64,000 nucleotides of DNA, taken from a virus (Duplodnaviria; Caudoviricetes). The stretch is from positions 902-64,901 of the IMG/VR virus record IMGVR_UViG_3300033121_001938; one strand, 5' to 3'. Made by a program: the position numbers and the translations under genes. This document shows, one piece after another, positions 1 through 64,000 of the stretch. The notes under the pieces were generated by a model, which did no database searches, was not told the origin of the DNA, and worked only from the letters and a program-made list of their open reading frames with translations. How positions within the stretch are numbered: position 1 is the stretch's first letter; each line of letters starts with the position of its first letter.

Positions 1-330
1 ACAATAAAACCAAATTAAATTATCATCTAATAAATCATATGTTTCCTTCCAATCATTTTGGTAATTATTCCTTTTCCATCTTAAAATAACCTTAAACTTT
101 TTAAATTCTTCCTCTATAAAATTCTGTAATTCGTCTCTTCTATCCTTATATATATCATCTAAATCAATATAAAGTATTACTTTACTCCAATTATGAGCAA
201 CAGCTAAACTAGCTAATGAATATTTAAAGATATCAAAATTAGAAAATGACTTGAGATTTCCTCTATCTACTTTTCCTTTACCTATAGAGGGAGGAGTTTC
301 TGTAATAAAAGTATTACATAATAAAATCAT
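1..330 (-). CDS. 5' part of a gene running off the window edge; probable glycosyltransferase-like protein
   Basis: Not in ORF track. Manual translation from ATG at 330 is open to position 1 (MILLCNTFITETPPSIGKG...DDNLIWFYC). It overlaps the stop of the HAD gene and lies in the sugar cluster. Confidence 0.55.
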   Translation of the reverse strand, partial: MILLCNTFITETPPSIGKGKVDRGNLKSFSNFDIFKYSLASLAVAHNWSKVILYIDLDDIYKDRRDELQNFIEEEFKKFKVILRWKRNNYQNDWKETYDLLDDNLIWFYC

Positions 331-779
331 ACATTAATATCTTTAATTCCTTTATTTCTTGGTACGTTTATAGCAAATGCAGTTTCAGTACCATCTGGTT
401 TCATATCATTGATTAATACTCTTGATCCTCCCCCAACACCCATAATAAGTTGGTCATAAAATATTCCATAATTAGAGAGTTGGATTTCAGTTGCTTTTCT
501 CATTGATTCTCTTCTTCCTGTCATAAGAATAATACGATATCCTTTTTTATCCCATTCTTCAAATTTTTCTACAACACCAGGCAATAATCTTAATACTGAC
601 ATATCTCTGGTGTTTGATCTTAAAGGACTATGTTCAAAAATGATACCATCAATATCAATGATAATTGTTTTAGGTCTATTATCTATTGTTACTATTCCTG
701 GAAATGTCATAGGAAATTCAGATTTTGGTAAAGGCATTCTATTATCCATTATATTATCCATTATATTGGTAGAGCTCAT
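327..779 (-). CDS. HAD-superfamily phosphatase (capsule-biosynthesis/PNKP-type)
   Basis: IIIDIDG motif I, LMTGRR motif II, YDQLIMG and INDMKP; true start probably a later Met. Confidence 0.8.
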   Translation of the reverse strand: MSSTNIMDNIMDNRMPLPKSEFPMTFPGIVTIDNRPKTIIIDIDGIIFEHSPLRSNTRDMSVLRLLPGVVEKFEEWDKKGYRIILMTGRRESMRKATEIQLSNYGIFYDQLIMGVGGGSRVLINDMKPDGTETAFAINVPRNKGIKDINV

Positions 780-1755
780 ATAATTTATTTTTTATATTTT
801 GTTTTATTATGTCGTCTATTTGATACTTTTCTTTTATATATTCAAATTCTGGAGTTGAAAACATATAATGTCCACAAATTTTAATTAATTCTTCTTTATT
901 ATTATTTGGGACGAAATCTTTATTTACCCATTTTTTCCATTTTTTAGAATCAAAACAAATTTGGTAAAAATAATCCATAGTACCAAAATCCCAATTCTTT
1001 GTTATAGTATCAATATATGTACTTGTTTCTATAACTCCAAATTCAGGAGCAATATTAATTGCATCTAATCCTAATTCAAATTTTTCTTTAATTATAGAAT
1101 ATTCTTGATAATCTCCATTATGTTCTTTAGTAAATAGATTAAATAGTTTAGCTGTACCAATCATTGCCTTTAATCTTTCACTATCATATTTACCTGTTTG
1201 GGTTGTTGATTGTAATGAAGTACCACATTGAATTACTAAATATTTGATCCTTTGAAATTTCCATTCTTCTAAATTTCCCTTTAAATAATATATAAAAGAA
1301 TATAATTCAGATGTTGAAAATTTTCTTATTGCTTCCTCAGTTCCTATTTCAATCATTAATTGAGGATTTTTTTCAAGACAAAAATTTATCATTTCTTTTG
1401 TTTCATTAATCCCCTCATTAAAATCAAAAAATTTTTTCCAAGGATCGATATGGATAATATCCATATATTTACAATCTTCTTCTAATGAATTATAACCTAA
1501 ATCTTCAATTAATCCTTGATTTGGACCAGCATGATCTCTTTCTAATAAAATATTAGTATTAAATATAACTGATTTTGGATTTAGATAATTATAAAATTGT
1601 TCTGTAGTCCAATTATTTACATAACCTCCATTATATTCTATTTGACGACGAGAAGGAATAAATCCTATTATATTCCCGGTTTCGTTAATAAATTCTATAG
1701 TAGCATCTACTATATTTTTAGACATTGGACCTATATAAAACTTAGGCATTTGCAT
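754..1755 (-). CDS. GatZ/KbaZ-like (tagatose-bisphosphate aldolase subunit / sugar epimerase) TIM-barrel protein
   Basis: RDHAGP, IHIDPWK, EIGTEE, VIQCGT, KEHNGDY and INIAPEFG motifs resemble the GatZ/KbaZ family. Confidence 0.65.
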   Translation of the reverse strand: MQMPKFYIGPMSKNIVDATIEFINETGNIIGFIPSRRQIEYNGGYVNNWTTEQFYNYLNPKSVIFNTNILLERDHAGPNQGLIEDLGYNSLEEDCKYMDIIHIDPWKKFFDFNEGINETKEMINFCLEKNPQLMIEIGTEEAIRKFSTSELYSFIYYLKGNLEEWKFQRIKYLVIQCGTSLQSTTQTGKYDSERLKAMIGTAKLFNLFTKEHNGDYQEYSIIKEKFELGLDAINIAPEFGVIETSTYIDTITKNWDFGTMDYFYQICFDSKKWKKWVNKDFVPNNNKEELIKICGHYMFSTPEFEYIKEKYQIDDIIKQNIKNKLYELYQYNG

Positions 1756-2398
1756 ATTTCATGTATATTTTATATTGTTCTATTGCTTGTAATCTTGCTA
1801 TTTTTTTCCCATTTTCAGTAAATGGTCTTCCATCTATTAATATAGCTTTATCTATATCATTATTAATTTCTACTTCTTCAGGGGTAGCATTAAATATAAC
1901 ACCTTCAATATTAGGTATTTTATACCATTCTTTTCTAGTAATTACTTGATAAGGAATATCTAAACAATAAAAAGCATATTGAACTGCTTTACTAAACCCA
2001 CCATCACCTAGTATTGTTATTTTTCTAGATTTGTTATACCATCCTGTCCACCAATATGTTTTAAAAAAATTATATACACCTAACCAATCAGTATTATGCG
2101 CTACGAAACATCCATCGATATTAACAATTGTGTTAGCTGCTCCAATTAAATTAACAGGAGTTTCTATTCCTTCAACGCATTTTAAAACGTCTTTTTTAAA
2201 TGGAGCGGAGACTGCGAATCCACTGAAGCCTAAGTTTCTAGCGGCCTCTACTGATTTTTTAATGTCATTTGAATAATAGGATTTATATATTGCATTTATA
2301 CCATCCTTTTCAAATTGTTCATTAAAGAAAATACACCCATTATTTCCTGGCTCTAATGAGAATGAACCATATAATTTTGTATCTTTATTTATTAACAT
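1742..2398 (-). CDS. Shikimate/quinate dehydrogenase-like oxidoreductase
   Basis: GFAVSAPFKK, AANTIV, HNTDWLG, ILGDGGFSKA and FNATP match AroE motifs; start moved to MLINKD at 2398 (track start 2452). Confidence 0.8.
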   Translation of the reverse strand: MLINKDTKLYGSFSLEPGNNGCIFFNEQFEKDGINAIYKSYYSNDIKKSVEAARNLGFSGFAVSAPFKKDVLKCVEGIETPVNLIGAANTIVNIDGCFVAHNTDWLGVYNFFKTYWWTGWYNKSRKITILGDGGFSKAVQYAFYCLDIPYQVITRKEWYKIPNIEGVIFNATPEEVEINNDIDKAILIDGRPFTENGKKIARLQAIEQYKIYMKYANA

Positions 2399-4289
2399 CT
2401 GAAAATAATTCAATTGCTTTAAACCATAATAATTTAGCAGATTTTTCATCATGGAGCGGGGCCATGTTTACAAATATTAATGCTGTAATTAGTTTTATTT
2501 TATTTAAATTAAAACCTTGTTTGATAATCCAATTTTCATATTCTTTTCTAAAATCATCTAAATAACCCTGTAATGCATTTAATTTATATACTATATTAGT
2601 TGAACCTTCATTTAATGATATATAATGTTTATTTTTCATTAAATGATAATTTATAATACTTCCTCCATATAATTTGGCTAAATCGTAATATAAATCTCCT
2701 GCTGCTGTTTCTCCTCCAAATGATTCTCTCCAATCTATATAAACAAATTTATTTTCTTGTTCATTATAAATAATATTATCAAATTGAAGATCTCCATGGA
2801 AATGATTATAAAAATTACCACTAAATAACCGACTAATATCTAAATTTTGAAAAAAATATGCCATAGAAGGATATGATTTCCCATTTATATTGAATTTATT
2901 ATTATAATAATCTTTTCCAAATCTATCCCCGAATTTATTTAATCTTTCAGTAGTTTTATCTACATAAAAAGACTTATAAAGTTTTCTTAGTCCATATCCT
3001 TTTTCAGAATTATTTATTATTATTTCAAAATGTTTTAAAAATTTAGTATATATTTCTGGTGAATTTAATTCATAAAGAGTATTTCCAGGATACCAATCAT
3101 AACTAATAAAATTAGTTGTTGATTTGAAATTGGGAGGAATAAATGATTTTAATATTTCTGCTCTTTCTGATTTATTTTTAATATATTCATTATTAGGATT
3201 AAATTTAATAAATTTATTCTCTAAATAAGTAATTTCATCAGTTACTTTATATAATGATAATGGTTTATCATTAAAATATTCTTTAGCATTATTTAAATCA
3301 TCTAAATTACCTGTATCTAACCAACTTAATTCTTTAGCTTTAAATGAAGGGTATAAATTAAAATTTTCAAAAGCTTTTACTACTTCTCCACTAAAACCTA
3401 AATTTTCCCAAAATATTTCATAATCCCAAATTCCCGCTACACCAATAAAAGCATTATCATAACCTTTTTTATCTTTGTTTTTAAAACCAATAACGTTATT
3501 ACCATCATCTACCTTTACAGTGGAATATTTTTCTGGATAACTTGTTGGGTAAACTCCTAACCAATTACCGTCTAAATGAGGTACTTCATTTTTTAATATA
3601 CAATCAGCAGTAATTAAATAAAAAGGACGTTGTAAATATTCTTTACATTTCAATGTAGAATCTCCAGGCCCTCCAGTTTCATAATTTTCTATATTTACAA
3701 AAATAAAATTGTGTTCTGGATGTGTTAATTCAAGGTATTCTTTAAGTATATCTCCTTTGTAACCTAATGCTATTACAAATTCATAATATTTAGGAAATTT
3801 TTCTATAATATGAGAAATAATAGCTTTATTATTTATAGGTAACATAGCTTTGTTTATATTTTTAGTCAAGTTACCTAAACGACTTCCAACTCCCGCTGCT
3901 AATATTAATACAGCAGGAGTTTTATGTTCAGCTAATATTTTACCATCAGCTCTATGAAACTCATCATCTATTCTAAATACATCATCAACTTCAGGTGTTG
4001 ATACTTCTTGTAAAATAATATCAGTAATTGCTATTACTCTATGTTTTTTAGGAGGAGTTACATTAAAATAATCTCCAGCATTCATTATTTTCTTTTCTAT
4101 AATCCCTTCATCATTTTCTAACCATACTTCAGCTGTACCTTCTATTATATAATTAGTTTCTTTTTTGAATTGATGATATTGAAAGCTGGTCTTGTAACCA
4201 GCATTAATATAAATTCTTTTATAGCAATATTTATCGTTTAGTTCTAACCAAACTTCTTTACCCCAAGGTTTATGTACTATTTTATCCAT
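2385..4289 (-). CDS. Three-domain fusion: cupin + sugar nucleotidyltransferase + APH/choline-kinase-like domain
   Basis: N-term KPWGKE/SFQYH/KKHR/EVSTP cupin; middle LILAAGVGSRL...NKAML and WLDTG; C-term HGDLQFDNI, YIDWR and YYDLAKL. Confidence 0.85.
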   Translation of the reverse strand: MDKIVHKPWGKEVWLELNDKYCYKRIYINAGYKTSFQYHQFKKETNYIIEGTAEVWLENDEGIIEKKIMNAGDYFNVTPPKKHRVIAITDIILQEVSTPEVDDVFRIDDEFHRADGKILAEHKTPAVLILAAGVGSRLGNLTKNINKAMLPINNKAIISHIIEKFPKYYEFVIALGYKGDILKEYLELTHPEHNFIFVNIENYETGGPGDSTLKCKEYLQRPFYLITADCILKNEVPHLDGNWLGVYPTSYPEKYSTVKVDDGNNVIGFKNKDKKGYDNAFIGVAGIWDYEIFWENLGFSGEVVKAFENFNLYPSFKAKELSWLDTGNLDDLNNAKEYFNDKPLSLYKVTDEITYLENKFIKFNPNNEYIKNKSERAEILKSFIPPNFKSTTNFISYDWYPGNTLYELNSPEIYTKFLKHFEIIINNSEKGYGLRKLYKSFYVDKTTERLNKFGDRFGKDYYNNKFNINGKSYPSMAYFFQNLDISRLFSGNFYNHFHGDLQFDNIIYNEQENKFVYIDWRESFGGETAAGDLYYDLAKLYGGSIINYHLMKNKHYISLNEGSTNIVYKLNALQGYLDDFRKEYENWIIKQGFNLNKIKLITALIFVNMAPLHDEKSAKLLWFKAIELFSDVNK

Positions 4290-5274
4290 TTATTTCTTTA
4301 TTTACCCATGTATATAATTTATCCATTCCTTTAACCAAGGGTTGGGTAGGACTCCAACCAAGTACTTCCTTAATAAGAGTATTATCACTATTTCTTCCTC
4401 TTACTCCTTGTACACCTTCAACATTTTTTATACTCAAATTTTTACCTGATAATTTAATAACCATTTTAGCTAAATCATTTACAGTAATTAATTCATCTGA
4501 ACCAATATTAATTGGTTCTGTATAATTAGAAGCCATTAGTCTTCTAATTCCTTCTACAGCTTCATCAATATATAAAAATGATCTTGACGCTAAACCATCT
4601 CCCCATACTTCAATATGTTCACCTTCTTTTGCTAAAGCTACTTTTCTACAAATAGCAGCTGGCGCTTTTGCTCTTATACCATCAAAAAGAGTAAATTCAC
4701 CAAATACATTGTGAAATCTAGCTATTCTTACATCTAATCCAAAATTTCTTCTATATGCATCATAAAGTCTTTCACTGAATATTTTTTCAACTCCATAATC
4801 AGAATCAGGATTTGCTGGCCAAGCATCACTTTCTTTTAAAGCAACAGCATTGGAATCTTCTTGAATATTTTTAGGATATATACAAGCTGATGAAGAATAA
4901 AATACTTTTTTAACATTAAATTTTGTTGCAAAATTAGCTATATTTAAATTTATTATTCCTGAATTATGCATTATATTAGCATCATTTTCTCCAGAAGCAA
5001 GAAAACCCATACCCCCCATATCAGCAGCAAGTTGGATAACTTCATCAAACGAGTTTTCCTTATCATCTAAGGATTTTTGTTTTGGTGCAAACATTACTAA
5101 ACTTACAATTTTAGGATCTCTTAAATCGCCAATTATAAATTCATCACATTCTGTTTCAGAAAACTGATTTCTTTTTAAATCAACTCCACGTACCCAAAAT
5201 CCTTCTTGTTTTAATCTTTTTACTACATGTGTACCTATAAATCCACCTGCACCGCAAACTAAAGCTGTTTTCAT
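4282..5274 (-). CDS. GDP-mannose 3,5-epimerase-like NAD-dependent epimerase
   Basis: GAGGFIG, LAADMGGMGF, SSSACIYP, YGVEK, KAPAAICRK and GVRGRNSDN. Confidence 0.85.
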   Translation of the reverse strand: MKTALVCGAGGFIGTHVVKRLKQEGFWVRGVDLKRNQFSETECDEFIIGDLRDPKIVSLVMFAPKQKSLDDKENSFDEVIQLAADMGGMGFLASGENDANIMHNSGIINLNIANFATKFNVKKVFYSSSACIYPKNIQEDSNAVALKESDAWPANPDSDYGVEKIFSERLYDAYRRNFGLDVRIARFHNVFGEFTLFDGIRAKAPAAICRKVALAKEGEHIEVWGDGLASRSFLYIDEAVEGIRRLMASNYTEPINIGSDELITVNDLAKMVIKLSGKNLSIKNVEGVQGVRGRNSDNTLIKEVLGWSPTQPLVKGMDKLYTWVNKEING

Positions 5275-5708
5275 TATTTAATTAGTTTATTTATTGTTAA
5301 AAATTTTTTATGAACCGAAATAATATTATTAGGACATTTACTAAATACTTTACCTTTTAAAAATTTTTCTTCAATTCCTTCAATTAAAAATACTATACTA
5401 ATAGTATGTCTTTTGTTCCCTTGAATTTTTTCATTTAGAAATTCCATAAAACCCATTTCTTTTACTACTTCATATTTAAAAATATGATTATATTCTTCTT
5501 TAATTACCTCACCAACCAATATTCTATCAATTGTTTCTTCTATTGTCTCACCAAATTTTACTCCTCCTCCAGGTAAATGCCACTTTCCTTTATAAGGAGG
5601 AATATCTCTTCTTAATAATAAAACCCCATTATTTATTTTTATTATAAGATCAATACAGACTCTTGGTACTGTATTATATATTTTATCATATAATTTTTGA
5701 GGAATCAT
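5274..5708 (-). CDS. Nudix hydrolase (GDP-mannose mannosyl hydrolase-like)
   Basis: PRVCIDLII and WHLPGGGVKFGETIEETIDRIL, a variant Nudix box. Confidence 0.75.
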   Translation of the reverse strand: MIPQKLYDKIYNTVPRVCIDLIIKINNGVLLLRRDIPPYKGKWHLPGGGVKFGETIEETIDRILVGEVIKEEYNHIFKYEVVKEMGFMEFLNEKIQGNKRHTISIVFLIEGIEEKFLKGKVFSKCPNNIISVHKKFLTINKLIK

Positions 5709-5904
5709 TATTATTTGTTTCTGTTATTCTACCATACCATGTTTCTCTTTTATAAATTGCTTGGTTAAAAGCATCAAGACAATCTGTTAAATAATTTGCA
5801 AGAATATAGTCTGGTGTATTACTTGTATTTTCTCGAGAATGTTTATTAATTAAATTCTCTAATTCTTCTTCAAATGTTAATTTAGAGCCATCTTCTTGTA
5901 TCAT
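5686..5904 (-). CDS. hypothetical protein
   Basis: ORF tightly packed with neighbours. Confidence 0.6.
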   Translation of the reverse strand: MIQEDGSKLTFEEELENLINKHSRENTSNTPDYILANYLTDCLDAFNQAIYKRETWYGRITETNNNDSSKII

Positions 5905-6524
5905 AAAGTATTATAAAATTGATTTTGTCTTTCTTGTCTTTCTATTGTTTTAGGATGTAATAATTCATATCCTGCTGGTAATTCAACTGATGTTTTATAA
6001 CCTGTAATTTTTTCATGTACTCTATTTTGCCACATTATTTCTGGTTTATTTTTAATTATTCGATTTTGATAATCAGGATAATTAATATGACCGTATTCAT
6101 TTACATTCCATCCCCATTGTTGAATATGATTATCAGTTAAACCGTCTACCGTATTAATTCTTGGTACTGAAAATAATTCTACTTCTTGATTTAATTCTAA
6201 TATTTCAGGAAGTGATAATTCTAAATTAACAGACATAAATTCATCTGCATCTATGAAAAATATATAGTTTTTATTACAATTATTTTTTAAATTATTTTTA
6301 AAATTAGCAAAATGATTATCTAAAGTAAATTCTATTACTTTATAACCATGTCTTGTTTTTCCTATATATTTTTTAGCTACTGCTTTAACTTCAGGAGTTG
6401 AATTTGTATCTAATTGAACAACAATTTCATCCTCTTCTCTTATAATTCTATCTATCTGTTCTAAAAGAAATTCTAATTCATCATGTTCATTACATGCTGT
6501 TATTGCATAACTAATTGTTGTCAT
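5901..6524 (-). CDS. GT-A fold glycosyltransferase (family 2-like)
   Basis: ISYAITACNE, FFIDADE (DxD motif), PDYQNRI and VHEKI. Confidence 0.85.
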   Translation of the reverse strand: MTTISYAITACNEHDELEFLLEQIDRIIREEDEIVVQLDTNSTPEVKAVAKKYIGKTRHGYKVIEFTLDNHFANFKNNLKNNCNKNYIFFIDADEFMSVNLELSLPEILELNQEVELFSVPRINTVDGLTDNHIQQWGWNVNEYGHINYPDYQNRIIKNKPEIMWQNRVHEKITGYKTSVELPAGYELLHPKTIERQERQNQFYNTL

Positions 6525-6763
6525 AAAATTTATTTATATTAGGATGAGAATTAACCCAATTTTTTCTATATATTCTTTTATTAAATAAAAAAATTAATAA
6601 ATTAGAATGCCAATTTCCTAATGGAGAAAGAGGTGGTTCCAAATATATTTCAAATTTTAAAATTTTCATTTAACTATTCTTTTATAATATAAATACAGCA
6701 AGTCCAAATATTATCATTGCTGTTACAGCACCCACATAAAATCCAAAATAAGCTGCTTCTTTT

Positions 6764-7195
6764 TTAGTTTTTAACATAAAATTTTAACTTATTAGGATTA
6801 TTTAAATTATCAAAATAACCTATATAATCTAAAGCTTCCATAAAATCACGTTCACTAAATTCCTTTTTAGTAGTCATATCAGGTTTTCCATCTTTTGTTT
6901 TTACAGCTGACCATTTCCAATCTTCTGTTGTTTTACCTTCTGCAAATACCATTGATTTATCATCTAACATTACTGAAGTAGGATACCAATAATAACCTTT
7001 ATCATCAATAAACCTTAAATCTTTATATAATTCGGGTATTGTTATTTCTACTTCTTCTATATTAACTTTCTCTAAAGTAGAATTAGAAGTAAACCCACAT
7101 CCAAAACAAGTCCAAACAGTTAATTTACCATCTGATACTTCTGAACATGCATTTCCTCCACATTTTGGACAATCTATGAGTTTTTCGTTTATCAT
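6764..7195 (-). CDS. hypothetical protein with zinc-ribbon Cys pairs
   Basis: CPKC...CFGC. Confidence 0.6.
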   Translation of the reverse strand: MINEKLIDCPKCGGNACSEVSDGKLTVWTCFGCGFTSNSTLEKVNIEEVEITIPELYKDLRFIDDKGYYWYPTSVMLDDKSMVFAEGKTTEDWKWSAVKTKDGKPDMTTKKEFSERDFMEALDYIGYFDNLNNPNKLKFYVKN

Positions 7196-7200
7196 TTTTA

Positions 7201-7410
7201 TTAATTAGTTAAAGTATGAGGTACATTTTGGTTATATGTTACTATATGAGTTGTTGTTCTACCCATATTAGTACTATTACAATTTATAATAATTGAATGA
7301 TTTTTAACAGTTTCAATTTTTTCTTTTAAAATATCCCAATTTGGAGAATGTCCTTTAGGGATTGCTTCTAAAAATCCTCTAAGCCATATTAAAAAATCAT
7401 TTTGTGTCAT
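7201..7410 (-). CDS. hypothetical protein
   Basis: Likely start MTQNDFLIWLRGF at 7410 (track start 7443). Confidence 0.55.
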   Translation of the reverse strand: MTQNDFLIWLRGFLEAIPKGHSPNWDILKEKIETVKNHSIIINCNSTNMGRTTTHIVTYNQNVPHTLTN

Positions 7411-8083
7411 TTTGTTTGTTTTTATATTCCCAAATAAAACCAAAAGCTGTTTTTTGCTTTTTTAAACAAACAGTAATAATATCTGTTTGCCTATTTGGTT
7501 TACCTATACTAATACAAGCTTTGGTAGCACTATCAAATTCATTAATTTTATTCATATCTAAATCATATTGAATTATTGAGCGTGATCTTTTTCCTTTATT
7601 AGCTTCAGATTTTTTTAATTTTGTTATTTTATTATCTTTTTTTCTATTTTTATTAGGAATATATAAACCTTTATTTTCTAAATAATTTTTAACTGTATTA
7701 TATGTTAAATCTAATTTTTTACATATATTATATATTCCATTAGTTTTATATAATTTTTCAATTTTACCCTTCGGTATAAGTTTTAATTTATAATTATTTC
7801 CAAATTTGTTCTTACTTATTTTTAATCTTGATTTTTTGCTTAGTTTAGTGGGTCCACCTCCTCCCTTATTTTTATTTTTTAATTTAAATCCTTTTGATTC
7901 ATATAAAGAAATATAATATTTTTCTCTAATTTTCCATTCACTACTTTTAACTAATTCTAATATTTTTATTTTAATATTATTTCCATATGTTTTTTTATGT
8001 TGACAATATCTTATATTAATATTATTACATTTACCTATGTAGAATGGTGTATTATTTTTTTCTAAAACATAAATTATTAACAT
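7397..8083 (-). mobile_element. Free-standing GIY-YIG homing endonuclease with C-terminal NUMOD1-like HTH
   Basis: IYVL...FYIG, RE..YI, NKNKGGGG, and C-term IIQYDL...EFDSAT...KQKTAFGFIW. Confidence 0.85.
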
Positions 8084-8113
8084 TTTTATTATTTACAATA
8101 AATATGTACAAAT

Positions 8114-8156
8114 TCAATTTTCTTTAGTTTCGGACTCAATTTTCTTTAGTTTCGGA
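8114..8156. repeat. 21-bp exact tandem direct repeat (22-bp period) at the 3' end of the GT gene
   Basis: TCAATTTTCTTTAGTTTCGGA at 8114-8134 and 8136-8156. Confidence 0.9.
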
Positions 8157-9427
8157 AGATCGATACGTTTAAGTTGTGGCAATTTAAGTTCAACTGGTTT
8201 TGGAACTTTTTCATCTAATACTTTCAATAATTTTTCTCCCATTTTTTCTAAGGTGAATTCAATACGAGAACGATAAGATTGTCTTTTAGCTCCATCTATA
8301 AATTTCTTATAATTACTATAAACATCTGACATTACAATAGAAGCCATTTTATAATCAACAGTAAACCAACCACTTTCAGCAAGTAACATATTAGGTACTA
8401 CTGATGTTGGGTGTAATTGAGTTATTTGACCTGGTAAAAATATACACATTTCAGGTGATAAAAAATCTAAATGACCACTCCATCCAGAAACAATTATTGG
8501 TTTTTGACTAATAGAAGCTTCTAATAATGGTCTTCCAAATCCTTCTCCTTTAGTAAATGAAATATGTGCTTTTACTTTTGGATGATTATATAATTGATTT
8601 ATTTCTTCATCAGTTAATTCTCCATGTAATAAATAAATGTTTGGTAGATCTTTATCTCCTACCATTTTTCTTATTTGTTGTATTTTATTTAATACATCAT
8701 CTCTATCCATTATAGAATATGTACCTCCTGATGTTTTAAGAATTAATCCAACATTTTTACCTTTAAATGTTTCTAAAAATGTTTTAATTAACATCCCAAC
8801 ATCTTTCCTATCTTGTCCTATTTCACCTTGTAGCCAATGACCTACAAATAAAAAATTAAAATCCTCATTAATACTATTCAAAATATCATTCAAATCATTA
8901 TCTATTACAGATTCTAATTTTTTGTAAATATTATTATCAATTCCTTCAAATAATACTTCAATAGGTTTTTCTAATTTTATGTTATTAATTAATTGGTTTG
9001 TTTGTCTATCTCTTTCTTCAAATGTAGAATTTTCAAATACTTTTTTAGAATGTTCAGAAGAAACAAATGTTAAATCCATTCTGTTAACACCTTGTACCCA
9101 ACTTGCATCACATATTGTAGTTTCAATACCTGCTGTAATACCAATATTTAACTTTCCTACTTGTTGAAATTCATTTGGTACTGTAATTTGTATCCAGACA
9201 TCAGGTTGTTTTGGTAATTGAGGAATAGGTAGAATACAATCCATTATTTGTTTATGTTCAGGATTTTCTTGTTTTAGAAAACCGAATGGTGTAGCCCCCC
9301 ATCGTTGAGGGAGAATTTTAACATCATATTTTCCTGATTGAATAAGACATTTTACTATATCACGACTACGGGCTCCATACCCTGAAAAGGTATCAATTGG
9401 ACAACTTATTACTACTAATGGTTTCAT
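8114..9427 (-). CDS. GT-B fold glycosyltransferase (family 4-like)
   Basis: SGYGARSR, FLFVGHW...DRKD and KGEGFGRPLLEA. Confidence 0.85.
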   Translation of the reverse strand: MKPLVVISCPIDTFSGYGARSRDIVKCLIQSGKYDVKILPQRWGATPFGFLKQENPEHKQIMDCILPIPQLPKQPDVWIQITVPNEFQQVGKLNIGITAGIETTICDASWVQGVNRMDLTFVSSEHSKKVFENSTFEERDRQTNQLINNIKLEKPIEVLFEGIDNNIYKKLESVIDNDLNDILNSINEDFNFLFVGHWLQGEIGQDRKDVGMLIKTFLETFKGKNVGLILKTSGGTYSIMDRDDVLNKIQQIRKMVGDKDLPNIYLLHGELTDEEINQLYNHPKVKAHISFTKGEGFGRPLLEASISQKPIIVSGWSGHLDFLSPEMCIFLPGQITQLHPTSVVPNMLLAESGWFTVDYKMASIVMSDVYSNYKKFIDGAKRQSYRSRIEFTLEKMGEKLLKVLDEKVPKPVELKLPQLKRIDLPKLKKIESETKEN

Positions 9428-9428
9428 A

Positions 9429-10889
9429 TTATTTTGCTATAGGATATTTTACGAAATGTTTTGGTTGTTCTAAATCTTCTATTTGAATTAATTCATATAA
9501 ATGACGTGGTTGCCATTTTTCAAATGTTTCTTCAATCCCATCAATTACATTTTGACACATATGTTTTGCTGACATCATTGATTCATCTGAAGTAACCCAT
9601 TTATAAGCTGCTTTTCCATAATTTTTAAAATCATCTGGAGTAACAGTTTTATCAAAATACATTTCATAAATCTGTTTTGCTATATCAAATGGTTCTGGTC
9701 TATCATCATAAATGTAAGGAGTAGGAATAGAACCTACAAGAGATAGATTAGAAGGAAAAACTGGGTAAGCCCATATTCCACAATCTTTATATTTTCCTCT
9801 ATGATTTGAACCAAATTCTTCTGTAAATTTAATCCATTCCCCGTTTTCGTCTTCAAATCTCATTTGATCTTGCATTCCACCAGTTACAGTAGCTATAATT
9901 GGTTTTCCACACATCATAGCTTCAGTTAAAGATAATCCCCATCCTTCATTACTACTAATTAGAATAGTTCCATCAGTAGAATTATAAAGTAAATTCATTA
10001 TATTTGTAGGATATCTTTCTTGAGAAAATATAATATTATATTTTTTATCATAACCATACAACATATCTTTTACTGCTTGTAAATCAGTACCATTTTCATC
10101 TGCTATCTGAGTATGTAAAATTAAAGCACATTTATGGGCTTTTTCTTCAGGTAAATCATCAATAAAAATTTTCCATGCCAACATTAAATCAGGTACAGAT
10201 TTTCTTCTTATATTTCTAGCATTATAAAGTAATGTAAAATCATATTCTTTTCCTTTAAATAATTGTTTTTTAAATTCTTCTAATGCTAAATATTCAGGAT
10301 GTTCTGTTGTAATAGGAAAGAAAAACTTTTCATTAATTCCATGAGGAACATATTTTATAACTTTTTCACTTGCTATTTCTGGTCCTAAAACACATCTATT
10401 TATGTTTTCTGTTTGTTTACTAATTGCTAATAAACCGTCACATGATTCATAAAACGATTTATTATACATTGGATAAGGTAAATCATCCCAAATGTTTAAA
10501 TATATAATAGGTAATTTTTTTCTTAATTCATGTTCCATTTGAAATAACCAAACCCAATACCTAGGATCTGTAAACATCATTAATGCATCTGGTTTTTCTA
10601 ATTCTATTAATTGTTTTAAAAAGAAAGGATCTCCATAACCACTAATTGGGTACAAAGTTACACTTGCATCTTCTATTTCAGCATATTTGTTAGTATCAGA
10701 ATTTATATCAAAACGTTTTCCTTGTTCTGGATGATTAATAGCACCTCCTAAATTCACCCAATTAAATCTATGGGCAGTACCAATTACTATTTCTCTAGCA
10801 ATTGTACTAATTCCTGAAGTCATTCTAATATCATCGCAAAGGAGTAGGATTTTTTTTCGGTCAGCTTGTGGTAAATAACCTTCTTTCAT
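9429..10889 (-). CDS. GT-B fold glycosyltransferase (family 4-like)
   Basis: DDIRMTSG, YVPHG, NARNIRRK and NEGWGLSLTEAM...TGG. Confidence 0.85.
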   Translation of the reverse strand: MKEGYLPQADRKKILLLCDDIRMTSGISTIAREIVIGTAHRFNWVNLGGAINHPEQGKRFDINSDTNKYAEIEDASVTLYPISGYGDPFFLKQLIELEKPDALMMFTDPRYWVWLFQMEHELRKKLPIIYLNIWDDLPYPMYNKSFYESCDGLLAISKQTENINRCVLGPEIASEKVIKYVPHGINEKFFFPITTEHPEYLALEEFKKQLFKGKEYDFTLLYNARNIRRKSVPDLMLAWKIFIDDLPEEKAHKCALILHTQIADENGTDLQAVKDMLYGYDKKYNIIFSQERYPTNIMNLLYNSTDGTILISSNEGWGLSLTEAMMCGKPIIATVTGGMQDQMRFEDENGEWIKFTEEFGSNHRGKYKDCGIWAYPVFPSNLSLVGSIPTPYIYDDRPEPFDIAKQIYEMYFDKTVTPDDFKNYGKAAYKWVTSDESMMSAKHMCQNVIDGIEETFEKWQPRHLYELIQIEDLEQPKHFVKYPIAK

Positions 10890-10913
10890 TCGTAACTTGA
10901 ATTTTATTTTATT

Positions 10914-10945
10914 TTAATATAAGGAAAATAAGACAGGAAACCAAA
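10914..10945 (-). promoter_or_regulatory. Bacteroidota-type sigma70 promoter upstream of the GT operon
   Basis: Minus strand reads TTTG-N20-TATATTAA. Confidence 0.7.
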
Positions 10946-10950
10946 TTAGA

Positions 10951-11142
10951 TTATAGGCTTCCTGTTAATTCTGTATCTAAAGTATTGTTGAGTTTTGTTC
11001 TAAATTCTTGATCTGTTATGTAAAGAAACATTCCTCTATCATTTAGTTTAGTAATGCTAAATTTATTTCTTACACATTCTACTTTAAATTCTTTAAATAA
11101 ATCTTTGCGAACTTTTACGCTTGTTAATTGTGTATCAGACAT
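10951..11142 (-). CDS. small putative ribbon-helix-helix DNA-binding protein
   Basis: TSVKV beta-strand pattern followed by helices; ATATTTAT motif upstream. Confidence 0.45.
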   Translation of the reverse strand: MSDTQLTSVKVRKDLFKEFKVECVRNKFSITKLNDRGMFLYITDQEFRTKLNNTLDTELTGSL

Positions 11143-11177
11143 AGTATAATATTTATGTATATAAATATATATAATAT

Positions 11178-12188
11178 CTATTTCCCAACATTTTTATCAC
11201 AAAGATTTGGTTTATCGTTGTAAGGACAATATTTACAACTACTTTCGCCAACTATTTTTTCATATTGTTTAATTATTGGTTTACCACTCTTATTAAAACA
11301 TTCATGAATAAATTTTTCAAACTTTATCATTGCTTGTTTACGTTTAGTTTTTCCACTAGGTGGTTTAAATCTTTGTATTCTTGGAATTACCCAATCAACA
11401 TTTTCATATAATTTACGTTTAACAATGAAAAATTCTACTTCAACATTTTCTACTGGAATATTGTACTGCTTAGAGAAGAATTCCTTATATAAAAGTATTT
11501 GAGCTAATTTATCTTGATCTTTTTTAGCTTTTGTTCCCCAACCACTCGTTGAGGTTTTAATATCATAGATATAAACTTTATTTAAATCTAAATCATATAA
11601 AGCGAAATCAATATAAGCTTTATAATATAAATTATTTGCTAATTTATAAATTAAAGGTAATTCAATTCCTAATAATTTTACATTTCGAATAGTAAAAATT
11701 TTATTTCTCCTTTTTTTAATCCATCTAAGAATTTCAATTCCATCATCATAAAAATTTCTCATTTCCTCGGCATCGCTAAAATGTACTCTTTCTTTCTGGT
11801 ATTCAGTTTTATATACTTCACTAAAACGTTCTTGAAAATAACTTTCTAAATCTAGTCTATCAGCTGATGCTCCATTTACTTCATACATTGTTTTAATATA
11901 ATGTTGTAAAGTTTCATGAATAGCTGTACCAAATACAGTATAAATTGTTGAATCAAAAGGTTTAAGATTCTCTACATAAGAAAGATACCACTTATGAGGA
12001 CAAGAAGACCACATTGAATATTGAGAATAAGAAACAGAACGTTGAAAACTATAATCTATTTCAACTGATATATGTTTTTTTATTTTTAATTCAACTTCAG
12101 ATAACTTTTTCTTTTTCTTTTTTGTTGTAGCGGTATCAAAATTATCATTTCCTAATATATCAAAAATTGTTTTGTTACTTTTTTTCAT
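11178..12188 (-). CDS. PD-(D/E)XK exonuclease, Cas4/AddB-like
   Basis: SYSQ...CPHKW, GTAIHE, IDF...DIKTS and terminal CKYCPY...LC Fe-S-type cysteines. Confidence 0.8.
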   Translation of the reverse strand: MKKSNKTIFDILGNDNFDTATTKKKKKKLSEVELKIKKHISVEIDYSFQRSVSYSQYSMWSSCPHKWYLSYVENLKPFDSTIYTVFGTAIHETLQHYIKTMYEVNGASADRLDLESYFQERFSEVYKTEYQKERVHFSDAEEMRNFYDDGIEILRWIKKRRNKIFTIRNVKLLGIELPLIYKLANNLYYKAYIDFALYDLDLNKVYIYDIKTSTSGWGTKAKKDQDKLAQILLYKEFFSKQYNIPVENVEVEFFIVKRKLYENVDWVIPRIQRFKPPSGKTKRKQAMIKFEKFIHECFNKSGKPIIKQYEKIVGESSCKYCPYNDKPNLCDKNVGK

Positions 12189-12495
12189 TTAAAGTACAAT
12201 TTAGTAAATCAGTGTAGTTTCTTAAATCTATTAATGTATCTTCTACACTTTCATTTTTAGCAATTTTATTACTAAATAATAAGTTACACAATCTTTGAAC
12301 TTTTAATAGAATATAAAACATATGAACACCTTCTACTTTAGATAAATCTATCTCTAGTAAATCACATAATTGATGCATTTGTTTAAAATTTTTCAAAACA
12401 TCTTCCCCTGCATAATCATGTCCTTTTGTTTTTAAAAGTTCAATACCTTTAGCATTTATAGTTTCTATTAATGTTAATTGTTGTTTTTGATCCAT
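12175..12495 (-). CDS. Nucleotide-modification-associated alpha-helical protein (DUF1599/Nmad1-like)
   Basis: KGHDYAG...NF and KVQRL...ESVEDTLIDLRNY pattern. Confidence 0.55.
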   Translation of the reverse strand: MDQKQQLTLIETINAKGIELLKTKGHDYAGEDVLKNFKQMHQLCDLLEIDLSKVEGVHMFYILLKVQRLCNLLFSNKIAKNESVEDTLIDLRNYTDLLNCTLNEKK

Positions 12496-12497
12496 TA

Positions 12498-12692
12498 TTA
12501 TTGTTTATTTAATTTTTGAATATCGTATCCATTTTCAACAGTATTAATTAATCCTATTTTTAAATGATCAATTATTTGTTGTTTAGAAAGTCTATGAGCG
12601 GAGTATGTAAGCCAATTTTGTAACATTGCAATATCAGTCCAAAAATGACTATTTGGTACTACATGCATATAGTTTGTGTTTTGTTCTGTCAT
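12498..12692 (-). CDS. hypothetical protein
   Basis: Packed ORF. Confidence 0.5.
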   Translation of the reverse strand: MTEQNTNYMHVVPNSHFWTDIAMLQNWLTYSAHRLSKQQIIDHLKIGLINTVENGYDIQKLNKQ

Positions 12693-13915
12693 TAGTTATT
12701 TAATTTAGCTTTTATTGTAGCATGAAAGAAATAATCATGTAATTTAAAATCACTTAATTCCATTGATTTAATTACAGCATCAATATCATTAAAATAACCA
12801 TAATCAGGTCCTAATTCAATTGTTTTATCAATATTTCCTTTCCATTCACCTTTAAATTTAAGAAAATTTCTTACTATTTTAGGACTAAAAGTAATACTTG
12901 GTAATTTAAATGAATCTCTTTCTATTTGTTCTTTAACAGCATCAAGATGATTAAGATAAATGTGAGTATCACCTAAATTACCTATTAATTCATCAGGCAC
13001 CATATTAGTTATCATTCCTAATATTTCAAGTAATAAACCATATGATGCGATATTAAATGGTAATCCTAAAAATGTATCTACTGAACGTTGATTCCAAGAT
13101 AATGAAATTGCCCTTTTAGGAACATTAGGAGCCCATTTTTCTAACCAATCATGAACGTGTTTATTATTTTCTTCTTTTTCATCAAGAATTAAAGCAATTA
13201 ATTTAATACATCCATCACCATTACCATTTTTTCCATACCATTCCCATCTTTCTTTTGCTGTTAATTCTCTTGTCCAAACCTGAAAACCATAATGACAAGG
13301 AGGAAGAACTGCCTTATCAATTTCAGATACATTCCATGCATTAACCATTAAACGTCTACTATCTGGGTTTGTTCTTAATTCATGGATTAAAATTCCCATT
13401 TGGTCGTGCCAAACAGAACCTCTAGCCATTCTATGAACATCAGGACATGCAACCCATTCTTGCCATCTTCTCCATTGTTTACCATATATTGGTCCTAAAT
13501 CTCCCCATTTTGTAGCAAATGAATCGTCTGTTTTTACTTTATTAATAAATTCTTCTTGGGTAAACATACTCAAAGTTCCATCCCCATTATCTCTCATCCA
13601 TTCATTCCATTCAGAAGAATTTTGAGATGTATATTTACAATAATTTTTGTAAACATCACCATCCCAAATATGACAATCATTATCTACAAGATATTTTATA
13701 TTTGTTTCACCTCTTAAAAACCAAATCAATTCAGTCACTATACCTTTAAAGTACATTTTCTTTGTAGTTAATAAAGGAAATCCTTCAGACATTTTATGTC
13801 TAATTTGTCTTCCGAATACACTTTTTGTACCAATTCCAGTTCTATCACCTTTAACAACTCCATTATCAAGTATGTCTTGTAAAAGTGATTGATATTGTTT
13901 ATCTAAATTATTCAT
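12692..13915 (-). CDS. thyA: Thymidylate synthase
   Basis: DRTGIGT, FPLLTTK, YGKQWR, LPPCH and NQRSVDTFLGLPFNIASY (the Asn is consistent with dUMP specificity); carries lineage insertions. Confidence 0.95.
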   Translation of the reverse strand: MNNLDKQYQSLLQDILDNGVVKGDRTGIGTKSVFGRQIRHKMSEGFPLLTTKKMYFKGIVTELIWFLRGETNIKYLVDNDCHIWDGDVYKNYCKYTSQNSSEWNEWMRDNGDGTLSMFTQEEFINKVKTDDSFATKWGDLGPIYGKQWRRWQEWVACPDVHRMARGSVWHDQMGILIHELRTNPDSRRLMVNAWNVSEIDKAVLPPCHYGFQVWTRELTAKERWEWYGKNGNGDGCIKLIALILDEKEENNKHVHDWLEKWAPNVPKRAISLSWNQRSVDTFLGLPFNIASYGLLLEILGMITNMVPDELIGNLGDTHIYLNHLDAVKEQIERDSFKLPSITFSPKIVRNFLKFKGEWKGNIDKTIELGPDYGYFNDIDAVIKSMELSDFKLHDYFFHATIKAKLNN

Positions 13916-14080
13916 TTTATTATACTTGTATTAATTTCTTAAATGATTCGATTTGATTTTGTTTAATACCTCTTAATTCTTTTAATGAATTGATAATAGC
14001 AATAGTTAAAGGAGTAGTTAAATATTTATTAACTTCTTCCATAAATTTAATTTGATCATCTAATGATGTTTCTGATATAT

Positions 14081-14641
14081 TCATCCTAAATTATATTTAA
14101 GTAATTCTTTAATGGCATTAATTCCATTTTCATTTATTTCTCTGGTTCCTATACCAGCAAAATGTTCAGTCAAAGTAGGTAAACAATTCATTTGTTCAAA
14201 TCTACCTGACTGATAATCATATTTAAACCAAGCATTTATATTTTGTTCAAATAAGTATATTTCTTTTCTATTATCAATAGCCATTTGAACAGCCCATCCT
14301 GTTCCTCCATCAACTATGGTACGTTTGTCATTAAAAAATTTTCCTATAGCAAAAATAGCATCAGCGTTTTTTACTTGAAACCAATTTCTTGATAATAAAT
14401 TCCTAATATATAGATTAAACTGTATTCTAAATAAAGGACGTTTAATTCCTTTTTCAGCAATTTTAACATTCATCCATCCTTCTTCTAATTCTTCATTAGT
14501 AAGTACTTTAGGATTTTTTCCATATTGGTCATGACCTTTGAAAGAATAAGCGATTGTCTTTACACCATATAAAAACGATTCATCTTCCCAAACCATATCT
14601 GAACCAATACATCCACCACTATGATTCGTATACTTTTCCAT
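14081..14641 (-). CDS. SLOG-superfamily (DprA/YspA/LOG-like) protein
   Basis: HSGGCIGSD, RNWFQVKNADAIFA and GGTGWAVQMA. Confidence 0.55.
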   Translation of the reverse strand: MEKYTNHSGGCIGSDMVWEDESFLYGVKTIAYSFKGHDQYGKNPKVLTNEELEEGWMNVKIAEKGIKRPLFRIQFNLYIRNLLSRNWFQVKNADAIFAIGKFFNDKRTIVDGGTGWAVQMAIDNRKEIYLFEQNINAWFKYDYQSGRFEQMNCLPTLTEHFAGIGTREINENGINAIKELLKYNLG

Positions 14642-15005
14642 TTATTTGTGATGTTATATCTTCAATATCTTCTCTCGACATCATGTTGATATATTCCTTA
14701 GCTTCTTTTTTACTTACTTCAAAATAGTCTCTTATAGCATATACTTCTTCATCATCATATTCAATCTTATTCTTAGCCTTAATATATTTTAAAAATTTAT
14801 ATTGTTTAGGAATAAGATCTTTATAAAGATTATACAAATGTTCACCTGACATCTGCCAAGTATTCTTTTGTACAATATTTACAACTTCACAATAATCAGG
14901 ATCCATACTAAGGAAACGATTTATCATCCAATTATTCCAACCTTCGTCTCCTAAATACTTTCCTTTTTGTGTGGTAATATTATTTAAATGATCAAATATA
15001 TTCAT
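14619..15005 (-). CDS. Clamp loader small subunit (T4 gp62-like)
   Basis: WMINRFLSMD and KFLKYIK...YFEVSKKEAKEY; the large subunit is nearby. Confidence 0.65.
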   Translation of the reverse strand: MNIFDHLNNITTQKGKYLGDEGWNNWMINRFLSMDPDYCEVVNIVQKNTWQMSGEHLYNLYKDLIPKQYKFLKYIKAKNKIEYDDEEVYAIRDYFEVSKKEAKEYINMMSREDIEDITSQINGKVYES

Positions 15006-15161
15006 ATTTTAATCTAAAAGTATAATTTCACAATTTGGGTATTTATTAATAACAAATCTTTCAGCTAAATGTTGAGGTAAATCATATACATCTATGAAAT
15101 CAATATCTCCATTAGGTTTATTAATCTGAAATTCCCAACAAACAAAATAATTAAACATATA

Positions 15162-15413
15162 TTATTTTACTTCTTCTGCTTCTTCAAATTGATTATTTCT
15201 TAATTGTGTTGGTAAAAACTCTTCATTTACATGACCACATTTAGTACAAGCAAATACAGGGATAGGTATTAAGGCATCTTGTGAAGTTCCTGTTAAAAAT
15301 CGAGATGCTTTACGAAGTAAAACTCCATCTTTAAATACTTCATTTTCACATACATCACATTTAATTCCTGTTGTTTTGTCTAAACTAATGTTTAGTTGAG
15401 TTGGTTGATTCAT
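15162..15413 (-). CDS. zinc-ribbon hypothetical protein
   Basis: CDVC...CTKCGH. Confidence 0.65.
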   Translation of the reverse strand: MNQPTQLNISLDKTTGIKCDVCENEVFKDGVLLRKASRFLTGTSQDALIPIPVFACTKCGHVNEEFLPTQLRNNQFEEAEEVK

Positions 15414-15417
15414 TTTG

Positions 15418-15609
15418 TTATATTTTTATTAATCTATTTGAATATGTATAACCTGGTTTTGATTTAGGAGTTCCGTTCCATCTTTCGGATAATACACCTA
15501 CTCCTCTTCCACCAAATTTAATTACTGTACCTGGTATTAATCTCTTAATACCAACTCTAACTACTTTATCTCCGATTTTTAATTCGTTACCTAAATAATC
15601 TGTTACCAT
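15418..15609 (-). CDS. small SH3/KOW-like hypothetical protein
   Basis: DYLGNELKIGDKVV pattern. Confidence 0.5.
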   Translation of the reverse strand: MVTDYLGNELKIGDKVVRVGIKRLIPGTVIKFGGRGVGVLSERWNGTPKSKPGYTYSNRLIKI

Positions 15610-15621
15610 AACTTTATTTTT

Positions 15622-15924
15622 TCATTTATTAATTTCATTTATTAAATTAGATACTATTATTAAATCTCCAGATACTTTTTTTCCAAATTTTTTCTCAAGT
15701 TTATTTTGTATTCCAAAATAATCAATATGGCAAAATATATTATCTCCTAATTTAAATTGTTCCATTTGATGATTTAATAATTCCTTAAATCTTTTATCTG
15801 CTTCATTCTCATTCAAAATATCTATATCACTGTATAGTTTTTCTGACATCTTCTTGTTATCATTATACCATTCCAACCTTTCAGGACTATTACCTTTTGT
15901 CATTATTTTATCAAAATTACTCAT
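15622..15924 (-). CDS. hypothetical protein
   Basis: Packed ORF. Confidence 0.5.
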   Translation of the reverse strand: MSNFDKIMTKGNSPERLEWYNDNKKMSEKLYSDIDILNENEADKRFKELLNHQMEQFKLGDNIFCHIDYFGIQNKLEKKFGKKVSGDLIIVSNLINEINK

Positions 15925-16529
15925 ATTATTTCTTTAAACTTCCAAATGAAACCAAATGCTGTTTTTTGTTTATTATTACAAACTGCACTTATATCTCCTA
16001 CTCTAATACCTGTTTGTCTAAATGCATCGTTTATTGATATAAATTCATTAACTTTTTTACCTTTTAAATCATATTGTATTACAGGTTTCTTAGTTGGATG
16101 AGAATCACTTATGTTTTGTCTCCATTCTTTTGATTTTACTCTTCCTCTAGCAGAATCACTTTTCTTTTGCTTAGTTTTTTTAGAATCTTTTTTTCCTAAA
16201 TGTGATTTACTCATCTTTTGTTTTGTTACTTCAGACATAATTCCTGTTCCGTTTGGTTCTCCTCCCGCTTTTAATACCAATCCATTAGGATGTAAAGCAT
16301 TAAAATAATATGTCCAATATAATTCACGTTCATTTAATTGTTCCCTTAAACATTCCTCTATTGATTCAAAGGTATGATTTTCGGCTCCATATTTCTTTAT
16401 TGAATTATGTACTAATATACATTTACAAGTATGTAAATTTTTATGAGCTAACATTCTTCTATGAATGTTTATACTTTGTCCAATATATATTTTACCTTTT
16501 GGGTTTGTTATTTTATAAATACCTATCAT
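15921..16529 (-). mobile_element. Free-standing GIY-YIG homing endonuclease (NUMOD3 + NUMOD1-like)
   Basis: MIGIYKITNP...IYIGQS, ERELYW, SEVTKQKMS and KQKTAFGFIWK; start moved to 16529. Confidence 0.9.
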
Positions 16530-16569
16530 ACCAATAAATATAATAAAATATTTATCCCCGTCAGGGAAT

Positions 16570-17496
16570 TTAAAGAACCTTATTCTTCGTAGTATCAAGT
16601 ATTCGAGCAACGCAAGCCATCATATTTATTTCCTTATCCGGAACTACTCCAGCACGCCAAATGAAATCATCTAATATTACAGATAATTGAGCATCATTAC
16701 CATAACTAAATTCAGATAAATGTTCAAACATATATCTAAAAGCGATTTGAAAATCGTCTACTTGAGTGTCTGCTACAAGTTGTCTAATTTGGTACCAAGC
16801 GTTTTTATCGCGCTTAACCAATATTTCAACTAATTGTTTACACCAATTATCGTTTATTTTAATATTAGATAATTTATTATTAATTGTATTTTGTTGTAAT
16901 ACTTTAATAATTGAACGAATATCAGGATAGAATTGTTTAATTATTGTTACTACATCATTAATATCATATTTTACTTTTTCAACATCAAGTATTTTTGTAC
17001 AAATATGTTTGGCAACTTCACCTTTTGAGGGTGGAATTAAAGTATGAATTTCACAACGAGAAGTGAGAGGTTCAATTAAACGTTCTAAATAATTACAAGT
17101 TAAAATAAAACGAGTATTTATTGAATGTTCCTCAATTATATTACGCAATGCTGCTTGAGCAGGTTGAGTAAGAAAATCAGCTTCATCTAATATCACAATT
17201 TTAATTGGATGAAATGTAGCTGATGATGCAAAACCTTTTACTTTTTCTCTAATTGTGTCAATACCATTTTCATCACTAGCATTCAAATATCTATAATCGC
17301 ATTTCAAATTTCCAACAACTAATTTTGCTAATGTTGTTTTTCCTGTTCCAGCAGGACCATTAAATATAAAATGGGGAATATCGTTTTGTTTAAGACATTC
17401 TGCTATACGATTTTTTACTTCATCATTCCCTATATAATCTTCTAATTTTTTAGAACGATACTTTTCAATCCAAAGAGTATGTTGTTTATTTGTCAT
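16570..17496 (-). CDS. Clamp loader large subunit (T4 gp44/RFC-like AAA+)
   Basis: LWIEKYR, GPAGTGKTT, NASDENGID, ILDEAD and FILTCN. Confidence 0.95.
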   Translation of the reverse strand: MTNKQHTLWIEKYRSKKLEDYIGNDEVKNRIAECLKQNDIPHFIFNGPAGTGKTTLAKLVVGNLKCDYRYLNASDENGIDTIREKVKGFASSATFHPIKIVILDEADFLTQPAQAALRNIIEEHSINTRFILTCNYLERLIEPLTSRCEIHTLIPPSKGEVAKHICTKILDVEKVKYDINDVVTIIKQFYPDIRSIIKVLQQNTINNKLSNIKINDNWCKQLVEILVKRDKNAWYQIRQLVADTQVDDFQIAFRYMFEHLSEFSYGNDAQLSVILDDFIWRAGVVPDKEINMMACVARILDTTKNKVL

Positions 17497-17500
17497 AACC

Positions 17501-17923
17501 TTATTTTAATGTTTTTGTATAATTCAGAATATATGATTTAATATTTTCATATCCTGAAGGATTCATAGTATGAATTAACCAAACAGGAAATGTTATTCTT
17601 GTATTAAAATTTTCCATATGATAATCAACTAACCATTTTACTGCGTCGTAACCTGTCTTTTCTTGAAATGATTCATATAATTTAGAATATTCTTCTTTAT
17701 TATTCATTTTTTCTAAATCATAATGTTCATCTGCTAAATCATGATCAAAACTAACTACATCAGGTAATCCTAATGTAGTGATAATATCAACAAATTCATC
17801 ATAATTTCTTGCTATAACCCATTCTTCTAAATAGATAGGATTGGCCTTACCTATTCTTTTATGCATATATGAAGCACATTCAACAGGTTCTCTAACATCA
17901 TCTAAAAATAGTTTATAACTCAT
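17501..17923 (-). CDS. Cyclic-phosphate-processing receiver-like domain protein
   Basis: LFLDDVREP, SFDHDL, KTGYD and IHTMNP pattern. Confidence 0.6.
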   Translation of the reverse strand: MSYKLFLDDVREPVECASYMHKRIGKANPIYLEEWVIARNYDEFVDIITTLGLPDVVSFDHDLADEHYDLEKMNNKEEYSKLYESFQEKTGYDAVKWLVDYHMENFNTRITFPVWLIHTMNPSGYENIKSYILNYTKTLK

Positions 17924-17932
17924 ATTATGAAA

Positions 17933-19558
17933 TTACATACTTAAATCTGCCATATCAAAACCATCTTCTTTCTTTTTATCTTTAGGATTATTATGAATAA
18001 CACATTCAGTTGTTAATAAAGTAATAGCAGCAGCAGAAGCATTTTCTAATGCTAGTCTTACTACTTTAAATGGATCAATTATTCCTGATTTATATGAATC
18101 TACTAATTGTTTTTTTTCAATATCAGGAACCAATGTTTTATCACTTTCCTTATCCATTTTTAATATCCAAGGCATTTTTGATTCACCAGCATTTTCTAAT
18201 ATTCTTTCAAATGGTTGAACACATGCTTTCCAAACAATTTCTCTTCCTGTTTCAAAATCCTTATTATTATCTTTGTTTTCAACAATTACATCTCTTGATC
18301 TTAATAATGCTACTCCTGCACCAGGAACAACTCCTTCTTCAATAGCTGCTTTTGCTGCTTGTAAGGCATCATCTAAACGATCTTTTCTTTCTTTCATTTC
18401 AATATCATTCCCTCCACCTATATTAATAATAGCTACACCTCCTATTAATTTAGATAAACGATCTTGTAATTTTTCAATTTCATATGGAGAATTTGATTTA
18501 TCAATTTGGTTTTTTAATTCCTTTATACGTTCTTTAATTTTTTCTGTTTCACCTTTACCATCAATAATTGTAGTTGTATCTTTTCCTACTGTAACTGTGC
18601 GGGCAGAACCTAACCATTTCAAATCAAATTTGTCTAATCTCATTCCTTTTTGAGATGATACAACTGAACCTCCTGTTATAGTAGCTATATCTTCAAGAAT
18701 TAATGTTCTTCTTTCTCCAAAGTCAGGAGCTTTAACAGCAGCAACTTTTAAAATTCCTCTCATTTTATTAACAATAAGAACTGCTAATGCTTCACCATCA
18801 ATATCCTCTGCTACAATTAAAAGAGATTTATTCTTTTGAGATATATTTTCTAATATAGGTAACAAATCTTTTGCTGCATTTAATTTACCATCTATTATAA
18901 GAACAAAAGGATCTTCTAAAATAGCAGACATAGTATTATTATCTGTTACCATATAAGGTGATCTATAACCACGATCAAATTGCATACCTTCAACTACTTC
19001 AAGATATGTTTCACCTGTACGAGATTCTTCTACTGTTACTACACCATCTCTTCCTACTTTTTTTAATGCTTGTGAAACTAATTTTCCTATTTCTTCATCA
19101 CCATTAGCTGATAATGTTGCTACTTGTTGAATTTGATCTTCTTCATCAATAGGTTTATGTAAATTTTTTAATTCTTCAATTATCTCTTTTGTAGCAGTTT
19201 CAATACCTTTTTTAACTTGAGTGACATTAGTTTTTTTATATGAAGTAGCTTCTATTGCTTGTGATGAAATTGAATATGCTAATACAGTTGCAGTAGTTGT
19301 ACCATCACCTGCTCCATTAACAGTTTTTTCTGCTGCTTGTTTTAATACACTTGCAGCCATATTTTCAATAGGATCTTCTAATATTACTGATTTAGCAACA
19401 GTAACACCATCTTTTGTTGATTGAACTTCATGTTCTTTTTGAATTAAAACATTACGTCCATATGGTCCTAATGTTACTGATACTGCTTTATGTACTTTAT
19501 CAATTCCTGCTTTTAATTTTTCTTTTGCTTCTCTATCAAAACTTAATATTTTACTCAT
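17933..19558 (-). CDS. groEL: Chaperonin GroEL
   Basis: TLGPYGRNV, DGVTVAK, GDGTTTA, GMQFDRGY, KAPDFG and GVVPGAG. Confidence 0.97.
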   Translation of the reverse strand: MSKILSFDREAKEKLKAGIDKVHKAVSVTLGPYGRNVLIQKEHEVQSTKDGVTVAKSVILEDPIENMAASVLKQAAEKTVNGAGDGTTTATVLAYSISSQAIEATSYKKTNVTQVKKGIETATKEIIEELKNLHKPIDEEDQIQQVATLSANGDEEIGKLVSQALKKVGRDGVVTVEESRTGETYLEVVEGMQFDRGYRSPYMVTDNNTMSAILEDPFVLIIDGKLNAAKDLLPILENISQKNKSLLIVAEDIDGEALAVLIVNKMRGILKVAAVKAPDFGERRTLILEDIATITGGSVVSSQKGMRLDKFDLKWLGSARTVTVGKDTTTIIDGKGETEKIKERIKELKNQIDKSNSPYEIEKLQDRLSKLIGGVAIINIGGGNDIEMKERKDRLDDALQAAKAAIEEGVVPGAGVALLRSRDVIVENKDNNKDFETGREIVWKACVQPFERILENAGESKMPWILKMDKESDKTLVPDIEKKQLVDSYKSGIIDPFKVVRLALENASAAAITLLTTECVIHNNPKDKKKEDGFDMADLSM

Positions 19559-19569
19559 ATTTTATTATT

Positions 19570-19989
19570 TTATTCTAATTCTACTGATTGTTTTGCTCTT
19601 AATTCGTCATATTCTTTTTTAGTAATCGTAACTGTTTCTTCTATATTAAGTAATTCACTCACCATACTTTTAGATAAAGAATTTGGTAAATCACTTAATT
19701 CATCTTCAATGTCGCCAAATATTTCAGAATCTTTATATATTAAAAATTCTTCTCCTTTTAACATTATTTTTTGTCCCCCAAAAGAAGGAAATGCTACTTT
19801 TTTACCTACTTTTGCAGTCATAGGAATTAATTTTCCCATTAAGTCAAATACACCAGGTCCTACTGCTATTACTTTTCCAATTAATGGTTTTTCTTTACCT
19901 GCATCAGGAACAATAATATTCCCATACATTTTTTCTGTTTCATCTTCTTGTTTAATGAAGACTTGATTGTGATACGGATTAAATTTCAT
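19570..19989 (-). CDS. groES: Co-chaperonin GroES with C-terminal extension
   Basis: GNIIVPDAGKEKP...GKVIAVGPG; adjacent to groEL. Confidence 0.9.
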   Translation of the reverse strand: MKFNPYHNQVFIKQEDETEKMYGNIIVPDAGKEKPLIGKVIAVGPGVFDLMGKLIPMTAKVGKKVAFPSFGGQKIMLKGEEFLIYKDSEIFGDIEDELSDLPNSLSKSMVSELLNIEETVTITKKEYDELRAKQSVELE

Positions 19990-20008
19990 ATTTTATTCTT
20001 TTATTCTT

Positions 20009-20737
20009 TTATTCTTTTCCAACTAATGTGTAAGATGATTTAACTCCTTCTTCGGTTTCAAATTCAATTTTTAATAAACCATCTTCATTTATTTTTAATA
20101 TACCTGATGTAAATTCTTTATTTACTGATAAAATTTCTGAAAATTCTGTAATAGGAAATTTAACTACAATTCCAGGTAATATATTTGCTTGCGTAGTTAA
20201 TAATGTAAAACTAGCTTTATTTGTATAACCATCAGTTCCTCCTATTGTGAATTTAATTACATCTTTTTTATCAATATCTTTTACTATTTCAACTGTAAAT
20301 ACTTCAGTATCTAATGCTTTTTTAGCTTTTAAAAATTTATTAATAAATTCATTATCAACATTTGCTATAATATTATAATCAGGTTCTTCAATTTGAGGAA
20401 TATTTGGGGTTAACATTATATCAGCTAAAATATACTCTAAATTATATTCATTATCTGCTATAAATAATTTAGTAAATATTTTACCATTTTTTTCTATATC
20501 TAAAATAAGAGAATTATCAGTAATTCCTATTAATTTAAGTAATTGAGAAGTATCATAAATTCCAAATTCACAATTCTTTAATTCAAAATTTGGTGCTTCA
20601 ACACTACCAACTAAGTTTTTATTAACAGAAAGGAATGTAGTAGTTAATATTTTTTTATCAACTTTAATTTTGATACGTTCTACTAAACCTCCTAAATGGT
20701 ATTTTTCAATTATGTCTTCTAAATATGATTTATCCAT
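20009..20737 (-). CDS. Sliding clamp (T4 gp45-like)
   Basis: Size, position next to PolB and clamp loader, and the FGIYDTSQLL pattern. Confidence 0.6.
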   Translation of the reverse strand: MDKSYLEDIIEKYHLGGLVERIKIKVDKKILTTTFLSVNKNLVGSVEAPNFELKNCEFGIYDTSQLLKLIGITDNSLILDIEKNGKIFTKLFIADNEYNLEYILADIMLTPNIPQIEEPDYNIIANVDNEFINKFLKAKKALDTEVFTVEIVKDIDKKDVIKFTIGGTDGYTNKASFTLLTTQANILPGIVVKFPITEFSEILSVNKEFTSGILKINEDGLLKIEFETEEGVKSSYTLVGKE

Positions 20738-20752
20738 AACTTTATTATTTAT

Positions 20753-20784
20753 TGAATATACGATGTTATTTTATAATATCCAAA
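20753..20784 (-). promoter_or_regulatory. Bacteroidota-type promoter upstream of the clamp gene
   Basis: TTTG-N20-TATATTCA. Confidence 0.7.
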
Positions 20785-23367
20785 TTAAAATTTAAAGAAT
20801 TTATTTATTTTAGCATTGAGCACAGGAAAATCTTTTCCCCATCCTATATCATCATAAACACCTGTTAATTTATTTAATAATACTGAATTAAATGCTGTTT
20901 CTCTATCAACATATTTATCTATAAATTCAATAATAAATTCAGGATCATCATAACCATTTAAACCAATTACTTCAATATTATAGGGATTTGGTTTTAAATT
21001 AACATATTTCATTTTATCCCCTTCAGTAAATAAATTATATTTCTTTTCTAATTTTTTAAATTTAATTAGATCGTTATATATTATTGCTGCTTTTGTATTT
21101 ATAGGAGCTTTACTTCTAAATTCACTAAATATTTCTCCAGGTGAAGGACGTTTAGCAATATAAGATTTAATTTGTTTAACTCCTGTTGGTTTAGCTAATT
21201 CTCCCCAAGGTAAACTTTCTAATGAAGATCTAAAATTAACAATTTTTTTGTCTATTTCAGATTTAGGTTTACCAACCATTATTTCAGTTAATAGTTCTTT
21301 ACCAAACTTCTTATATAAAGGAGGCATATTTGATTTCATCAAATCTAATCCTACCATTTCCATTTGTTCTACCGCTACACCTTCTTTATTTACAATTAAC
21401 ATAGCATAACGACGTTTACCAGCAAAATATCCTCTTTCTAATACAACTTCTTGTTTTAATTCAAAATGATGTTCTCTATTTTTTAAATTAAATGCCTTAG
21501 TAGCAAATTCAGATATAAATTTATTTGAAGCAGTTTGAATTTCATTAGCTAATTCTAAAATACATTTAATGCATTCTTCTTTATTATGAATATCTATACC
21601 TTTTTGTATTAATAAATCTTTTACATGAATAAACAATGAATCAGTATCTGCAGTTATAACATAATCTATATCTTTAGTTTTTAATTTTTTATTTATCCAT
21701 TTATTTACAAATATAATTGCTTCTTGATCTAAACGTTGACCAGTTAAAGTAATAGCAGATGAAATCATTTTATGTCCATCTGTATATCTCCATCCATTAA
21801 TTGCATAACATCCATAAACGTCGTTTAATTTAATTTTATAAGCATGTTGTAATCTATTATAAAATTCACCCTTTATTTTATCACCTTTTTTATATGCTTC
21901 CTTCATTAATTTTTTATACTGAGTGCGTTTATTAAACCAATCTGATAATACTTCACAAACTACAGATGATTTATCTGTTCTAAATATTGCACCTGATGCT
22001 GCTACTATCCAATTATTATCTTCTATTAATTTAATTATTTTACCTATTTTAACTTGGGTTTTTGATGTTGTAAAATTTTCATTTAGTTTTTCAATAGAAA
22101 TATATTCATTAGGATCCATTTTTAATAATTCAGAATAAGTCCAATGATCATCATATTTTCCATCATTAATAATTCTTCCTACTAATGTTTCTATTCCTAT
22201 ATTTAATGAACGAATTATTGAGGGGTATAGTGAAGTAAAATCAAGATCAATTATCCATTCGTATAATCCAGGAACTGGGTCTTTTAAATAACCACCAGCA
22301 TAATCATCATTATTAGTATCCTTTAATAAAGGATTTATTGTTGTTGGTTTATTTGGTGAAACTATACCTCTACGTTTAAGATAAGTTAATATAGCTCCAT
22401 CATTTAAAACAGTTGATAAATATATTCTTTCATATGGAGTATGACATAAATGACAAATATTAATTGTCAAATCAATAAATTTAAATTTATCTTCTAATAA
22501 AATAATAATTTCAACGTCACGTAAATTATATCTTATAAATTTATTTAAATCATCCTTAAATAATTTATCTAAACTTCCATCATATTCAATTTTATTTAAA
22601 TTAAGATATTTTTCTCCTATATCATTTAATTTATAAGATGGTTCTTGTTTTGGAAAGAATTTTTTAACCAAAAGCATATAGTCAAGATGATTAATTCCTC
22701 CTATTTCTACAGGACTTGTTTTATTCCATTCTGTAATATTAATTTTTCGTATCGGAGATAAACGAATAGCATATTCTTCTCCTAATATATTTAATATTCT
22801 ATAATAAAGATAAGGAATATCAAAAAATCCACTATTCCATCCTGTTATAATGGTTGGGTCTATTTCTTCCCAAATATCAAGAAATTTTAAAATTAATTCT
22901 TTTTCATCTAAACAAGGAATAATTCGTTCATTAACTGTTTCTTTATACTCTAATTTTTTTTCTTCATCTAATATTAAACAAGTATACATTTTTAATTTAG
23001 CATCATACAATGAAATTGAAGTTATTTTCATTGGAGCTGCTTTAATATATTCTGGAGTAAGAGTCCCACCAATAACACATTCTATGTCTATACAAGCAAT
23101 GTTATGATTTTTAGGAGCATCATCACTATCTTTATATAAATCAATTAATACACGAGTACATTGATCGATATCCTTTTCATATAATGAAAAATCATTCCAA
23201 TCATACTTTTTTATAGCATTAGCATATTTACCATCTAATGTAGGAAATTCTCCATTAGGGTTAATTCTATATAATTCAGGAATATATTTAAAATCCAACC
23301 ATCCTTTTTCATCATCCCTTAAAAAGTAGGTATAGGATTTTCTATCATAATATATCGATTGATACAT
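20785..23367 (-). CDS. Family B DNA polymerase (T4 gp43-like)
   Basis: DIE exonuclease I, GWNSGFFD, YNLRD, DFTSLYPS, KIKLNDVYG and ADTDS. Confidence 0.97.
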   Translation of the reverse strand: MYQSIYYDRKSYTYFLRDDEKGWLDFKYIPELYRINPNGEFPTLDGKYANAIKKYDWNDFSLYEKDIDQCTRVLIDLYKDSDDAPKNHNIACIDIECVIGGTLTPEYIKAAPMKITSISLYDAKLKMYTCLILDEEKKLEYKETVNERIIPCLDEKELILKFLDIWEEIDPTIITGWNSGFFDIPYLYYRILNILGEEYAIRLSPIRKINITEWNKTSPVEIGGINHLDYMLLVKKFFPKQEPSYKLNDIGEKYLNLNKIEYDGSLDKLFKDDLNKFIRYNLRDVEIIILLEDKFKFIDLTINICHLCHTPYERIYLSTVLNDGAILTYLKRRGIVSPNKPTTINPLLKDTNNDDYAGGYLKDPVPGLYEWIIDLDFTSLYPSIIRSLNIGIETLVGRIINDGKYDDHWTYSELLKMDPNEYISIEKLNENFTTSKTQVKIGKIIKLIEDNNWIVAASGAIFRTDKSSVVCEVLSDWFNKRTQYKKLMKEAYKKGDKIKGEFYNRLQHAYKIKLNDVYGCYAINGWRYTDGHKMISSAITLTGQRLDQEAIIFVNKWINKKLKTKDIDYVITADTDSLFIHVKDLLIQKGIDIHNKEECIKCILELANEIQTASNKFISEFATKAFNLKNREHHFELKQEVVLERGYFAGKRRYAMLIVNKEGVAVEQMEMVGLDLMKSNMPPLYKKFGKELLTEIMVGKPKSEIDKKIVNFRSSLESLPWGELAKPTGVKQIKSYIAKRPSPGEIFSEFRSKAPINTKAAIIYNDLIKFKKLEKKYNLFTEGDKMKYVNLKPNPYNIEVIGLNGYDDPEFIIEFIDKYVDRETAFNSVLLNKLTGVYDDIGWGKDFPVLNAKINKFFKF

Positions 23368-23370
23368 TAA

Positions 23371-23916
23371 TTATTTATTTTGTCTTTGTTTATCATTTTG
23401 CCACTGACCATTATATAATTCAGCAGGTTCACATTCATAAAAATAAATTTGAGCAACACGAGCATTTTCTTCTATGAATATTGTTCTTGTTACTATCATT
23501 ATTGTTCCCAGAAATTCTGTTTCAAAACCAGGATCAAACACAGGGCTATTTATTACAGCCCCATTACGATAAAGTGAAGAACGTTGTTTAATAAAAGCAA
23601 CTCTATTATTAGGTAATTTACAACCCTCATTGAATGTTATATCATATGTATTAGGATATAATAACCAACCATTTATCCCGTCTAAATTCTGAATAGGATA
23701 TGGTTGATAAGTTGTAAGTTTAGTTTTATCTTTTAATACTCTTCCTATTTCTACTTCACTTGATACAAATCCTCCTACCTCAGAATGATCTATTTTACGT
23801 TCACCTACAATATTTACTTGTTTAAGAGATAAGTCGTATCCTACTTGAGCAGGTTTACCATGTGAATGTTCTAATTTAAGTAATTCTTCGTTTAAAATTT
23901 GTTTTGCGTTTAACAT
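23371..23916 (-). CDS. Trimeric dUTPase/dCTP deaminase family protein
   Basis: GYDL, QRSSLYRNG, FDPGF and RVAQI. Confidence 0.85.
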   Translation of the reverse strand: MLNAKQILNEELLKLEHSHGKPAQVGYDLSLKQVNIVGERKIDHSEVGGFVSSEVEIGRVLKDKTKLTTYQPYPIQNLDGINGWLLYPNTYDITFNEGCKLPNNRVAFIKQRSSLYRNGAVINSPVFDPGFETEFLGTIMIVTRTIFIEENARVAQIYFYECEPAELYNGQWQNDKQRQNK

Positions 23917-23922
23917 ATTATA

Positions 23923-24660
23923 TCATTTATATCCTTCCATATTTAATTTAATCATTTCAAGTACTTCAGTTTTTGCTGTCTTAGTGTGATCAGCAAATAC
24001 ACCTGAGGGATGTGCAGTTACCATTGAAGCACCTATATGTTTTACTCCTCTACAACCAACACAATTATGATAAGAATGTATCATAACATAAACTCCTTGA
24101 TTTCCTTCAACCACTTTATCTACTGCATTATGTATCGCCATTGTAAGTTGTTCCTGGATAGCGCCTCTACGAGCAAAATGTTCTACAATTCGATTTAATT
24201 TAGATAAACCAATTACTTGTTTATTTTCACCTGGAATATATGCAATGTGAGCTTTACCTAAGATAGCTTGATGGTGATGAGAACACATACTAATTATTGG
24301 AATATCTCTTTCTAAAACAATACCAGCATATTCATCTGATGGAAATGATGTAATATCTGTTGGTAAATTATATCTACCTTCCCATAAGTCATTTACATAA
24401 GCCTTAGATACACGATAAGGTGTTTCCATACTATTAGGATCCTCTTGCCAATTAACTCCTAATGCTCTTAAAAACTCACCATATGCTTTAGCAGCATTTT
24501 TAATTATTTCTTCTTTTTCTTCTTTATTTAATGAACGATGTTCACCTTTAGCTATTAAACCAGCTAATTGAATTGACATTCCATTTGCAAAACCTTTTTC
24601 AGCTAATTCTAGTTCCTCAGATCCTGTAATTTTTCTTCTTTTATTCTCCATATTATTCAA
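23923..24660 (-). CDS. folE: GTP cyclohydrolase I
   Basis: TPYRV, SMCSHH, IGLSKLNRIV, IQEQL and HNCVGCRG. Confidence 0.95.
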   Translation of the reverse strand: MNNMENKRRKITGSEELELAEKGFANGMSIQLAGLIAKGEHRSLNKEEKEEIIKNAAKAYGEFLRALGVNWQEDPNSMETPYRVSKAYVNDLWEGRYNLPTDITSFPSDEYAGIVLERDIPIISMCSHHHQAILGKAHIAYIPGENKQVIGLSKLNRIVEHFARRGAIQEQLTMAIHNAVDKVVEGNQGVYVMIHSYHNCVGCRGVKHIGASMVTAHPSGVFADHTKTAKTEVLEMIKLNMEGYK

Positions 24661-24976
24661 GGTGTTTTAGTGCATTTTCAAAATATTGGATTGCATTATT
24701 ATAATTTTCTTCAGATTCGTCTTCCAACCAAATATCTTGTTTAAAAATAGATTTGTCAAATTTAGGAGCAGAAATAAAAAACCCAGCAACATTATCTTTC
24801 ATTCCATATTCTAATTCAATTTCAACTCCTTTCTCCTTACCCATTTCAATAAATTTCAAACCTATTTTAGGATATTGTTTTAATGTATTATATTTATAAT
24901 CCATTTTAATATATTCTAAATAAGCATTAGCCATATCCTTAACACTACTTAATTTAATTTCTTTCATATTATACAT
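24653..24976 (-). CDS. hypothetical protein
   Basis: Packed between queE and folE. Confidence 0.55.
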   Translation of the reverse strand: MYNMKEIKLSSVKDMANAYLEYIKMDYKYNTLKQYPKIGLKFIEMGKEKGVEIELEYGMKDNVAGFFISAPKFDKSIFKQDIWLEDESEENYNNAIQYFENALKHLE

Positions 24977-25802
24977 TTAATGTTTTATTCCAAGCAGCAA
25001 TATGTAATCTTGTCAACCCTCTAAAACGATATTTTTTAGCCATTTCTAAACAGAAACGAGTACGTTCTTCAAAATCGGAAGCATCATCTAATCCAGGCAT
25101 GCAAACAATATTTTTTAAAGGTATTTTGAATGGTTCCACAAAATCTCTAAATATTTCCTTTACATCATCCTCTGTACTAATAACAAATTTAAATTGATAA
25201 TTTGGATGTTCCATTATACGCTTAATAGCTTCTGGAACTATACGTTTATTTTCTTCTTGACCTGAGTTGTTTAATTTAGGGGAACAGTTAATTTGATCTA
25301 AAATCCAAAATAATTCATCTTCTATATAAATTGTACCATTCGTTTCTATTTCATAATACGGTAAAACCACTGATTCTTCTCTATCTATCCAATGATTGGT
25401 AAAATTAACAATTGCTTCTTGATGACCTTTTATTGTTGGTTCACCGCCTGTCCATATAATATGAATATTGCCATTTTTGATATCATCGTAGATGTCTTGT
25501 TCTTTCCAACGATCAATTAAGTATTGGAATTCTTTATCCTCACCTCTCCATGCCCACTGCGAGAGAGAATCACATGTCCATGTTGCCTTACCTTCAGCGT
25601 GTAAATCACCTACTATTATTTCACCATCTTCTAGTAGTTTTTCTTTAACTATCTGATTCATGTGTTTTCTAGATAATCCACAGCTTAGATTGCATATTCC
25701 TAATCTTACAAAGTAAGAGGGTACACCTGTACTAATCCCTTCCCCTTGCACGCTATAAAAGTCTGAAGATAGTAATAAACGGTCTGGTCTAATTGTTGAC
25801 AT
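24969..25802 (-). CDS. queE: 7-carboxy-7-deazaguanine synthase (radical SAM)
   Basis: FYSVQGEG, FVRLGICNLSC...TWTCD, TGGEP, IETNG, CSPK and RLHI. Confidence 0.93.
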   Translation of the reverse strand: MSTIRPDRLLLSSDFYSVQGEGISTGVPSYFVRLGICNLSCGLSRKHMNQIVKEKLLEDGEIIVGDLHAEGKATWTCDSLSQWAWRGEDKEFQYLIDRWKEQDIYDDIKNGNIHIIWTGGEPTIKGHQEAIVNFTNHWIDREESVVLPYYEIETNGTIYIEDELFWILDQINCSPKLNNSGQEENKRIVPEAIKRIMEHPNYQFKFVISTEDDVKEIFRDFVEPFKIPLKNIVCMPGLDDASDFEERTRFCLEMAKKYRFRGLTRLHIAAWNKTLNV

Positions 25803-25804
25803 AT

Positions 25805-26491
25805 TTACTTTAATTTATTATTTGTGAAATCATAATTATTATCATTTAAATCTTCTTTCTTCTTCCACATAAAGCCACCTGCTGTTTTGGTTTTTCCTCT
25901 TAATGCTTCAGTCATCTTAATGCCTGTTATTTTTTTAGCTTCAATATACGAAGGATATTCGGCCACCAAAAATCCTTCTAAATTAAATTGCATTATTGGT
26001 TTTTTTAGTTTGTTATTTCTTTCTGGGGTGAATATTGAGTCTATTCTTATTCCTTTTTTGCTTTGGCTTATTTTTTGCCCTGTTTCTTTAGAAATAGTTC
26101 TTTTATTGCGTGATATTTTCATTTTTAATTTAGATTCTTCAGAAAATATTCTACCTTTATTAGATACAGACATTTTACGTTTTGTTTCTTCACTTCTAAA
26201 ACCACCTTTACCATCTTTTAATTGACAGAATAACATATTTTCCCAACCTAATAAATCAATATAATATTGTTTCCAATATAATTCACGCTCATCTAGTTCT
26301 TTAATATTACATTCTTCAATAATCTCAAATATATGGTTATCATAACCGTATTTTAAAATAGATCTAGATATTTTAGGTTGATTGTGGTTAACCCAATCTT
26401 TATACTTTTTCCATCTTTGTTCTATATTAGTAGATTGTCCAATATATACTCTATTAGTCGGGCTTGTTATTTTATAAATTCCTGTTTTCAT
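25805..26491 (-). mobile_element. Free-standing GIY-YIG homing endonuclease (NUMOD3 + NUMOD1-like)
   Basis: MKTGIYKITSP...VYIGQS, ERELYW, SEETKRKMS and KTKTAGGFMWK; start moved to 26491. Confidence 0.9.
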
Positions 26492-26494
26492 ATA

Positions 26495-26535
26495 GTCGCA
26501 TTTCCAATAAATATATGAAAATTTGGAAAAGCGAC
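26495..26535 (-). promoter_or_regulatory. Stem-loop covering the endonuclease translation start, with the ATATTTAT motif in its loop
   Basis: GTCGCTTTTCCAA / TTGGAAATGCGAC pair at 12 of 13 positions around a 15-nt loop; the 3' arm ends 3 nt before the ATG. Confidence 0.7.
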
Positions 26536-26554
26536 GATAATTCAATAGAAGTTA

Positions 26555-26704
26555 CTATTTGTCATTCAACTGTTGAATAACGTCTTGAATACTTCTCATC
26601 CAAGCACCCATAATATCCCTGCCAAAGAGTATATTACATATTGACATATCAGCGTCCCAAATTTCTTTAGGTACTTCAACCTTAATGATTCTTTTATTTT
26701 TCAT
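26555..26704 (-). CDS. small hypothetical protein (49 aa)
   Basis: Manual translation MKNKRIIKVEVPKEIWD...QLNDK; overlaps the 3' end of the upstream ORF. Confidence 0.45.
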   Translation of the reverse strand: MKNKRIIKVEVPKEIWDADMSICNILFGRDIMGAWMRSIQDVIQQLNDK

Positions 26705-26900
26705 GTTCTTTATTTATTTTACCTAAGTAATACATGCTAGTTAATATTTTTGGTATATCATCCATATCACTACTATAAAATAATTCTTCTGCTAACATGT
26801 TGATTGTTTCTATTTCTAAACCAACTAATTGAGTTTGTCCATCAAAAGAATTGTAGATTTCATAATATCTTTTTGCAATTGTTTCTAAATCATTGTTCAT
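26694..26900 (-). CDS. hypothetical protein
   Basis: Packed ORF. Confidence 0.5.
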   Translation of the reverse strand: MNNDLETIAKRYYEIYNSFDGQTQLVGLEIETINMLAEELFYSSDMDDIPKILTSMYYLGKINKEHEK

Positions 26901-27172
26901 AACTTTATTTTTCTTTCTAGTGTAATTGGTTTTTGAGAAACGATTATATTCTTTTTTATACCTTCAAAAATTGCAATATCATCATAAGGACCTATGATAT
27001 ACAACATTTCAGTTTTATCTTTATTTAATTCTACAGTCAAAGTCTGATCAGGATGATGTGAGTCATAGAATATATTAATACCATCAACTTCACCTAATTT
27101 AATAACACCTTCCCACTTCTTATCAGGTTTGATAAATTCTGGTCCTTTACAATCATACTTACTGTCTATCAT
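26897..27172 (-). CDS. hypothetical protein
   Basis: Packed ORF. Confidence 0.5.
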   Translation of the reverse strand: MIDSKYDCKGPEFIKPDKKWEGVIKLGEVDGINIFYDSHHPDQTLTVELNKDKTEMLYIIGPYDDIAIFEGIKKNIIVSQKPITLERKIKL

Positions 27173-27186
27173 ATTTATTTTATTTG

Positions 27187-27263
27187 AAACCGTGGCTGAA
27201 CTTGAATCGTTGTCGACCTCCTTCCCTTGTCGGAAGTTGTGCTACTTTTACACCACACGGTTT
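27187..27263 (-). tRNA. Degenerate tRNA-like element (possibly decayed tRNA-Val GAC)
   Basis: Acceptor stem AAACCGTG/CACGGTTT, D-arm GTGT-AAAAGTA-GCAC, CTTCC-GACAAG-GGAAG arm with a 6-nt loop, and TTCAAGT T-loop with a broken T-stem. Confidence 0.45.
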
Positions 27264-27269
27264 AGTTTA

Positions 27270-27335
27270 TTATTTATCTTGTACACTATAAAAATCACTT
27301 GATATTAATAATTTATTTGGATCTATTTTACTCAT
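27270..27335 (-). pseudogene. Stranded 5' remnant of queE (21 codons)
   Basis: MSKIDPNKLLISSDFYSVQDK* versus the intact queE start MSTIRPDRLLLSSDFYSVQGE (14/19 identical); ATGA-coupled to the upstream ORF. Confidence 0.85.
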
Positions 27336-27625
27336 AATTCTATATCGTTTTCTTCAGCTTGGTTATTTTGTCTTTGTTCTTCAAAATATTGATCTATTTG
27401 ATCACTCCATGGTTGATTTAATTCATCCAATTTATCTGCTATTTCTCTTAATATATAACTTGCCCAACAACCCCACCAATTATCTTTTAAAGGCCAGAAA
27501 TAGAAAAATCCATCATCATCAACTATAAAATCACCAATATATTTACCATTCTCACCCCAAAATACTTTTAGATGGGTTTTAGTTATTTCTTCTAATGTAA
27601 GATAATATTGAAAATATTTTATCAT
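27332..27625 (-). CDS. hypothetical protein
   Basis: Packed ORF. Confidence 0.55.
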   Translation of the reverse strand: MIKYFQYYLTLEEITKTHLKVFWGENGKYIGDFIVDDDGFFYFWPLKDNWWGCWASYILREIADKLDELNQPWSDQIDQYFEEQRQNNQAEENDIEL

Positions 27626-27840
27626 ACCTTTTCTTTGAATTTAGAACGACGTACTGCTTTTTTAGTTAATTTCTGTTTCTTTTCAACTTTTTCTTCTACA
27701 GAAATAGTAGGTGTCACTCTTGTTACTGCTTTCCATTCCGATTTTGGAACGTAAGACCAAGTTGAACCTACTTTACGTTGTGCTACAATATCTTCTACTC
27801 TACGTACTTCGTTTGTTTTGTTGTTTTTAATACACTTCAT
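27622..27840 (-). CDS. small basic hypothetical protein
   Basis: MKCIK...WSYVPKSEWK. Confidence 0.6.
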   Translation of the reverse strand: MKCIKNNKTNEVRRVEDIVAQRKVGSTWSYVPKSEWKAVTRVTPTISVEEKVEKKQKLTKKAVRRSKFKEKV

Positions 27841-27858
27841 AGGTTAATCCTCCATGTT

Positions 27859-27990
27859 TTAATGTTTAAATAATAGTTTTCTTATATAGATTAATATATT
27901 TTGAATGTTTTGACTTTCAACAAATAAAGACATAAAACTAAAATGTCCATCACCACATAAACCTAATGCATGTTGGATTGATTCTATCAT
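27859..27990 (-). CDS. small hypothetical protein (43 aa)
   Basis: Manual translation MIESIQHALGLCGDGHFSF...LLFKH. Confidence 0.45.
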   Translation of the reverse strand: MIESIQHALGLCGDGHFSFMSLFVESQNIQNILIYIRKLLFKH

Positions 27991-28007
27991 AACTTTTATT
28001 TTTAAAA

Positions 28008-28040
28008 AACCAATTTAATCTTACGGGATTAGAATTGGTT
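28008..28040 (-). terminator. Intrinsic terminator after queC
   Basis: AACCAATT(C)TAATC-CCGTAA-GATTA-AATTGGTT hairpin followed by a T run. Confidence 0.65.
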
Positions 28041-28063
28041 GTATTGGTGTTTTCATATGTAAA

Positions 28064-28990
28064 TTATTTATGATTATCCAATAAGTTTTGAACATAATTT
28101 TTAACTAATTCCCATGTTACTGGTCCTGTTTCATCAGCATATTCTACTGGATCAGGTCTTCCTAATTTTATAAATGCTTCTATACGTTCTACCGATGCTG
28201 CTGATTTGTAATCTGAGTACCATTTATATTTGTTTAATTTAATTCCATTTTGGTTTTCATTAAAAGTTGGGATTCCAATTTTTTTAATTCCTTTATATTC
28301 ATAATCAGCAAATCTAATTGGTTTGTAACTTGTATTAGTACGTTTAAATACTTCATCAAAATCTAAACCTAATTTTTTACAATCGTTTTCTGCTTCTTTT
28401 AATATATCAAATTTATTAACATATAAATAAGGAGTTAATATATTTACTTTTTCTGCTCCCCAATTACCTTTTACAAAAGCTGCAAAATCCATATCTCTAA
28501 AATCCTGCCTACAATCGGGATAAATTGCATGATCACCTGCATGTATTCCCATTGCAATAACACATTCATCTCCTGTTTTATTAGCAATTGATAATGCTAC
28601 TGCTTGTATAATTGAACTAAAGATCTTATTACGATTAGGTACTACTGTATCCTTCATATTTTCCTGTTCATAATGACCTTCAGGGACTTCTTCTCCACCT
28701 TCAACTAAAGTTGAGTTTAATAATGAGGATAAACCATCTATTGTTATTATTCGATGATTTATTATATTTAAATGTTCTCTTTTTTCCTTTGGAATAGCAT
28801 CAAGGCCTACTTTTTCTAAGAAAGAAAAATTAATATATTCAACTAATTCTTTAGCTCGTTCTAACTCAACTTTATGTTTTTGACCATAATCAAAAGATAA
28901 AGCTGTTACTTTATATCCTTGAGCTAATAATAGTAATAATAAACTACTACTATCCATCCCTCCACTAAGTGATAATACTGCTTGTTTCAT
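28064..28990 (-). CDS. queC: 7-cyano-7-deazaguanine synthase
   Basis: SLSGGMDSS, FDYGQKH, VPNRN and HAGDHAIYPDC. Confidence 0.93.
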   Translation of the reverse strand: MKQAVLSLSGGMDSSSLLLLLLAQGYKVTALSFDYGQKHKVELERAKELVEYINFSFLEKVGLDAIPKEKREHLNIINHRIITIDGLSSLLNSTLVEGGEEVPEGHYEQENMKDTVVPNRNKIFSSIIQAVALSIANKTGDECVIAMGIHAGDHAIYPDCRQDFRDMDFAAFVKGNWGAEKVNILTPYLYVNKFDILKEAENDCKKLGLDFDEVFKRTNTSYKPIRFADYEYKGIKKIGIPTFNENQNGIKLNKYKWYSDYKSAASVERIEAFIKLGRPDPVEYADETGPVTWELVKNYVQNLLDNHK

Positions 28991-28991
28991 T

Positions 28992-29339
28992 TTAATCTTT
29001 TTTTAATCCAAATCCATGTTCGTTTTCAGATAAAGCAAACTCTATCATTATCATTGCATCTTGCATTAATAATGAATTTATTTCTTTTAATTCTTCTTCT
29101 GCTTCATTTAAACGTTCAATATAATAATTATCAATTAATTTAGTTGTAGCAAAAAATTCATCAAGGAATTCTTTAGGATAAGTAAAAACATATCCATTAT
29201 ATTTTGGATTATTTATTTGTTTTAATTTAGTGGGAATATTTTTTCTGATTTTAGCATATTCATTTACTAATCGTCCTAATTTAGGACCTGCAGCATGACC
29301 TAAATAATCATAAAGGGATAAAAAATTGTAATTGTTCAT
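28992..29339 (-). CDS. hypothetical protein between dpdA-like and queC
   Basis: SLYDYLGHAAG...NPKYNGYVFTYP. Confidence 0.55.
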   Translation of the reverse strand: MNNYNFLSLYDYLGHAAGPKLGRLVNEYAKIRKNIPTKLKQINNPKYNGYVFTYPKEFLDEFFATTKLIDNYYIERLNEAEEELKEINSLLMQDAMIMIEFALSENEHGFGLKKD

Positions 29340-29343
29340 AATA

Positions 29344-30108
29344 TTATTTTAATAATTTTCTAAATAGAGATACGTTAAATATAATAGTTTCCTTTTGCCC
29401 TTCTAAATTTTTCTCCATTATATCTTCTAATATTGCTTTGGGTTTATCATAAGGTAATTCAGGATCTAATTTAACCCCTATTGCTCCACATGAATTAATA
29501 TATTTAAAATCCTTATAAACTTGAAATTCTCTCCAATCAGATGATCCTAATAAATGATGATAAACATTTTCATTTAAAATATTATTTTCAGCTAATTTTC
29601 TTATAAATTCTATTCTACCGTATTTTTGGGCTTTTAATTTATCATATTCAGGATACATTTTAATATATGCTTCACTTGAATGATTAAATGCAATATATTT
29701 GTAACCTAAATCAATTAATGTTTGATAACATATTATTAATTCATGAAGATCTTTTCCTTGACACACAGCCATTATATTAGTATAATATTCATTTTTTAAT
29801 GCCTTTTGATAAGTATTTACCCATGTTTTAGCATTACGTAATGTTGTTGAAGAATCATTCCATTCATCAGGTACAATAAAAATATTTGGTTGAATTAAAT
29901 CTATTAATTCAAGTAGTTCACTATTTGAATAATGGAACCCTTCAAATAATCCATTATCTAATATGATAAATCTTCCATCTTTTTTAGCTTGGAGAAAGTA
30001 CTCTTTATATTCTTGATGTTTCAAAAAATTAGGTAAACAATAATCAAAATCATTCAATTCATAACCGTGTTTTAGTAATGAAAGAGGCAATTCATGTGAA
30101 ATTTTCAT
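29344..30108 (-). CDS. TGT-fold DNA 7-deazaguanine transglycosylase-like protein (DpdA-like)
   Basis: ILDNGLFE, IVPDEW, VCQG and HHLLG; sits among queC, queD, queE and folE. Confidence 0.7.
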   Translation of the reverse strand: MKISHELPLSLLKHGYELNDFDYCLPNFLKHQEYKEYFLQAKKDGRFIILDNGLFEGFHYSNSELLELIDLIQPNIFIVPDEWNDSSTTLRNAKTWVNTYQKALKNEYYTNIMAVCQGKDLHELIICYQTLIDLGYKYIAFNHSSEAYIKMYPEYDKLKAQKYGRIEFIRKLAENNILNENVYHHLLGSSDWREFQVYKDFKYINSCGAIGVKLDPELPYDKPKAILEDIMEKNLEGQKETIIFNVSLFRKLLK

Positions 30109-30111
30109 AAC

Positions 30112-30648
30112 CTATTTTACTTTAATTTTAAATTTTAATTTTTCTCCATTTGGTTTACTATAAATAGCATAAGAAGGAATTAATTCAAATTTTTGACCTT
30201 CTAACATTTTAGTATATCTTTTACCAGTTCCAGCAATAACGTATGCTATTGTTAAGTGTGGATGATAATCAGGAAAATCATTTGTATTAGGTAATTTACT
30301 TAATTCTTTATTACAAGAATTTAAATTAGGTCCATTAACATCAAATTTTAAAACATCATATTTATCATTATTTTGGAATAATGAAGCATTATATATTTTA
30401 CAAGGACCAAAGGTAAATTTCTTTAAAATTTCTTTAATTTGTTCATCTGTTACTTCTTCATGTAATCCGTATAATAAAGTAGTATGTGGTTCTTCTTCTA
30501 ATCCAAACGTTCTATCACCTTCTTCTTCATATAAATCTTTTGGATCAATTGCATCATGGATTTTATTTATTTCAGGAAAATTAAAATAAAGCATTACACA
30601 TCCATAATTGTATACTCCTTCTAACAATAAATCTTTTAATTTTATCAT
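30112..30648 (-). CDS. 2H phosphoesterase, T4 gp57B/Acb1-like (candidate anti-CBASS nuclease)
   Basis: Two HxT motifs, EPHTTLLYGLH and YHPHLTIAY; YDVLK; about 180 aa. Confidence 0.75.
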   Translation of the reverse strand: MIKLKDLLLEGVYNYGCVMLYFNFPEINKIHDAIDPKDLYEEEGDRTFGLEEEPHTTLLYGLHEEVTDEQIKEILKKFTFGPCKIYNASLFQNNDKYDVLKFDVNGPNLNSCNKELSKLPNTNDFPDYHPHLTIAYVIAGTGKRYTKMLEGQKFELIPSYAIYSKPNGEKLKFKIKVK

Positions 30649-30935
30649 ATTAAATTATCTGTTTCTGTTATTTGCATTGAAGAATAAGGCTCTATTTCTA
30701 ATGCAACATAATCTATTTTTCCTTGATGATATGTAAACATATGTAATATATGTGATACATTAATTCCTTTATTTTTATCAAATTTACCGTATCTACATTC
30801 TACTTTAAAATCTTCATCAGTCCATAAATAAACTATTATGGTATAATCTTCACCACAATCAGGAAATTTTTTAAATAACTCTTCTTTAAGTTGTTTAATT
30901 ACTTCTTCTATTTTATTTGTGAAATTATAATTCAT
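30645..30935 (-). CDS. hypothetical protein
   Basis: Packed ORF. Confidence 0.5.
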   Translation of the reverse strand: MNYNFTNKIEEVIKQLKEELFKKFPDCGEDYTIIVYLWTDEDFKVECRYGKFDKNKGINVSHILHMFTYHQGKIDYVALEIEPYSSMQITETDNLI

Positions 30936-31411
30936 TCTGAATATATTGCTGAGTTTTTATTATTTTCAAAACATTCAACTGATACTACTTTACATCTTGC
31001 TCCATCTGTTTTACTGAGAGTATCATTAAATTTATCAAATACTAATTTTGCTAAATTTTCTGCTCCCATTTTATCCATAATTCTTAATTTACAAAGTCCT
31101 TCCATTGCTGCACTTTGAAAGAAATCAAGATAAGGATCATCTTTTTCAATTAACAAAGTATGATCAAACATATCATCCATCCATGCTTTAAGGCCGTTTC
31201 CTCTTGGTGGATCTTTAAAACCACCAAAATCGACAACCCAATTCATGTCATCTAAACCTCCATTTATATCATCTGGATTTACAGGAGCAAATATAACTTT
31301 AAATGAAAAAGCATAACCATGCAATAATTGACAATGAGAATGTTTTGCCTTATGTTGACGAAGAGCTACAGAATAATTATCAAATAATTTTGTTGAAAAA
31401 TATTTTCCCAT
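30932..31411 (-). CDS. queD: 6-carboxy-5,6,7,8-tetrahydropterin synthase
   Basis: HCQLLHGY, WVVDFG, FDHT, GAENLA and VECFE. Confidence 0.92.
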   Translation of the reverse strand: MGKYFSTKLFDNYSVALRQHKAKHSHCQLLHGYAFSFKVIFAPVNPDDINGGLDDMNWVVDFGGFKDPPRGNGLKAWMDDMFDHTLLIEKDDPYLDFFQSAAMEGLCKLRIMDKMGAENLAKLVFDKFNDTLSKTDGARCKVVSVECFENNKNSAIYSE

Positions 31412-31412
31412 C

Positions 31413-31556
31413 TTAAAACAATTTATGTTTCTTTTTTGTTGTAATAGTTGTAACCTTATGTTTTCCTTTACCTGTTGTTTTTGTTGTTGTAATTGTAGTA
31501 GTACAAGAACTTAAGACAATTCCAATAATAATTAACAAACTAATTACTTTCTTCAT
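31413..31556 (-). CDS. Small lipoprotein (47 aa)
   Basis: Manual translation MKKVISLLIIIGIVLSSC-TTTITTTKTTGKGKHKVTTITTKKKHKLF; signal peptide with LSSC lipobox. Confidence 0.65.
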   Translation of the reverse strand: MKKVISLLIIIGIVLSSCTTTITTTKTTGKGKHKVTTITTKKKHKLF

Positions 31557-31703
31557 TATCTATAGTTTTTAATATTTCTTCTTCAGTATTTTGAACCAAT
31601 TTAAATAAATTAGAACTTAATTCTGTTAACTTATCAGGAGTTAATTTAGATAAATCTAATAAACCTAATTCAAATGCTTTTTCTTTTATATCATCTATTT
31701 CGT

Positions 31704-32051
31704 TCATTCTTTAGGTTTAAATACTTCATCTAAATCTACACCTACTAATGCAGCAATTTGTTTTAAAAGTTTTATCTTATCTTCTATTTCACAATCAGGT
31801 TCATTATTCTTTTCATCATATTCCTTAGCACGTTTAAGAAGTTTCTTTAAATCTTCTACTTCTTTCTTAAGATCTTCAAATTCTTTTCTTGTAGGGGCCG
31901 GTTGTTGGGGATTTAGTTTTTTAATAAAATCCTCCCAATAATCATTTGGAATAACAGGATTTATTGGAGTTGGAGAATATGGTTGAATATATGGTTTCCA
32001 TTTTTTCCATTCATCATTATAATGATCACCAATCATTGATACTACACACAT
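31704..32051 (-). CDS. hypothetical protein with coiled coil
   Basis: ORF with a promoter-like site (TTTA-N20-TATATTAT) at 32067-32098. Confidence 0.6.
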   Translation of the reverse strand: MCVVSMIGDHYNDEWKKWKPYIQPYSPTPINPVIPNDYWEDFIKKLNPQQPAPTRKEFEDLKKEVEDLKKLLKRAKEYDEKNNEPDCEIEDKIKLLKQIAALVGVDLDEVFKPKE

Positions 32052-32100
32052 AACTTAATATTTTTAATAATATAATATTTTTATTTTGCCTAAATAAATT

Positions 32101-32129
32101 AAGCCGTCTTATATTTAATAAGACGACTT
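32101..32129 (-). terminator. Intrinsic terminator-like hairpin
   Basis: CGTCTTAT / ATAAGACG stem. Confidence 0.6.
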
Positions 32130-32149
32130 AAAATAATTTTTAAATGAAA

Positions 32150-32638
32150 TTAAATAGGTTGAGCTGGACTAAAAGTAACAACTAAATCTGTTTCTTGAGG
32201 AGTAGGTGCAACTGATACAGTTACATTTACTTCTACACTTTTTGTAGTATGTACAGGATATCCTGTATTGGAATCTGTATAATCTACATCTGATTTAATT
32301 GTAACTACTGCTTGTCCTACTCCAATAGCAACTAATTTGTTATTAGAATCTACTGTTACTACATTTTCATCACTTGATGAATTTTGTGGGTTTGAAAAAA
32401 GTGCTGATACTGGTTGTTGAGTATTGTGATCTACTAAACTTAAAGTACCTACAACAAATTCTCCTACGTGAAATAATAAATCCATGGGTTTTGTTTTTTT
32501 ATTGTTATTAAATAATTGTGGATAAAAATCAATTACCATATCTACTTTAGAATAACCAATTTTACGTTTTCTTATTAAAAATGTTACATAAAGAGGTAAC
32601 ATAAAACTAATACATAATAATTTCAATATGTCATACAT
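32150..32638 (-). CDS. Ig-like (Big_2-like) domain protein; likely start MDLLFH at 32485
   Basis: SSDENVVTVDSN...AIGVGQAVVTI; A-rich leader before 32485. Confidence 0.55.
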   Translation of the reverse strand: MYDILKLLCISFMLPLYVTFLIRKRKIGYSKVDMVIDFYPQLFNNNKKTKPMDLLFHVGEFVVGTLSLVDHNTQQPVSALFSNPQNSSSDENVVTVDSNNKLVAIGVGQAVVTIKSDVDYTDSNTGYPVHTTKSVEVNVTVSVAPTPQETDLVVTFSPAQPI

Positions 32639-32650
32639 AAATATATGTTT

Positions 32651-34696
32651 TTAAGTTATTTCACAATTATTTCCAGCACATGCTGCTTGATCCATTAAAC
32701 TTGTATTATCATCAAATTCCACTACTTTTGTTAAATCAAGTTCATGTAAATGTTTTTTCATTTCATCAAATTTTGATTTATCTATTGTCTGAAAAGGAGC
32801 CTGAACATAAGTATGACCATCATAAGGTAATACTGATAAACCATTATAATAATCTTTATTTTTCCACATCCATTCACCTACTTCTTCCCATTCTTTTTCT
32901 TTTATTGAAATTGTAGCACTTACATTATTTGTGTTTTCCCCTTTACGATGACCTGCTTTAACCCATTCTATATTAAATTTTTTAACACGTTCTAATAAAT
33001 CCAAAGCAGTTGTATTATTTCTTGTAAATGCTCCTTTTGGTGCTTTTTGAGGAACAGAAACAATAGCTTGTATTGTAGGTTTAAATTTATCATCTTCTAA
33101 TAATTCAGGATGATAAATTAATAAATGAGTATATAATGATTCATTTTTACCTAAACGAATTGTTCTAATATAAAATTCATCATGCCAATCATGAATACCA
33201 CTTGATGTCCCTAAAACTAATGAACTAGTTCCACTTGGTTTTACTGTTGTACATCTTGCTGCTTTATTAATACCAATTATTTTTGCAACTCGTTCATTCT
33301 CTAATTTAACAATCTCAGCTGCTTCTTCCAAACTGAATTTAAAAATTTTACCGGATGCTATACCAGTCATTCCAACACCAATTAATGCATCTTTTTCAGT
33401 TGTTCTTCTCCAAATATCTCTAAGATAATGGAAATTAGTGTATGAAGCTTGTAATGTTCCTATTAAAGCTGCTACTTTAGCTCTTTCATTTAAATCTTCC
33501 TGTGATTCAATATCTGAAACATTGATTTCCGTTAAATTACAAAATTGATAAGGACGTAATGCTATTTCACAACATGGATTAGTTCCATAATCTTTATCAT
33601 TAGAAAAATAAGTTCCAGGTTCCCCACTGTTTGATAATTCTACTTTTTTCCATAAATTAAGAAACTCTTTTTTTGTAATTTTATGACGTAAAATCATTGC
33701 AGAATTATTAGCTCTACCTCTTTGTAGATTACAAACCCACCAACCTAAAGTACCATCATAATTATATTGTTCTAAATCCCAAAATTTGTTATTTTCCTTA
33801 TCTTTTCTTATTAATATATTATTATATATTCTTCCATTTTGTTCAACTGTTAATTCAATAGTATCTTCATCTATTTGAAGTCCAGAACCATCAGTGTATT
33901 TATAAAAATCCTTTGATAATATTTTAGATTTAATGTTAGATGATTTAGCATTTAACATTTCTTCATCATCTAGATCAAATAAAGAAATTAATGCTGCTCT
34001 TCTAATTCCACCACTTAATACTGCATCTGCTATATGACAAATAATATCATGGCATTCTTCAGGTGTAAGTTTATCACCATTATTTTTTCTATCTAATATT
34101 GTTTGTATTTGATGTAAACATTCTTTTAAAGGTTCAGGACCTGGTGCTTTCCCTCCTGCTGTTAAAAGTTTTGCTCCTTTTTCTCTAATATCTCTATAAT
34201 CAAAATCAGGTTTAGGTGTTCCTGTAAGATATGATTTCATTAACATTCTTATAGCATCAGACCAGCCTTCAATACTATCACCAATAAGATATCTTCTTGT
34301 TTTTAATGGTATTTTTATTTCAGGTAATTTATCTACATGATGTGTTTGAATACTATACCCAACCCCACATCCTGAAAGTAATAAAAACATTGCTTCTGAA
34401 AAGCATCTATAATCATCTATTGGTAGATAAGCACAATTATAAATTCTTGCATTATTAATTTCAATTGGTTTTCCACTAAATTGTAAAGCCCTCATTGAGG
34501 GTAATACTTTTTTATTATGAACTAATTTATATGAACGATTAATTTCCTCTTTTAATTGAGGAAATTTATCTATATGCATGTTTTTATTTCTATTAACTAA
34601 TTCTTTCCATGTTTCTCTTCTTTTTAATTTATCATTATATTTTGCATACTTTAAAAAGACAGTAATATCTGATAGAATATTTTGTTCTATATCCAT
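32651..34696 (-). CDS. nrdJ: Class II (B12-dependent) ribonucleotide reductase
   Basis: PSMRALQF, NCAY, GGIRRAA, TNPCCEI, FCNLTE, VKPSGT and C-terminal CAGNNC. Confidence 0.93.
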   Translation of the reverse strand: MDIEQNILSDITVFLKYAKYNDKLKRRETWKELVNRNKNMHIDKFPQLKEEINRSYKLVHNKKVLPSMRALQFSGKPIEINNARIYNCAYLPIDDYRCFSEAMFLLLSGCGVGYSIQTHHVDKLPEIKIPLKTRRYLIGDSIEGWSDAIRMLMKSYLTGTPKPDFDYRDIREKGAKLLTAGGKAPGPEPLKECLHQIQTILDRKNNGDKLTPEECHDIICHIADAVLSGGIRRAALISLFDLDDEEMLNAKSSNIKSKILSKDFYKYTDGSGLQIDEDTIELTVEQNGRIYNNILIRKDKENNKFWDLEQYNYDGTLGWWVCNLQRGRANNSAMILRHKITKKEFLNLWKKVELSNSGEPGTYFSNDKDYGTNPCCEIALRPYQFCNLTEINVSDIESQEDLNERAKVAALIGTLQASYTNFHYLRDIWRRTTEKDALIGVGMTGIASGKIFKFSLEEAAEIVKLENERVAKIIGINKAARCTTVKPSGTSSLVLGTSSGIHDWHDEFYIRTIRLGKNESLYTHLLIYHPELLEDDKFKPTIQAIVSVPQKAPKGAFTRNNTTALDLLERVKKFNIEWVKAGHRKGENTNNVSATISIKEKEWEEVGEWMWKNKDYYNGLSVLPYDGHTYVQAPFQTIDKSKFDEMKKHLHELDLTKVVEFDDNTSLMDQAACAGNNCEIT

Positions 34697-34717
34697 TCTA
34701 ATTTCTTGTTTTAAACC

Positions 34718-34978
34718 TTATAAATGTTTTTTAATAATCCCTGCTATAACCGATTTAGACAAAACTCCAGTGAAACGATATACTTGACCTCCATTTTTTT
34801 CTATTATTACAGTTGGAATACTAGTTACATTATTTTCAAGTGCTAAGGGTTTATTTTGATCAACATCTATTGTTTGAAATTGTACTTCATGCATTTCACT
34901 TTGTAATTCATTAAATATTGGAGCTAAAGCTTTACATGGTTGACACCAGTTTGCTGTAAATCGTTTTACTACTAACAT
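34718..34978 (-). CDS. Thioredoxin
   Basis: WCQPC, IDVD and SIPT. Confidence 0.92.
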   Translation of the reverse strand: MLVVKRFTANWCQPCKALAPIFNELQSEMHEVQFQTIDVDQNKPLALENNVTSIPTVIIEKNGGQVYRFTGVLSKSVIAGIIKKHL

Positions 34979-35002
34979 AAATTATTTTTATACTTATAAA
35001 TA

Positions 35003-36382
35003 TTAAACTAATTCTTCTTTTTCAAATTTTTTAAATTTGTCTCTTAAAATATATCTATCATCATCATTGAAATCTTCTTGTTGTTTTCCTTTATTACTAT
35101 TTTCTATTTCATCATCATCATAAGGTTGTTCATTTATTTCAATATGTCCATTAGAAGTATTTATTTTTGAACCAAAAGTTAAACCATCAGGTCCATATCT
35201 ATTTCCCATAATATGCCATCTTCCCGTCCCGTTTATTTTATCTTTCCTTCCTCTAGCTAATGATATTAAAATATCTGCTACCATTATTTTGTCATAAGAG
35301 CCTGCTGCATGACGTCCCTCTAATATTTCTTCTTCAGCACCAGTTCTATTTGCTTGAGATGGTGAAACAATAGGAATTTTAAGTTCACCTGCTAATCCTT
35401 TTGCATGAACATAAACATCATCAATTTCTTCTTTTCTATCTTTTCTTGCTCTAGTTCTTACATAATCTAAGTAATCAATTAAAATTATATGAGGAACAAA
35501 ATCTTCTTGATTTTTTAATTGTTCAATATGGGCTTCAATAGTATCAAATGATGCTCTTTTTGGAGGATATCCTTTAATTACTATCTTACCTTTTAAGTTT
35601 TTTAATACTTGATTTACTTTATCTTTATTTTTATCTAATTCATCAACAGGTATACCAGTTAATACAGCATCATATCTTTTACCTGTATATCCTTCTGTTA
35701 ATTCAAGACTATAATGGAGTACATTATAACCTAATTCTGCTAAATAAGCACCTATTGCTATAATACTCCATGATTTACCTCCTTTAGGATTACCAAATAT
35801 AAGAACCAAATCCCCACCTCCCATTCCTCCTTGGGTTAAGTCATTAAATGTTTTCCAAGGAAAGGGTAAAGCATTTCTATCATCATCTCTATATCTTTGT
35901 TCCATATCCTTAGAATATATATGACCTATATTCTTTTCTTCTCCAGCTTTCATTGCTTTACTTACCAATGAATGAATACCTTCATAATCCCCTGCATTTA
36001 ATAAATCGACTGAAGTCATAATTGCCTTCTTCATTTGTTGATTACGGCAAAAATTACTAAATTCTTTTTCAACCCATTCTAAATCATTTACATCAGCCAT
36101 TTTATAAGCTTCACGTAATGATTCTATAAGAGATATTCTTAAAACTTCATTATCTATTTTTTTAATCTGAATAGATACTGTTTCCATTGCAGGATAAGTA
36201 TGATAATCAGAAAAATATTCTATAATATATTCTACTATCCATTTATGGGCAGGAGATTCAAAATATTCACTATCAAGTGAATCTATTATATTAATTAGAA
36301 ATTCTCTTTGAGTTAGTAAAGCCCCCAACACTTTCATCTGGAATGCATTACCATATGAATTTAATTTGTTTAATGTAGTCAT
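35003..36382 (-). CDS. Replicative helicase (DnaB/T4 gp41-like)
   Basis: GNPKGGKS, HYSLEL, IDYLD, PSQANR and NRYG. Confidence 0.92.
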   Translation of the reverse strand: MTTLNKLNSYGNAFQMKVLGALLTQREFLINIIDSLDSEYFESPAHKWIVEYIIEYFSDYHTYPAMETVSIQIKKIDNEVLRISLIESLREAYKMADVNDLEWVEKEFSNFCRNQQMKKAIMTSVDLLNAGDYEGIHSLVSKAMKAGEEKNIGHIYSKDMEQRYRDDDRNALPFPWKTFNDLTQGGMGGGDLVLIFGNPKGGKSWSIIAIGAYLAELGYNVLHYSLELTEGYTGKRYDAVLTGIPVDELDKNKDKVNQVLKNLKGKIVIKGYPPKRASFDTIEAHIEQLKNQEDFVPHIILIDYLDYVRTRARKDRKEEIDDVYVHAKGLAGELKIPIVSPSQANRTGAEEEILEGRHAAGSYDKIMVADILISLARGRKDKINGTGRWHIMGNRYGPDGLTFGSKINTSNGHIEINEQPYDDDEIENSNKGKQQEDFNDDDRYILRDKFKKFEKEELV

Positions 36383-36401
36383 ATTATTTTTTCGTAACTT
36401 A

Positions 36402-37424
36402 TTATTTGTAATTGTTTAATGAACCAAATACTTGATTCAGCCAATTATTTACATTAGGTATTGATTCACCTAATTTATCTTTTATATACATCTGCATAAA
36501 AGCATTTGTATTTAGTTCATAAGGAGTATCAAATTCTGATTGAATTTGTTTTATATTTTCTTTTGATAATGGAATGTTTTTTAAATCCATTAATTGACTG
36601 TTAATTTCAAGTTGTTTTCTTTGAGATAATATTGAAGTATATAAATTATGTTCATCTTCTTTTTTCTTAGCCTCCTTCAATATACCTTCCAAAGTTAAAG
36701 GTTTAGATTTTGCCAAACCAGGAAAAAGTTTAAGTATCTTTTTAGGTCCTAATTTTTCAATACCAGGTAAATTATCTGAAGAATCACCCATTAATATTTT
36801 ATAATTAATAAAGTTAAGATGTGATACTTTATATTCTCTCAAAACATCTTCAGGCCCATAAAATTTCTTTTTAATTGGAGAATATACTCTTGTTTTTTTA
36901 CTCACCAATTGCAAAAAATCTTGATCAGCAGAAACTATTGTTATTTCTTTAGTTTTTTTAACTTTCTCAAGTTTATTAACTAAAAACCCCATTGTATCAT
37001 CTGCTTCAATACCATCAATACAAATTACTGTAACTGGTAAACATTTTAAATATTGAATCAACCTTTCCATTTGGTTTTTAATTGATTCATCTTCATCTTT
37101 TTTAGTATCAAATATACTAAAATTAGTTACACGACTGTTTCTATGTCCTTTATAATCAGGGTAAAGATTACGTTTACTATTTGAACCGCCTGCTCCGTCA
37201 AATACTATTACAACTTTAGTTGGATTTGTAATTTTGATTACATAACCTATTGATTTAAGAAAACCAGTAAGACCACCAATGTGATGACCGTACTGGTTTA
37301 AATGTTGTATTATAGTAAATGAGCGTAAAAATGTATTTAACCCATCTATTATTAAAATAGATTCTTCTACATTTCTAGGGTTATTATTTATTTGGGATAA
37401 TAATTCACTATATTTATTCTTCAT
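36402..37424 (-). CDS. 5'-3' exonuclease / flap endonuclease (Pol I 5' domain, T4 RNase H-like)
   Basis: IIDGLN, VFDG, YKGHR, EADD, SADQD and GDSSDNLPG. Confidence 0.92.
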   Translation of the reverse strand: MKNKYSELLSQINNNPRNVEESILIIDGLNTFLRSFTIIQHLNQYGHHIGGLTGFLKSIGYVIKITNPTKVVIVFDGAGGSNSKRNLYPDYKGHRNSRVTNFSIFDTKKDEDESIKNQMERLIQYLKCLPVTVICIDGIEADDTMGFLVNKLEKVKKTKEITIVSADQDFLQLVSKKTRVYSPIKKKFYGPEDVLREYKVSHLNFINYKILMGDSSDNLPGIEKLGPKKILKLFPGLAKSKPLTLEGILKEAKKKEDEHNLYTSILSQRKQLEINSQLMDLKNIPLSKENIKQIQSEFDTPYELNTNAFMQMYIKDKLGESIPNVNNWLNQVFGSLNNYK

Positions 37425-38562
37425 TATCTACTTCAATTGTTGGAGAAATATTTTTACTTTCTTCCCATTCACTATTGTCTTCAATTTGAATAAGCTTAGA
37501 AACATCTACTTTTTCATTAAACCATTCATGAGCATGTTTTTTCTTATAATCCTTAATTGCTTGAGGGGTATCTGGAATAAAACCATGAGGTGTAACAATT
37601 ACTGTTCCTGTAGTTGCAATACCTAAATCAGCGTGAATTTTATCAATTGCTATTTTAGTACGTTTTGCAAATTCAACTTTTTTTCCTTCATGTTGAACAC
37701 TAATTTTAGAAGTGCCACTGTTTGTTACATTACCAAATGTTGTTACTATAGTAGCATCCCAATACATAGTATTACCACCTTTATTTGTCATTTTAGGTTG
37801 TGACATTACAGTTAATGCTGGTTGTACACCTGTTTTATTAATAACAAGTAAGGTATTAGTATAAGGATATTTCTCTTTACGAGATAAAGGAAATTGTTGG
37901 TTAACAAAATTACCAAATTGTGTTGCCATTGCTCCTGCGTTCCACATTGGATTGTTTTTACCTTGTTCTATACTCATATTACAAGGTATTGAACCTACTG
38001 AGTCCCATAAGAATAAAAGATCAAAAGGTAATTTTCCATTTTTTTGTTCATTTAAAGTATCAATTATAAATGTAGATACATCTTCAATTGAATTTAAAGA
38101 AGATCTATCAACATAAAGAAAAAATCCTTTATAATTAATTAATTCACCAGTTTCATCATCTGGAATTGCTTCACATTGTAATCCCATTTTTTGGGCATGA
38201 GCAAAATCCCATTTCATTTCAGTAATAATAAATACAGGTAGTATTCCTTGTTTTTGAGCTTCTACTGCTGCTTCTACTAACAATGTGGTTTTACCAGTAT
38301 CTGAACCTCCTCGGGTCACAAATACGTGACCCAAAGGAATCCCAGGAATGGAAAGAGTATCTTGTAATGCTTTTGAAAACGGTAACCAACGTTGTTTTTT
38401 GAATTTTGAAGATTGATCTAAAAATTTACTTTTTTTGTAGTTATCTAAATCAAATTTATTTTTATTTATTGAGGAACTAATAATTTCACCTAATGGAGTA
38501 TTTTTTAATTCTTTAGCAGCGGGTTCTCCTTTAGGTTTTCTTCCTCTTTTTTTACTCTCCAT
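37414..38562 (-). CDS. RecA/UvsX-like recombinase
   Basis: GGSDTGKTT Walker A, WDSVGS, and lies next to SSB. Confidence 0.85.
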   Translation of the reverse strand: MESKKRGRKPKGEPAAKELKNTPLGEIISSSINKNKFDLDNYKKSKFLDQSSKFKKQRWLPFSKALQDTLSIPGIPLGHVFVTRGGSDTGKTTLLVEAAVEAQKQGILPVFIITEMKWDFAHAQKMGLQCEAIPDDETGELINYKGFFLYVDRSSLNSIEDVSTFIIDTLNEQKNGKLPFDLLFLWDSVGSIPCNMSIEQGKNNPMWNAGAMATQFGNFVNQQFPLSRKEKYPYTNTLLVINKTGVQPALTVMSQPKMTNKGGNTMYWDATIVTTFGNVTNSGTSKISVQHEGKKVEFAKRTKIAIDKIHADLGIATTGTVIVTPHGFIPDTPQAIKDYKKKHAHEWFNEKVDVSKLIQIEDNSEWEESKNISPTIEVDNEE

Positions 38563-38582
38563 AAAATTACATTAAGTTTTAA

Positions 38583-39425
38583 TTATTTACTATCTTCGAA
38601 TAATTCATCAAACTTATTAGAAGTTGATTTTTTAACTTTTAGTTCTACTAATTTTTTATTAGTAGCACTTTTAGCTTCTTTTTCCTTAAAAACCTTTTCA
38701 AGATCATCTTCTTCATCATTTTCATCTGCTTCAGATGCTATTGGATGTTCAGTATCTTCTTCAGGATTTAAAAATTTATCTAAAATATCTTTTAATTCAT
38801 CAAAAGTATAACGTTTATTAATAGAAAGAATATCTGGTTGTTCTTCCAATACTTTTTCTACTAATGTAGAATCATCTGATATTGCAGATGTTTTTGGTTT
38901 TACTCTAAGAGTACACTTTATACCTTTTTTTCCTGCTACAACATCTTCTACAGCTTCAACTGTAAAATCACGTCCATCAGTAATATCAGTATAATCACCA
39001 TAATCATCATCTCCTGCTATTCCTAAAAGTTGTTCGTAAATTAATTTACCAAATTCCCAAAGACGAGCTCCTTTATCTTCTTCTCCACGTACTAATACAG
39101 GAGCAAAATAACGTAATTTTGGTTCTACTTTTTTAGCTAAGGCCCAATCTTCTTTATCAGATGATTTACGAAGACTTTTTGCAAATTCAGCAATAGGATC
39201 TTTTTCATTCCAATTAGTTAATGCTAAAATTGGTCCTTTTGTAAATCCATAATGAAGATATACTTCACGGAATGGGTTTGCTTTGTCGAATTTTGAAGGG
39301 AGAATTCTTACTTGATGTTTACCTGGTTTTGGTTTCCAGAAGATTTTTGAGTAATCTACTTTTTCTTTCTTTTGGCCTTTTGATTGCGAAGCGGCTAACT
39401 TCTCTTTGATGAGACTTAAGTCCAT
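38583..39425 (-). CDS. Single-stranded DNA-binding protein (T4 gp32-like)
   Basis: FWKP...VRILP, DPIAEF, WEFGK, YGDYTD...GRDF and acidic tail ending FDELF. Confidence 0.85.
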   Translation of the reverse strand: MDLSLIKEKLAASQSKGQKKEKVDYSKIFWKPKPGKHQVRILPSKFDKANPFREVYLHYGFTKGPILALTNWNEKDPIAEFAKSLRKSSDKEDWALAKKVEPKLRYFAPVLVRGEEDKGARLWEFGKLIYEQLLGIAGDDDYGDYTDITDGRDFTVEAVEDVVAGKKGIKCTLRVKPKTSAISDDSTLVEKVLEEQPDILSINKRYTFDELKDILDKFLNPEEDTEHPIASEADENDEEDDLEKVFKEKEAKSATNKKLVELKVKKSTSNKFDELFEDSK

Positions 39426-39464
39426 GATAATTGTGTTTTATGTTAGTTAATCTATGATTAAAAT

Positions 39465-39496
39465 ATAATATATGACTTTTACTTTAGGAGACCAAG
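39465..39496 (-). promoter_or_regulatory. Bacteroidota-type promoter variant upstream of the SSB gene
   Basis: CTTG-N20-TATATTAT. Confidence 0.55.
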
Positions 39497-39552
39497 CTCA
39501 CTTAATTAGTCAAATTTTGAACGAATATAAATATATAAAGAAAACTAAAATA

Positions 39553-39975
39553 TCATTTATTAAAATCTATTATTTTATGTATTGCAGTATCTAGTTTACG
39601 CAAATCAGGACCATTTGTTAATAAAATACTATTTTTATAATCCTGCCAGTTCACAACATAATTTTTATCTAAATAACCTTTATTAAGAGATCTAATTAAT
39701 GTATTTAAAGCATTAATTGTATAAAGAGTATTACTTTCTTTTTTACGATGAAGTAAAATAGTACTAGGTATTGGTAAGGATGCCATATTCCCTGTGTCAA
39801 TGTTATATGTACACATTAATTCTTCACTTTGAGGAGATTCTAATACAAAAATCTTACCAAACAAAATGGAATATCTACGATTAATTGTTGATACTGTTTC
39901 CTCCAGCTCAACTGCTGAAGTGAATGTCAGAAATAGCTTATTCAGATCAAAAAATTCATTTAATTGTTCCATCAT
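39553..39975 (-). CDS. hypothetical protein
   Basis: NKLFLTF...HRKKESNTLYTINALN; lies between SSB and the PolA-like gene. Confidence 0.65.
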   Translation of the reverse strand: MMEQLNEFFDLNKLFLTFTSAVELEETVSTINRRYSILFGKIFVLESPQSEELMCTYNIDTGNMASLPIPSTILLHRKKESNTLYTINALNTLIRSLNKGYLDKNYVVNWQDYKNSILLTNGPDLRKLDTAIHKIIDFNK

Positions 39976-39981
39976 AAATAT

Positions 39982-41277
39982 TTATATTTTCTTCAAACCA
40001 TGATACGATTTGCCTTGTTTTATACCTACAGGATATTTAATTATATTTTTTATTTCTGTTAATAACTCATTACCATCTTCCTTATTATAATCAAATAAGA
40101 AAGCATCATAAGTATATAATATTAATTTAGTTTTTTTATCTGATAAGTAATTTTGAATATTAATTAATATTTCTACATTTTTTGATGTTTCTATACTTTG
40201 AACTATCCAATTTAATAATGTAGGAGCTGATTTAATTTCACCAGGAATAAATATTTTATTTTTAGTTATACATGCTATATCCTGATATATTTTAAATATG
40301 TTTTTTGTATATTCAAATACTTCTTTAAAAAAGGGTTTATCACGATAATTCTTCCATACACCACCATACAATTGTTTAAATGTAAGTTCTTTTGCTTCTT
40401 GGGTTGATACACCTAATAATTCACCTAAAGTTTCATAAGTATTTTTTTCATCAAATTTAAAATTTACTAATTCACCTATTAATCTAGGATGATAACCTTG
40501 TATATCCATTTCAACAAACATTCCATTTTCAGGTCTATAACATAATCTTTCACCATTATTTTTGTTTAATGCAGCAAAATTAATTGTATTATAGGTGTTT
40601 GAAGGACGTCCTGTAGATGTATATAAATTATAATGACTATATATTTTACCTTTATTTATGCTGAATTCTGGATGTTTAAGCATTTCGCCATAACAATCTA
40701 TGAAACATTCCTTATCTATTTTAATTCCTTGATTTTCTATATTGTAGAATACTGTAGTTAAAGGACCATTATTAAATGCATAAACAGCGTCTTCTGCTTG
40801 GTATTTTTTAATTATTGGGAATATTAAATTAAATACTAATTCGTTTTTTTCATAATGTTTACTAATAGGAATTAGCCGATTAATGTTCGGGTAGTTTTCA
40901 TGAGTATTATAATAATATCTAATCGCAGTGATATCTAATCCAGACAAATCAGGTTGTTCAATAAAATTAATATCGAATAATTTTTGTGGATATGGGAAAT
41001 TATATAATGCTTCCTTTTTGTTTAAAACAAATAATTTTGAAGTATTATTTAATAACCACAATTTAACATCTTGTTCTGATAAAGATAATGATTCATTATG
41101 ATTAATACATAATATATAACCTTTATGTTGTGTTATATCACGAATATAAACTAAACTAAGAGGACTTAATTTAGGATGATAATTATCGTTTTCTCTTATA
41201 AACGAAATATAACAATCTCCAAATGAACCTAGTTTATTTAATTGCTCTTGTTTTTCAATTATATAGAACATTTTCAT
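39982..41277 (-). CDS. Minimal family A DNA polymerase-like protein
   Basis: IENQGIKID, TSTGRPSN, EMDIQGYHPRL (motif A), KELTFKQLYGG (motif B) and LYTYDAFLFD (motif C). Confidence 0.8.
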   Translation of the reverse strand: MKMFYIIEKQEQLNKLGSFGDCYISFIRENDNYHPKLSPLSLVYIRDITQHKGYILCINHNESLSLSEQDVKLWLLNNTSKLFVLNKKEALYNFPYPQKLFDINFIEQPDLSGLDITAIRYYYNTHENYPNINRLIPISKHYEKNELVFNLIFPIIKKYQAEDAVYAFNNGPLTTVFYNIENQGIKIDKECFIDCYGEMLKHPEFSINKGKIYSHYNLYTSTGRPSNTYNTINFAALNKNNGERLCYRPENGMFVEMDIQGYHPRLIGELVNFKFDEKNTYETLGELLGVSTQEAKELTFKQLYGGVWKNYRDKPFFKEVFEYTKNIFKIYQDIACITKNKIFIPGEIKSAPTLLNWIVQSIETSKNVEILINIQNYLSDKKTKLILYTYDAFLFDYNKEDGNELLTEIKNIIKYPVGIKQGKSYHGLKKI

Positions 41278-41290
41278 AACCTTTATAAAT

Positions 41291-41322
41291 TAAATATACG
41301 ATAAAAATCTTAATTAAACAAA
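41291..41322 (-). promoter_or_regulatory. Bacteroidota-type promoter upstream of the PolA-like gene
   Basis: TTTG-N20-TATATTTA. Confidence 0.7.
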
Positions 41323-41831
41323 AAAGTTTTTATACCTTTCATATATGTTGAATCTAGCTTATTAACTTCATTATAATCAAATCCATTTTTTACGCTCCAA
41401 TTCAATGATGCTTTTGAATAAATTGGATTATTAATATTATTATAATTTTCTTCTTCCACCTCATTTATTAATATAGGAAATATACTTTCATTTTTAACAA
41501 AATATCTAATAGTTTCTCCTTTTTGTAAAATTTCATCAGATGGAACAAAATGAATACCTTTAACTTCGGTATTATTTATCATTAAATTTTTTGTAGCATC
41601 AGATGATTTATAAAAATATTTAGTAATATTAGAATCAAAAGATTTAAATTTATTGCTTTCGGGAGATATTTTAATTATTTCTATAGCATTTGCTTTAAAT
41701 GTTTTTCCTGAAAAAAACTTACCATTATATTCATAATAATCTCCTTTATAAGGTCTATATGAATTTTTTTCAACAAATTCATTACCCGATGTATATAAAT
41801 TTTCTTTAATTTGATTTCCTGGTATTTTCAT
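41310..41831 (-). CDS. hypothetical protein (baseplate region)
   Basis: ENLYTSGNEF...YKGDYYE; downstream of the hub gene. Confidence 0.55.
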   Translation of the reverse strand: MKIPGNQIKENLYTSGNEFVEKNSYRPYKGDYYEYNGKFFSGKTFKANAIEIIKISPESNKFKSFDSNITKYFYKSSDATKNLMINNTEVKGIHFVPSDEILQKGETIRYFVKNESIFPILINEVEEENYNNINNPIYSKASLNWSVKNGFDYNEVNKLDSTYMKGIKTFLFN

Positions 41832-41833
41832 AT

Positions 41834-44800
41834 TTATTTAAATTCTCCTAATTTAATTCTTCTTAATATATCATAAGAATAATCTATTCTTTTACCTGTT
41901 TCAGATGCTTTTAATAATTTTTCAAATGTTATATCTTGATACCATCCTCCATATCTTTCATATGATGCCATTCCTAATATTGCTTCTTCTATATTATTAG
42001 ACTTTTTAATTTTATTAAAAGCATTTTTTTCATCTCCATTAAATTCCTCAATAATAAAATCTAATTGAGTATCAATTGTATTATAATTTTGTTTTAATTG
42101 TAATTTTCTTTTTCTTTTTCCTAACCATTGTGCTATACCATAAGCACCTAATTGATTAGAATTAGTAGGAGATAAATCAGATTCTTGTAATAAAGAACCT
42201 ACTATTGCTGATGTTTGATAATCAGTAAATCCTTTATTTAGGAAAAAATTAACAGCGGTAGTAATATTATCTGAATTAAATTTCTTTGTTATATCTTGGT
42301 TAATTTGTATTTCTTTATTAATTATTTCTGGTGTTTCAAATTTGTATCCTCCTTTATTTTCTAAATCAGGAACAATTATTTTACTATAATCAAAAGTTTG
42401 TTTATTATCAGGTTTTTCTAATATTATTGTTTGAGCATCTATTATTGTTTCCCAATCTTTAATAGATATTTTATGGCTTAATCCTGTTACTATATACCCT
42501 ACTTTTCTTCCAATTAATCCTTCTTTATATCCTAATGGAAGATTTTCATTCGGTATTCTAAATATATTTCCTATTATAATACCTCCTAATCCATCCATTG
42601 AAATAGATAATTTTGTTGGAATAATTGATCTAAATTGATTTGGATCATTTGTTAATGCTCTAGTATAATTAATTATATCTTTTAAAGTATTTTTATAATT
42701 GTTAGAATTATCTTTACTATATTTAGCATGTAGATTATCTTTAAATAAACTAGTATTATAACTATATTTTAATTCACTAACAAAATTAGATAATCTACCC
42801 ATAGCTTGACCAATACTTTTTATTTGATTGTTAATAGTAGGAATATTTGATAATGGAGGAGAAAATTTATTATTCATTATTCTATCTTGAATTCCTCTAT
42901 TAAATCCTACTAAAGTATTATTATCTAAACCCATTACTCCTCCTCCATTTCCTGCTGATATTGCAACTATAGAACTTTGTTCTGGGAATATTTGAGATTG
43001 TAATGTTACATTTCTAACAAAAGAACTTATATTATCTGCTTTTTGAATTTCTATAATAGTTGCTTTATTATATGTATCAATAGGATCTTCTACTGTTGAG
43101 TTTATGTCAATTATTCTTCCTATATTATCAATAGGATCTACATGAATATCAAAATTATTAACATTTCCAATAGCTGCTTGAACTGAATTTAAAACTGTTT
43201 TAAGATAATCATATAAATTAATATCATTTTTTTCTTTTTTATCTATTACTTCTAAGTTTTGATTTAATATTAATTGAAATAAATAATTTATATTAATATA
43301 AATATTTGAAATATATCCTAAACCATTATTAATACTATCATCTTTAAAATAGGGTTGAAGATAATTCATAAACGGTAAACTTGTTTTAGAATCTAAACTT
43401 AATTTTTCTGATTCTTTGTTTACTTCTTCATTTTTATCTTTTAAATCTTGTATTTTTGTTAAATCTCCACTTAATAAAAGTTGAAATATAGATTTTTCTT
43501 TTATTGTAGGAGCATTATTTATTATAGAATTAATAATATTAAGATAACCTTGTCTTAATATAAAATCTTTAAATATTAATAATTTTTCATTTTTTACAAC
43601 CTTTCCAGTTCTTCCCATTTGAATAATAGTAGGAATAATAACTTTTGTTCTTGTTAATTCATATTCAATAATAAGTTGTTCTAATGCTTTTCTTCTTAAT
43701 TCTTCAGTATTTTTAGATTTAAAATAATTATTAATATTATCAATAATAATTGATTCTTTTTGTTTTAAGTTTATAGATTGAAGAATTAATTTAGAATCAT
43801 TTGAATAATCAATATTTCCTAATGTACCTATTGATTCATTAATATCATCTTGATTTAAATTCTGTTTAGGAAATGTAAATCCATTTCTCCATACAGGAGA
43901 ATTAATTAAACATATTGAAGGATCAACAGATAATTGAAAAGGATGTGTTAAACATTGTAATGATGTTTTATTTAATAACGAAATATTATTTATAGATAAT
44001 TCTTTTGATGCTCCTTCATATCCTAATTTAGATATTGAATTTATATAATTTTGAGTTTCTATTGCTTTAGAAATTGTAGAAATAGGATCTTTAACAAACT
44101 CATATCCTCTATTTAATGTAGATAGTTTTGTAATATTTCCTTTATCGGAAGTTAATAAAATATATTTATTTAATAAATTACAAAATGATTCTAATGTAAT
44201 ATAATATTGCCATATATTATTATTAGGAAGAACTGTTTTATTTTCTTCATTATTAATATCTATTTGATAAGCAAATAAATTATAATAATCACCATCAATA
44301 AGGGTATTGCTAAAATCTTTAGCATTTATATTATTTAGTTTATCTTTTAAATTTCTTACAGGTACATTATTAGCCATATAAGAAGAAATTTCATATAATA
44401 TTCCTGCTAATTTACTTCTATCATATATTTTTTCAAGACTACCAGAAGGATATAAATTTTGGTTACTTAAATCTATTCCTAATAAACCTGTTCTTTTATC
44501 AGTAATTGATATTTCTGGGGTTGAATAATTTATTTTTAATGATTCTATTATTTCGCCAGGAGATATAATAGTAGTAACACAATCATATCCTCCATCTGGT
44601 CTAAAAGACCATTGGAAGTTCTTAATAAAACCTAATAAAGCATCATAATTTCCTGATTGATTAATACTATTATTATATAATTCTTTATATATATCTTGTA
44701 ATGATCCTGAAGGTTTTTCAGATAAAATATTTGAATCAAAATTTATTCTTGTAGTATAATTATCATTATTATTAATATAAGGACTCCATCCCCATTCAAG

Positions 44801-45295
44801 TAATGCTAAAAAACCTGGTCTCATATACAATAATTCTAAATCTTCTAATTGATGTATATCCCAACATACAAAATTAATAGTAGCCTCTCTTAGAGAACCA
44901 TAAGCAGATTTACTCTTAATATCTACATTTGTAATTCCTGGCATTGGACGTAAACCAAGTCTGTGTTTTTTTCCTGATGGGGTTGTAGTACTATAAACCA
45001 TTTCAGAACCATTTCCTATACCATTTCTAAGAGAACCTGTAAATGGTTGAGAAGAAATATCATTTATATTAAATAGAGTTCCACCGTGAAGAATATATTG
45101 TTTTGCTAACGTATTTGTATATTTACCTGAACCTGGAGGATCTTCAGTGTTAACACCTGATGTAAGTCTAACCCATGCTTTTCTAGAATTAATATAAGAA
45201 AGGTCCTGAGGGTTTCTTCTTACCATGAAGGTGTCCTGGCGTTTTTTTATTTGTGTGGAAACAAATTCAGGAAATGTATCTTTAAAAATTGACAT
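41834..45295 (-). CDS. Baseplate hub-like protein with C-terminal phage tail lysozyme domain
   Basis: PMPGIT..DIKSK..YGSLREATINF..W; C-term AIVGSLLQES...GAYGIAQWLGKR. Confidence 0.75.
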   Translation of the reverse strand: MSIFKDTFPEFVSTQIKKRQDTFMVRRNPQDLSYINSRKAWVRLTSGVNTEDPPGSGKYTNTLAKQYILHGGTLFNINDISSQPFTGSLRNGIGNGSEMVYSTTTPSGKKHRLGLRPMPGITNVDIKSKSAYGSLREATINFVCWDIHQLEDLELLYMRPGFLALLEWGWSPYINNNDNYTTRINFDSNILSEKPSGSLQDIYKELYNNSINQSGNYDALLGFIKNFQWSFRPDGGYDCVTTIISPGEIIESLKINYSTPEISITDKRTGLLGIDLSNQNLYPSGSLEKIYDRSKLAGILYEISSYMANNVPVRNLKDKLNNINAKDFSNTLIDGDYYNLFAYQIDINNEENKTVLPNNNIWQYYITLESFCNLLNKYILLTSDKGNITKLSTLNRGYEFVKDPISTISKAIETQNYINSISKLGYEGASKELSINNISLLNKTSLQCLTHPFQLSVDPSICLINSPVWRNGFTFPKQNLNQDDINESIGTLGNIDYSNDSKLILQSINLKQKESIIIDNINNYFKSKNTEELRRKALEQLIIEYELTRTKVIIPTIIQMGRTGKVVKNEKLLIFKDFILRQGYLNIINSIINNAPTIKEKSIFQLLLSGDLTKIQDLKDKNEEVNKESEKLSLDSKTSLPFMNYLQPYFKDDSINNGLGYISNIYININYLFQLILNQNLEVIDKKEKNDINLYDYLKTVLNSVQAAIGNVNNFDIHVDPIDNIGRIIDINSTVEDPIDTYNKATIIEIQKADNISSFVRNVTLQSQIFPEQSSIVAISAGNGGGVMGLDNNTLVGFNRGIQDRIMNNKFSPPLSNIPTINNQIKSIGQAMGRLSNFVSELKYSYNTSLFKDNLHAKYSKDNSNNYKNTLKDIINYTRALTNDPNQFRSIIPTKLSISMDGLGGIIIGNIFRIPNENLPLGYKEGLIGRKVGYIVTGLSHKISIKDWETIIDAQTIILEKPDNKQTFDYSKIIVPDLENKGGYKFETPEIINKEIQINQDITKKFNSDNITTAVNFFLNKGFTDYQTSAIVGSLLQESDLSPTNSNQLGAYGIAQWLGKRKRKLQLKQNYNTIDTQLDFIIEEFNGDEKNAFNKIKKSNNIEEAILGMASYERYGGWYQDITFEKLLKASETGKRIDYSYDILRRIKLGEFK

Positions 45296-45301
45296 AACAT
45301 T

Positions 45302-45601
45302 TTATCTTGATTTATTAAAAACATCAATTTGTTTTAATATATTATTAATATTTAAAGGAATTCTTAATTGAGTTCCTGGTTCAGGAAATAAAAATCCTTT
45401 TGTTATATTATTATTAGCAATTGCTATTATTTTCCATAAACTACTATCATTATAGTAATCATTTGCTATTAAATCAAGTCTATCTCCTATTGTAGTAATA
45501 ATATATACATCATTTTCAGATAAAGGAATATTAGGATATGCTATTCCTTTATAATAAGAAACATTATTATTTGTTTTTAATATTGTTCTATTTATATCCA
45601 T
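45302..45601 (-). CDS. LysM-like baseplate wedge / tail X protein
   Basis: TTIGDRLDLIANDYYNDSSLWKIIAIAN...GTQLRIP. Confidence 0.8.
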   Translation of the reverse strand: MDINRTILKTNNNVSYYKGIAYPNIPLSENDVYIITTIGDRLDLIANDYYNDSSLWKIIAIANNNITKGFLFPEPGTQLRIPLNINNILKQIDVFNKSR

Positions 45602-45603
45602 TT

Positions 45604-47625
45604 TTAATTAATTATATTTGGAAATCCTCCTACAATTCCTCTTTTTAAAGATCCTGTTGGGTTTATATAATTTGATTTTTCATTTAATCCATTATAATTT
45701 TGAGCTATATTTGATTGGAATGGAGACTTTCTTGGATTTAAATTTTTATTTTGAGTTTTAGAACCAATAGGAATAAATGATAATGAAACATCTACTATAT
45801 GTGGTAATACCATTTCTTTTGAACCTTCTAATGTTGGTTCATTAATAGCTATTTCCCATGGAGAATCTTGTGATACATTATAGTTTAATGATGTTATTAT
45901 ACCTGGCTGGCTATCTATCCAATTTCCAATTGTCATTCTTGAAAAAGGACCCCTCATTAAATTATTATTATAATCAGGCATTAGATTACTCATTAAATAA
46001 TTAAGTTTTTGATACATTGGTTCCATTTCTTTAGATGATAAAGCTGCTACTTTAAAACCAATATTTATTTTACGAGTAAATCCATTATAAATGTAAAATT
46101 CTTCTCCTCTTCCTATATATTTTATAGGATCCCAAGCAGCGTTTGTTCCATCTTCAAAACTAGTAATATAAGCTCTAAATATCATAAAATCACTTTCATT
46201 AGGATTATCTGTATTTATTGCTTCAATTTTAAATTTAACTAAATCATTTATTGTATAATTCTTACCTTCAATAGTAACTGTTAAACCATTTGAACCTATA
46301 GTTGAAGTAAATATAGGAGTTAAATTAATAAAATCCTTTCTTCCACTTCCTATTCTTATTTCACGAGAAGCATCTTTCCAATTAGATTTATTAATAATAA
46401 CAGCATCTCCTAATGTATTAATATATTTAATTTTTCCACCTGGAATTGTATTTGAAGAATATGCTATACTACCTGATATAATCAAAGGTTTACCTTCTGA
46501 TCCTGTAGCTATAATATTAAATTGATTTACTGCTGAGGAAGTTGATAATCCTATTAATTTTTCTCCAATACCATAAGTTGTTGCAAGAATTGTTTTTTGA
46601 TTTTTATTTATTTTAGATATATTACTATATGTTAATATATTACCATAAACATTTCTTGGTAATTCAGGTTCTAAAATTCCAGGAAATTCTGATATCGAAT
46701 TATTTCCTTTTCCTATAACTTCTTTTAAATTAATATCTTTAGGACCATCATTAATATCTCTAGTTTTACCTGCAAATTGATTACTAAAATTCTTTAAAAG
46801 AGTTATTTTGAAACTGTCTTCAGTATTATCATATCTTTTAATAGTAGTTTTACCAATACCGTATACAGAGTTTGGTCCTCCAATATATTCATCAATTATT
46901 GTTTCTTTATTATTAAGATTAATTGATGGTAATGAAGTACCAAATATATTATTAATAAATCCTGAAATTTGGTTTATTCTATTAATTAATGGATTATTAA
47001 TTATTTGATTTAATTTTTGATCTCCTAATTTAAATTTTTTACTTAAATCAATTAATCTATTACTATTGTTTAAAAAATTATTATCATAAACAACAGGACC
47101 ATAATATTTACTTGAATCTGAAATTGGTAGAAAACCATGTCTTACTATATGACCTCCAAAAGCATTTACTGGGATTTGAGCTAATGTATTAATTCCAAGA
47201 TTATAAACACGAGTAGGACCTACTGCATTTTCTATAGTATTAGCAGTATTTAAAATAAAATTTCCTACATTTGTAAGAAATCCTTGACCTGAAGTTGGTC
47301 TGTTTATATTTAATTTTCTATGTTCTAATTTTGGGTTAGATAATTGTAATCCTACTTGTCTATTAACAAATAGAAATCCTTTAGGAACATCCTTAAGAAA
47401 CTTTCCTATTCTGAGGGTATCTACTGTAGAAGAAGTCGTAGCTCCAATAGTTCCACCTCTAATGAGACCGTCATCAATACTATTAAATCTAATAACATTA
47501 GGTAAATTATCAATATTATTAATATCTGTTTTTATATAGGGTTGTCCACTATCCCCACCACCTTTTCTATCAGAACCATATTTAAGGCTCTTTAAATCAG
47601 TATGTAAAGTTAATAATCCTGGCAT
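45604..47625 (-). CDS. Baseplate / tail tube initiator-like structural protein
   Basis: FRAYITSF.D...W...KYIGRGE.FY.YNGFTR; position between TMP and the LysM gene. Confidence 0.65.
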   Translation of the reverse strand: MPGLLTLHTDLKSLKYGSDRKGGGDSGQPYIKTDINNIDNLPNVIRFNSIDDGLIRGGTIGATTSSTVDTLRIGKFLKDVPKGFLFVNRQVGLQLSNPKLEHRKLNINRPTSGQGFLTNVGNFILNTANTIENAVGPTRVYNLGINTLAQIPVNAFGGHIVRHGFLPISDSSKYYGPVVYDNNFLNNSNRLIDLSKKFKLGDQKLNQIINNPLINRINQISGFINNIFGTSLPSINLNNKETIIDEYIGGPNSVYGIGKTTIKRYDNTEDSFKITLLKNFSNQFAGKTRDINDGPKDINLKEVIGKGNNSISEFPGILEPELPRNVYGNILTYSNISKINKNQKTILATTYGIGEKLIGLSTSSAVNQFNIIATGSEGKPLIISGSIAYSSNTIPGGKIKYINTLGDAVIINKSNWKDASREIRIGSGRKDFINLTPIFTSTIGSNGLTVTIEGKNYTINDLVKFKIEAINTDNPNESDFMIFRAYITSFEDGTNAAWDPIKYIGRGEEFYIYNGFTRKINIGFKVAALSSKEMEPMYQKLNYLMSNLMPDYNNNLMRGPFSRMTIGNWIDSQPGIITSLNYNVSQDSPWEIAINEPTLEGSKEMVLPHIVDVSLSFIPIGSKTQNKNLNPRKSPFQSNIAQNYNGLNEKSNYINPTGSLKRGIVGGFPNIIN

Positions 47626-47631
47626 TTAATA

Positions 47632-47985
47632 TTAATATCTACCTGGTTGTGGACCTAATTGTTTATATTGACGACCTATAGGAGATTTATAAATTTGAGA
47701 TACTACTGAACCAGGAGTTCCTACTTGTGTATTATTAGGAGCATTGTTATCTAATTCATCTAATCTTGCTTCTGGTCTTACAGTTGCTAATCCATTTCTG
47801 TTAAAATCTCTCAATTTAACATTAGGAATACTATTTAATGAATAAGTATTTTGTAGTTTACTAAGAGCAGGATTTAAATCTCCTGAATTATCAACATATC
47901 CCCATGATGCTTGATTAGGCTGTGGGTTAAATCCGTTACCTTGTAAACTTAAAGTACTTAAGGGTAATTGATCAATGATTGGCAT
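47632..47985 (-). CDS. hypothetical structural-region protein
   Basis: ATATTTAT motif upstream; ends GPQPGRY. Confidence 0.55.
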   Translation of the reverse strand: MPIIDQLPLSTLSLQGNGFNPQPNQASWGYVDNSGDLNPALSKLQNTYSLNSIPNVKLRDFNRNGLATVRPEARLDELDNNAPNNTQVGTPGSVVSQIYKSPIGRQYKQLGPQPGRY

Positions 47986-48024
47986 TGTTTTATTATTTTA
48001 TTGTTTAATATAAATATTGGAAAA

Positions 48025-50043
48025 TTAAGCTAGTTTAGATTGATTTTGCATACCAGATGTAAATAATTGACTTTGTTTTCCTAATAAACTAGCAAAAGGT
48101 CTTTCTCCTTGTATATATGCAACAGCAGGTCTAAGGGTAGATTCTTTAAATGAATTTTTTAAATCATTTATGGCATATATCATAGGAGATATATCTAATT
48201 TATTTTCTGTTTTATTTTTATTATTATTTAAATTAGTTCCTACAATAATAGAATCATTATCATTTAATTTTATAGCACCTTCTTCCCCAGTATATAATAT
48301 TTTTCCTGATGGGCCTATTATTCCATCTTGCATAGATTTAATACTATCTTGAGAGGATTTCATTGCTGATACTGCTGTTGCTATACCTGCAATAATTCCT
48401 ACAGTAGCTAAACCAAATGATATTGCTTCTGCTGCTGTAATTTCAGATACAGCTTTAGCTTGAGATAATGATAATAAACTTGCCATTTTTGGAATAGCTG
48501 CAGTAAGACCTTTACCAAAATTAATAATTCCCATAACCATTTTTCCAGCAATCCAACCAGCAATTCCTCCTATAATAGGATAAAGTACATAAGCATTACT
48601 TAATATATTAGTCATCATTTCTAAAAACTTACCTAAAGGACCTGCTACTAAATCACCAATAATATTTTTCATTTTATCAACAGCAGCATTAAATTTAGTT
48701 TGGATATCTTGTCTTCTAGCGGCTTGTTCTGCTTGTTCTGCATCTATTTGGGCTAAAGATTTTCCACTAGCAATAGCTAATTCTCTATTTTTAAGTTGTT
48801 CAGATAATTGATCTGTACTTAAACCTAAAGCTGCAGCATATGATTTTTGTGCTATAACATTTAATTGACTAAATTTAAGAGTAGTCATACCTTGTTTAGC
48901 TAATTCTTCTGCTACTCCTTTTATATCACCTTGTAATGCTAGCGCTCTTGCTCTTTCAAGATTAAGGTGTTGACCAGTCAATAATTCAGCTTTAAGAGTG
49001 TTCTCAATTGAAGATTCAAAATCAAGAAGAGCTTCTCCTTGTATTTTAGTTTGTTCTAAAGTAGTACCTAATGCTTTAGTGGCTACTACTGCTTTCATTA
49101 TTTTTTCAGGATTATAACCAAGATTAGCAGCTAGTTGACCTGATACTTTTGCTGCCTCAGCCATAGTTGTTTTAAAAGGAATACCAACACCAAGTTGATT
49201 TCTTAATGCAACAAAACTATTTTTAAACTGTAAATAAGTTTCCTTAGATGTTTTATTTGTTAATATAGAATATTTATATATTCCCGCAGCTTCATCAGCT
49301 GTTAACCCAAATTGTTTAGTTAACATTATTTGAGTTTCTAAAGTATTTTCTGAATATTCTGATACAAATCCTGTAGATGCTATTAGTTCATTCATAGCAT
49401 CTGAAAGATTTTTGATATTAACATTTACATTAGATGAACCTCTTTCCATTCTAACAAGATTAGATGTTAATCTATTAGAATTGTCTACTCCATAACCAAA
49501 ATTCTTTCCTATTTCTACTGATGTTTTGTTAAAACGAAAAGCAGAGTCTATTAATACTTTAAATATCCCTATTAATGTTAATGTTTCTAAAAATGGTTTA
49601 AAAGCATCTTTAATATTTTTCCCTAACACAGTACTAAGATCATTAGCTTTTTTTCTTTCATCGTTTGCTAATTTTAACTTACGTAATTCAGCATCTAATT
49701 GTTCATTTAATTTTCTAGCTTGTATTGTACCTAATAATTGTTTTGATAATTTTTTTTCTAAATTAGCATTATGAGAAATTATAGCTTGATCTAATTTTTT
49801 TCTTAAAATTATTTCTTTTAATGAAAGTTTTTCATTTTCATCAGATAATTTTCTAACCTGTTTATTTAAATCCTTAGTAATATCAATATTTTTTTCAAAT
49901 TGTTCACCTAATTTTTTTGCTTCAGATATTGATTTTTGCAATGAATTACCAAAAGCCTGTCCAATTTGTGCAATTTGGGCATTTAATATTTCATTAAGAG
50001 ATTTTAAACTATCTTGATATTGTTCTAAATCGATTTGATCCAT
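48025..50043 (-). CDS. Tail tape measure protein
   Basis: Long helical Ala/Leu/Lys-rich protein with hydrophobic segments; FESSIENTLKAELLTG; directly follows the chaperone locus. Confidence 0.8.
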   Translation of the reverse strand: MDQIDLEQYQDSLKSLNEILNAQIAQIGQAFGNSLQKSISEAKKLGEQFEKNIDITKDLNKQVRKLSDENEKLSLKEIILRKKLDQAIISHNANLEKKLSKQLLGTIQARKLNEQLDAELRKLKLANDERKKANDLSTVLGKNIKDAFKPFLETLTLIGIFKVLIDSAFRFNKTSVEIGKNFGYGVDNSNRLTSNLVRMERGSSNVNVNIKNLSDAMNELIASTGFVSEYSENTLETQIMLTKQFGLTADEAAGIYKYSILTNKTSKETYLQFKNSFVALRNQLGVGIPFKTTMAEAAKVSGQLAANLGYNPEKIMKAVVATKALGTTLEQTKIQGEALLDFESSIENTLKAELLTGQHLNLERARALALQGDIKGVAEELAKQGMTTLKFSQLNVIAQKSYAAALGLSTDQLSEQLKNRELAIASGKSLAQIDAEQAEQAARRQDIQTKFNAAVDKMKNIIGDLVAGPLGKFLEMMTNILSNAYVLYPIIGGIAGWIAGKMVMGIINFGKGLTAAIPKMASLLSLSQAKAVSEITAAEAISFGLATVGIIAGIATAVSAMKSSQDSIKSMQDGIIGPSGKILYTGEEGAIKLNDNDSIIVGTNLNNNKNKTENKLDISPMIYAINDLKNSFKESTLRPAVAYIQGERPFASLLGKQSQLFTSGMQNQSKLA

Positions 50044-50070
50044 AATATATTAGTATATAATATAAATATA

Positions 50071-50097
50071 AAAAGCTGCTATTTTTTAGCAGCTTTC
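50071..50097 (-). terminator. Terminator-like hairpin overlapping the stop of the shifted-frame ORF
   Basis: AAAGCTGCT-AAAAAAT-AGCAGCTTTT. Confidence 0.65.
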
Positions 50098-50339
50098 GTT
50101 ATGTAATCCGGTATATCAGGTTTTGCTATTTTAGGACTACTTTTATCGTTTATAATATTTTTTTCATTTTCTTCATTTTGTTTATCATAATACTCTTTTA
50201 TTAGATTAAACGTAGTTTTTCGTAACCATAATGGCATATTATATACAGTATTCCAATCATAACTTCCCTGACTATGAAATACTATTTCATGTATTTGTTT
50301 AAATAAATAAGGTCTATAATTCGGAGTCAGGCCAAAAAA
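50079..50339 (-). CDS. Shifted-frame ORF after the tail chaperone (candidate frameshift extension)
   Basis: Not in track. Open 87 codons FFGLTPNYRPYLFKQIHEIVFHSQGSYDWNTVYNMPLWLRK...KAAKK*, beginning inside a T7 run. Confidence 0.7.
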   Translation of the reverse strand, partial: FFGLTPNYRPYLFKQIHEIVFHSQGSYDWNTVYNMPLWLRKTTFNLIKEYYDKQNEENEKNIINDKSSPKIAKPDIPDYITKAAKK

Positions 50340-51075
50340 AGTTAAGACTAATAGGAACAGCTATACCCTCCCCAGTATAGTTTTCATCATCAGGGATAAA
50401 TTTAAGTTCAATATCTGGTTGAATTTTATTATAATAATCTCTTAATGCTCTTGCATCAGGAGCTAATAAATAATTATCTACATAATTACGAATTTCTCCT
50501 ATTTCTCTTTTACCATTTACTGATATTATTATATATTTTAAACGAGTAGTCACGTCTGCACTTGAATTAGGATTTATTTTAAGTAAACCTTTAATCTCTG
50601 CTTCTATTTTCTTTTCATCTCCATGAGTAAGAATTTTAAAAGTAAGTTCATCATTTGATTTAGGAGTTATAAATTTAAATTCATTTATACCAGATTCAAA
50701 TAATTCTTTATTTAATTCTTTTTCTTTTAATTCAGATAAATCAATAAATCCTTCTCTTTCTCTTCCTCTTTCATCAAGATATTTAAATGTATAATCCTTT
50801 CCATAACCAAGAATACGAGCAGCAATTAAAATTCCATTTTTGTCTCCAATTAATAAATCATCATAATTTATTTTTGAAACAATTAATGCTTGTAATAATT
50901 TATCTATTACTGTACCTTGACGAATATAATTGTTATTTGTAAGTATATCTTCTTCCTTTGCTGTCATATACTTCATTTCAATTTCTCCTTTTGATAAAGG
51001 ATTATCTTTAGGATATAATAATCCTTTAGAGGGTAATGTAACTGTTTCTGTTGGAAACTTTGTTTGTTCTTCCAT
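50314..51075 (-). CDS. Tail assembly chaperone / baseplate hub assembly protein (T4 gp26/gp51-like)
   Basis: LPSKG..YP, MKYMTAKEEDIL, ARILGYG and terminal NFFWP; lies between tube and TMP. Confidence 0.75.
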   Translation of the reverse strand: MEEQTKFPTETVTLPSKGLLYPKDNPLSKGEIEMKYMTAKEEDILTNNNYIRQGTVIDKLLQALIVSKINYDDLLIGDKNGILIAARILGYGKDYTFKYLDERGREREGFIDLSELKEKELNKELFESGINEFKFITPKSNDELTFKILTHGDEKKIEAEIKGLLKINPNSSADVTTRLKYIIISVNGKREIGEIRNYVDNYLLAPDARALRDYYNKIQPDIELKFIPDDENYTGEGIAVPISLNFFWPDSEL

Positions 51076-51079
51076 ATAA

Positions 51080-51463
51080 CTAAATAAAAATTTTAAAACT
51101 TAAAACTAATGATAATAATAATATAATTGAATTATAAACCCAATAACCTATTTTCTTTGGAATCCAATTTGTAATTCTATCTATAATAGAGGTAGTACTA
51201 TCACTTATATAATCAAGTTCCTTTCCTCTAAAACCATTTAAAAACGTATTAAATATTGGAATTCTTAACAATGATAAACCTCCTATTAAAAACCAATCTT
51301 TAGTAAAGTAATAAGGAATAACTAATAAAATAAGGTAAATAACAGCGTTTAAACCGTGTCTTATTTTTTTACCTTTTTTAATTAAATTAGAATCAATTTT
51401 AGCTAAACCTATATTAATTAATAGGAATATTACAAAAAATAATATATCTAACATAAAATACAT
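51080..51463 (-). CDS. Membrane protein
   Basis: Several hydrophobic segments; likely start MYFMLD at 51463, just after the ATATTTAT motif. Confidence 0.6.
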   Translation of the reverse strand: MYFMLDILFFVIFLLINIGLAKIDSNLIKKGKKIRHGLNAVIYLILLVIPYYFTKDWFLIGGLSLLRIPIFNTFLNGFRGKELDYISDSTTSIIDRITNWIPKKIGYWVYNSIILLLSLVLSFKIFI

Positions 51464-51486
51464 TGTGTATATAAATATATGTAAAG

Positions 51487-51519
51487 AAAAGGCGTTTACC
51501 AAATAGGTAAACGCTTTTT
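51487..51519 (-). terminator. Intrinsic terminator after the tail tube gene
   Basis: AAGCGTTTACC-TATTT-GGTAAACGCCTTTT. Confidence 0.8.
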
Positions 51520-51538
51520 AAATAATTATATTTATTTA

Positions 51539-52027
51539 TCAATAATTTAAGATACAATAATCCATAGTAATTGTCATATTAATATTAATTGCTTGATCAC
51601 TTGATGCCCAATCATATTCACCAAAATCAGCTGTTTTTACGTAAGCACCTTTAATTATCCATTCACCAACAATATCTCCAATTGGACCTAATATATTTAT
51701 TGTAAGATCTTTTTTATAAAAATCTGAATAACCATCTCTACCTGTAACTGATTCATGTGCTAAACGAGCCCATTCCATTACTGATTGAGCTCCACTTGGT
51801 GTAATAGGATCATATAATTCAAGTGACATATCCTTCCACATTACTTTACCTTTAACCTTACGGTAAACATTAATGTGATGTAATATAATTTCACCTGCAT
51901 CAAATCCTGGGGCAGTTGCTTTTTTAATTAAATATGCTGGAATACCATCAATATAACAAATAAAGCGGTTTGGAACTTTTGGTTCAAAAGCCGTGAACAT
52001 TATCTCGTTGGGATTAATTACTGGCAT
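51539..52027 (-). CDS. Tail tube protein (T4 gp19-like)
   Basis: FEPKVPNRF, WKDMSLELYDPI, MEWAR and EWIIKGA; follows the sheath gene. Confidence 0.9.
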   Translation of the reverse strand: MPVINPNEIMFTAFEPKVPNRFICYIDGIPAYLIKKATAPGFDAGEIILHHINVYRKVKGKVMWKDMSLELYDPITPSGAQSVMEWARLAHESVTGRDGYSDFYKKDLTINILGPIGDIVGEWIIKGAYVKTADFGEYDWASSDQAININMTITMDYCILNY

Positions 52028-52080
52028 GTATAAATTATTTTTATTTTAATTCTATTAATAAATATTTGTTTTTTTAACTA

Positions 52081-53805
52081 TTAACCAGGAAATGTTGCTC
52101 CTGTTGGTAATAAATTAAAGTTAAGAATGATAAATTCAGCAGTTTTAGTTGGTTGAATATAAATTTGACCTACTAATTGATTTCTATCAATTACATCATT
52201 AGTGTTATTTGATTCATCCATTATTACTTTATAAGCATATAATCCTTGACGTTGTACTACTGATTCAAGATATGGATTAACTTTTGATAAGAATGAATTT
52301 CTAGTTACTGTTGTATTTTGTTCAAATACAAGGTTACGAGCAACATCACCAATAAATCCTTTTAATGCAATTAATAAACGACGTACATTAACACGATCAA
52401 GAGATGTTGGTTTACGCTGTAATGTCTTTTGACCCCAAACAACTACTCCACTACGAGGAAAAGTAGCAATTGGGTTAACATTAGAATTATATAATGTATC
52501 TCTATCAGATTGTTGTAATCTTCTTTCACATCTTACTACAGATGGAATACCACCTCTGTTTAAACCAGCAGGAGCAAACCATTCAGCTCCTACTTCATCA
52601 TTAAATGCAATTACACCTCCCATTATTGTAGAAGGAGGACACCAAACAACTTTTCCTAAATTATTTGAATATAATTGAACCCAAGGATAATAAGTAGCTC
52701 CATAATTACTTGATTGCCCAGCAGCATTTGTAGTTGCAGCTGTAATTGTAGTTCCATACACTCCATTATCTAATAATGCAATGGCATTACCTCTTGATTC
52801 AACACATGCAATCATATCATCTGCTGCTGATGTATCTAATCCTATACCAGGAGCTAATAATAAATTAAAACTATATTCATCTTTATTTGTTAATAAAGTA
52901 AATGCAATATTAAAATTATCAGGATGAAAACCTTGAATGTTTGTTGTAGTAATATTTTCATTCATTAATTTTTGTAAACCTGTATCTGCAGCTCCCCCAC
53001 TAAATGAACCACCAAAAGAACCACTACCTACTGCAGGTAAAGTATTTGCATAAATTGAAGATTTGAAATTACCATTATTATCTATTGAATCTACGTTTGG
53101 TGTAACAATACTTGCTACACGAACATATTGAGAAGCATTTTTAAAACTACCTGTATAATTTACATATCCATTTGTTACATCATAAACAGGTTTTAAATCA
53201 CCAATTACACGAGAAACAAAGTTTGGAAGTTGAGGATCTAAACTCATGTTAGCCCAAGTTTCTAAAACATTCTTTTGAGCATTATTATCATCACCTCTAC
53301 GAATTATAAGAGAAAAAGTACCACTGCCAGTATTAACGTTTGTTATTTCCCAACGTACATTTAAAGCAGAACCACTATCTAAAGCTCCACTTACCATACT
53401 TGAAGTATTATTCATTTGATTACCCCAAGAAAGAACTTCTAATTGAAAAGATGAAGTTAAAGCAGGATTTGCAGCATTATAAGCCGAAACGTTAGCTGTA
53501 GCATAAGTGCTAATATTATTAGAACCACTTATAATTCTAGTTACTAATAATGATTTACCACCATTTTGGAAATATTCTCTTGCTGCCATTGATGTGAAAT
53601 ATTCATAATAATAGCTTCCACTTTTAAAAATATCACCAAATAATGATAAATATTGGTTATAAGTAGTTACATATGTGGGTACATATGGACGTCCACTAAC
53701 TGTAGGTCCTACTATAGCTGCACCTAATGCAGCAGGGGCTTGAGTATATAAACTTTGGTCTGATTCAATCTGGAATACACCAGGAGAAAGAATAACTTCT
53801 GACAT
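52081..53805 (-). CDS. Tail sheath protein (T4 gp18-like)
   Basis: SPGVF..E.D, YYPWV, WFAPAGLNRG, WGQKTL, RVNVRRLL and FVFEQN-type C-terminus. Confidence 0.95.
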   Translation of the reverse strand: MSEVILSPGVFQIESDQSLYTQAPAALGAAIVGPTVSGRPYVPTYVTTYNQYLSLFGDIFKSGSYYYEYFTSMAAREYFQNGGKSLLVTRIISGSNNISTYATANVSAYNAANPALTSSFQLEVLSWGNQMNNTSSMVSGALDSGSALNVRWEITNVNTGSGTFSLIIRRGDDNNAQKNVLETWANMSLDPQLPNFVSRVIGDLKPVYDVTNGYVNYTGSFKNASQYVRVASIVTPNVDSIDNNGNFKSSIYANTLPAVGSGSFGGSFSGGAADTGLQKLMNENITTTNIQGFHPDNFNIAFTLLTNKDEYSFNLLLAPGIGLDTSAADDMIACVESRGNAIALLDNGVYGTTITAATTNAAGQSSNYGATYYPWVQLYSNNLGKVVWCPPSTIMGGVIAFNDEVGAEWFAPAGLNRGGIPSVVRCERRLQQSDRDTLYNSNVNPIATFPRSGVVVWGQKTLQRKPTSLDRVNVRRLLIALKGFIGDVARNLVFEQNTTVTRNSFLSKVNPYLESVVQRQGLYAYKVIMDESNNTNDVIDRNQLVGQIYIQPTKTAEFIILNFNLLPTGATFPG

Positions 53806-53889
53806 TTTATGTAATTAATTTAATTTAGAATTATCTATCAATAAATATCTATAAATCCATATAAAATGCAAGAAATATAATAAATCTAT

Positions 53890-54138
53890 TTATGGATTAA
53901 TGGGAGTTATTATTCCTGTTTCCATATCAATATTTCCATTTCCGTAATTCTTTTGAAGAAATGAAGTAAATTCTTTTTCTTCATTACTGATTTTAGTAAT
54001 TGATTGTAATAGATTATTTTTATAATTTATTAAATCATTTAGTTGTATTTCAATACTACCAATTTCAAATGCAAGAGTATTAAATTCTTTTTGCATTTTT
54101 TTAATTTTTTCTAATTCTTCGTTTGTTAATTTTTTCAT
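53890..54138 (-). CDS. coiled-coil hypothetical protein
   Basis: Heptad pattern; ends YGNGNIDMETG. Confidence 0.6.
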   Translation of the reverse strand: MKKLTNEELEKIKKMQKEFNTLAFEIGSIEIQLNDLINYKNNLLQSITKISNEEKEFTSFLQKNYGNGNIDMETGIITPINP

Positions 54139-54144
54139 ATAAAT

Positions 54145-54372
54145 TTATTTTTTCCATTTCTTTTTAGGACATGAATCTTTATTAGGGGAAAATATTTTCC
54201 CTTTTAATGGACATCCGCATAAATCACAAACATAAGTATCTAAAAAGTTTATATATTTTTTAAATTCACATTTATTACATTCTGATATACGATGTTCTGC
54301 TATTTCTTTTTGTTCAAAAGTTGGATTAAGTGAAGAAACCCATGATTTAGTTATTTCTACAAATTTATTCAT
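54145..54372 (-). CDS. Cys-rich small protein
   Basis: R...CNKC...CDLCGCPL..K......CP...W. Confidence 0.65.
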   Translation of the reverse strand: MNKFVEITKSWVSSLNPTFEQKEIAEHRISECNKCEFKKYINFLDTYVCDLCGCPLKGKIFSPNKDSCPKKKWKK

Positions 54373-54377
54373 TTATT

Positions 54378-54409
54378 ATAATATAAGTAAAAAATTAGAA
54401 AAAAACAAA
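54378..54409 (-). promoter_or_regulatory. Bacteroidota-type promoter inside the structural region
   Basis: TTTG-N20-TATATTAT. Confidence 0.65.
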
Positions 54410-54410
54410 T

Positions 54411-55010
54411 TTAATTTATATCATATAATCCTGGATTATAACCAAATGGTACTGGATATGTAAAAGGTGAAGCTCCAAAATTAGCTGTTACTGAATTTAT
54501 TCCAAACCCTGATGAAAAGGCAACATAAAAGATAGATGAAGATAAACCATCAAATGCTACTCCAAAATTAGTATTATTTCTTCTCCATGATATTTGTTTA
54601 TAATCTAAATTAATTAATATAGATAATATATCACCATTTGCTAAAGCAGTTCCATAAGAACTATCAACATTATTGTATTTTTTTTGTCCAACATCATTAT
54701 ATCCATAACCTGCTGTTGTAGCACCACATAAAGCAGATAATGATTCTGAAGTAGTTTCTATTCCATGAGATACAGAATTAACTATTGTTCCATTTATTAT
54801 TAATTCAATATACCATTTTCCTGTTGATTTTCCTATTGTACTTCTACATGCTTGATTACTTGTATTAGTTGAAGTTGCTGTTAAATTATTATTAGTTAAA
54901 GTAATATTAGAATCTTTATCACTAGAATTCCATGTAGCATAGGTTATATTTCCTACAGGATTAATAGATGATTTTTTTAAACTATTAAAATATAATTGTA
55001 AAGGATTCAT
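54411..55010 (-). CDS. SPRY/concanavalin-like domain tail-associated protein
   Basis: TWN...ITLTNNNLTAT, KSTGKWYIE, GDILSILINLD and NFGASPF..PVPFGY. Confidence 0.7.
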   Translation of the reverse strand: MNPLQLYFNSLKKSSINPVGNITYATWNSSDKDSNITLTNNNLTATSTNTSNQACRSTIGKSTGKWYIELIINGTIVNSVSHGIETTSESLSALCGATTAGYGYNDVGQKKYNNVDSSYGTALANGDILSILINLDYKQISWRRNNTNFGVAFDGLSSSIFYVAFSSGFGINSVTANFGASPFTYPVPFGYNPGLYDIN

Positions 55011-55013
55011 AAA

Positions 55014-56105
55014 TTATACCATATTTGCTTTCTCATATATAAAACGAGATCCAGAAAATAAAGTTGCAACATTACTAGTAACAGTTGCTAATTGTATCGT
55101 TACAAATCCTGCACTACTGCTATTTTGGACCATAAATGTTAATCTAAAAGGTTGTCTTAAACCAGTAGCTGTATTTATTGTTTGTAATAGATTTGATGAC
55201 GTTATTAAACTTCTAGTTACCATAGTTAAATTAGAAGTACCAGGTCCCCATTGTTCTCCTAAAATTGTAGAACCAGTAGGGGTACTTATTCCAAATTTTA
55301 AACCAGTAGCAGTAGTTGCTTTTTGGCAACTTCCTTCTAATACACAATAATAAGCTTCAAAGGGCTGGATTGCAAAAGCTAAAGGAGTATTAGAAGCTGA
55401 TGTAGCAGCAGTAGTATAATTTGATGATAATATTTGAGAATTACTCTGAGTAGAAGCTGTACTTCTCCACTCATAAGATCCACTTCTATACCATGTTACT
55501 AATGTTGTGCTAGAATTAGGAGAAGGATTTAAATTAACTGAACTGCTTGTTAAACTATCAATAGGAACATATAATATTCTATTTCCTGTTGAATCTTGAA
55601 CTACAAGTAAACTATAATAATCTCCATCTTGTGACCCAGATATAACTAAAGATCTAGTAGCTCCTCCTAAAGTAACTTTAGCATTATATGAAGATGAAAC
55701 ATACCATGTTATAGTAGTATTATCTGTAAGAATATTTAATGCTTTACTTGCAGATAATACACTTCCATTTACTATAAACAAATTATCACTTGTAGTAATA
55801 CTACCTCCACTATTAGGAGCCCACGATGCGGAAATAGCATATGAAGCTGTTGATGCAAAACTTGCGCTTGTAATAGAACCTTCTAAATAAGAAGCAGTTG
55901 TAGCAAATGATGCGCTTATAGCATTTGTTATTGATCCAGAAAAGTATGAAGCTGTTTGAGCATTTTTAACCCATGATGCTGTTGATGCAAAAGAAGATGT
56001 ACCAAATAATGAACCTGTTATTCCATTGGTTACATTAAGAGAACCTGTTATTGATGAATCTTTTTGGGCAATTAACCCATTACGAGCTATAAATTCGTTT
56101 GGCAT
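55014..56105 (-). CDS. Tail fibre-like protein with Ser/Ala/Thr repeats
   Basis: MPNEFIARNGL...TGSL.GTSSFASTASW repeats. Confidence 0.6.
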   Translation of the reverse strand: MPNEFIARNGLIAQKDSSITGSLNVTNGITGSLFGTSSFASTASWVKNAQTASYFSGSITNAISASFATTASYLEGSITSASFASTASYAISASWAPNSGGSITTSDNLFIVNGSVLSASKALNILTDNTTITWYVSSSYNAKVTLGGATRSLVISGSQDGDYYSLLVVQDSTGNRILYVPIDSLTSSSVNLNPSPNSSTTLVTWYRSGSYEWRSTASTQSNSQILSSNYTTAATSASNTPLAFAIQPFEAYYCVLEGSCQKATTATGLKFGISTPTGSTILGEQWGPGTSNLTMVTRSLITSSNLLQTINTATGLRQPFRLTFMVQNSSSAGFVTIQLATVTSNVATLFSGSRFIYEKANMV

Positions 56106-56152
56106 TATTTTTGTTTTAGTTCACTTTCCCTAAAACGGGTTTATAATAAATA

Positions 56153-57790
56153 TTATAAAAGATTAATTACTGTTCTAATAGTCCAATTTTCAGATGGTAA
56201 AACTGTAGATAAAATAATATTTGAATTATTTATTGAAGCTGTTAATACTACTAAGGATGTATTACCAATATCTAATGTTGAAATATCAGTATATTGTATA
56301 CTACTAGTATTCCATACAGCAATAAATTGTCCAGCTCTAGTATTTGAACCTGAAAATATTGTATAATTATAAAATGCTGAATTAAATGAACCTGTATTAT
56401 TTACAGATATAGTAAATGAACTAGAAGTTGCAGAAGAAGTATTATTATTTTTCCATATAGATTGACTTATTTGGAAATTATTTCTTATATAAAAATTATC
56501 TGCACTACTTGCTGTTTGAGCAAATGAAGCACTTAATACATTTGTTATACTACCAGACCAGTAGCTTGCAGTTGATGCAAAACTTGCGCTTGTAATAGAA
56601 CCTTCTAAATAAGAAGCAGTTGAAGAATAACTTGAACTTATTGCATTTGAAATACTTCCTGAGAAGTATGAAGCTGTTTGAGCATTTTTAACCCATGATG
56701 CTGTTGATGCAAAAGAAGCACTTAAAGTATTTATAATTGAACCACTCCAATAGGATGCAGTTAAAGAATAAGATGCACTTAAAACATTTGTAATACTTCC
56801 ACTCCAATAAGATGCTGTTTGTGCGTTTTGAACATAAGAAGCAGTTGTAGCACTTCCTGATAAAGAACCTGTTATTGATCCTGAAATTATTAAACTTCCT
56901 GTTAATCTTAATATTTGATTTAAATTATTTAAATAAGAAGAGGTTGATGCAAAAGAAGCAGATAATGCGTTTGTAATTGAACCAGACCAGTAGCTTGCTG
57001 TTTGAGCATTTTTAACCCATGAAGCTGTTTCTGCTTGACTTGATGATAATGTGTTTGTAATACTTCCACTCCAATAAGATGCTGTTGTAGTATATGAAGA
57101 TGTACCAAATAATGAACCTGTTATACTACCACTTACTCTAAGAGAACCAGTAATTATAACAACACTTCCAGTTATTACTTGAAATACATAAACACTACCT
57201 GATAATATAGCATATATATTTTCTGATGAACCTGAATCATTTACTTCTATTATAGGTCCATTAGTACCTGAAATTGAAAATAATACAGATCCACTTCCTT
57301 TAATATCTAAACTTCCAGATATTTTGGCAGAACCTGTAAAAGGAAAAAGAGTAGAATTAGCAGCATAACTTGCTGTTATAGCATATGATGCACTTGTTGC
57401 ATTAGATATACTACCAGAAAAGTATGAAGCTGTTTGAGCATTTTTAACCCATGAAGCTGTTTCTGCTTGAGATGAACTTAAAGAATTTATTATACTACCT
57501 GACCAATATGAAGCACTTTGTGAATTTCGAACCCAAGAAGAAGTTGATGCAAAAGAAGCAGATAATGCGTTTGTAATACTTCCACTCCAATAAGATGCTG
57601 TTTGTGCTAAATTTACCCAGGATGAAGTTGTAGAATAAGACGAACTTAAAACATTAATTATACTGCCAGACCAATATGAAGTAGTAACAGAATAAGATGC
57701 AGTTCCTAACAAAGAACCTGTTAAGGAACCTGTTATAGAATTTGCTTCTAATACTTTAAAACTACCTGAATCTGAATAATATATTGCCAT
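56153..57790 (-). CDS. Tail fibre-like protein dominated by TASYWSGSI.N..SAS repeats
   Basis: Many imperfect repeats of about 15-18 aa. Confidence 0.65.
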   Translation of the reverse strand: MAIYYSDSGSFKVLEANSITGSLTGSLLGTASYSVTTSYWSGSIINVLSSSYSTTSSWVNLAQTASYWSGSITNALSASFASTSSWVRNSQSASYWSGSIINSLSSSQAETASWVKNAQTASYFSGSISNATSASYAITASYAANSTLFPFTGSAKISGSLDIKGSGSVLFSISGTNGPIIEVNDSGSSENIYAILSGSVYVFQVITGSVVIITGSLRVSGSITGSLFGTSSYTTTASYWSGSITNTLSSSQAETASWVKNAQTASYWSGSITNALSASFASTSSYLNNLNQILRLTGSLIISGSITGSLSGSATTASYVQNAQTASYWSGSITNVLSASYSLTASYWSGSIINTLSASFASTASWVKNAQTASYFSGSISNAISSSYSSTASYLEGSITSASFASTASYWSGSITNVLSASFAQTASSADNFYIRNNFQISQSIWKNNNTSSATSSSFTISVNNTGSFNSAFYNYTIFSGSNTRAGQFIAVWNTSSIQYTDISTLDIGNTSLVVLTASINNSNIILSTVLPSENWTIRTVINLL

Positions 57791-57801
57791 ATCGATAAAT
57801 A

Positions 57802-59505
57802 TTAATTTATTTTTATTTTACCTATTCCACCAACTAATATACCTGTTCTACCACTAACAATCATTGTTGGTAATATTATATTGTTTCCTACTTCTGTAAA
57901 TTCATAATAACCTATATCAGGGGATGAACCATTAAAAGGTAAACCAACATTTATTCCTGCATTTATTAAAGGAGAACTAGATTGTAATGTATAATCATTA
58001 CTACCTGTATTTGTAAATAAAGGATTTATATTTAAATTATTATTATAAGTATAATTTGTTGGATTACCTGCAGGCCAATCAGGAATATTTCCATTTCCAC
58101 ATAAATAAACATCATTATGGGTTACAATACAATTATTTATATGAGTATTAGTTGTACTTCCTCTTAACCAAGCTCCTGTTAATCCTTTAATTATATTGTT
58201 TCTTATATATATACCTTGTCCATCTCCTCCTGCAGCAGACATAGATGACAAATCTATTCCTGTATCTATAGGGTCTGAAGAATCTGCTATCATAGTATTA
58301 TTATAGATTTGCATATTATTTATTTTAGGATCATCAGTTCCTTCACTAATTACTCCTATAAAAAATCTATTTCCAATACCAGATCCATTATAAAAATTAT
58401 AAAAAACATTATTTCTAATAATATTATCAGTCAAGTAACTAAAACCTCCTGACGGCATGCTTCCCATATTATCTCTATCATTTCCTCCGTTTGTTGGGGT
58501 TCTAGTATTAAAAGAAACACCAGAAGTTTTATTAGCAAAAACATTATCTTCTATAATAGCAGTTTCAGTTCTGAATTCTAGAATAATTGATCCTTCTACT
58601 TTTGTATTTTGAACATTATGTACAATATTATTATCATGTATCCAAACACTATAGGGGTAACTACCAGTATAATTATAATTTAAATCAATACTTCCTTGAA
58701 TATTATTTCCATATATCTCTAAACCTCTTATTGAAAATAATTCAATTGCAAAATCCCAATCTCCATTTTCTCCAGGATATGTTCCTGCATATGCTTTTTT
58801 TATTAAATTATTATTATAAATTTTACAACCATCATTAAATCCTTGATTCCAATATTTAATAGGCCATCCATTTTTAAAATTAGCTCTTTGATCTTGTCTA
58901 ATCATATTATCATGTATAGTCATTCCATCTTGAAATCCAAACATAATGGCTCCTTGACCTGTACCATTATACATTGCAGAACAATTAGAAATACTACAAC
59001 TATAAACTGAATTGCCTGTTGCTTTTGTATAACCAATATCACCACCAGGATTATATGTAGTAATACCATTAAAAATAATAGCAGTTTGTTTCCAAGCATT
59101 AAAACTACAATCATGTATTGTAACATTACTTCTACCTGTAACCCAAATAGCAACCCAAGTTTTTACATTTGCTTCAGAAACATATCCTCCGCTAATAGAT
59201 AAACCTGAAATACTTTGGTTTCCATTTGTACCTTCTGCACTATCAAGACTAAGAAAATTACTCCAAGTACCTGTTTGAGTACTATTTATAATTGTTGAAC
59301 CTGTTCCTTCTCCTTCAATACTTACTCCTACTTGTAAATTACATTGAGTAGAAACTGTATGGGTTCCTGCTACTACATGAATTATATCACCACTTGTTGT
59401 TGCATTAGCAGTAGCATATGCTAACGTAGCCCATGCTCCACCTGGTGAATTTACTAATCCATTGTTTGCGTTATTTCCATCTGTTCTAACGTAATAAGTT
59501 GCCAT
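57802..59505 (-). CDS. Right-handed beta-helix (pectate-lyase-like) protein, candidate depolymerase
   Basis: YYVRTDGNNANNG...WATL...GDIIHVVAG, repeated I.NN.I motifs, and C-term NPLF...DYTLQSSSPLINAG...DIGYYE; start at 59505 (TAATG overlap). Confidence 0.75.
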   Translation of the reverse strand: MATYYVRTDGNNANNGLVNSPGGAWATLAYATANATTSGDIIHVVAGTHTVSTQCNLQVGVSIEGEGTGSTIINSTQTGTWSNFLSLDSAEGTNGNQSISGLSISGGYVSEANVKTWVAIWVTGRSNVTIHDCSFNAWKQTAIIFNGITTYNPGGDIGYTKATGNSVYSCSISNCSAMYNGTGQGAIMFGFQDGMTIHDNMIRQDQRANFKNGWPIKYWNQGFNDGCKIYNNNLIKKAYAGTYPGENGDWDFAIELFSIRGLEIYGNNIQGSIDLNYNYTGSYPYSVWIHDNNIVHNVQNTKVEGSIILEFRTETAIIEDNVFANKTSGVSFNTRTPTNGGNDRDNMGSMPSGGFSYLTDNIIRNNVFYNFYNGSGIGNRFFIGVISEGTDDPKINNMQIYNNTMIADSSDPIDTGIDLSSMSAAGGDGQGIYIRNNIIKGLTGAWLRGSTTNTHINNCIVTHNDVYLCGNGNIPDWPAGNPTNYTYNNNLNINPLFTNTGSNDYTLQSSSPLINAGINVGLPFNGSSPDIGYYEFTEVGNNIILPTMIVSGRTGILVGGIGKIKIN

Positions 59506-61844
59506 TATGATTCTCCATTTAAAATTGCTATCCAAAAAGTATTTCCTGTAAAAGAAGTACTACTATTTGAATTTATTACAAAACTTCCAGAATCTTTATT
59601 TTGAATTGTAAATGTTCTTAAAGCTTCACTTGTTATAGAAATAGAATAATTATTATTTATAAAAGGAGTAGTAAAAGAAATAACTGAAGAAGTTAATGGA
59701 GTTCCTCCAAAAGATGAACTAGCAATTATCCCTGATTTTGTTTTTAAACTTCCTATTAAATAAGATGAAGTTGTAGCAAAACTTGCACTTGTGGAATTAA
59801 TAATACTACCAGACCAGTAGCTTGCAGTTGATGTAAAACTAGAACTAACAGAATTTATAATTGAACCAGACCAATAACTAGCAGTAGTAGCATAAGATGC
59901 ACTTGTTGCGTTTGAAATTGAACCAGAAAAATATGAAGCTGTAGCAGCAAATGAGGCACTTGTAACAAATCCTTCTAAGTAAGAAGCTGTTATAGCATAT
60001 GAAGCAGTAATTGCGTTTGATATACTTCCTGAGAAATATGATGCTGTTTGAGCATTTTTTACCCAAGAGGCTGTAAAAGCATATGAAGCAGTAGTAGTAT
60101 AGGATGCAGTACCTAAAAAACTACCAGTAAAAGAACCAGTAAAAGAGGAACCTGTTATACTACCATTAGCTCTTAATGAACCTGAAAAATTATGTAGACT
60201 AGCTTTATATTCAACTTCTCCGTCTGTTATAAGAATTCTACTACCAAATCCATATAATTCAAGTGGTATATCATTTCCATTATGTCCTACAAAAATATTA
60301 TTATTTTCTACCCCTATTAAATTTATAGGAAATCCAAAAGGAGCAACATTTTGAATATATCTGCTTTGAGTTAAAATAATATTAGTAGTAGTAGTATTAC
60401 CAATATTTGTTACTTGTTGTAAGGAAGGAGTTGGAGCAAATGAAGCACTTATAGCATAAGAAGAACTAATAGCATTACTTATACTACCAGAAAAATAAGA
60501 TGCTGTTTGAGCATTTTCAACCCATGAAGCTGTAGAGGCATATGATGCACTTGTTGCATTAGATATACTACCAGAAAAGTATGATGCCGTTTCTGAAAAA
60601 GATGAACTTATTGAATATAAAGAATAAGATGAAGTACCATATAATGAACCTGTTATTCCATTGGTTACATCTAATGAACTGCTAAAAATAATAGAATTCT
60701 GATTGAATAATGCTAAATCACTTCTTGTAAGAAAAGTTCCATTTCCTATTATAAATAATGAACTTGTATTATTTTGTTTATTATATTTTCCTATTACCAA
60801 TTGATAAGACCCTGATGCTATAGTTTCTATACCTTCAGTATGTGAATTTTGACCTAAAGCAATAGTACTTATCCCTTCAGCATGTGAATTAATACCAATA
60901 GCTATAGTTCCGTTCCCTTCAGCATGTGAATTATCACCTGATGCTGTAGTTCCGTTTCCTTCAGCATGTGACCCAAAACCATTAGCAATAGTAGCAACTC
61001 CTTCAGCATGTGAATATGAACCTGAAGTCACTGAATTTCTTCCTTCAGCGTGTGAATCATTTCCATAAGTTTTAGTTCCTTCCCCTTCAGCATGTGATCT
61101 AATTCCTATAGCTTGTGTATTATATCCTTCAGCATGTGACCATGTTCCTATAGCTTGAGTATTAAGTCCTTCAGCATGTCCATAGTCCCATGATATAGTA
61201 CCATCCCCTTCAGCATGTGATCCATCTCCCATAGCAATACTACCTATACCTTCAGTATGGCAATTTGAACCTGATGCTATTGTTACATTTCCTTCAGCAT
61301 GTGAATTATCACCTGATGCTACTGTTGATAACCCATGAGAAATTCCTCTACTAGATGATATATTTAATAATACAGACCCTGAATAAATTACTCTAAATAT
61401 ATTATTAGGATTAGTATCTACACTAGCAGTTACACTACCTGTTGATATTCTTGATAAATTTAAACCTACTACTCCAGAAGCTGAAATATAAGAAGCAGTT
61501 TCAGCATGTGATGCACTTAATATAGAACCTGATTGGATTAATGTTACATCAAATGATGTACCATCTCCTTTAAAAAATGTTATTGTATGATTTACAGATG
61601 AAGCTGTAATTATTCCTTTAAGAGAAAAAGATGAGGTAGATGAATATGAAGATGTTAAAGCATATGAAGAAGATAAAGTAGAAGATCCTATTATTATTAT
61701 TTCTTCTCCACTTGAACCTGATTTTTTCATGTAAGCTACACCATCATATGTATTTAATGCTATTTCACCTAATTCTAATGATGCTGTAGTAGGAATTCTT
61801 CCAGGAACAGAACTACGACGTAGTTTAAGGTATTGATTTGACAT
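59505..61844 (-). CDS. Tail fibre/adhesin with 12 SHAEG (YadA-head-like) repeats
   Basis: N-term LKLRRS..G..P...LELGEIALNT.DG; 14-aa HAEG repeats; Ser/Thr repeats. Confidence 0.75.
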   Translation of the reverse strand: MSNQYLKLRRSSVPGRIPTTASLELGEIALNTYDGVAYMKKSGSSGEEIIIIGSSTLSSSYALTSSYSSTSSFSLKGIITASSVNHTITFFKGDGTSFDVTLIQSGSILSASHAETASYISASGVVGLNLSRISTGSVTASVDTNPNNIFRVIYSGSVLLNISSSRGISHGLSTVASGDNSHAEGNVTIASGSNCHTEGIGSIAMGDGSHAEGDGTISWDYGHAEGLNTQAIGTWSHAEGYNTQAIGIRSHAEGEGTKTYGNDSHAEGRNSVTSGSYSHAEGVATIANGFGSHAEGNGTTASGDNSHAEGNGTIAIGINSHAEGISTIALGQNSHTEGIETIASGSYQLVIGKYNKQNNTSSLFIIGNGTFLTRSDLALFNQNSIIFSSSLDVTNGITGSLYGTSSYSLYSISSSFSETASYFSGSISNATSASYASTASWVENAQTASYFSGSISNAISSSYAISASFAPTPSLQQVTNIGNTTTTNIILTQSRYIQNVAPFGFPINLIGVENNNIFVGHNGNDIPLELYGFGSRILITDGEVEYKASLHNFSGSLRANGSITGSSFTGSFTGSFLGTASYTTTASYAFTASWVKNAQTASYFSGSISNAITASYAITASYLEGFVTSASFAATASYFSGSISNATSASYATTASYWSGSIINSVSSSFTSTASYWSGSIINSTSASFATTSSYLIGSLKTKSGIIASSSFGGTPLTSSVISFTTPFINNNYSISITSEALRTFTIQNKDSGSFVINSNSSTSFTGNTFWIAILNGES
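60830..61320. repeat. Coding tandem repeat of about 42-bp period (12 x H[A/T]EG units)
   Basis: Recurrent CCTTCAGCATGTGA core. Confidence 0.85.
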
Positions 61845-61900
61845 TTATTATTAATTAGTATATACTAAAATTATATTTGCTATATAGCTAATAATAAATA

Positions 61901-62119
61901 TTAATAATCTCCTAAATCTATAGTATCTGCACTTCCACTATCTCCAAACGTATCAAAACCTTTAATTGTTAATGAACCAGAAATATTAGAAATTGGAGCT
62001 ATTTCTGTTGAACCAGATATTATTAAAGATGGATTACCGCTTCCACTTATTGTCAATTGTTGAATAATAGAGTTGTATTGTAAATTTGATAATATTTGTT
62101 TTAATTTTATTTTTGACAT
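61901..62119 (-). CDS. small structural-region hypothetical protein
   Basis: Packed ORF ending DTIDLGDY. Confidence 0.55.
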   Translation of the reverse strand: MSKIKLKQILSNLQYNSIIQQLTISGSGNPSLIISGSTEIAPISNISGSLTIKGFDTFGDSGSADTIDLGDY

Positions 62120-62128
62120 AAAATAATT

Positions 62129-64000
62129 TTAATATAAAGGGGCTAAAAAACCTGCTCCTGTTTTATAATTTAAAGTTGTATTTGAACCTGAAATATTATA
62201 TGAATGTCCGTCTATTTTTAATGCATTTTTTTGTAATAATCTTATAGCTTTTTCTTGGTTTAAAGAAGGATATTTTTGTTTATAAATAGCTAAAAAACCT
62301 GATACCATAAATGCAGCCTGTGATGTACCTCCTAAAAAAGTTTCAGCATGACCTCCATCAATAAAAGTTATTGTTACTTGAGGATTCCCATTGGTTGTAA
62401 TATGAGATCCAAAAGGAGTAGTATCAGTATGGTTATATGATAAAGCATTTACTGCTATTGCTCCTGAAACATTTGCTGGATGAGCAATATATTGACTATT
62501 GTCATTTCCTGATGCACATACTACAATAATTCCTGCATTTATTGCTGATCTTATTGCATTATCTAATCCTGATCCCATATTTAAACTAATATTAATTATA
62601 TGGATTCCATTTTCTATACAATAATTTATAGCATTTATTACTGCTGCTGTTCCTCCATCTAAGACATTCATAGAATATAATTGAGCTCCATGGCATATTC
62701 CATATGTTACAGGAAGAGAACCTGTAAATGCACTATATATTTGACCCATTATATTACATGCTTTTCCTCCATGATTATATAAATCATCGGGTCCAAATCC
62801 AGTATAATCCTGTCGTATTAAAGTAGGAGTTATTGATACTGCTGATAAATTAGCTCCTGTATCTAATATAGCTACTTTAACTCCATTTCCATTAAATCCT
62901 GATAGATGAGCCTCTTTTATTTTTAAATAATCATTAACTGGAACTCCAATATTTGGAGCAATTAAATCAGGATGTCCTCTAAAAGACATTGTTGGAGGAT
63001 TATATAATAATGCTTTATTTTTATTTTCAGGGATATAATTTTCTTTAATATTTAATCCTTTACTAATAAGTAATTGATATTCTTCTTTAGTTAATTCTAT
63101 TATAATAGTAGATACATGGTTAAAATGAAAATGAATAACATATTTATCTAATCCTAAATCATAAGAAGCAGTATGAAAATTATTTAATATTAACCAACCA
63201 TTTATATCAGATAAAAATGTCGCTCTACTTGTTTTATCTAAAAATACTTCCTCTGATAAAAATTGACTTCCACTAGAATAAGAAAGAGAAGTATGTAGTA
63301 TACCAGGGGCTCCTATTCCTAAATGTGATTCTATACTAGAACCTGTTGTATATACTTCTGAATAATTTGATATTAATGTTGGGAAATTTGTTATACTTCC
63401 ACTTATACGTGAAAACATATATCTGTTTGATATAGAAGAAGTAATAAATTTTCCTATTGCTACTATTTCATCATCATCTTCAAGAGTAAATTTTAGACTA
63501 CTTGTATTAAAAACAGTTAAAATACTATCTCCTATTTCATTTAATGATACTATAGAAGAAGGTAAATATTGACCATTGATATAAAAAGTAAAATTGTTTA
63601 CTGAAGTTGAAGGTAAACTTGAACCAGATGATGGTTGTAATAGATTTACTCCTTGGAAAATTGCAGAATCTCCGTTATATATAATAGAAGCTATTTTAGT
63701 AATATTTGTATTTAAATATTCTGAATCTAATGAAGTTGATGACCCACTTATATTATATATATTAGTAGTATTATTATGAATATTTGTTCCTCCTCCTATA
63801 AATGAAGTAGCAGCCATTGTATTATTTGCAGGTGATTTATTTACAAATTTCATTTGATCTATTCCTCCTGATTGACCATTATTATCTATTACTTCTAAAT
63901 CAAATATTATTTGAGATTTTGTATAATATTTACTTTTAGCAACACCTAAATCTTTATGAATGTTATCAGGGATAATATATCCATTTAATTTAATATTAAA
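62129..64000 (-). CDS. 3' part of a neck/tail-completion-like protein fused to a C-terminal subtilisin (S8) peptidase
   Basis: Frame stays open from 63853 to the window edge (FNIKLNGYIIPD...GGIDQ-MKFV). Protease motifs VAILDTG, NHG, ASGND and GGTSQA. Confidence 0.8.
   Translation of the reverse strand, partial: FNIKLNGYIIPDNIHKDLGVAKSKYYTKSQIIFDLEVIDNNGQSGGIDQMKFVNKSPANNTMAATSFIGGGTNIHNNTTNIYNISGSSTSLDSEYLNTNITKIASIIYNGDSAIFQGVNLLQPSSGSSLPSTSVNNFTFYINGQYLPSSIVSLNEIGDSILTVFNTSSLKFTLEDDDEIVAIGKFITSSISNRYMFSRISGSITNFPTLISNYSEVYTTGSSIESHLGIGAPGILHTSLSYSSGSQFLSEEVFLDKTSRATFLSDINGWLILNNFHTASYDLGLDKYVIHFHFNHVSTIIIELTKEEYQLLISKGLNIKENYIPENKNKALLYNPPTMSFRGHPDLIAPNIGVPVNDYLKIKEAHLSGFNGNGVKVAILDTGANLSAVSITPTLIRQDYTGFGPDDLYNHGGKACNIMGQIYSAFTGSLPVTYGICHGAQLYSMNVLDGGTAAVINAINYCIENGIHIINISLNMGSGLDNAIRSAINAGIIVVCASGNDNSQYIAHPANVSGAIAVNALSYNHTDTTPFGSHITTNGNPQVTITFIDGGHAETFLGGTSQAAFMVSGFLAIYKQKYPSLNQEKAIRLLQKNALKIDGHSYNISGSNTTLNYKTGAGFLAPLY

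Follow-up and report, generated by a model that had tools for sequence, protein, structure and literature searches.

The window analysed here is a stretch of 64,000 nucleotides from an uncultured, T4-like phage known from metagenome contigs alone. On its minus strand it carries a nested arrangement of features that reads, in order, as an outer stump (a short copy of the start of queE), a structured RNA, three cargo ORFs, an inner stump of 12 nt, a leader, an endonuclease gene and a re-coded queE (Table 1). The three small ORFs and the GIY-YIG gene which the initial annotation had placed between the stump and queE are indeed found there, the TAA of the latter (25805–25807) lying 2 nt from the queE ATG. 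When the region 24600–28100 was compared by blastn with 50,697 GenBank phages, zero matches were obtained, and the QueE protein is only about 34% identical to those of named phages. The comparisons described below were made with about 100 related phage contigs (L followed by a number), including filled and empty sites, among which 73 loci with an intact queE were used as the endonuclease-free reference. Relatives of queE number about 229 in all. The 97-aa ORF upstream of the cassette gave no Pfam or PHROG match and has no relative in IMG/VR, so that no empty-site relative was found for the window's own backbone.

Table 1. Features of the queE locus, listed from the upstream gene to queE (positions in the window)
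Feature	Positions	Strand	Evidence
Backbone gene, 97 aa; its stop overlaps the stump ATG and marks the native queE start position	27332–27625	-	ORF call
Stranded native queE 5′ end (outer stump, 21-codon ORF)	27270–27335	-	Rare-base count, best matches, common breakpoint
Structured RNA-like element, directly past the class-1 junction	27187–27263	-	Fold z, compensatory pairs
Cargo ORF o91, 91 aa	26897–27172	-	Present in cassettes of L003, L091 and L119
Cargo ORF o68, 68 aa	26694–26900	-	ORF call
Cargo ORF o49, 49 aa	26555–26704	-	ORF call; relatives in L118 and L002
Inner 12-nt stump, AGTAACTTCTAT	26545–26556	-	Junction shared with L058/L068
Endonuclease leader hairpin	26492–26544	-	Related leader in front of the second endonuclease family
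GIY-A, predicted free-standing I-TevI-like GIY-YIG gene, 228 aa	25805–26491	-	Pfam, PHROG, PDB
Replacement queE 5′ end, codons 1–19 plus G, own ATG	25745–25802	-	Rare bases
Intact, mosaic queE, 277 aa	24969–25802	-	phrog_2076, 4NJG, segment identities

The product of queE is predicted to be 7-carboxy-7-deazaguanine synthase, with similarity along its full length. It matched phrog_2076 at 2e-39 over residues 7–274, and in the PDB it matched the QueE structures 4NJG, 6NHL and 5TGS, with residues 13–45 aligned to the F-x-S/T-x-QGEG motif and the alignment to the Burkholderia multivorans enzyme (4NJG) beginning at residue 13. No Pfam match was obtained at 0.01.

Concerning the endonuclease, its start is placed at the ATG at 26491 rather than at the TTG at 26545. 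The protein gave a Pfam match to GIY-YIG (PF01541, 1.1e-8) above the cut-off, and a NUMOD3 score of 19.0 bits, just under the cut-off of 20.4. In PHROG it matched homing endonucleases (phrog_314 over residues 19–234), and in the PDB the catalytic domain of I-TevI (1MK0/1LN0, 1e-5). The motifs GIY, YIG, ..QRW.. and ..ERELYW.. are recognized in its sequence. It seems reasonable to consider GIY-A as a predicted free-standing, I-TevI-like homing endonuclease. Copies 84–92% identical to it occur in L058, L068 and L119, each directly upstream of queE. The leader hairpin ends 3 nt before the endonuclease ATG and contains ATATTTATT in its loop. In other phages the same slot is occupied by a second, SegE-like GIY-YIG gene (GIY-B; in L037 at 2000–2860) preceded by a related hairpin leader. 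The idea that GIY-A and GIY-B are one diverged family was rejected, since they align nowhere past the GIY-YIG motif. The 73 empty loci versus the filled ones constitute a presence/absence polymorphism of the endonuclease at one site, accompanied by a shared tract and a mosaic queE.

The element at 27187–27263 had been described as tRNA-like, and this did not hold, as ARAGORN found 0 tRNA genes in the window and Rfam gave no tRNA match. It is better described as a conserved structured element, with a fold z of -2.8 and, in the copies of the window, L003 and L091, 21 pairs of which 2 are compensatory. The element is also present in L119, and an exact 27-mer of it occurs in cassette loci only. 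A covariance model searched against the window and 24 loci, with the other copy-bearing loci left out, matched the window copy alone. Besides its cassette copies, o91 is found in phage contigs without queE nearby. In L118, o49 comes after o91 at a place apart from queE, and in L002 it is located downstream of queE. No relatives of o68 were found in the loci compared. The RNA element and the small ORFs are a variable cargo, also occurring elsewhere in related phages.

The outer stump translates as MSKIDPNKLLISSDFYSVQDK, followed by a stop codon. The start codon shares bases with the stop codon of the 97-aa ORF in an ATGA, which agrees with the coupling to the upstream gene initially described. 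Also as described, it resembles the start of queE despite heavy codon differences: over the first 19 residues of queE (MSTIRPDRLLLSSDFYSVQ), 14/19 residues and 36/57 nt are identical, with 7 identical codons, 7 synonymous and 5 non-synonymous differences. This resemblance is far above chance, and in most of about 80 related contigs QueE begins with the same peptide as the stump or one that hardly differs from it. Nucleotides 27278–27335 correspond to queE codons 1–19 plus G, after which come the class-1 junction, two foreign codons and the stop.

The question of which of the two copies is native was approached by counting rare bases, defined as those occurring in less than 5% of the endonuclease-free alleles. 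The queE of the 73 endonuclease-free loci begins with MSKID or NPNKLLISSDFYSVQGEG, or near variants; these are the uninterrupted MSKIDP-type genes that were expected in relatives. In 69/73 of them the first 60 nt contain at most one rare base (mean 0.52). The first 58 nt of the stump contain 0 rare bases, and its best matches are native alleles (51/58 nt), as compared to 37/58 for the window's own queE. On the other hand, the working queE starts with MSTIRPDRLLL and contains 9 rare bases clustered at nt 8–31, and 3–16 rare bases are found in the 13 endonuclease-linked queE alleles; those of the GIY-B type lie at nt 27, 30 and 47, and the allele of L003 is FF-type. Starts of the types MSTIRPDRLLL and MSKIRPDRLLL are limited to loci with GIY-A directly upstream (the window, L058, L068 and L119), so the variant start accompanies the endonuclease as the initial annotation supposed; the replacement 5′ end is partly common to L093. 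On these data, the 21-codon ORF is what was originally the 5′ end of queE, now stranded, and the displaced fragment represents the native allele while the end in use is foreign and diverged.

The foreign character of the working end extends into the gene. Identity of the window to L058/L068 rises at the inner junction (about 26550) from approximately 45% to 88–95%, remains so across the endonuclease gene and some 300 nt into queE, and then drops to 60%. The nearest relatives of queE nt 1–300 are L058/L068, whereas those of nt 691–834 are L033, L015 and L038 (88–90%), with L058 there at 60%. The replaced end and the remainder of queE therefore show discordant ancestry in their segment identities. 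The first ~300 nt of queE (about 25500–25802) were co-inherited with GIY-A, and the 3′ part comes from another lineage. The core of the cassette comprises the leader and the endonuclease together with these ~300 nt. It had been proposed that a multi-gene cassette invaded queE: the insertion at the start of queE stands, but not its being a single unit, since the cassette is nested and mosaic.

The breakpoints were examined across the relatives. Stumps are confined to endonuclease-bearing loci, and none without an endonuclease was found among the relatives, a combination that would have spoken against the initial proposal. They end at two fixed points: class-1 stumps after CAAG, one nucleotide past codon 19 (nt 58), and class-2 stumps after codon 16 (nt 48). 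The class-1 breakpoint of the window recurs in L003, L036/L037, L091 and L119. The most informative comparison is that of the empty L032 with the filled L037, which are 96–97% identical through the upstream gene and the stump, with homology ending exactly after ...GTCCAAG. This pair places the insertion to the nucleotide, after CAAG, and it bears out the earlier suggestions that queE was invaded near codon 19 and that its old 5′ end was left stranded. In the four loci with the class-1 junction plus the RNA element the upstream contexts are unrelated (28–41% of the alignment), whereas the stumps are 75–88% identical and the DNA just past the junction 85–94%.

The inner stump is read as queE codons 12–16 minus 3 nt. 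It ends at the class-2 junction TAT/TGAATTA (slashes mark the point of junction or cut) and forms the left edge of the tract common to L058/L068. The class-2 stump is full (codons 1–16) in L090 and L092, and degenerate in L058/L068 and L093. Nesting of the outer stump with an inner 12-nt stump was found in the window, L119, L003, L037 and L091. It was considered that TTCTAT/TGAATTA could be a generic endonuclease leader, but the leaders of the other two GIY-YIG genes of the window lack TTCTAT and full stumps precede the junction in L090 and L092, so the reading as a stump was kept. A search for the junction followed by the leader singled out the loci with queE and endonuclease; two extra matches (L103 and L104), without queE or endonuclease, were discarded as AT-rich chance matches. 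A native-like copy of the queE 5′ end occurs at most once per locus. No stump could be detected in L079, L080, L094, L096 and L099, which carry the second endonuclease family, nor in L120, which carries GIY-A. Several endonuclease loci thus lack a stump, and the stump is not obligatory.

Three other explanations of these arrangements were weighed. The one that survives best, although unlikely, is that the stump arose by illegitimate recombination or local duplication independent of the endonuclease, which would merely occupy a recombination-prone spot, the variant start being a neutral hitch-hiker. Strong mosaicism of the region, where the neighbours of queE vary widely across the relatives, would fit, as would the occurrence of the cargo genes elsewhere in related phages and the lack of a stump in some endonuclease loci. 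Against this, stumps occur only with an endonuclease, end at two exact nucleotides and do so in at least five unrelated upstream contexts; the rare bases sit in the functional copy and are absent from the stump; and the same pattern accompanies two unrelated endonuclease families. Very improbable is a second explanation, in which the 21-codon ORF is a functional uORF or leader peptide for translational coupling or cassette regulation. In all class-1 copies the ATG and the ATGA overlap are kept and a stop lies 1–4 codons past the junction, as such a peptide might require, but the ATGA is the native queE arrangement, present also at the empty site of L032; moreover, the stumps are cut at two different points, have internal deletions in L058/L068 and L093, and the inner one is down to 12 nt. 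An assembly artefact, with two strain variants joined in a chimeric contig across a repeated queE start, is hardly credible even for a metagenome contig, since the copies share 36/57 nt, insufficient for a mis-join, and the same layout recurs in contigs that were assembled independently, out of different samples and in a different database (L119, L003, L091 and L036/L037).

A conventional intron or intein does not account for the locus either: no Rfam family was found at E ≤ 1 in 23000–30000, the downstream queE is a whole gene that begins at an ATG of its own, and the stump runs into stop codons. Very probably, the locus holds a splicing-free homing element seated inside the first 20 codons of queE, whose activity, cut site, resistance and use of the stump as a homology arm are deduced properties. 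In a mixed infection, the enzyme would cut the conserved native queE start of element-free phages, in the region of the SSDFYSVQ/GEG motif, and the break would be repaired off the element-bearing genome. The right end would pair with the body of queE and the left end with the native 5′ stump kept on the far side of the element. The recipient would obtain a functional queE with a non-target start, while its own first 16–19 codons would be shifted upstream and form a further stump. The two nested stumps observed here may have been produced by recurrent events or by one-sided homology, with the RNA and three ORFs trapped as cargo, and two unrelated GIY-YIG families may have been swapped into one slot. 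That the new allele resists cleavage is suggested by the association between endonuclease and allele.

As to the cut site, conserved motifs are the targets favoured by homing enzymes, and the break falls in the QueE motif that aligns to the solved QueE structures. I-TevI cleaves CN^NN/G, away from its binding site (PMC5009752), and the class-1 stump, ending in CAAG/G, is directly readable as compatible with a CNNN/G-type motif. The break after TAT, in class 2, is not explained by CNNNG. It is worth noting that the stumps of L003 and L119 retain CAAGG and all the native bases upstream of it. With a recognition site located wholly upstream of the cut, these phages would cleave the stump they carry themselves. 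This would mean either that the target reaches downstream or that the cut site lies elsewhere than placed.

The queE locus offers an unusually complete natural record, with empty and filled sites, exact breakpoints, re-coded putative immunity alleles, nested stumps and endonuclease swapping. It would extend to phages a lifestyle experimentally shown only in yeasts (the WHO elements) and described in fungal mitochondria. It also suggests where two new predicted GIY-YIG enzymes may recognize and cut DNA, which is relevant to work with Tev-type nuclease domains, and it would account for the mosaic queE of this phage group, with a bearing on phylogenies of 7-deazaguanine DNA-modification genes. 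For annotation, short ORFs resembling the start of a neighbouring gene are better taken as stumps than as genes.

The free-standing endonucleases of T4 are among the closest known systems, and intronless homing by them was reportedly described by Belle et al. in 2002. The queE element shares with the seg/mob genes a free-standing GIY-YIG gene that, in a T4-like phage, adjoins a target gene which is conserved, the presence/absence polymorphism, the co-conversion of flanking markers and a leader with hairpin plus promoter. The intronless homing of SegF, SegG, MobE and SegB (reviewed in PMC2988022) involves genes located between other genes, whereas here the insertion is inside an ORF and a replacement end is supplied; displaced gene-end stumps are absent from that review, in which ‘duplicat’, ‘remnant’ and ‘pseudogene’ do not occur. 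In comparison with I-TevI of the T4 td intron (1MK0, 1LN0; PMC5009752), GIY-A aligns to residues 1–78, followed by a weak NUMOD3 match below the cut-off, and the class-1 breakpoint coincides with the CNNN/G motif. Unlike I-TevI, GIY-A does not lie in an intron, and Rfam detected no group I intron in 23000–30000. In Aeromonas phage Aeh1, as summarized in the same review, the insertion of mobE splits nrdA (Friedrich et al. 2007, via PMC2988022). That case has in common a free-standing endonuclease inside a phage metabolic gene that remains functional, but in that summary both nrdA pieces are used and the protein is built from them, while here one piece would be discarded and replaced.

The logic proposed here has been described for the mORFs of fungal mitochondria, namely atp6 of Allomyces macrogynus and the atp6, atp9, cox2 and nad3 hybrids of Glomus (PMC3630166). 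They combine an endonuclease ORF (LAGLIDADG or GIY-YIG) with a foreign gene end, the native end being nearby, and the two copies show low nucleotide but high protein identity (63.5% of nt in Glomus atp6, PMC3630166, versus 63%, 36/57, here). They differ in being C-terminal, often fused in frame to the host gene, and located in organelle genomes; the element described here is nested, belongs to a phage, stands free of the host gene and concerns an N-terminus.

Experiments, with proven cleavage, have demonstrated this logic for the WHO elements found in yeasts of the genera Torulaspora and Lachancea (Coughlan et al. 2020, PMC7282813; 2026 preprint, 10.64898/2026.08.13.744650). Like the queE element, they enter a conserved host gene without splicing, one end being replaced by a resistant copy (putatively resistant here) and the old end pushed outwards as a fragment or homology arm (a role presumed here), with nested fragments built up by repeated homing and a mosaic host gene. 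The differences are that WHO acts during meiosis on a nuclear gene, FBA1, of which it replaces the 3′ end, and that its endonuclease is intein-derived (HO-like). In the present case a phage gene is affected at its 5′ end, with GIY-YIG enzymes and with cleavage as a prediction; unlike WHO, the queE element carries unrelated cargo genes and an RNA element. As the 5′ end is the one replaced, the element must supply an ATG and a translation start. Possibly, although we propose it tentatively, the queE element is a phage counterpart of WHO mirrored to the 5′ end, with the stump as a required arm. Two or more unrelated GIY-YIG families would compete for the slot and be engaged in an arms race with the start of queE, and one-sided repair would let the element capture neighbouring genes and a structured RNA and carry them between unrelated backbones. 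If true, this would define a class of splicing-free homing elements that also serve T4-like phages as a means of gene transfer, and the element would drive the mosaic evolution of a DNA-hypermodification gene. Leaving aside these further attributes, the end-replacing homing lifestyle is one already known from yeast and fungal mitochondria, which here would concern a bacteriophage and the start of one of its genes.

The window derives from a viral contig in IMG/VR that is 64.9 kb long and, by estimate, one third complete. Between 20 and 30 kb every gene lies on the minus strand, in the order summarized in the table; the PolB at the end of this series is 30–35% identical to the PolB of T4-like cyanophages. 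The initial annotation had proposed that a homing-endonuclease cassette displaced the start of queE, leaving it as a 21-codon ORF (the stump), and supplied a diverged replacement. The sequence details described there were borne out, except for the tRNA-like element: the ORF overlaps its upstream gene as ATGA, it matches the queE start in 14 of 19 residues and just 36 of 57 nt, and the endonuclease stop is separated from the queE ATG by 2 nt.

Features of the queE region of the window, and corresponding features in related phage contigs (L-numbers)
Feature	Coordinates	Strand	Position or basis
queC	28064-28990	-	first in transcription order of the region
Small ORFs		-	after queC
97-aa ORF	27332-27625	-	after the small ORFs
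21-codon ORF (stump)	27270-27335	-	after the 97-aa ORF
Non-coding stretch, 80 nt			after the 21-codon ORF, before the 91-aa ORF
Structured RNA-like element, ~77 nt	27187-27263	-	fold and compensatory pairs
Copies of the RNA-like element	L003:4494-4570; L091:2443-2519; L119 about 795-875
ORFs of 91, 68 and 49 aa (o91, o68, o49)		-	between the non-coding stretch and the GIY-YIG gene
Inner stump	26545-26556	-
GIY-YIG gene (GIY-A)	ATG 26491, stop 25805	-
queE	24969-25802	-	after the GIY-YIG gene
107-aa ORF, folE, dCTP-deaminase-like gene, T4-gp43-like PolB		-	after queE, in that order
GIY-YIG genes or fragments in relatives	L002:8249-9028; L058:4271-5035; L074:7831-8460; L079:8228-8539; L053:4004-4537; L063:4587-4745; L094:3088-3774

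A protein-guided IMG/VR scan with QueE gave 229 related loci, 80 of which were kept (71–81% identity); related contigs measure 160–183 kb. Further loci, including one GenBank metagenome contig, came from scans with the endonucleases, o91 and DNA patterns. The uninterrupted queE start predicted for relatives lacking the endonuclease was found in 73 loci that lack an endonuclease upstream of queE, as MSKIDPNKLLISSDFYSVQGEG or a near variant, and the window's stump is exactly MSKIDPNKLLISSDFYSVQGEG. Each allele was scored at the nucleotide level for rare bases, i.e., bases present in <5% of endonuclease-free alleles. Their number was 0 in the stumps before the breakpoint, 0.52 on average in the first 60 nt of endonuclease-free queE (0 or 1 in 69/73), and 3–16 in each of 13 distinct endonuclease-linked alleles. 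At most one native-like copy of the queE 5′ end occurs per locus. Stumps were found exclusively in endonuclease-bearing loci, and the contrary case named in the initial annotation, a stump without endonuclease, was not encountered. Two fixed end points were seen among the stumps. Class 1 stumps (window, L119, L003, L091 and L036/L037) end after ...GTnCAAG (nt 58), in agreement with the proposed invasion near codon 19. Class 2 stumps end after codon 16 (...TTCTAT|TGAATTA), passing directly into the endonuclease leader in L090 and L092 and being decayed in L058/L068 (MKDKLLISSDFY and a stop) and L093.

Filled and empty sites can be compared in L037 and the endonuclease-free L032, which are 96–97% identical across the stump and the 76-aa gene that precedes it, with homology ending exactly past GTCCAAG. 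Over its first 60 nt, the working queE of L037 shares 57% identity with L032 and 93% with L003, a locus whose endonuclease is the same as that of L037. In the four loci combining the class 1 junction, the RNA-like element and o91, the upstream flanks are unrelated (28–41% of the alignment), the stumps are 75–88% identical and the post-junction DNA 85–94%; therefore, the cassette entered different backbones and the stump is part of the backbone. A search for an empty site in the backbone of the window itself was negative. The identity of the window to L058/L068 climbs from ~45% to 88–95% at ~26550, the inner junction, stays high across the endonuclease gene and up to nt ~300 of queE, and drops to 60% at the 3′ end. 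By segment comparison, nt 1–300 of the window's queE are nearest to L058/L068, and nt 691–834 to L033, L015 and L038 (88–90%). The high-identity stretch is a co-conversion tract, and queE has become a mosaic through it.

Concerning the endonucleases, two families share the slot. In GIY-A, that of the window, the catalytic domain is I-TevI-like (Pfam, 1.1e-8; PDB 1MK0, 1e-5), and a weak NUMOD3 match follows it C-terminally. Its copies, 84–92% identical in L058, L068 and L119 and 71% in L120, each adjoin queE directly upstream, and the queE start M-S/P-T/K-IRPDRLLLSS is common to the window, L119, L058 and L068. GIY-B, which has a SegE-type GIY-YIG domain and several HTH domains, gave no alignment with GIY-A outside the catalytic motif. 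It occupies the same slot in L003, L036/L037, L090–L094, L079, L080, L096 and L099, and its closest members accompany a mostly synonymous re-coding of queE codons 2–19, plus Y16F. The leaders of both families are related and begin with TGAATTA; the leader terminates in a hairpin with ATATTTATT within the loop, ending 3 nt 5′ of the endonuclease ATG.

Just 5′ of the leader, all class 1 loci carry a 12-nt inner stump, (A)GTAACTTCTAT|TGAATTA, so the cassette is nested. In an IMG/VR pattern search, the junction-plus-leader pattern was specific to queE-endonuclease loci; two further matches were rejected as chance AT-rich ones. Two histories are possible. The class 2 insertion may have come first, the class 1 junction stemming from a later repair with one-sided homology; in that repair, upstream genes of the donor would have been copied as well and attached, at CAAG, to a left end that had not been resected. 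Alternatively, a class 1 element may have come first, and a second one may then have inserted at codon 16 of the queE copy carried by the first, resembling the WHO clusters of yeast; most of the inner stump would have been deleted afterwards.

I-TevI-type domains cleave at CN^NN|G (PMC5009752). The class 1 breakpoint CAAG|G, where the candidate cut is placed, would fit this motif, and in GIY-A alleles the rare bases are concentrated 25–50 nt upstream of it, which would suit a bipartite enzyme. The stumps of L003 and L119 keep CAAGG plus every native base upstream, so either the target extends downstream of the cut or the cut is misplaced. The break lies within the F-x-S-x-QGEG motif, which can be aligned to solved QueE structures and is conserved, hence a durable target.

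The cassette also contains a structured element, initially annotated as tRNA-like, a reading that was dropped after ARAGORN and Rfam gave no match. Compared with shuffled sequences, it folds better (z = −2.8), and 21 pairs are kept among three copies, 2 of them by compensatory changes; a fourth copy occurs in L119. The element was seen only directly after the class 1 stump and before o91. A covariance-model search of the window and of 24 related loci not known to bear a copy turned up none besides the window's own. Both o91 and o49 have relatives in other phage contigs, away from any queE, and in L118 these relatives adjoin each other; this suggests that the small ORFs are passengers that were captured. 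The cassettes of other loci hold different small ORFs. In L109 and L111 (3770-4000 in both), also with no queE nearby, o91 comes right after an ORF with the C-terminus ...FESAKAAADFLNMNEFSVRWILQGRG...WFYIN, which resembles a DNA-binding tail as found in homing endonucleases; o91 may thus be a frequent companion of endonucleases.

Other endonuclease genes occur in the window. At the end of a 437-aa gene (8114-9427, minus strand) stands a direct repeat of 20 nt, CCGAAACTAAAGAAAATTGA-gt-CCGAAACTAAAGAAAATTGA (within 8084-8170), immediately 5′ of the ATATTTATTG leader that precedes another GIY-YIG gene (7397-8083); this may be a second endonuclease-junction duplication, at a gene 3′ end. A third GIY-YIG gene (15921-16530, minus strand), with the same ATATTTATTGG leader, directly follows a clamp-loader-like gene (16570-17496). 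Many relatives carry more GIY-YIG genes or fragments after folE or queC (table). In this phage group, the entire 7-deazaguanine cluster is a hot spot for free-standing endonucleases. In L020:2529-2762, 1.7 kb downstream of the intact queE, part of QueE (residues 200–277) is matched a second time by a diverged sequence (37%), which may be a displaced 3′ end, and a two-piece match in different frames suggests that the dCTP-deaminase-like gene of L073:8636-9120 and L006:8464-8944 is frameshifted or interrupted.

The window's QueE itself has, in residues 37–77, cysteines C37-x3-C41 ... C77 (GICNLSCG ... WTCDS), with an insert of ~35 residues, and these appear to be the radical-SAM cysteines. The cysteine spacing of Burkholderia multivorans QueE is CX14CX2C, and only the first Cys region of the window's QueE aligns to that protein. 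An unusual cluster-binding arrangement may be common to the QueE of this phage family.

No published account of gene-end-replacing homing elements in phages was found in the literature; a review of the mobile elements of T4 is silent on stumps and duplications, and the WHO-element papers cite no phage cases. The kind of element is already known. In the WHO elements of yeast, cleavage of the sensitive allele by the endonuclease is followed by repair that brings in the element along with a resistant version of the gene end, while the old end is displaced outwards and later serves as a homology arm, repeats of the process building nested fragments (PMC7282813). The data on the queE cassette fit this model, which is proven in yeast. 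The mORFs of fungal mitochondria are built alike, at the 3′ ends of genes (PMC3630166). Compared to both, the queE cassette is mirrored, replacing the 5′ end, so that the element supplies its own ATG; special here are also the two competing GIY-YIG families behind one leader, the nested stumps, the captured cargo and a target belonging to a DNA-hypermodification pathway.

What the first reader, a model, noticed from the sequence alone, without database searches (positions are those of the whole stretch)
62129..64000. Subtilisin protease fused in frame to a neck/tail-completion-like protein
Seen: the reading frame extends 49 codons past the track start to the window edge (FNIKLNGYIIPD...). It continues without a stop through a Ser-rich region into a segment resembling an I9 propeptide (IIIELTKEEYQLL) and an S8 domain with D (LDTG), H (NHG), oxyanion N (SGND) and S (GTSQA). 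Inference: FNIKLNGYIIPD resembles the end of gp15-like tail-completion proteins. The phage would then display or self-process a serine protease at the neck, for example to cut host surface or biofilm proteins or to mature fibres.
Basis: partly seen in the sequence, partly recalled or inferred. Interest (0 to 1): 0.7.

Follow-up and report, generated by a model that had tools for sequence, protein, structure and literature searches.

The report
Tail-terminator protein fused to a subtilisin protease
In an uncultured T4-like phage, probably of Flavobacteria, the ring protein that caps the contractile tail continues without a stop into a small unknown domain and a complete subtilisin protease, so the virus may carry six proteases at its neck; no other such fusion turned up in the databases searched.

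Summary
ORF 62129-64000(-) is open to the window edge, which is also the end of a 33%-complete viral contig. The called start (M50, ATG 63851-63853) is an artefact of that truncation.

- **Residues 1-185:** 56-58% identical to the C-terminal 180 residues of a common ~420-aa phage protein with no Pfam or PHROG match. That protein folds like the T4 gp15 tail terminator (VIA Z 11.9; Foldseek E 3e-6). Relatives stop 1-3 residues after AIGKF.
- **Residues ~190-292:** this is not a mere Ser-rich linker. It is homologous to ~130-aa proteins encoded directly upstream of free phage S8 proteases.
- **Residues ~293-623:** 61% identical to those free ~350-aa proteases, with D380/H410/N499/S560 intact.

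Relatives have terminator, then a 72-aa ORF, then a fibre gene. Here the two-gene cassette sits between terminator and 72-aa ORF, joined at two in-frame junctions. Contigs from two studies cover the first junction without differences, and one also reaches 68 nt into the protease-homologous part.

No fused relative appeared among 5.8 billion proteins. The terminator's N-terminal ~242 codons lie off the contig, and display at the neck is inferred. New variant of known kinds; moderate interest.

The parts
63881..64000 (-). Residues 1-40: last core beta-strand of a gp15-like tail terminator (FNIKLNGYIIPD) plus the segment SKYYTKSQIIFDLEV, after which the shortest family members end. This is the likely sheath-binding strand. 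The N-terminal ~242 codons lie beyond the contig end.
   Evidence: alignment to residues 243-283 of P0007/P0072; fold; 280-285-aa members end here; PMC12929629 for the sheath contact made by the gp15 C-terminus.
63731..63880 (-). Residues 41-90: low-complexity G/N/T/S-rich spacer of the terminator family. It contains the called start ATG 63851-63853 (M50) with an AGGAGG 9 nt upstream, which is an artefact of gene calling on a truncated gene.
   Evidence: Relatives read IDELRF / IDEMKF in frame at this place. pLDDT is below 35 in the family model at residues 254-323.
63446..63730 (-). Residues 91-185: C-terminal small beta domain of the terminator family, ending AIGKF. Relatives stop 1-3 codons later.
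   Evidence: pLDDT is about 85 in the model. 34 of 35 family-invariant positions in the window-encoded part (residues 1-185, this domain and the two parts before it) are kept.
63125..63433 (-). Residues ~190-292: domain homologous to a ~130-aa protein family of unknown function. In relatives this family is a separate gene immediately upstream of the free protease. Here it lacks its first ~16 and last ~12 residues and is fused on both sides.
   Evidence: 7 representative clusters, E down to 1.7e-9, covering 76 of the 82 residues searched; alignment with P0121, P0124, P0126 and the ORFs upstream of the protease in L015-L017; coding signature.
62954..63124 (-). Residues ~293-349: remnant of the I9-like propeptide (NHVSTIIIELTKEEYQLLISKGLNIKEN) and the pro-mature junction. 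The first ~28 residues seen in free relatives (MKKYIIEY..ILGLLGH) are missing.
   Evidence: alignment with free proteases. No Pfam I9 hit. Model confidence is low.
62132..62953 (-). Residues ~350-623: subtilisin (S8A) catalytic domain. Catalytic residues: D380 at 62861-62863, H410 at 62771-62773, oxyanion N499 at 62504-62506, S560 at 62321-62323. The stop codon is at 62129-62131.
   Evidence: AF2 core pLDDT is above 90.
61901..62119 (-). 72-aa ORF (MSKIKLKQILSNL...). In relatives it follows the terminator gene directly, so it marks the right-hand border of the inserted cassette.
   Evidence: 57% identity to the ORF after the terminator in L002; also found in L003, L004, L112.
57802..59535 (-). 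577-aa beta-helix protein. It is 43% identical over 517 residues to the protein that directly follows the free protease in L016, so the protease's usual neighbour is also present here.

Best explanation
The ORF is the 3' ~72% of a gene cut by the contig end. It encodes a mosaic virion protein made of four parts in order. First comes a T4 gp15-like tail (sheath) terminator with its family-typical C-terminal beta domain. Next comes a ~100-residue domain of unknown function, then a shortened I9-like propeptide, and last a complete subtilisin (S8A) domain. The whole protein would be about 865 residues if the missing N-terminus resembles that of relatives.

It arose when a two-gene cassette (a ~130-aa protein plus an S8 protease) was placed between the terminator gene and the 72-aa ORF that normally follows it. 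Other phages carry this cassette in tail-fibre and beta-helix clusters. Both gene boundaries were then removed by in-frame joins.

Shown: the homologies, the open frame, the synteny and the catalytic residues.

Inferred: the terminator forms a hexameric ring on top of the tail, and its C-terminal segment ends on the outside of the top sheath ring, as in T4. Up to six protease modules would therefore hang on flexible tethers at the neck. There they would cut host-surface or matrix proteins, alongside the neighbouring beta-helix enzyme. If the propeptide is auto-cleaved as in subtilisins, the protease would instead be held or released there. The host is probably a Flavobacterium-like Bacteroidota, also by inference.
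For: - Terminator part: 56-58% identity over 185 residues to a >500-member family. 34 of 35 invariant positions are kept. The family model's best structural matches are T4 gp15 (Foldseek E 2.8e-6; VIA-align Z 11.9, followed by >30 tail terminators and injection-system caps).
- Gene context: relatives have major capsid protein, PhoH, head-tail adaptor, small ORFs, this family, then fibres or sheath. The window itself carries sheath and tube genes.
- Family C-termini are modular: 280, 315-335, 364, 404-447 and 548 aa forms exist.
- Middle domain: homologous to ~130-aa proteins encoded just upstream of free proteases in L015-L017.
- Protease: 61% identity to free 353-aa P0001, with all catalytic columns conserved.
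- Synteny with an 'empty site' in L002, L003, L004 and L112.
- Junction: sequence identical in contigs from two studies.
- Middle stretch (residues 186-267, most of the middle domain): coding periodicity in this frame only.
- No late-promoter-like motif inside the ORF.
- Beta-helix neighbour shared with L016.
- PMC12929629: the gp15 C-terminal domain binds the gp18 C-terminal domain at the sheath surface.
Against: - The terminator's N-terminal ~242 codons are not on the contig, so the full protein is inferred from homologues.
- This is the only fused example. No protein covering both parts appeared among 5.8 billion clusters, so a recent neutral or mildly harmful fusion cannot be excluded.
- The Logan contigs are low-depth (2-4x), one run may be the source sample, and they leave 63066-63133 uncovered.
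- The family model is only moderately confident (mean pLDDT 60).
- The middle domain and propeptide were modelled at low confidence.
- The propeptide lacks its first ~28 residues, so folding or inhibition may differ.
- A neck position is ~a tail length away from the baseplate, which is an unusual place for a host-surface enzyme.
- There are no expression or virion data.
Confidence: 0.62

Rival explanations
1. Polyprotein that is not displayed. The fusion only ensures co-expression. The subtilisin cuts itself off at the pro-mature junction, as subtilisins do, and acts as a free soluble enzyme at lysis or during fibre maturation. The virion keeps only terminator + unknown domain + propeptide stump.
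For: The layout around the pro-mature junction (..PNIGVPVNDYLKIKEAHLSGFNGNGVKVAILDTG) matches that of classical subtilisins (established knowledge of subtilisin BPN'/E maturation). Relatives make the protease as a free 350-aa protein.
Against: The cleaved propeptide of subtilisins stays bound as a tight inhibitor, so even after cleavage the enzyme could remain tethered. The propeptide here is truncated. Nothing here tests cleavage.
Confidence: 0.2
2. Accidental or artefactual fusion. A sequencing or assembly error, or a recent non-adaptive mutation, removed stops. The working products are a normal ~430-aa terminator and separate small-protein and protease products.
For: It is unique among more than 500 family members and all protease relatives. 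Metagenomic contig of low coverage.
Against: Two separate in-frame joins are needed. Each removed gene ends while keeping the domain cores. There is no stop in 438 codons of 27%-GC DNA, and GC3 periodicity is kept. Identical junction sequence occurs in contigs of two studies. Invariant residues are conserved in both flanking parts.
Confidence: 0.1
3. Independent translation from M195 (MFSRISG) gives a free 429-aa unknown-domain-protease protein. The read-through fusion is a minor product.
For: Genes in this contig generally lack Shine-Dalgarno sequences. Examples are the starts of the 72-aa and 779-aa genes. A missing ribosome-binding site therefore does not exclude initiation.
Against: M195 aligns with an internal hydrophobic position (KY[LVM]FS) of the ~130-aa family, whose members start ~16 residues earlier. 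There is no stop upstream, so ribosomes from the terminator part read through. No late-promoter-like motif or terminator lies inside the ORF.
Confidence: 0.08

Closest known systems
Bacteriophage T4 gp15, tail terminator / tail sheath stabiliser and completion protein (PDB 4HUD, 4HUH, 3J2M, 9MKB)
   Same: It is the best structural match of the family's core. Both belong to a T4-like gene set with sheath and tube, placed after the head-completion genes. In T4 the C-terminal segment contacts the top sheath ring (PMC12929629).
   Different: About 11-14% sequence identity and no Pfam or PHROG hit. This family adds a 140-170-residue C-terminal spacer and beta domain. Here it further adds an unknown domain and a protease; gp15 has 272 residues and no enzyme.
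Flavobacterium phage vB_FspM_immuto gp057 (YP_010114626.1, 'hypothetical protein'), genus Immutovirus
   Same: Closest protein of an isolated phage: 41.5% identity to P0007 over its full length. It has the same position after PhoH and the head completion protein and before the fibre genes.
   Different: It stops after the beta domain, carries no protease, and is unannotated.
Free phage S8 proteases with an upstream ~130-aa partner gene (P0001-P0006; loci L015-L017) and the S8-BspA-LRR protein of L001
   Same: 44-61% identity across propeptide and catalytic domain. They have the same partner domain and the same beta-helix neighbour.
   Different: They are separate genes in fibre clusters and none is joined to a terminator. 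Here the partner lost both ends and the protease lost its first ~28 residues.
Bacterial subtilisins (subtilisin DY, BPN', Savinase; MEROPS S8A) and Bacillus-phage S8 proteins (phrog_3677)
   Same: Catalytic D-H-S order, oxyanion Asn, overall fold.
   Different: About 30% identity. The His motif NHGGKAC replaces HGTH, and there is no signal peptide. The protease is attached to a virion protein.
Peptidase S74 intramolecular-chaperone domains at the C-termini of tailspikes and fibres; phiTE tail terminator with a C-terminal extension (PMC11972413)
   Same: A protease placed at the C-terminus of a virion protein (established knowledge of the S74 family); a terminator that carries extra C-terminal sequence lying on the sheath.
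   Different: S74 is an unrelated fold that only cuts itself off. The phiTE extension is structural, not enzymatic.

Membership tests
Tail terminator proteins of contractile tails (T4 gp15-like) | Tube-protein-like core fold (beta-sandwich flanked by a helix) shared by terminators | tested here: met
   Tested on the homologue P0007, of which the window holds only the last core strand. Foldseek top hits are 4huh/9mkb/4hud (gp15), E 3e-6. VIA-align gives 3j2m_A Z 11.9 (rmsd 4.1 A, 155 residues aligned), followed by >30 terminators at Z 8-11. Model pLDDT is only ~70 in the core.
Tail terminator proteins of contractile tails (T4 gp15-like) | Gene placed between the head-completion/adaptor genes and the tail genes, in a genome with sheath and tube | tested here: met
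   Relatives L002, L004 and phage immuto. In L104 and L168 the terminator is followed by sheath and tube. The window has phrog_23 sheath and phrog_4542 tube.
Tail terminator proteins of contractile tails (T4 gp15-like) | Sequence membership in a curated terminator family (Pfam/PHROG) or in a solved structure by sequence | tested here: not met
   No Pfam, PHROG or PDB sequence hit. Assignment rests on fold and context only.
Tail terminator proteins of contractile tails (T4 gp15-like) | Hexameric ring capping tube and sheath; C-terminal strand augmenting the sheath C-domain sheet | not testable with these tools
   Inferred from T4 (PMC12929629). Needs cryo-EM or multimer modelling.
Peptidase S8 (subtilases), subfamily S8A | Profile match above the curated threshold | tested here: met
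   PF00082 scores 84 bits against a cut-off of 21.8, residues 371-603. Subtilisin DY E 9.7e-27.
Peptidase S8 (subtilases), subfamily S8A | Catalytic triad in the order Asp-His-Ser plus the oxyanion Asn | tested here: met
   D380, H410, N499 and S560 lie at invariant columns of the relatives and align with the D32/H64/N155/S221 motifs of subtilisin.
Peptidase S8 (subtilases), subfamily S8A | N-terminal I9-type propeptide acting as folding chaperone and inhibitor | tested here: inconclusive
   Free relatives show a beta-alpha-beta-beta-alpha-beta-like 60-residue leader. There is no Pfam I9 hit. Here the first ~28 residues are replaced by the unknown domain, and model confidence is 46-59.
Peptidase S8 (subtilases), subfamily S8A | Proteolytic activity | not testable with these tools
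   Needs expression and assay.

The most novel reading that the evidence does not exclude
The C-terminus of the tail terminator is a natural display site at the phage neck. In this phage it carries six active subtilisins, attached through a dedicated ~100-residue adaptor domain that elsewhere works as a separate docking or chaperone protein. These would shave the protein-rich surface or matrix of Flavobacterium-like hosts, or free virions from debris. This would be a neck-borne virion protease, a class not described so far in the papers searched.
Probability: 0.3. Interest if true: 0.65.

Novelty: new variant of a known kind. Interest (0 to 1): 0.5.

Why it matters
- It names a large, unannotated protein family (over 500 metagenomic members, and 'hypothetical protein' in Flavobacterium phage immuto) as the tail terminator of these T4-like phages.
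- It shows that the family's C-terminus is a swappable module.
- If the fusion is functional, the phage neck, and not only the baseplate, can carry enzymes. The ~130-aa partner protein would then gain a testable role as adaptor or chaperone of phage subtilisins.
- It suggests a tolerated fusion site for displaying cargo on myophage virions.
- The biological role of phage S8 proteases is essentially unstudied, so a covalent link to a defined virion position gives a handle for experiments.

Tried and rejected
- **Circular join of the contig.** It extends the frame by 43 codons to an ATG overlapping the upstream gene. I rejected it because the contig is linear and 33% complete. The family's N-terminal 242 residues are nowhere in the contig, and the joined sequence does not match homologues.
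- **M50 with AGGAGG as the true start.** Rejected, because homologues align through it.
- **The middle stretch as a mere linker or former intergenic DNA.** Rejected after one search found homologues.
- **Fused relatives.** Searched among proteins of near and longer length: none.
- **IMG/VR and metagenome scans with the protease profile.** They gave only free or LRR-fused forms.
- **Alignments A3 and A4** of the whole fusion with both homologue sets were misaligned by MAFFT and were not used for folding.
- **ESM Atlas and Pfam** gave nothing for the ~130-aa family.
- **Literature searches** for subtilisin or S8 with phage tail, virion or terminator found no relevant paper.
- **Promoter and terminator consensus scans** were at chance level.
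- **Logan contigs** leave 63066-63133 uncovered. This shows nothing either way.

Full report
**Observation**

On the minus strand a frame ending at TAA 62129-62131 is open up to base 64000. That is 623 codons, of which 49 lie upstream of the ATG at 63851-63853 that a gene caller would choose. The window is bases 902-64901 of a 64,901-bp record. The record is an IMG/VR virus contig classed as linear and 33% complete. The gene is therefore cut by the end of the contig.

I tried joining the contig into a circle. This prolongs the frame by 43 codons. However, the join does not match homologues, and the missing part of the protein is nowhere in the contig, so the join is not real.

**What the N-terminal 185 residues are**

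A search of 5.8 billion protein clusters returned two sets of partial relatives. More than 500 proteins of about 404-447 residues match residues 1-185 of the query at 52-58% identity. The match is to their own residues 243-423. These proteins end 1-3 residues after the motif AIGKF.

The family has no Pfam, PHROG or PDB sequence match. An AlphaFold model built on 28 members has mean pLDDT 60, about 70 in the core and about 85 in the C-terminal domain. Two independent structure searches with it gave:
- Foldseek against the PDB: T4 gp15 tail terminator on top (4huh, 9mkb, 4hud; E 3e-6), followed by terminators of P1, 812, T5, E217 and others.
- VIA-align against 48,161 representative chains, run without Foldseek: gp15 (3j2m_A) at Z 11.9, followed by more than thirty tail terminators and caps of contractile injection systems at Z 8-11.

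Context agrees. In relatives the gene order is major capsid protein, PhoH, head-tail adaptor, two or three small ORFs, this family, then fibre genes or directly sheath and tube. The window itself encodes a tail sheath (52081-53805) and a tube (51539-52027).

The closest protein of a cultured phage is the 'hypothetical protein' gp057 of Flavobacterium phage immuto (41.5% identity, full length). It sits after PhoH and the head completion protein.

FNIKLNGYIIPD is the last strand of the terminator core. The segment that follows (SKYYTKSQIIFDLEV) is where the shortest family members (280-285 residues) end. In T4 and other myophages the corresponding C-terminal segment joins a beta-sheet of the top sheath ring (PMC12929629; PMC11972413). 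Anything added after it should therefore emerge on the outside of the neck.

The family's C-termini are modular. Core-only forms, forms of 315-335 residues, a 364-residue form with another tail, the common beta-domain form and a 548-residue form all occur. In L003 the beta domain is also present as a second, stand-alone 111-aa ORF.

In the window, 34 of 35 family-invariant positions are kept.

**What the C-terminal part is**

Residues ~293-623 are 61% identical to a free 353-aa protein, P0001, and 40-55% identical to nine others. Pfam S8 scores 84 bits. A profile of the group hits subtilisin DY, BPN' and Savinase at E 1e-24 to 1e-26. The AlphaFold core has pLDDT above 90. D380, H410, N499 and S560 lie at invariant columns.

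Free relatives start with a short beta-alpha-beta leader resembling a subtilisin propeptide. Here only its second half is present (NHVSTIIIELTKEEYQLLISKGLNIKEN).

The free proteases lie in fibre clusters, followed by large beta-helix proteins (L015, L016). In L001 the protease is fused to a BspA-type leucine-rich-repeat domain. The window's own 577-aa beta-helix protein (57802-59535) is 43% identical to the one that follows the protease in L016.

**What the middle is**

I first took residues 186-267 for a Ser-rich linker. They are open only in this frame, have GC3 of 0.07 like the flanking parts, and stay open in only 0.06% of shuffles.

An exhaustive HMMER search of 1.84 billion representatives then found seven clusters (E 1.7e-9 to 9e-5) matching nearly the whole stretch. 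They are proteins of 128-270 residues. The 128-131-aa ORFs immediately upstream of the free protease in L015, L016 and L017 belong to the same family and align up to about residue 292 (..SYDLGLDKYVI). Two members carry SprB repeats, which points to Bacteroidota. Pfam and the ESM Atlas give no function.

The window ORF thus joins three units that are separate genes elsewhere. At the first junction the terminator's stop and about 16 codons of the small protein are gone. M195 aligns with an internal hydrophobic position of that family, so it is not an old start codon. At the second junction about 12 codons of the small protein and about 28 of the protease are gone.

**Synteny**

In L002, L003, L004 and L112 the terminator gene is followed within a few bases by a 72-86-aa ORF (M..KLKQI..) and then by a fibre gene starting MSNQ.LKLRRSS. 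The window has the same 72-aa ORF (61901-62119, 57% identity to L002) and the same fibre start. The 1.3-kb unknown-domain-protease segment sits between AIGKF and that ORF.

**Is the fusion real DNA?**

Logan contigs with no differences were laid on the region:

| Run | Study | Region covered | What it bridges |
|---|---|---|---|
| X5 | P3 | 63134-63987 | Both junction areas of the middle domain |
| X1 | P1 | 63377-63603 | The AIGKF junction |
| X2 | P1 | 63291-63460 | The AIGKF junction |

No stop variant was seen. Depth is low (2-4x), one run may be the source sample, and 63066-63133 is not covered.

No protein covering both parts exists in the 5.8-billion-cluster collection, in either the near or the longer length range. 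No late-promoter-like motif lies inside the ORF. The motif in question is ATATTTATT, found before the fibre, sheath and tube genes at 61893, 56145, 53840 and 52057.

**Mechanism**

Shown:
- A single open frame encodes terminator C-terminus, unknown domain and S8 protease.
- The conserved residues of both flanking families are intact.

Inferred:
- As terminator, the protein would form the hexameric ring capping tube and sheath.
- Its added parts would leave the ring at the sheath surface, placing up to six proteases at the neck.
- By analogy with subtilisins, the enzyme may cut its own pro-mature junction and stay bound to, or be released from, the tethered propeptide.
- The association of the cassette with beta-helix and fibre genes in other phages suggests action on the host surface or matrix.
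- A role in maturing neighbouring fibres, or a neutral recent fusion, cannot be excluded.

**Comparison and novelty**

The parts are known kinds: a gp15-like terminator and an S8A subtilase. Three things are new:
- the assignment of this large unannotated family as terminators with modular C-termini;
- the ~130-aa partner family of phage subtilisins;
- their three-way fusion.

I found no counterpart for the fusion in the sequence collections or in the papers searched.

The main limits are the truncated gene, the single occurrence and the lack of any expression or virion data.

Noticed in passing
L003:6528-6863 (IMGVR_UViG_3300032225_000931): Right after its terminator gene this relative has a 111-aa ORF that is a stand-alone copy of the terminator's C-terminal beta domain, also ending ..IIAIGKFA. 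The domain therefore exists both fused and free.
   Followed up: partly
window 61901-62119 (-): A conserved 72-aa ORF (MSKIKLKQILSNL.., ending ..DLGDY) always lies between the terminator and the first fibre gene in relatives (L002, L003, L004, L112). Its function is unknown, with only a sub-threshold Pfam EAD6 hit.
   Followed up: partly
window 61893-61901, 56145-56153, 53840-53848, 52057-52065 (- strand): The motif ATATTTATT lies just upstream of the fibre, 363-aa, sheath and tube genes, as a late-promoter-like element would. Overall its count in the window is not above chance (17 against 14.5 expected).
   Followed up: partly
P0123, P0125 (proteins): The ~130-aa partner domain also occurs fused behind SprB repeats (Pfam PF13573). 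SprB repeats are typical of Bacteroidota gliding-motility surface proteins, so this hints at the host group and possibly at surface binding.
   Followed up: no
L001:963-3065: A relative carries the same protease as the N-terminal half of a 700-aa protein, with a C-terminal BspA-type leucine-rich-repeat domain. This is a different fusion partner for the same enzyme.
   Followed up: partly
L157:1935-3581, L160:3254-4348: Terminator variants of 548 and 364 residues have other C-terminal modules without Pfam matches. The 364-aa form ends ..LNDLPTSDPLV.GVIWNNGGVPTISNG.
   Followed up: no
window 59505-61844 (-) and G000:C1:1-130: The 779-aa fibre has YadA-head-like repeats (Pfam PF05658, 1e-14). Separately, the other contig end happens to be open in frame with this ORF for 43 codons, which could mislead a circularisation.
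   Followed up: yes
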